Positions 1 through 13,376 of a stretch of DNA of 13,376 nt are shown piece after piece. The stretch is from the IMG/VR virus record IMGVR_UViG_2923344815_000005; one strand, written 5' to 3'. This DNA comes from a virus. Taxonomy: Duplodnaviria > Heunggongvirae > Uroviricota > Caudoviricetes. Every line of letters starts with the position of its first letter. Positions within the stretch are counted from its first letter, which is position 1. The translations under genes were made by a program, and so were the position numbers. The notes below the pieces were generated by a model. The model worked only from the letters and a program-made list of their open reading frames with translations. It searched no databases and was not told the origin of the DNA.

Positions 1-675
1 CTTGCACCTATCATAAAATTAAAACAAGTTGATAGCAGTCAAATAACAACCAATTAAATACACAATCATAATCAGGATGATGTGCATTTATATTTTTATA
101 CACAAAATTATAGTTTGCAAATTTTAATAAATTCCATTTAAGATTAAATTATTATATGTATATTGTTTTTTATTCTAACGTATTTCAAAGTTACATTTTT
201 CAACGCTTACTATACTTTTTATTAACATAAACTCACTACAACGCACCTGAAACCTCTTGCTATATATATGTCAACCGTTTGAATTTAAAATAAAAAGAGT
301 ATCATTTTTACTTGCATTTCTTATCAAGTCACATTCAACAACAGTAAAAAAACATTATTAGAACCATTCAATTAACAAAAAACCAACATCCAGCTTGCTT
401 AATTTTTCTTTATTAAACGACATTGAAAATCAATTGATAAAATACATCTAAACAACCTTTTGGGGCGCAAAAGCATAACATCAAACAAACAAATAACACA
501 CCGAAAAAACTCACAATTAATAACCTATGATATACATACTGTTTATTATGGTTGAATAAGCCACTCGATATCTGGTGCTACGGAAGTGTCCACACGGTTT
601 AGCAGCACCCGATACTTTTTCCAGGCTTCCAGCAACGAGTTTTCTTCCTCCGTTGCATATACAGCTCACCTTTTT

Positions 676-969
676 TCACCCACGATTAACCAACAGCCAG
701 ACCAGCAGACACGCCACCACCGGCACAGCAAAATCCATCAGGCTTGCCACATCCCATGCACGTGTATCAAAACCGCCCCACCACGGCATATTCATTCGCT
801 TGCCATGCCCGAACATTTCGATCCAGCGATATTCTGCCTGGGTGTGTTCACGCGCAATGAAGAACGTACAACCGGCTATCGCCCCGTAAGCCCAGTTCCC
901 GGTAAAAAGACCAATCAGTAGCTGCGCAGCCACAGCACAAAGCGCATGAAGGAAAGGTGTTATATCCAT
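676..969 (-). CDS. Small hypothetical membrane protein (97 aa) with two hydrophobic helices; last gene of the four-gene module
   Basis: ORF track. Strong RBS AAGGAGGAG a few nt before the ATG, 10 nt after the stop of the upstream gene. Two hydrophobic stretches (about residues 5-35 and 75-95) flank a Trp/Gly-rich loop. No family recognised. Confidence 0.5.
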   Translation of the reverse strand: MDITPFLHALCAVAAQLLIGLFTGNWAYGAIAGCTFFIAREHTQAEYRWIEMFGHGKRMNMPWWGGFDTRAWDVASLMDFAVPVVACLLVWLLVNRG

Positions 970-979
970 TACTCCTCCT

Positions 980-1684
980 TTATCCGATATCGCTTCGGGA
1001 AACGGATAACAACTTTAATTCTGACTCAAGTTCATCAACTCTTTCAGTCAGCTTCTGGATATGGTGAATCAGTGGAACAACCAGACGTTCGTACATTACA
1101 CCTTCGGCAACAAGGCCATTGCTGGAAATAGCTTCAGGAGCATCATCTTCGTTAGCTGGTCGCCAGTGTACAAACTGAGGGGCAATTTCTCCTACTTCCT
1201 CGGCAATCAATCCGTAGAATCCCCAGTCACGCCTGTCATTTTCGTATTGCGACCTGTACCACACAGGGCGCATCCTGAAAATGAGATCGGCGTGCTCTGA
1301 ATCTATCGTCTCTACTGAATGTTTATAGCGAATAGACGATGTTGACCGCAGTACAGACGAAATTGCAGGGTCAGGATTAAGATAAAGGTTTGCCGCCGCT
1401 GTAGTCGTGCCCAATCCCCACATATAAAACGCTTCACGGCCAGTCAACGGGTAAAAATCTCCACCATAACGACCGCTTTCCAGATCGTTCACTTCCAGTT
1501 TGTTTTTCAGCTTATTATCAACTTCAGTTTTTGTGTATCTGGTGCTGATATCCTGCTTTGCACTGGTCATATCAGTCTGAAGCGTTGATACTTTTCCGTT
1601 AATTGAGGAAATATCTTCCTTAGTTTTACTGACATCTCCCTTTAGCGTGGTGATATCTCCTGGAATTACTGTCGATGTAGCCAT
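980..1684 (-). CDS. Tail-fibre-like protein (234 aa): N-terminal repeat-rich probable coiled coil, C-terminal intramolecular-chaperone (peptidase S74-like) domain
   Basis: ORF track. RBS GAGGGAG 4 nt before the ATG. N-terminal region has repeating T/S-K-x-D-I-S blocks; C-terminal part (SSIRYKHSVETID ... GLIAEEVGEIAPQFV ... ELESELKLL) resembles the auto-cleaving chaperone domain of phage tail fibres and tailspikes as I recall it; unconfirmed. Confidence 0.55.
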   Translation of the reverse strand: MATSTVIPGDITTLKGDVSKTKEDISSINGKVSTLQTDMTSAKQDISTRYTKTEVDNKLKNKLEVNDLESGRYGGDFYPLTGREAFYMWGLGTTTAAANLYLNPDPAISSVLRSTSSIRYKHSVETIDSEHADLIFRMRPVWYRSQYENDRRDWGFYGLIAEEVGEIAPQFVHWRPANEDDAPEAISSNGLVAEGVMYERLVVPLIHHIQKLTERVDELESELKLLSVSRSDIG

Positions 1685-1693
1685 TTGTCTCCC

Positions 1694-1975
1694 TCACATC
1701 CAGCCACGAAGTTGATGCTCAACAACAACCGCGTATTTATCGAATATTGACGATTTTTTTACATCATTAATGATGCGCACGTTTACAAAATATCCGTCTT
1801 CCTTAACACATACCGGTTCGCCATCTTCAGTCAGTTCTCCGGTTTCTTTGTACACGTTACCTATCACGTCAATAAGAATATCATCCTGCATCGACTCGTC
1901 ATCATAATAGCCAATACTCTCCATAAAGGCCGAAAAGTCGGCCCTGTCTGCAAATTTGAGTGTTAAATCTTTCAT
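1694..1975 (-). CDS. Small acidic hypothetical protein (93 aa)
   Basis: ORF track. Start ATG overlaps the TGA stop of the upstream ORF (ATGA overlap), with GGGGAGAG upstream, suggesting translational coupling. No family recognised. Confidence 0.45.
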   Translation of the reverse strand: MKDLTLKFADRADFSAFMESIGYYDDESMQDDILIDVIGNVYKETGELTEDGEPVCVKEDGYFVNVRIINDVKKSSIFDKYAVVVEHQLRGWM

Positions 1976-2916
1976 TTAATACTCTCCCCCATTTGCGCAT
2001 CAGTTAATTCTTTATGCCAGATACGCAGATTACGGATATGACCAAAAAGATGATACTCCCCATTAGTGCCCTGCCCTCCAATTCGCAATACTGCCCGTGG
2101 AACAATTGAAGTCCATGTTGTTTTTGCCGCAACAGATAATTCACCATTACATACGGCCTGAACATCTCCATCAGCGCCACAACGGAAGCCTGAAATGATT
2201 TTCCTCTGGGTTGTTGCCACATATTTATTACACCCTCCCATAGAAATAAAAGGAGAACCGGCATCAGAGAAATTATTACCACGGAATCCATGCGTGAACA
2301 GACCATTTTCCTGATAATCTTTAACATTAAAGATTAATGGTGATTTGCTGGGAGGGATATCCCAGTTTTTATTAACTTCAACAAGAGCACTGAATGGTAA
2401 TCGGTGAATATTGTTTCTTACAGGTATTGTCACCATGTCGCTGGAGCGAGTGCCAGGAGCCCCTTCAGTAATGATAAATGACGTCCTGTACGACCCAATC
2501 TCCGCCTGAGGCATCGCAATATCTAACGTAGAGCCATTGGGGATAATACTGATTCCAGGCATCGCCAGGATTTCAAATCTTGAGCTGATTATCATTTCCG
2601 CATCTGCAAAAAGAGTGGCGGTAAACAACCACCATTCACCGACTCTTTCTGCCGTCACCGTCACATTATTTCCATGAACAACATTTCCCGTAACAGGATC
2701 CAGAACTGCATCTGAATGAAAAACAAACGCACCATTATCAGACATTTTTCCGAACCTTGCACGACACCGGGAATTATCACTTTTCGTCAGACACGATATC
2801 GTCGTATAAGAACCTGCCGGGCAGGTGTAAGCATCATTCGTGTTTACAGCAATTGCCTGATATCCTTGTGCTGTCGGATTTTCATTAATAACAGTTATAG
2901 TCGCTGCCCATCGCAT
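1972..2916 (-). CDS. C-terminal fragment of a tail-fibre / receptor-binding-like protein with a LamG-like (concanavalin-like jellyroll) domain; fused out of frame to the terminase A fragment, native start missing
   Basis: ORF track. C-terminal motif GEYHLFGHIRNLRIWHKELTDAQM resembles the end of LamG-type domains. The ATG at 2916 lies inside terminase-derived sequence, so only sequence below about 2896 is fibre-derived. An internal Met at about 2745 has only a weak RBS. Confidence 0.5.
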   Translation of the reverse strand: MRWAATITVINENPTAQGYQAIAVNTNDAYTCPAGSYTTISCLTKSDNSRCRARFGKMSDNGAFVFHSDAVLDPVTGNVVHGNNVTVTAERVGEWWLFTATLFADAEMIISSRFEILAMPGISIIPNGSTLDIAMPQAEIGSYRTSFIITEGAPGTRSSDMVTIPVRNNIHRLPFSALVEVNKNWDIPPSKSPLIFNVKDYQENGLFTHGFRGNNFSDAGSPFISMGGCNKYVATTQRKIISGFRCGADGDVQAVCNGELSVAAKTTWTSIVPRAVLRIGGQGTNGEYHLFGHIRNLRIWHKELTDAQMGESIK

Positions 2917-3100
2917 TCATGATGGCCCGCTGAAAGGGCAGTGTTTCCCAGCGCCCTTCCTGGTATGCGGATTCTTTCGGGAGATAGTAATTAGCATCCG
3001 CCCATTCAACGGCGGTCTGTGGCTCCGGCCTGAACAGTGAGCGAAGCCCGGCGCGGACAAAATGCCGCAGCCTGTTAACCTGACTGTTCGATATATTCAC
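2885..3100 (-). pseudogene. Terminase large subunit (gpA) N-terminal fragment, truncated after about 68 codons
   Basis: Translation MNISNSQVNRLRHFVRAGLRSLFRPEPQTAVEWADANYYLPKESAYQEGRWETLPFQRAIMNAMGSDY matches the recalled lambda gpA N-terminus, then diverges (NCY, stop). Start overlaps the nu1 stop as in lambda. Corresponds by position to the K-12 DLP12 terminase fragment. Confidence 0.85.
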
Positions 3101-3620
3101 TCAGCAACCCCGGTATCAGTTCATCCAGCGCGGCTGCTTTGTTCATGGCTTTGATGATATCCCGTTTCAGGAAATCAACATGTCGGTTTTCCAGTTCCGG
3201 AAAACGCCGCTGCACCGACAGGGGGATCCCGTCGAGAATACTGGCAATTTCACCTGCGATCCGCGACAGCACGAAAGTACAGAATGCGGTTTCCACCACT
3301 TCAGCGGAGTCTCTGGCATTTTTCAGCTCCTGTGCGTCGGCCTGCGCACGCGTAAGTCGATGGCGTTCGTACTCAATAGTCCCTGGCTGGAGATCTGTCT
3401 CGCTGGCCTGCCGCAGTTCTTCAACTTCCCGGCGCAGCTTTTCGTTCTCAATTTCAGCATCCCTTTCGGCATACCATCTTATAACGGCGGCAGAGTCATA
3501 AAGCACCTCATTACCCTTGCCACCGCCTCGCAGAACGGGCATTCCCTGTTCCTGCCAGTTCTGAATGGTACGGATACTCGCACCGAAAATGTCAGCCAGC
3601 TGCTTTTTGTTGACTTCCAT
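3075..3620 (-). CDS. nohD: Terminase small subunit Nu1 (181 aa), apparently intact
   Basis: ORF track; translation is near-identical over its full length to lambda Nu1 as recalled (MEVNKKQLADIFGASIRTIQNWQEQGMPVLRGG...). Lies immediately downstream of cos. Confidence 0.9.
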   Translation of the reverse strand: MEVNKKQLADIFGASIRTIQNWQEQGMPVLRGGGKGNEVLYDSAAVIRWYAERDAEIENEKLRREVEELRQASETDLQPGTIEYERHRLTRAQADAQELKNARDSAEVVETAFCTFVLSRIAGEIASILDGIPLSVQRRFPELENRHVDFLKRDIIKAMNKAAALDELIPGLLSEYIEQSG

Positions 3621-3860
3621 TGTTCATTCCACGGCCAAAAACAGAGAAAGGAAACGACAGAGGCCCAAAAGCTCGTTTTCAGCACCTGTCGTTTCCTTTC
3701 TTTTCAGGGGGTATTTTAAATAAAAACATTAAGTTACGACGAAGAAGAACGGAAATGCCTTAAACCGGAAAATTTTCATAAATAGCGAAAACCCGCGAGG
3801 TCGCCGCCCCGTAACCTGTCGGATCGCCGGAAAGGACCCGCAAAATGATAATAATTATCA
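3621..3860 (-). other. Lambda-like cos site: cosB with three R-type repeats, cosN cohesive-end sequence, flanking cosQ-side sequence
   Basis: Reverse complement of 3798-3809 is GGGCGGCGACCT, the lambda 12-nt cohesive end, followed by CGCGGGTTTTCGC. R-like motifs at about 3650-3660 (GGAAACGACAG), 3685-3696 (inverted copy) and 3747-3755. Sequence above 3810 matches the recalled lambda right end (CGTAACCTGTCGGATC). Confidence 0.8.
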
Positions 3861-4008
3861 TCTACATGTCACAACGTGCATCTACGCCATCAAACCACGT
3901 CAAATAATCAATTATGACGCAGGTATCGTATTAATTGATCTGCATCAACTTAACGTAAAAACAACTTCAGACAATACAAATCAGCGACACTGAATACGGG
4001 GCAACCTC

Positions 4009-4203
4009 ATGTCAACGAAGAACAGAACCCGCAGAACAACAACCCGCAACATCCGCTTTCCTAACCAAATGATTGAACAAATTAACATCGCTCTTGAGCA
4101 AAAAGGGTCTGGGAATTTCTCAGCCTGGGTCATTGAAGCCTGCCGTCGGAGACTAACGTCAGAAAAGAGAGCATATACATCAATCCAGAGTGATGATGAA
4201 TAA
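4009..4203 (+). CDS. Small ribbon-helix-helix (Arc/MetJ-like) DNA-binding protein, 64 aa
   Basis: ORF track. Basic N-terminus followed by NIRFPNQMIEQINIALEQKGSGNFSAWVIEACRRRL, which resembles the strand-helix-helix pattern of Arc/Mnt-type repressors. Sits between cos and bor. Confidence 0.5.
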   Translation: MSTKNRTRRTTTRNIRFPNQMIEQINIALEQKGSGNFSAWVIEACRRRLTSEKRAYTSIQSDDE

Positions 4204-4562
4204 ACATCCCGGTTTCTTCCACCATCGCACCGGAAAAGCGACTATGAGGGTAACCCTGCGTCTGTCAGCACAGTAAAACCCGGTGTGCATCGTTTTTGAT
4301 TATTCCCGCACACTCACGCAGAAGGAATTCCCCGTCGGGCTACGGTCATGGTTAATGCGGGAATACGGCGACGATACAGCGCAGCTAAAAGGGTAATGGA
4401 CAGAAAGAGCGGTTTATTTCATTCCACAGGATTCTGAGTGCCCCCCTCCTCCAATAGGCTGAGCATCCACCTATATAGTTTTAATTTTCATCAATCCATT
4501 TAACTATCGTTTAATTGTTGTCACATAGGATTCTGCCGTTTTTAACAATGCAGGATAATAAG

Positions 4563-4856
4563 ATGAAAAAAATGTTGTTTTCTGCCGCTCTGGCAATGCT
4601 TATTACAGGATGTGCTCAACAGACGTTTACTGTTGGAAACAAACCGACAGCAGTAACACCAAAGGAAACCATCACCCATCACTTCTTCGTTTCGGGAATT
4701 GGACAGGAGAAAACTGTTGATGCAGCCAAAATTTGTGGCGGCGCAGAAAATGTTGTTAAAACAGAAACCCAGCAAACATTCGTAAATGGATTGCTCGGTT
4801 TTATTACTTTAGGCATTTATACTCCGCTGGAAGCGCGTGTGTATTGCTCACAATAA
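4563..4856 (+). CDS. borD: Bor/Iss-family outer-membrane lipoprotein (97 aa)
   Basis: MKKMLFSAALAMLITGCAQQTFTV... has a signal peptide with lipobox LITGC and matches lambda Bor as recalled. Start taken at the internal Met of track ORF 4515..4856. Convergent with Rz, as in lambda. Confidence 0.9.
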   Translation: MKKMLFSAALAMLITGCAQQTFTVGNKPTAVTPKETITHHFFVSGIGQEKTVDAAKICGGAENVVKTETQQTFVNGLLGFITLGIYTPLEARVYCSQ

Positions 4857-4862
4857 TTGCAT

Positions 4863-4888
4863 GAGTTGCCCATCGATATGGGCAGCTC
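4863..4888. terminator. Palindromic hairpin between convergent bor and Rz (possible bidirectional terminator)
   Basis: GAGTTGCCCAT-CGAT-ATGGGCAGCTC gives an 11-bp stem (one G-U pair) with a 4-nt loop. It overlaps the Rz stop codon. No clean U-tract on either strand. Confidence 0.35.
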
Positions 4889-5349
4889 TATCTGCACTGC
4901 TCATTAATATACTTCTGGGTTCCTTCCAGTTGTTTTTGCATAGTGATCAGCCTCTCTCTGAGGGTGAAATAATCCCGTTCAGCGGTGTCTGCCAGTCGGG
5001 GGGAGGCTGCATTATCCACGCCGGAGGCGGTGGTGGCTTCACGCACTGACTGACAGACTGCTTTGATGTGCAACCGACGACGACCAGCGGCAACATCATC
5101 ACGCAGAGCATCATTTTCAGCTTTCGCATTAGCTAACTCCTTCGTGTATTTTTCATCCAGTGCAGCAACATCACGCTGGCGCATCTGCATGTCAGTAATT
5201 GCCGCGTTCGCCAGCTTCAGTTCTCTGGCATTTTTGTCGCGCTGGGCTTTGTAGGTAATGGCGTTATCACGGTAATGATTAACAGCCCATGACAGGCAGA
5301 CGATGATGCAGATAACCAGAGCGGAGATAATCGCGGTTACTCTGTTCAT
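4888..5349 (-). CDS. rzpD: Rz inner-membrane spanin (i-spanin)
   Basis: Matches lambda Rz as recalled ([33 protein letters not shown]...). Start placed at the Met whose ATG overlaps the endolysin stop (ATGA); the track ORF extends 4 codons further upstream. Confidence 0.9.
4947..5129 (-). CDS. rzoD: Rz1 outer-membrane lipoprotein spanin (o-spanin), embedded in the +1 frame of Rz
   Basis: 60-aa [63 protein letters not shown]: lipobox VVGC and proline-rich stretch, matching lambda Rz1 as recalled. Lies entirely inside Rz in another frame. Confidence 0.85.
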
Positions 5350-5843
5350 TGCTGACCCCACAAACAGATTTCACGCTCAATCTCACGACGAGTCATGAGA
5401 CCTTTCCATTGCTTACCGCCAGCATATGTCCAGCGACGTAGCTGATCACATGCGCCTTTGATATCGCCCTGGTTTATTTTGCGAAGAAGCGTCGATGTTC
5501 TGAAATTGCCAGCGCCCACGTTGTAAACGAACGAGTAAAGAGCGCCGCGCGTTGTTTCCGGTATATCAACTTTTATGTACGGGTTAATTTGTCTGGCGAC
5601 CGTGGCAAGGTCTTTATTCAGGAGGGCTTTGCATTCTGCTTTGGTATACGTTTTACCGAGCATGATGTCTTTTCCTGTATGCCCGTGACATACAGTCCAT
5701 ACACCAACAATATCTTTGTATGGTATGTAGCTGACACCTTCCAGACCATCGTTACCACTTGGGCCAGTGATTAACACTGATGCTATAGCAATTGCTCCGC
5801 CACCAATAGCAGCAGCAACGGCTTTTCGTAATGATGGAGGCAT
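5346..5843 (-). CDS. rrrD: SAR (signal-arrest-release) endolysin, phage-21 R-type lysozyme
   Basis: 165 aa; Gly/Ala-rich weakly hydrophobic N-terminus ([18 protein letters not shown]) followed by a lysozyme-like domain; matches phage 21 R as recalled. Start overlaps the holin stop by 1 nt. Confidence 0.9.
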
Positions 5844-6058
5844 TATTCACCTCTCGCAGCCTTGCGCTTATCTTCTTTAATCTTGAAATAAAGGTTTGTC
5901 AGGTACGTCAGCAGGCCAAATACCAGGCTACCCAGCACACCTATTGCTGCCCACTGTGAGGGCGTGACTTTATCGAGCAGCTGTAAAAACCAGTAACCGG
6001 CACTACCTGCTGAGGTGCCATAGGCGACACCCGTTGTTAACTTATCCATGGATTTCAT
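5843..6058 (-). CDS. essD: Pinholin S21 with dual-start motif (antiholin from Met at 6058, holin from Met at 6049)
   Basis: [31 protein letters not shown]...[15 protein letters not shown] matches phage 21 S as recalled; M-K-S-M dual start; two transmembrane segments. RBS GAGGTGGGG upstream. The track ORF extends further upstream to 6103. Confidence 0.9.
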
Positions 6059-6103
6059 AACCCCACCTCGCAGACAAAGCGGGTGTAAATTGAGGGAATA
6101 CAA

Positions 6104-6646
6104 CGTATCGCAAAAAAGCAGAAACGTAACAGACTCGGAGTCAGTGAATAACTCAGGTATTGAGTTATCAGCTAATATCGAGACTCAAAAAATGGAAAAA
6201 CCAGCTCGACGGCGGGTTTAAGCTGTGTGACGAAGTAACCACTCTTAACAGCATAACCAATTTTTTACGTACGTAAACCACTGAATGATATTTATGAGAA
6301 TGCTACCGAGTGTTCAAAACACCACCACAAATATATAAGAAAACCTCAACAAATAACCAATAAATAATTTCCGGCGTTATTTTTAGTTGATTTAAATTAA
6401 ACCACCGAATTATAGAACCCCCATAAATAACAGCCATTAATATAAATTAGCTAATAGGTTTATTTTTGTTCAAATAAGAGCTATAAATAGGTTTCGATAG
6501 AAAAAGTTCAGATAAAAATAGAGATCTACTTCACAAATTAAATGAGAAACTAAAACTTACATCTTGAAATAATCACATTGATTAGATGAATATTTATCGC
6601 GCAGTGACATCATTTTTTAATAATAGTTCAAAAAAAAGGGCTCACG
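6104..6646. promoter_or_regulatory. AT-rich divergent intergenic region between the lysis cassette and the porin gene; presumed to hold the porin promoter
   Basis: About 540 bp with no ORF of 60 aa or more, strongly AT-rich, lying between divergently transcribed genes. I could not place -35/-10 elements confidently. Confidence 0.3.
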
Positions 6647-7729
6647 ATGAAAAAATTAACAGTGGCAATTTCTGCTGTAGCTGCATCAGTACTGATGACG
6701 ATGTCTGCTCAGGCAGCTGAAATTTATAATAAAGACAGTAACAAGCTGGATCTGTACGGGAAAGTTAATGCCAAGCACTACTTTTCCTCTAACGATGCAG
6801 ATGATGGTGATACTACTTATGCCCGTCTTGGCTTCAAAGGTGAAACCCAAATCAACGATCAACTGACTGGTTTCGGTCAGTGGGAATATGAATTCAAAGG
6901 CAACCGCGCTGAATCTCAAGGTTCCTCCAAAGACAAAACCCGTCTTGCATTTGCAGGCCTGAAATTCGGTGACTACGGCTCAATCGATTACGGCCGTAAC
7001 TACGGTGTAGCATACGACATCGGTGCGTGGACTGACGTTCTGCCAGAATTCGGTGGCGATACCTGGACCCAAACAGATGTGTTCATGACTGGTCGCACCA
7101 CTGGTGTTGCAACCTATCGTAACAACGACTTCTTTGGTCTGGTCGATGGCCTGAACTTTGCTGCTCAGTATCAGGGTAAAAATGACCGCACTGACGTAAC
7201 TGAAGCCAATGGTGATGGTTTCGGTTTCTCCACTACTTATGAGTATGAAGGATTCGGCGTGGGTGCAACCTATGCTAAATCAGATCGCACTGACGGTCAG
7301 GTCGCCTATGGTAAGAGCAAATTCAATGCCTCCGGCAAAAATGCGGAAGTATGGGCTGCAGGCCTGAAATATGATGCGAACAATATCTATCTGGCTACCA
7401 CATATTCTGAAACTCAGAATATGACCGTTTTTGGTAATAACCATATTGCAAACAAAGCACAAAACTTTGAAGCAGTAGCACAATATCAGTTTGACTTCGG
7501 TCTGCGACCATCTGTTGCTTACCTTCAGTCAAAAGGTAAAGACCTTGGTGTTCATGGTGACCGAGACTTAGTCAAGTATGTCGATGTCGGTGCTACTTAC
7601 TACTTTAATAAAAACATGTCCACTTTTGTTGATTACAAAATCAACTTAATTGACGATAGTAAGTTTACCAAAACAGCTGGTATTGATACCGACGACATCG
7701 TCGCTGTAGGTCTGGTGTATCAGTTCTAA
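6647..7729 (+). CDS. nmpC: Outer-membrane general porin of the OmpC/OmpF family (nmpC-like), apparently intact
   Basis: 360 aa; signal peptide ending [10 protein letters not shown]; porin hallmarks ([18 protein letters not shown]-terminal VYQF). Position between Q and the lysis genes on the opposite strand matches DLP12 nmpC. Confidence 0.85.
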
Positions 7730-7745
7730 TCTGATTACGAAAAAG

Positions 7746-7827
7746 ATATGTTGCGGGAGGCTTTGCCTCCCCAACATATAAGTGGCTCCCTCAAGCCACT
7801 TCCTTTAGAAGCACAACCTTGCTTCTA
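7746..7827 (+). other. Three consecutive stem-loops in the porin 3' untranslated region
   Basis: Hairpin 1 at about 7746-7779 (15-bp stem with one bulge, 3-nt loop); hairpin 2 at about 7780-7801 (AAGTGGCT / AGCCACTT); hairpin 3 at about 7806-7827 (TAGAAGC / GCTTCTA). Confidence 0.5.
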
Positions 7828-7867
7828 ACTATATAAACCTTCTGTTATATATTACCCTTTATTTTTG

Positions 7868-7891
7868 GGGGCGTCTCAACGCCCCATTTTT
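7868..7891 (+). terminator. Rho-independent terminator for the porin transcript
   Basis: GGGGCGT-CTCA-ACGCCCC (7-bp GC-rich stem) followed by ATTTTT on the plus strand. Lies between convergent nmpC and the Q-like gene. Confidence 0.6.
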
Positions 7892-7918
7892 AATAATTTT
7901 TAGTAAACAATTGGCATA

Positions 7919-8302
7919 TTAATTAGAGTTATTAACAACGATATCCATCTCTAACCGGATATCTAATGCCATTAACATCCCTTCAATTATGCCCTCAGCC
8001 TTCTGTAACCTTTTCCCGATATAACCATCAGAGCAGCAATGCTTACCTGCCAGTGACATGAATGTCATACCGACTACATAATAATCTACTAATAAATCGT
8101 GCAAATCGCTGTTGTTCTTTTTCAGACGGGCCATGCACCCGCAAATGATCATCGCGTCATCGTCACAACATTGCGGGCGAGATTTTACTTTTGAAGTAAT
8201 TAATCCCTTAAAACCGGCGGCAATGGACGACCAGGTCACATCTTCATGATTATTAGCCGCCCACGCTCCCCAACGCTCAAGAACCATCTGAATATCACGC
8301 AT
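7919..8302 (-). CDS. quuD: Late-gene antiterminator Q-like protein
   Basis: Cys-rich protein ([16 protein letters not shown] ... [11 protein letters not shown]) located between rusA/ylcG and the late/lysis region, matching the DLP12 gene order. Start chosen at Met 6 of track ORF 7919..8317; either start is possible. Confidence 0.7.
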
Positions 8303-8387
8303 CAACTTACTCCACAAAAATCAGACCAGAACGCCAATTACAAGCAAAAATCAATAAAACAGTATTAGTTGATTGTTATCTCTGACT

Positions 8388-8528
8388 TCATACTCCTGCT
8401 CCTGTCAGGGTTTTGGCGTAATTCCTCAGTATTCGGTAATCGGTCAAAACAGAACTGGGGAAACGATATAAGCGCAGGCGCATCCAGCGGTGGCGAAGAA
8501 GTTCTGCCATATTAAACTCAAACATCAT
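8388..8528 (-). CDS. ylcG: Small protein (46 aa) coupled to rusA, at the ylcG position
   Basis: Not in the ORF track (under 60 aa). Reverse-strand reading gives [46 protein letters not shown]; its ATG overlaps the rusA stop (ATGA). Confidence 0.5.
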
Positions 8529-8887
8529 TCATTCCCCATTTCGGTGATGGTCAGTTCCAGCCTCCCACCTTTGGTAACAGGCATCTTCACAACGCGGTAA
8601 TCAACGACCTGAGCATCATCCAGCCAGAAACCTGCTTTAGTGAGTGCGTCAAAAGCGGCTTTTTGCAGATTATCCAGGTCACGGCGACGGCGATCCGGCA
8701 TGTGGCACTCAATGCGGATTTTCACAGGGATAGCCAGGCCGATATCCAGCATTGCGTTTTTAATGATTCTGGCGACGTTATCGCGGTATGCCTGCCCCTC
8801 TGCGCTGACGTGCGTGCGCCCGCGATTATGGCGGTAATAGCGATTATTGCTCGGAGGCCAGGGTAATGTGATGCTGTAGGTATTCAC
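8525..8887 (-). CDS. rusA: RusA Holliday-junction resolvase (120 aa)
   Basis: Translation matches RusA as recalled ([37 protein letters not shown]...). The start codon read from the sequence is GTG, with no well-spaced RBS. Confidence 0.9.
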
Positions 8888-8956
8888 GCCTTAATAATCC
8901 CCTCTTTCAGCCACATAACCTGTGTTTTCGCCATACCTTCCAACTGAGGTGTAAAA

Positions 8957-9235
8957 ATGTTCAGAATCATTTTGCCTAACACCTGGTACGTCGACCACCA
9001 CGGCACTCCCTGCAAAATCCTGCGTTCTACCCACAACAAAGTTCACTACATCCGAAAAGGCAGAACATGTATCGCCAGCATGTTCCGCTTTAATCATGAC
9101 TTTGAACCTGTGAATAAAGCTGATGCAGATCGGATAGCAGAAGAGATCGAAACGGCAGAACACATTAAGAAGTTACGTGACATGCGTTCAAAAAGCAGAG
9201 GTAACCATGGAATCATACAGCCTCACACTCGATGA
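8957..9235 (+). CDS. Hypothetical protein (92 aa) immediately upstream of xis/int
   Basis: ORF track. Strong RBS TGAGGTG about 7 nt before the ATG; same direction as xis and int and overlapping the xis start. Overlaps antisense ORF 8891..9163, so only one of the two can be real. Confidence 0.4.
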   Translation: MFRIILPNTWYVDHHGTPCKILRSTHNKVHYIRKGRTCIASMFRFNHDFEPVNKADADRIAEEIETAEHIKKLRDMRSKSRGNHGIIQPHTR

Positions 9236-9578
9236 GGCCTGTCAGTTTCTTAAGATATCCAGACCAACCGCCACCAACTGGATACGAACAGGCCGCCTAC
9301 AGGCAACACGTAAAGATCCAACCAAGCCAAAATCTCCTTACCTCACAACACGGCAAGCCTGCATTGCGGCGCTTCAGTCTCCGCTGCATACTGTCCAGGT
9401 GAGCGCGGGTGATGGCATAACAGAGGAAAGAAAATGTCACTCTTCCGCAGAAATGAAATATGGTATGCCTCGTATTCGCTCCCGGGCGGGAAACGAATTA
9501 AGGAATCTCTTGGCACAAAGGACAAGCGGCAAGCTCAGGAGTTGCACGACAAGCGAAAAGCAGAACTCTGGCGAGTAG
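9207..9578 (+). CDS. xisD: Excisionase-like helix-turn-helix protein (xis candidate), unusually long and overlapping the int start
   Basis: From the Met at 9207 (RBS GAGGT upstream): [35 protein letters not shown], an HTH typical of excisionase/AlpA-type proteins. The frame stays open about 145 nt into int; the true C-terminus is uncertain and it may be a degraded gene. Confidence 0.5.
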
Positions 9579-10597
9579 AAAAGCTAGGGGATTTACCTGA
9601 TGTCACTTTTGAAGAGGCCTGCCTAAGATGGCTTGAGGAAAAAGCTGATAAAAAATCTCTCGATTCAGATAAAAGCCGGATTGAGTTCTGGCTTGAACAT
9701 TTTGAGGGTATAAGGCTTAAAGATATCTCGGAGGCAAAGATTTACTCTGCTGTAAGCAGAATGCATAACAGAAAGACGAAAGAAATATGGAAACAGAAAG
9801 TTCAGGCCGCCATCAGGAAAGGTAAAGAACCGCCTGTTTATGAACCAAAGCCAGTATCAACTCAGACAAAGGCAAAGCATCTTGCCATGATAAAGGCCAT
9901 TCTCCGTGCTGCAGAACGCGACTGGAAGTGGCTGGAAAAAGCGCCTGTCATCAAGATACCAGCGGTCAGAAACAAGCGAGTCAGATGGCTGGAAAAGGAG
10001 GAAGCAAAACGCCTTATTGATGAGTGCCCCGAACCACTGAAATCTGTCGTCAAGTTTGCGCTGGCAACTGGTCTGAGAAAGTCGAACATCATAAATCTGG
10101 AATGGCAACAAATCGACATGCAGCGACGAGTTGCCTGGGTGAATCCAGAAGAGAGCAAATCAAACCGCGCCATTGGTGTGGCGCTGAACGATACCGCCTG
10201 TAAAGTGTTGCGTGATCAAATAGGCAAGCATCACAAATGGGTGTTTGTACATACCAAGGCGGCTAAGCGAGCAGATGGAACATCAACGCCTGCGGTCAGG
10301 AAGATGCGCATCGACAGCAAGACATCATGGCTATCAGCTTGTCGTCGTGCAGGAATTGAAGATTTCCGTTTCCATGACCTCAGACACACCTGGGCAAGCT
10401 GGCTGATTCAGTCAGGCGTCCCATTATCAGTGCTTCAGGAAATGGGCGGATGGGAGTCCATAGAAATGGTTCGTAGGTATGCTCACCTTGCGCCTAATCA
10501 TTTGACAGAGCATGCGAGGAAAATAGACGACATTTTTGGTGATAATGTCCCAAATATGTCCCACTCTGGAATTATGGAGGATATAAAGAAGGCGTAA
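9434..10597 (+). CDS. intD: Tyrosine integrase (387 aa) adjacent to tRNA-Arg
   Basis: N-terminus [34 protein letters not shown] typical of P4/P21-type integrases; C-terminal catalytic motifs (HDLRHTWAS ... RRYAHL with the active-site Tyr). Stop is about 15 bp from the tRNA 3' end. Confidence 0.9.
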
Positions 10598-10612
10598 CTG
10601 ATTGAATTGTAA

Positions 10613-10689
10613 TGGCGCGCCCTGCAGGATTCGAACCTGCGGCCCACGACTTAGAAGGTCGTTGCTCTATCCAACTGAGCTAAGGGCGC
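10613..10689 (-). tRNA. argU: tRNA-Arg (anticodon UCU), argU-like; integration target of the prophage
   Basis: Reverse complement reads GCGCCCTTAGCTCAGTTGGATAGAGCAACGACCTTCTAAGTCGTGGGCCGCAGGTTCGAATCCTGCAGGGCGCGCCA: 77 nt, cloverleaf-compatible, anticodon loop CUUCUAA, T-loop GGTTCGAATCC, terminal CCA. Confidence 0.9.
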
Positions 10690-10931
10690 GTTGATACCGC
10701 AATGCGGTGTAATCGCGTGAATTATACGGTCAACCCTTGCTGAGTCAATGGCTTTTGATCTGGTTGCTGAACAAGTGAACGACCGCGTCTGATTTTCTGA
10801 TTTATTTCGCTATAGTGGCAAACAAACGCACACCGCTGCGCGTCTGAATCAAGAAAACCCGTATTTTCATGTATCAAAGTACAATTTATCGCCCTAACGG
10901 AAAATTGTCCGCTCCTATGAGACTGGTAACT

Positions 10932-11329
10932 ATGAAACCAACGTCGGTGATCATTATGGATACTCATCCTATCATCAGAATGTCTATTGAAGTTCTGTTG
11001 CAAAAAAACAGTGAATTGCAGATTGTCCTGAAAACGGATGATTACCGCATAACCATCGATTATCTCCGAACCCGTCCTGTTGATTTAATCATTATGGATA
11101 TAGACTTACCCGGAACAGACGGTTTTACCTTCCTGAAAAGGATCAAACAAATCCAGAGCACAGTGAAAGTGTTATTTTTATCATCGAAATCAGAATGCTT
11201 TTATGCTGGCAGAGCGATACAAGCTGGTGCTAACGGTTTTGTCAGTAAATGCAATGATCAGAATGATATTTTTCATGCCGTTCAGATGATCCTCTCCGGA
11301 TACACGTTTTTTCCTAGCGAAACGCTTAA
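10932..11329 (+). pseudogene. fimZ: fimZ-like response regulator, receiver domain only, truncated by IS5
   Basis: MKPTSVIIMDTHPIIRMSIEVLLQKN...DLIIMDIDLPGTDGF matches the FimZ receiver domain as recalled. The ORF runs into IS5 at 11330; the track ORF tail (KEGANKRGN...) is IS5-encoded. No room for a LuxR-type HTH domain remains downstream. Confidence 0.8.
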
Positions 11330-12524
<1,195 letters not shown>

Positions 12525-12678
12525 TTAGATGAATACTTCCGCGCATAATATATTCAACACAAATATAGACCTGAAGCGGTAAATTACCAGGCTGAAAATT
12601 CTTTTTATATTGTCAGGTATTTCGGTGATGCTGCCAACTTACTGATTTAGTGTATGATGGTGTTTTTGAGGTGCTCCA

Positions 12679-12954
12679 GTGGCTTCTGTTTCTATCAGCT
12701 GTCCCTCCTGTTCAGCTACTGACGGGGTGGTGCGTAACGGCAAAAGCACTGCCGGACATCAGCGCTATCTCTGCTCTCACTGCCGTAAAACATGGCAACT
12801 GCAGTTCACTTACACCGCTTCTCAACCCGGTACGCACCAGAAAATCATTGATATGGCCATGAATGGCGTTGGATGCCGGGCAACCGCCCGCATTATGGGC
12901 GTTGGCCTCAACACGATTTTCCGCCATTTAAAAAACTCAGGCCGCAGTCGGTAA
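12679..12954 (+). CDS. insA: IS1 InsA (transposition inhibitor / N-terminal part of the transposase)
   Basis: GTG start; zinc-finger-like CPSC...CSHC and an HTH; matches IS1 InsA as recalled. Confidence 0.9.
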
Positions 12955-13376
12955 CCTCGCGCATACAGCCGGGCAGTGACGTCATCGTCTGCGCGGAAAT
13001 GGACGAACAGTGGGGATACGTCGGGGCTAAATCGCGCCAGCGCTGGCTGTTTTACGCGTATGACAGGCTCCGGAAGACGGTTGTTGCGCACGTATTCGGT
13101 GAACGCACTATGGCGACGCTGGGGCGTCTTATGAGCCTGCTGTCACCCTTTGACGTGGTGATATGGATGACGGATGGCTGGCCGCTGTATGAATCCCGCC
13201 TGAAGGGAAAGCTGCACGCAATCAGCAAGCGATATACGCAGCGAATTGAGCGGCATAACCTGAATCTGAGGCAGCACCTGGCACGGCTGGGACGGAAGTC
13301 GCTGTCGTTCTCAAAATCGGTGGAGCTGCATGACAAAGTCATCGGGCATTATCTGAACATAAAACACTATCAATAA
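12873..13376 (+). CDS. insB: IS1 insB reading frame (expressed as the InsAB' fusion by -1 frameshifting)
   Basis: 167-aa ORF ending at the last base of the window; matches IS1 InsB as recalled and overlaps insA in the -1 frame. Confidence 0.85.
12930..12936 (+). other. IS1 programmed -1 ribosomal frameshift site (A6C motif)
   Basis: AAAAAAC at about 12930-12936 (context TTTAAAAAACTC) in the insA/insB overlap; this is the established IS1 slippery motif. Confidence 0.7.

Follow-up and report, generated by a model that had tools for sequence, protein, structure and literature searches.

The Stf-Tfa module of phage lambda lies after J and lom, and it combines a side tail fiber protein (Stf) bearing the N-terminal tail-attachment domain PF08400 with a small gene next to the fiber gene. 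Among lambdoid relatives, the phages PhiR49_1, IdasGreatGrand and 2G7b possess a cassette that we write as stf / 93 / 234 (/ 97), after the lengths in amino acids of its small products, and the ancestral order, as in PhiR49_1, is J - lom - stf - 93 aa - 234 aa - 97 aa. The T1-like phages Warwickvirus SLUR29 and BASEL Bas05 PeterMerian likewise have stf / 93 / 234 but are without the 97-aa gene. The defective prophage DLP12 of Escherichia coli K-12 (nohD - aaaD' - tfaD - ybcY' - tfaX - appY - ompT) is integrated at tRNA-Arg(TCT) by intD; its genes lead from rusA/quuD to nohD, and behind them come a stub of terminase A, debris of the tail-fiber region and appY.

We compared these systems with a stretch of 13,376 nucleotides (hereafter the window) that contains four adjacent open reading frames (ORFs) on its minus strand, for products of 314, 93, 234 and 97 aa (Table 1). 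The window matches the lambdoid phages in the order, spacing and sequences of the cassette (84-96% amino acid identity) and the T1-like phages at about 50-60% amino acid identity. Unlike in those phages, its stf is truncated at codon 474, with no virion available for attachment. Like lambda, it has a cassette derived from a position after J and lom, a parent Stf with PF08400, and a small gene next to the fiber gene; unlike lambda, the C-terminal half of its Stf is LamG/GTA-spike-like, no similarity of the 93-aa protein to Tfa families was detected, and lambda-type tfa is present only as a 3' remnant downstream. Prophage site and gene order from rusA/quuD to nohD are those of K-12 DLP12, whereas K-12 retains none of the four ORFs and joins about 103 terminase codons to tfaD; the window joins 68 codons to stf codon 474, keeps stf' / 93 / 234 / 97, and has lost ybcY. 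With high confidence, we interpret the four ORFs as the surviving end of the DLP12 side-tail-fiber cassette, a product of ordinary prophage decay and not a new accessory system.

Table 1. Positions of the prophage features in the window
Feature	Coordinates	Strand	Evidence or remark
AT-rich region upstream of appY	1-545		Beyond the tfaX-like remnant
tfaX-like 3' remnant of a lambda-type tail-fiber-assembly gene	546..656	-	PGAP "tail fiber assembly protein, missing N-terminus"
97-aa small integral membrane protein (predicted)	676..969	-	PHROG_1443; end of fiber operon
234-aa short fiber protein	980..1684	-	N-terminal coiled-coil/shaft repeat; C-terminal S74 chaperone domain
93-aa acidic protein	1694..1975	-	PHROG_1361; ATGA overlap with stf
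314-aa ORF, chimeric truncated Stf fragment	1972..2916	-	stf-derived part 1972-2898 only
Deletion junction, terminase A codon 68 to stf codon 474	2898		Three-way nucleotide comparison
Terminase large-subunit stub	2885..3100	-	68 terminase codons to 2898, then 3 out-of-frame stf codons and a stop
nohD, terminase small subunit (Nu1), intact	3075..3620	-	Pfam Phage_Nu1, E = 2.4e-101; RefSeq nohD

The prophage and its deletion junction

The window was 100% identical to ETEC O6:H16 chromosomes and 98% identical to K-12 DLP12 on both flanks. Its gene order is intD - rusA - quuD - porin - essD/rrrD/rzpD - iss - ylcI - nohD - scar - four ORFs - tfa' - appY, and the integration site is argU, tRNA-Arg(TCT), at 10613-10689, adjoining intD. 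The argU/intD site and the succession rusA - quuD - porin - essD/rrrD/rzpD - bor/iss - nohD are those of a DLP12-type defective lambdoid prophage, and the genes for head and tail morphogenesis are gone. The region is very probably the distal end of the side (lateral) tail-fiber operon of a DLP12-family lambdoid prophage at tRNA-Arg(TCT). When aligned with the complete 45-kb phage PhiR49_1, the window was collinear with a single gap leading from terminase position 18324 into stf; PhiR49_1 positions 18324 to about 38.5 kb, corresponding to terminase codon 69 through mid stf, are absent. The gene nohD is the final complete late gene ahead of the scar. At the other end, the region of the tfa remnant was 98.6% identical to the K-12 sequence from tfaX to upstream of appY, and an identical type of remnant also follows the 97-aa gene of PhiR49_1, a live phage.

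The junction was mapped by comparing the nucleotides of the window, the PhiR49_1 terminase gene and the stf gene of strain EC0026B, and independent BLAST end points agreed with the result. It has a 1-nt overlap and no microhomology. The terminase large subunit profile of PHROG covers residues 1-68 of the stub, which through codon 68 was 98.4% identical to gene A of PhiR49_1 and is annotated as a pseudogene by PGAP. These data are consistent with an illegitimate deletion, some 20 kb long, of everything between terminase A codon 68 and stf codon 474. Because the BLAST alignment of K-12 with the window stopped exactly at 2898, a left break point shared with K-12 was considered, but comparison of K-12 with PhiR49_1 ruled this out: the K-12 terminase homology reaches about codon 103, so the stop at 2898 reflects the junction of the window alone. 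The DLP12 locus of K-12, with terminase A codon ∼103 joined to tfaD, and that of EC0026B, with nohD joined to J', arose by deletions independent of the one in the window.

The exact junction was present in 30 of 5,426 complete genomes, every one 100% identical there, and the 25 listed copies that bear it matched the window at about 100% over 4.2 kb. In AR_0085 the 234-aa gene is frameshifted by a 1-nt deletion. The other 29 have all of genes 2-4 intact, a count that carries no weight for or against maintenance because the copies are nearly identical.

Layout and products of the fiber cassette

Within the four-ORF block we found a 4-nt ATGA overlap, gaps of 9 and 10 nt, and a Shine-Dalgarno sequence ahead of each of genes 2-4. 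The co-directional packing reported in an initial annotation of this DNA was thus confirmed, apart from its first member, which is an Stf fragment, and the strong ribosome-binding sites described for the three downstream genes are present. The further claim, that the block is a maintained operon rather than decayed remnants, was not supported by comparison. The spacing is identical in the phages, and therefore tight packing and strong ribosome-binding sites were inherited from a phage and are not evidence of maintenance by the host; moreover, the junction is limited to 30 near-identical genomes, one of them frameshifted. Between 676 and 3100 the minus strand had no promoter-like sites, and a promoter scan of positions 1-4300 returned fewer sites than shuffled controls. 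Searches of PADLOC-DB v2 with the four proteins gave no defense family at E ≤ 0.01.

Genes 2-4 align end to end with the post-stf genes of the plaque-forming phages PhiR49_1 and IdasGreatGrand, at 84-100% amino acid identity overall, and a less-decayed DLP12 prophage in EC0026B encodes the four products at 99-100% identity. The reading that had been called simplest, the distal receptor-binding cassette of a lost tail, is borne out by these alignments, and the alternative of a module retained for a host function is not supported: the four products correspond end to end with contiguous genes after J and lom in the same two phages, the outcome that had been named in advance as refuting a separate system. 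Comparison with the live phages yielded dN/dS values of 0.16-0.36, estimates that, at the level of sequence comparison, show selection acting in phage lineages. The other DLP12 remnant differed by zero synonymous and two non-synonymous changes. Strictly virulent T1-like phages carry an stf / 92-aa / 231-245-aa cassette, and the occurrence of stf / 92-aa / ∼235-aa genes in such phages identifies them as virion fiber or assembly genes. Literature searches by RefSeq protein accession and by description of the cassette returned no functional study of or experiment on the 93-, 234- or 97-aa proteins, and an Eligo preprint on lambda-Stf engineering does not deal with this cassette.

Residues 7-314 of the 314-aa ORF correspond with 100% identity to residues 474-781 of a 781-aa Stf that survives at full length in another E. 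coli. The ATG at 2916 and the first 6 codons are terminase DNA read in a different frame, with no Shine-Dalgarno sequence found upstream of this start. A Pfam search detected no PF08400 domain in the ORF; the parent has one at residues 1-131 (E = 5.8e-67), which makes the ORF a piece of an Stf family member rather than a functional member in itself. It is not an intact or maintained gene. The ancestral Stf would have been a fiber anchored to the tail through its PF08400 domain. Stf codons 474-781 encode a GTA-spike-like beta-sandwich plus a LamG-like jelly-roll, a C-terminal receptor-binding region homologous to phage fiber tips, and on the basis of their fold these two beta-sandwich, lectin-like domains most likely bind a surface glycan. 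The receptor-binding part is only 35-44% identical in amino acids to that of sequenced phages, i.e., it is a different allele. From the last ∼40 stf codons onward, PhiR49_1 and the window share 93% DNA identity, whereas the remaining Stf C-terminus shares 44% amino acid identity.

The 93-aa protein was 91% identical to its PhiR49_1 counterpart, 100% identical to that of EC0026B, and 84-91% identical to those of live phages overall; the listing from its homolog search comprised relatives of at least 85% identity. Among phage records, 179 have its gene directly behind a homologous Stf C-terminus, and virulent phages of the T1-, T5- and rV5-like types are among them. The Stf C-terminus itself occurs in 205 records, the host and genus distributions of the two mirror each other, and the adjacency of the 93-aa and fiber genes is repeated in the listed phage records across five phage groups. 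The protein had no match in Pfam or NCBIfam and no relative among PDB sequences; its only matches were PHROG_1361 and PHROG_18574, both labeled "unknown function". The earlier statement that the two small proteins belong to no recognizable family thus holds for Pfam and not for PHROG, in which they fall into families 1361 and 1443. By sequence the 93-aa protein lies outside the Tfa/chaperone family (lambda Tfa / P2 G / T4 gp38 type), and its gene is immediately downstream of, and by the ATGA overlap coupled to, the fiber gene. Position and invariable co-occurrence with such an Stf C-terminus indicate that it is most likely a fiber assembly or accessory factor, and it could form a new class of fiber-tip assembly factor common to five unrelated phage groups.

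In S74 domains, work on endosialidase and T5 has assigned a catalytic role to a Ser/Lys pair. The 234-aa protein scored 27.6 bits on Pfam Peptidase_S74 (PF13884), for which the cutoff is 22, over residues 116-172 and profile positions 1-57 of 58, and this domain and the LamG-like jelly-roll of the Stf fragment confirm the tail-fiber-type domains previously noted in two of the products. It aligned to the T5-type lateral tail fiber (LTF) 8hqz_d at positions 952-1068, a stretch that takes in both the SxxxxK motif and the shaft repeat; S116-S-I-R-Y-K121 stands opposite S-G-I-E-Y-K, and the Ser-Lys dyad that had been proposed as a check is accordingly present. PF13884, an aligned Ser-x4-Lys motif and one copy of the "DI(A/S)T.YTKTEVD" shaft repeat are features that the protein has in common with T5-type fibers and the K1F endosialidase; unlike them, it is very short, with about 115 aa predicted to remain once cleaved, and is without a recognizable receptor-binding or enzymatic domain. 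Identity was 95% to PhiR49_1 and 94-95% to live phages, and homologs in virulent Drexlerviridae (57-60% identity) are annotated "putative lateral tail fiber chaperone". The protein would be a short second fiber subunit whose S74 chaperone (S116/K121) would bring about its trimerization and then cut itself off; self-cleavage after trimerization is predicted by analogy with T5-type L-shaped fibers and K1F endosialidase. Fibers made of two or more separate polypeptides are a known layout, as in the branched LtfA/LtfB fibers of DT57C and DT571/2 (PMC4728585).

The 97-residue membrane protein

An AlphaFold2 (AF2) model of the 97-aa protein has three helices, at residues 4-23, 26-53 and 74-96 (pLDDT 91), in place of the two initially predicted. 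The family has an invariant motif, REHTQAEYRWI...PWWGGFD, and its alignment contains 27 invariant positions, including the polar residues H8, Q16, E41, H42 and D79 in or beside the membrane helices. Clustering at 50% identity divides the family into 427 groups, whose members are without exception stand-alone proteins of about 60-146 aa, and PHROG_1443 carries the annotation "unknown function". We found no Pfam or NCBIfam match and, using single-sequence and profile searches, no relatives in the PDB; 26 members scanned singly gave only scattered sub-threshold PhoR matches and one to a holin model. Identity to the proteins of live phages was 93-96%, and many lambdoid phages have just this gene, at about 95%, in common with the window.

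The family occurs only in temperate phages and in prophages, with hosts among Enterobacteriaceae, Aeromonas, Comamonas and others, and is missing in virulent phages carrying stf / 93 / 234. Since the latter carry the rest of the cassette without it, the 97-aa protein is unnecessary for fiber assembly, and its gene would be a temperate-phage-only add-on to the cassette. The gene stands right after J or a fiber gene in Comamonas, Aeromonas and enterobacterial prophages, and roughly one in three complete E. coli genomes has it.

Cor (phi80/N15/T1) and Llp (T5) are receptor-blocking exclusion proteins encoded at the distal end of tail modules. The 97-aa protein resembles them as a small envelope protein whose gene lies beside receptor-binding genes. 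A Cor/Llp-type lipoprotein was nonetheless rejected: the lipobox is absent, the sole N-terminal Cys (C11) is not conserved, the model is of a three-helix membrane protein, and no similarity to Cor or Llp was found in sequence or fold. Furthermore, the family is conserved beside very different fibers and so cannot be receptor-specific as Cor and Llp are. A holin was likewise rejected. The match to Phage_holin_8 was sub-threshold (E = 0.04) and confined to one of the 26 members, the gene follows tail-fiber genes, and the lysis cassette essD/rrrD/rzpD is elsewhere in the prophage, away from the 97-aa gene.

An activity in the lysogen is still possible for the 97-aa protein, perhaps as a small membrane enzyme, or in blocking either the entry of phage DNA or a conserved envelope step. 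The copy stranded in the DLP12 remnant might work given read-through of the late operon. A joint reading, in which the 97-aa proteins are a family of lysogen-acting envelope factors and the 93-aa proteins a new class of fiber-tip assembly factor, appears to us rather improbable.

Decay, recombination and retention

As the remnant of a decayed prophage, the cassette can build nothing in its present host, which has no tail to receive it and only an Stf fragment without its start, ribosome-binding site, anchor domain and shaft. Genes 2-4 would look intact from the recency of the deletion, not from host maintenance, and their transcription would be at most passive, at the tail of a Q-dependent late transcript through nohD.

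Compatible with decay, as a consequence and not a selected function, is a role as a recombination reservoir, in which infecting lambdoid phages rescue the remnant via nohD/terminase and tfa homology and thereby swap host-range cassettes. For lambda and phi80, recombination has been measured both with DLP12, at nohD/terminase, and with Rac/Qin, at stf-tfa (PMC3945230). The abrupt change of identity near the end of stf in PhiR49_1 and the many lambdoid phages that share the 97-aa gene alone are mosaic patterns. However, the Stf fragment lacks the 5' 60% of the gene, and a double crossover would require homology inside stf; we consider such rescue possible but somewhat doubtful.

Retention of genes 2-4, chiefly the 97-aa gene, for exclusion, receptor masking or envelope modification would suppose expression through read-through of the DLP12 late operon. 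The temperate-only distribution of the 97-aa family, its invariant polar residues in or beside membrane helices, its constant place at the distal tail-module end (a position known for cor and llp), and the persisting ribosome-binding sites of genes 2-4 are what would be expected of such a module. We nevertheless judge it very unlikely, as the block has no PADLOC match and no promoter of its own, its junction is restricted to the near-identical genomes with one frameshifted member, other E. coli lineages (K-12) have deleted the whole cassette, the 93- and 234-aa genes are clearly virion-linked, and the 97-aa protein, without a lipobox or conserved C11, is not Cor/Llp-like. That the ORFs are chance or annotation artifacts has a negligible probability, for only the first has an artifactual start, with its ATG in terminase DNA and no ribosome-binding site, whereas genes 2-4 have hundreds of homologs, the low dN/dS values given above, PHROG E values of 1e-46 to 1e-139 and, for the 97-aa protein, a confident structure model.

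As a discovery, the locus carries little weight. It does illustrate in textbook fashion how a prophage decays by steps, each of three E. coli lineages having its own deletion there, and it teaches that tight packing and good ribosome-binding sites are not evidence of host maintenance. PhiR49_1 is a living DLP12 relative with the full cassette, and it offers a functional phage in which to study the three uncharacterized small genes. The genes stf / 93 / 234 are common to temperate lambdoid and virulent T1-like phages, and stf / 93 also to T5- and rV5-like phages. The functions of these genes, once learned, would improve the annotation of host range and the engineering of phage fibers.

A truncated stf gene within the DLP12 prophage

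By sequence comparison, the window is the locus of the Escherichia coli DLP12 cryptic prophage. ETEC O6:H16 chromosomes (e.g., M9682-C1 and TW10598) were 100% identical to the 13.4-kb window, and K-12 DLP12 was 98% identical on both sides of the module at 676-2916. RefSeq lists the gene order at the matching locus as intD - rusA - ylcG - quuD - porin - essD - rrrD - rzpD - iss - ylcI - nohD - terminase pseudogene - four CDSs - tail-fibre-assembly remnant - appY - ompT. The porin gene (annotated ompC/nmpC-like) is intact in the window, and the lipoprotein-like ORF embedded in the rzpD frame is an Rz1-type rzoD arrangement, as K-12 annotation has it. Past the tRNA gene lies what we take to be a response-regulator ORF resembling fimZ, its 3' end presumably cut off at an IS5-type transposase gene that is followed by presumptive IS1-type insA/insB ORFs.

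Features of the window
Feature	Position	Strand	Remark
appY upstream region	1-500		GC 25-37%, no ORFs; 98.6% identity to K-12
tfa remnant	546-656	-	3' end of lambda-type tail-fibre-assembly gene
Gene 4	676-969	-	97 aa
Gene 3	980-1684	-	234 aa
Shaft-repeat motif	1510-1560		residues ~42-58 of gene 3 product
Gene 2	1694-1975	-	93 aa
ORF 1	1972-2916	-	314 aa, Stf-derived
Terminase/stf junction	2898		three-way nucleotide comparison
rzpD	4888-5361	-
Lipoprotein-like ORF	4947-5129
Porin gene	6647-7729	+
Second large deletion	8338-9197		~860 bp
att core	10611-10660
tRNA-Arg(TCT)	10613-10689
Region past tRNA gene	10869-13376		fimZ-like ORF (presumed)
IS5-type transposase gene	11476-12492	-	presumed
insA/insB	12679-13376		presumed IS1-type

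A BLAST search with the scar region, where a stub of the terminase large-subunit gene (A) meets the side tail fibre gene (stf), identified a full-length stf in strain EC0026B, encoding a 781-aa protein annotated as "prophage tail fiber N-terminal domain-containing protein". Residues 7-314 of ORF 1 were 100% identical to residues 474-781 of this protein. At the junction, terminase codon 68 meets stf codon 474; the overlap is 1 nt, and there is no microhomology. The ATG of ORF 1 lies inside terminase DNA, in another frame and without a Shine-Dalgarno sequence, and both the PF08400 tail-attachment domain (parent residues 1-131) and the shaft are missing. Thus one of the "four genes", taken in the initial annotation as a real operon member, is a chimeric, pseudogene-like ORF. 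The four minus-strand ORFs themselves are present as described, with an ATGA overlap coupling ORFs 1 and 2 and a purine-rich Shine-Dalgarno run upstream of each of genes 2-4; the reported 10-nt gaps hold for ORFs 3/4, whereas ORFs 2/3 are separated by 9 nt. The finding is real as sequence and ordinary as biology: the module is what a decaying DLP12 prophage has kept of its tail-fibre end; RefSeq already annotates it in this way, and sequenced phages have a counterpart of each gene.

The cassette in working phages

The 45-kb phage PhiR49_1 (PV340568.1), which was isolated on ECOR13, is collinear with the entire window; the two share int, rusA, Q, porin, S/R/Rz, Nu1, and A, and the phage also has ompT aboard. 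At its tail end the order is J - lom - stf (812 aa) - 93 aa - 234 aa - 97 aa, an arrangement repeated in IdasGreatGrand, and genes 2-4 share 84-96% amino acid identity with these two phages over their full length. Phage 21 differs in having stf, a 92-aa gene, and a 97-aa gene without the 234-aa gene. Working phages thus carry the cassette, the outcome that the initial annotation set as refuting a separate accessory system; nor did any module product match a PADLOC model, which speaks against the defence variant.

The PhiR49_1 integrase matches the window at 99% over the int region, and both ends of the record match it at the tRNA-Arg gene. Because this complete, plaque-forming phage shares the integrase and att site, DLP12 has a living counterpart. 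Between intD and rusA, the second deletion leaves ~860 bp in place of a ~10.4-kb early region (PhiR49_1 positions 1417-11848, from xis to the replication genes, plus cI/cro). The tfa remnant also occurs in PhiR49_1 (40792-40891), after the 97-aa gene. Its presence in a live phage suggests that the LamG-type stf/93/234/97 block displaced a lambda-type stf-tfa, seemingly by recombination earlier than the prophage decay.

Inheritance and decay of the module

Of 5,426 complete E. coli genomes, 30 carry the exact junction, with 100% identity across it in every case; AR_0085, one of the 30, has lost 1 nt from the 234-aa gene, which is thereby frameshifted. The porin gene of AR_0085 is interrupted by an ISVsa5 element. 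Other lineages have lost different stretches at this locus. In K-12 DLP12, tfaD is fused to terminase at codon ~103, and all four ORFs are absent; in EC0026B, nohD abuts a J fragment, and stf is still full length. The module differs from the remnant in EC0026B by two non-synonymous changes only. The 93/234/97 block is common, with at least 80% of it in 722 genomes. Among the copies listed, most come after a gene whose annotation includes a tail-fibre N-terminal domain, suggestive of full-length Stf; for a minority, the preceding gene is annotated only as a head-spike-fibre-domain protein.

Comparison with live phages gave dN/dS values of 0.16-0.36, which reflect selection in phage lineages. 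The good ribosome-binding sites and tight spacing, previously read as signs of a maintained operon, are inherited from the phage operon. No promoter-like site was found on the coding strand within the module, and its genes would at most be passively co-transcribed with nohD in the host. DLP12 and stf/tfa remnants can serve infecting lambdoid phages as recombination partners (PMC3945230), a likely secondary consequence; mosaic break points occur within the 3' end of stf as well as around the 97-aa gene.

Fibre-linked and membrane proteins

Homologues of the Stf C-terminal region occurred in 205 phage records and those of the acidic 93-aa protein (pI 4.3, as anticipated) in 179, with nearly the same host and genus breakdowns; the small gene is the next one 3' of the fibre gene in the lambdoid, T1-like, Dhillonvirus, Queuovirinae, T5-like, and rV5-like phage records listed. 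Besides lambdoids, the 234-aa protein was found in strictly virulent Drexlerviridae, which carry a self-contained fibre/92-aa/231-245-aa cassette within the replication module, its last gene named "putative lateral tail fiber chaperone" by the BASEL authors. Judged by this distribution, genes 1-3 are virion fibre or assembly genes. The predicted S74-type C-terminus of the 234-aa product was borne out by a Peptidase_S74 match above the Pfam threshold and by its alignment to a T5-type L-shaped fibre, which covers the chaperone region at the fibre's C-terminus, a Ser-Lys dyad motif (S116-x4-K121), and a fibre-shaft repeat. It contains one copy of the motif DI(A/S)T.YTKTEVD, which is repeated in tandem, as a 19-aa unit, in the shaft of T5-like LtfA fibres (PMC4728585). 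Among T5-like phages, there are documented cases of lateral fibres that are built from at least two polypeptides and whose C-terminal chaperone domains cleave themselves (PMC4728585; PMC8594841). By analogy, the 234-aa protein may trimerise via its chaperone domain and be cleaved at ~S116, leaving a short fibre piece that might be joined to Stf in the manner of branched T5-like fibres. The lectin-like domains of Stf would bind surface glycan, and the 93-aa protein may be an assembly or accessory factor for the Stf-type fibre tip.

The 97-aa protein has membrane helices, as proposed, but its model contains three (pLDDT 91) rather than two. The gene was found only in temperate phages and prophages. 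Wherever its neighbours could be seen, in Comamonas, Aeromonas, and other enterobacterial prophages, it either comes next 3' of J or a fibre gene or is set off from it by one or two small ORFs; one further copy sits close to the end of a contig, with toxin-antitoxin, Fic, and IS genes around it. Family members (427 clusters at 50% identity) are always stand-alone and ~60-146 aa long, and no relative was found in family, structure, or fold searches. The family has 27 invariant positions, including blocks R40-I50 and P62-D68, a core unusually rigid for a small membrane protein. Invariants in an alignment of 26 sequences from several genera were D2, H8, Q16, REHTQAEYRWI (11 residues), G56, R58, M61, P62, W64-D68 (WGGFD), W72, D79, and C87. 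The polar residues within its helices may mark a catalytic site or one that binds a ligand or metal, and the protein may act in the cell envelope, not the virion. This widespread membrane protein and, with lesser interest, the 93-aa fibre-linked protein are the only points worth experiment, and PhiR49_1 is a working phage in which the genes lost from DLP12 can be studied.

Follow-up and report, generated by a model that had tools for sequence, protein, structure and literature searches.

A complete lambda-type cos site beside the terminase small-subunit gene nohD in a cryptic DLP12 prophage of Escherichia coli: a probable packaging-origin relic open to helper phages

The stretch of DNA analysed here (13,376 nucleotides; the window) carries the cryptic prophage DLP12, integrated at argU beside appY and ompT in an ETEC-like E. 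coli. It matches E. coli chromosomes, the best matches being ETEC-like strains (F5656C1 and FMU073332, among others); window positions 1-12623 are 99.99% identical to F5656C1. The prophage was identified by the RefSeq annotation of the F5656C1 region and by synteny with MG1655: argU with intD, the late region quuD-porin-essD-rrrD-rzpD-bor, and the adjacent genes appY and ompT are all present, the last two lying directly past window position 1 (the low-coordinate end) in the matching genome F5656C1. Read in reverse, the gene order is argU tRNA-Arg, intD, rusA, ylcG, quuD and an intact nmpC-type porin gene, followed by essD, rrrD, rzpD, a bor/iss homologue, ylcI, a non-coding gap, nohD, a truncated TerL pseudogene, and tail-fibre remnants. 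The principal features are the following (window coordinates).

657-2896, minus strand: side-tail-fibre remnants fused to A' (ORFs of 314, 93, 234 and 97 aa)
2885-3100, minus strand: A' remnant, GTG start at 3100; 68 codons of the lambda gpA N-terminus (2897-3100), then three foreign codons and a stop
3075-3620, minus strand: nohD, Nu1/TerS homologue, 181 aa, ATG at 3620
3840..4216, minus strand: lambda right-end flank, including ylcI and the FNR site
3930-3953, minus strand: FNR site TTAAGTTGATGCAGATCAATTAAT, exact copy; the same sequence is present in lambda itself
4009-4203, plus strand: ylcI, 64 aa, DUF3950 (Pfam E = 2e-20)
4563-4856, plus strand: bor homologue, 97 aa, Lambda_Bor; annotated iss (increased serum survival)
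4888-6058: lysis genes
6647-7729, plus strand: DLP12 porin gene of the nmpC type, 360 aa, full Porin_1 domain
10613-10689: tRNA-Arg(tct), argU

The prophage differs from its K-12 counterpart in several respects outside the packaging region. Between bor and ylcI, the window lacks ybcV and ybcW, which K-12 and lambda have at this place, and phage PhiR34_1 is arranged likewise. The porin gene (RefSeq label 'ompC') is intact, whereas the K-12 gene is split by IS5, and the porin region shares only ~91% identity with the K-12 region. The ~7.2-kb early region of K-12 (exoD' through ybcO, including IS3, emrE and ybcK-ybcN) is missing at window 8943-9338, where rusA is joined to intD by ~0.4 kb of fragmentary ORFs; no replication gene and no rpp gene were found in this intD-rusA stretch. 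Just outside argU, an IS5 copy lies inside fimZ (window 11326-12533), which is truncated, and an IS1 copy occupies the window end (12621-13376), where F5656C1 has folD.

The window was aligned base by base to lambda (NC_001416) with the lambda ends joined. Window 4216 to 2897 (minus strand) corresponds to lambda 48096-48502 joined to 1-913, and the interval 3621-3860 corresponds to lambda 48452-48502 plus 1-190, i.e. to the entire cos. The alignment confirmed the claim of a sequence-only reading of this DNA that cosN, three R repeats and the right-end flank are present next to a full-length nu1: a complete lambda-type cos lies on the minus strand, with cosQ, cosN, I2, R3, the I1 interval, R2 and R1 in the order, orientation and spacing of lambda, and it abuts the full-length nu1 homologue nohD. 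Its subsites are the following.

3833-3839, minus strand: cosQ, GGGTCCT (lambda 48473-48479), termination-nicking site; identical to lambda, 21 bp from the cosN 16-mer
3796-3811, minus strand: cosN 16-mer CGGGGCGGCGACCTCG (lambda 48501-14); exact match to lambda
3798-3809, minus strand: 12-nt cohesive end GGGCGGCGACCT (lambda 1-12), within the cosN core with 2 bp on either side
3761-3792, minus strand: I2 static-bend segment (lambda 18-49); identical to lambda, including the critical bp 30-35
3745-3760, minus strand: R3, the critical TerS-binding site (lambda 50-65); carries G54A at window 3756
3702-3744, minus strand: R3-R2 interval with the IHF site I1 (lambda 66-108); substitutions at lambda 73 and 102
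3686-3701, plus strand: R2, TerS-binding site (lambda 109-124); exact 16-mer CTGTCGTTTCCTTTCT, inverted relative to R3 and R1
3645-3660, minus strand: R1, accessory TerS-binding site (lambda 151-166); exact 16-mer

The lambda coordinates of cosQ are those reportedly given by Wieczorek and Feiss (2001). For I1, the coordinates 3702-3744 are those of the whole R3-R2 interval that contains it. Lambda 48487-48502 and 1-53 are identical in the window, with neither substitution nor indel. The interval 3621-3860 contains 11 differences from lambda in 240 bp (at lambda 48459, 48467, 48471, 48486, 54, 73, 102, 134, a deletion of 138, 145, and 176), which spare cosQ, cosN, I2, the R3 contact bp 55-63, R2 and R1, so that G54A, at the edge of R3, is the sole change within any named subsite. 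The stretch from cosN to R2 is free of indels, and the critical cosN-R3 spacing is thus retained. A chance origin of these elements is excluded by the pattern counts: the cosQ-N21-cosN pattern occurs once against 0.00 expected from shuffles, and the 16-bp R consensus has two exact matches, at R1 and R2, against 0.12 matches expected at up to three mismatches.

Known requirements of the lambda site provide a measure for these differences. The functional cosN is a 16-bp segment, made up of the 12 bp and the 2 bp next to them at either end (PMC9026076), and initiation requires I2 (bp 18-50), in which bp 30-35 are critical (PMC4856287). R3 comprises bp 50-65, of which TerS contacts bp 55-63, and its known defective mutations lie at bp 56, 58 and 59 (PMC9026076), whereas the role of R1 is accessory (PMC4669245). 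The alignment, which had been proposed as a check for mutations at critical cosN or R-site positions, found no known critical position altered. All three R repeats are present in the right order; R3 is nevertheless one substitution off the consensus (CATTTCC vs CGTTTCC, due to G54A, outside the contact bp 55-63), and is the least consensus-like repeat here.

The predicted NohD protein matches the Pfam family Phage_Nu1 (PF07471) over model positions 1-164 of 164 (E = 2.4e-101, 336.7 bits) and departs from lambda Nu1 at three residues only (K48R, A75T and L132I); at the nucleotide level, nohD and lambda nu1 differ at eight positions, three of which change the protein. The recognition helix of Nu1 comprises residues 17-24 and the wing residues 31-39 (PMC9026076). 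The substitutions in NohD lie outside both, and the winged helix-turn-helix (wHTH) and the C-terminal TerL-binding end are intact; as the wHTH is identical, the same packaging specificity as that of lambda is expected. NohD is furthermore 100% identical to Nu1 of Escherichia phage PhiR42_1. A promoter-consensus scan for nohD over window 2800-4600 returned three promoter-like matches against 2.1 expected.

In place of a full-length TerL (gpA, 641 aa) beside TerS, the window has 68 codons of A followed, after the three foreign codons, by the stop. Homology to lambda A ends at lambda 913, at the deletion junction 2897/2898, and A' is annotated as an incomplete pseudogene in F5656C1. Beyond the junction, window 657-2896 has 93-96% identity to the 3' part of the stf region of the lambdoid phages PhiR49_1, IdasGreatGrand and 2G7b, and the 234-aa fibre ORF matches Peptidase_S74. 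The direct joining of A' to stf sequence indicates that one internal deletion took the rest of A together with all head and tail-shaft genes; in the annotation of F5656C1, the prophage contains no head, tail-shaft or replication genes. The earlier conclusion that the large subunit is destroyed and that the prophage is unable to package itself is borne out by a TerL that ends at 68 aa and by the loss of the structural genes. The 314-aa ORF labelled 'head spike fiber domain' (1972-2916, minus strand) begins with an ATG (2916) that lies within the remnant of gpA and is read in a different frame; being located in gpA-derived sequence, this annotated start arose as a by-product of the deletion.

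The cos allele of the window recurs in a phage with complete packaging genes. The 240 bp of 3621-3860 are 100% identical to PhiR42_1 (PV340562), a deposited complete genome of 48.7 kb with full Nu1, A, W and portal (B) genes and a named propagation host. All variants of the window except A54 also occur in PhiR34_1, PhiR26_1 (host listed as K-12 MG1655) and PhiR49_1, and the substitutions at lambda 73 and 102 represent a common natural allele, found in four deposited phages and in most sampled prophages. PhiR34_1 is moreover collinear with window 2898-6500 (S-R-Rz-bor-ylcI-cos-Nu1-A) at 98.4% identity. Ten cos copies were compared (lambda, the window, K-12 DLP12, K-12 Qin, PhiR42_1, and five prophages with a full-length A): cosQ, a 22-bp cosN, I2 bp 30-35, R3 bp 55-63 and R2 are invariant in all ten, intact and defective alike, and the variation falls between the subsites. 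A54 itself was found in the window, PhiR42_1 and K-12 Qin, and thus among complete phages in PhiR42_1 only. By its sequence, the site appears to be a competent cis substrate for a terminase of lambda specificity. A 'decayed cos' was considered as a candidate and rejected, the interval being identical to that of a complete phage.

An enzyme of the required kind is widespread. A full-length lambda-type nu1-A is present in 3263 of 5426 complete E. coli genomes (60%), and A, W and portal genes accompany it at all five nu1-A loci sampled; a terminase of lambda-type packaging specificity is the norm in E. coli and not the exception. In lambda packaging, TerS binds cosB and TerL nicks cosN, after which terminase keeps the cosB-containing end as Complex I; this docks on the portal and the cosB end is translocated, while the cosQ-containing end is left to nucleases, and termination needs a downstream cosQ-cosN (PMC4669245, PMC4856287). 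When the second cut fails, DNA protrudes from the head and tail attachment is blocked; cosmid-style packaging depends on another cos of like orientation no more than a headful away (PMC6687093). Because terminase holds the cosB end, packaging from the window would run to lower coordinates, through nohD, A' and the fibre remnants toward appY and ompT. The genes on this side beyond the window, according to the F5656C1 annotation, are appY, ompT, envY, nfrA, rhs/vgrG, cus, pheP and ent/fep, and in that genome a lambda length measured from cosN ends close to entF. The genes bor (4563-4856), the lysis genes (4888-6058) and the porin gene (6647-7729) lie on the opposite, cosQ side.

A second cos was sought in F5656C1, a near-identical genome, in 50 kb downstream, 47 kb upstream and the 26-kb locus itself, accepting up to three mismatches in the 16-mer, or up to one in the 12-mer in the right context. 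No second cosN-like site was found within ~55 kb downstream or ~61 kb upstream, and F5656C1 thus offers no pair of cos sites in the same orientation ~38-51 kb apart, as cos-to-cos packaging would call for. Lacking a second cos within a headful, the locus could start packaging and could not finish it.

Recombination at such cos sites has precedents. Fisher and Feiss reportedly described, in 1980, how a defective prophage rescued a lambda cos deletion, and Kotani et al. are said to have applied lambda terminase to the E. coli chromosome in 1992. K-12 DLP12 shares 3.35 kb with lambda, comprising R, Rz, cos, nu1 and A; lambda-DLP12 recombinants arose at high frequency, 10 of 19 junctions lay beside cos, and recombinants with the DLP12 nu1, R or Rz were viable (De Paepe 2014, PMC3945230). 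The Feiss laboratory avoided K-12 hosts, whose defective prophages carry cosN, and Feiss et al. (2015) used E. coli C, which has no cosN of lambda type and so avoids recombination with defective-prophage DNA (PMC4669245).

The window itself carries a trace of such exchange. Over lambda 54-719 (cosB and nohD, 666 bp), it shows no difference from K-12 Qin and is also identical to PhiR42_1, as against 12 differences from K-12 DLP12; over lambda 48427-48502 (the right end, 76 bp), it differs from K-12 DLP12 at one position and from Qin at nine. These opposite affinities place a switch of haplotype between lambda 48486 and 54, i.e. at cosN. Among the ten copies, every combination of right-end and cosB haplotype is represented, a mixing that would fit cos as a recombination hot spot whose sequence is maintained by phage exchange.

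Three other readings of the locus were weighed. The site might be a dead look-alike, one of its substitutions (most plausibly G54A in R3, or else T48486C in the stretch separating cosQ from cosN) having abolished binding or nicking by terminase. R3 is the most critical repeat, G54 is conserved across R1-R3 of lambda, and defective prophages make up two of the three known A54 carriers; A54 lies, however, outside the contact bp 55-63 and the defective positions 56, 58 and 59, the entire interval is that of PhiR42_1, a phage with complete terminase and head genes, and the other variants are shared by four deposited phages as well as by prophages with a full-length A. Loss of function at this site is therefore improbable. 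More improbable still is the reading in which a helper terminase packages the bor, lysis and porin genes in cosmid fashion to give transducing particles. This had been proposed in the sequence-only reading, and two of its elements stand, namely a cos intact in sequence and the commonness of lambda-type terminases in E. coli, whereas its cargo direction and its mechanism fall. The proposed cargo lies on the cosQ side, which is exposed to nucleases and not translocated, and the second cos in the same orientation on which cosmid-style packaging depends is missing over the ~61 kb upstream and ~55 kb downstream in F5656C1; bor, the lysis genes and the porin gene could enter phage particles only by recombination into a phage genome.

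It has further been suggested that Nu1 binding at cosB was kept for another role. Under such a domestication, NohD-cosB and/or the 68-aa gpA peptide would serve the host or act against phages, as a decoy cos, by titration or poisoning of terminase, or as a regulator. Consistent with this, nohD is intact, as are K-12 nohD and nohA, and FNR binds just upstream: the FNR site upstream of nohA and nohB is bound in K-12 (ChIP-chip and gel-shift), with little transcriptional effect (PMC1802558). Independent deletions have also repeatedly spared cos-nu1. In different lineages, the end points cluster just 3' of nu1 (lambda ~697, 700, 719, 882, 913, 966 and 1018, in a biased and small sample), further end points among the matches listed lie at lambda 347, 1240 and 1760, and the partner sequence is the Lom/side-tail-fibre/tfa region. 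The end points just after nu1 may reflect a hot spot, selection or sampling bias, and could hint at selection to keep cos-nu1. Against domestication, NohD is identical to a phage TerS, without the divergence that would suggest a new function; the cloned nohA/nohB upstream region, which contains the whole cos, bound FNR and had low promoter activity with marginal FNR dependence (PMC1802558); and a nohD with an IS insertion is tolerated in the viable K-12 strain ER2796 (PMC4444293). K-12 has two modules of this kind and supports normal growth of lambda, which recombines with them productively; phage exchange would maintain the sequence without host selection. No positive evidence for the suggested other role was found, and we regard domestication as unlikely. 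We consider it just as doubtful that cos and TerS, possibly with the TerS-binding gpA peptide, are under selection as a docking site for trade in late genes, or as a mild decoy or poison of terminase that lowers the burst.

The reading that we prefer, with a probability of roughly 80%, is that cos and nohD are a packaging-origin relic in DLP12, left by the deletion from A codon 69 to the stf genes, which a helper can use and which is not a device of the host. The helper would be a phage of lambda specificity that infects the cell, or an induced resident one. Its TerL would nick cosN at window 3798-3809; we infer this nicking from the identity to the cos of PhiR42_1, taken as a working site, and from the experiments with the K-12 allele. 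The cosB/nohD end would then be held in the terminase complex and brought to a prohead, and packaging would proceed toward appY, ompT, envY, nfrA, cus and ent. As there is no downstream cos in a headful, termination would not follow, and the products would be at most tail-less, one-cos dead ends of the 'docL type'. On the cosQ side, the exposed end (with ylcI, bor, the lysis genes and the porin gene) would be a recombinogenic double-strand end, which could be rescued into a phage genome by homologous recombination to yield hybrid phages. A helper infection would thus likely result in a double-strand break, dead-end packaging from one cos, and recombination with the phage; for the strain of the window, we infer both the cutting and the fate of the ends from these comparisons. 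The persistence of the module would be due to recent descent and to repeated exchange with circulating lambdoid phages, and not to selection for a cellular function.

The arrangement as such is already known, and is catalogued by the names nohD and aaaD and by the DLP12 annotation of MG1655. K-12 DLP12, with its cos-nohD (b0560)-aaaD pseudogene, is the same prophage at the same site (argU/intD ... appY/ompT); it shares the order essD-rrrD-rzpD-bor-ylcI-cos-nohD-A', is 98.2% identical over window 2898-4220, and is the allele that experimentally recombines with lambda at cos and supplies a functional nu1. The two differ in the deletion junction, which joins A codon 68 to stf in the window and A codon 103 to tfaD in K-12 (the window-type junction is found in 30 of 5426 genomes, and the K-12 type in 365), and in the cosB-nohD haplotype, which in the window is of the Qin/PhiR42_1 type, in addition to the absence of ybcV and ybcW, the early region of ~0.4 kb and the intact porin gene noted above. 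K-12 Qin (cos-nohA) is likewise a cryptic prophage with cos and a nu1 homologue near tail-fibre genes, and is identical to the window over lambda 54-719; unlike the window, it occupies another locus, nohA itself is truncated at lambda ~719 and fused toward stfQ, and the right-end flank is of the lambda type, with the nine differences in 76 bp given above. Compared with lambda itself, the window has identical cosQ, cosN, I2, R2 and R1, and departs from it by the 11 differences, including G54A, and by the lack of TerL and of a downstream cos, which leaves only the initiation half of packaging possible.

Two further systems resemble the locus in part. Lambda 'doc' particles with one cohesive end, and the in situ packaging of an unexcised prophage, were reportedly described by Sternberg and Weisberg in 1975 and by Sternberg in 1986; in docL, packaging proceeds from a chromosomal cos into host DNA without a terminating cos. 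A similar fate is expected for the window, except that the doc prophage makes the terminase itself and undergoes replication in situ, whereas here TerL and capsids must come from a helper and the locus is not amplified. The cos-carrying PICIs (e.g. EcCICFT073, Rpp) are likewise chromosomal, with lambda-like cosQ and cosN, and use helper terminase and capsids; they excise and replicate, have no R sites of the phage type, and redirect TerS by means of the Rpp that they encode. The element in the window, by contrast, combines a cosB of the phage type with a phage TerS and lacks both rpp and a replication module. A new satellite or PICI was rejected as a candidate on these same grounds.

The locus provides a natural example of a cryptic prophage that, by its sequence, appears to have retained a competent packaging origin long after the loss of the enzyme. 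A consequence would be a chromosomal break site, programmed whenever a phage of lambda specificity grows in the cell, and with it a hot spot for hybrid phages that acquire DLP12 late genes (bor/iss, the lysis cassette, and possibly the porin gene). It would not provide a high-frequency transduction route for the neighbouring virulence-related genes. Caution is also indicated for the genetics of cos mutants in strains carrying such a cos.

The ylcI gene lies ~170 bp from cosQ. Lambda contains an intact, near-identical ylcI-like ORF of 64 aa (complement 48109-48303), which is unannotated in NC_001416.
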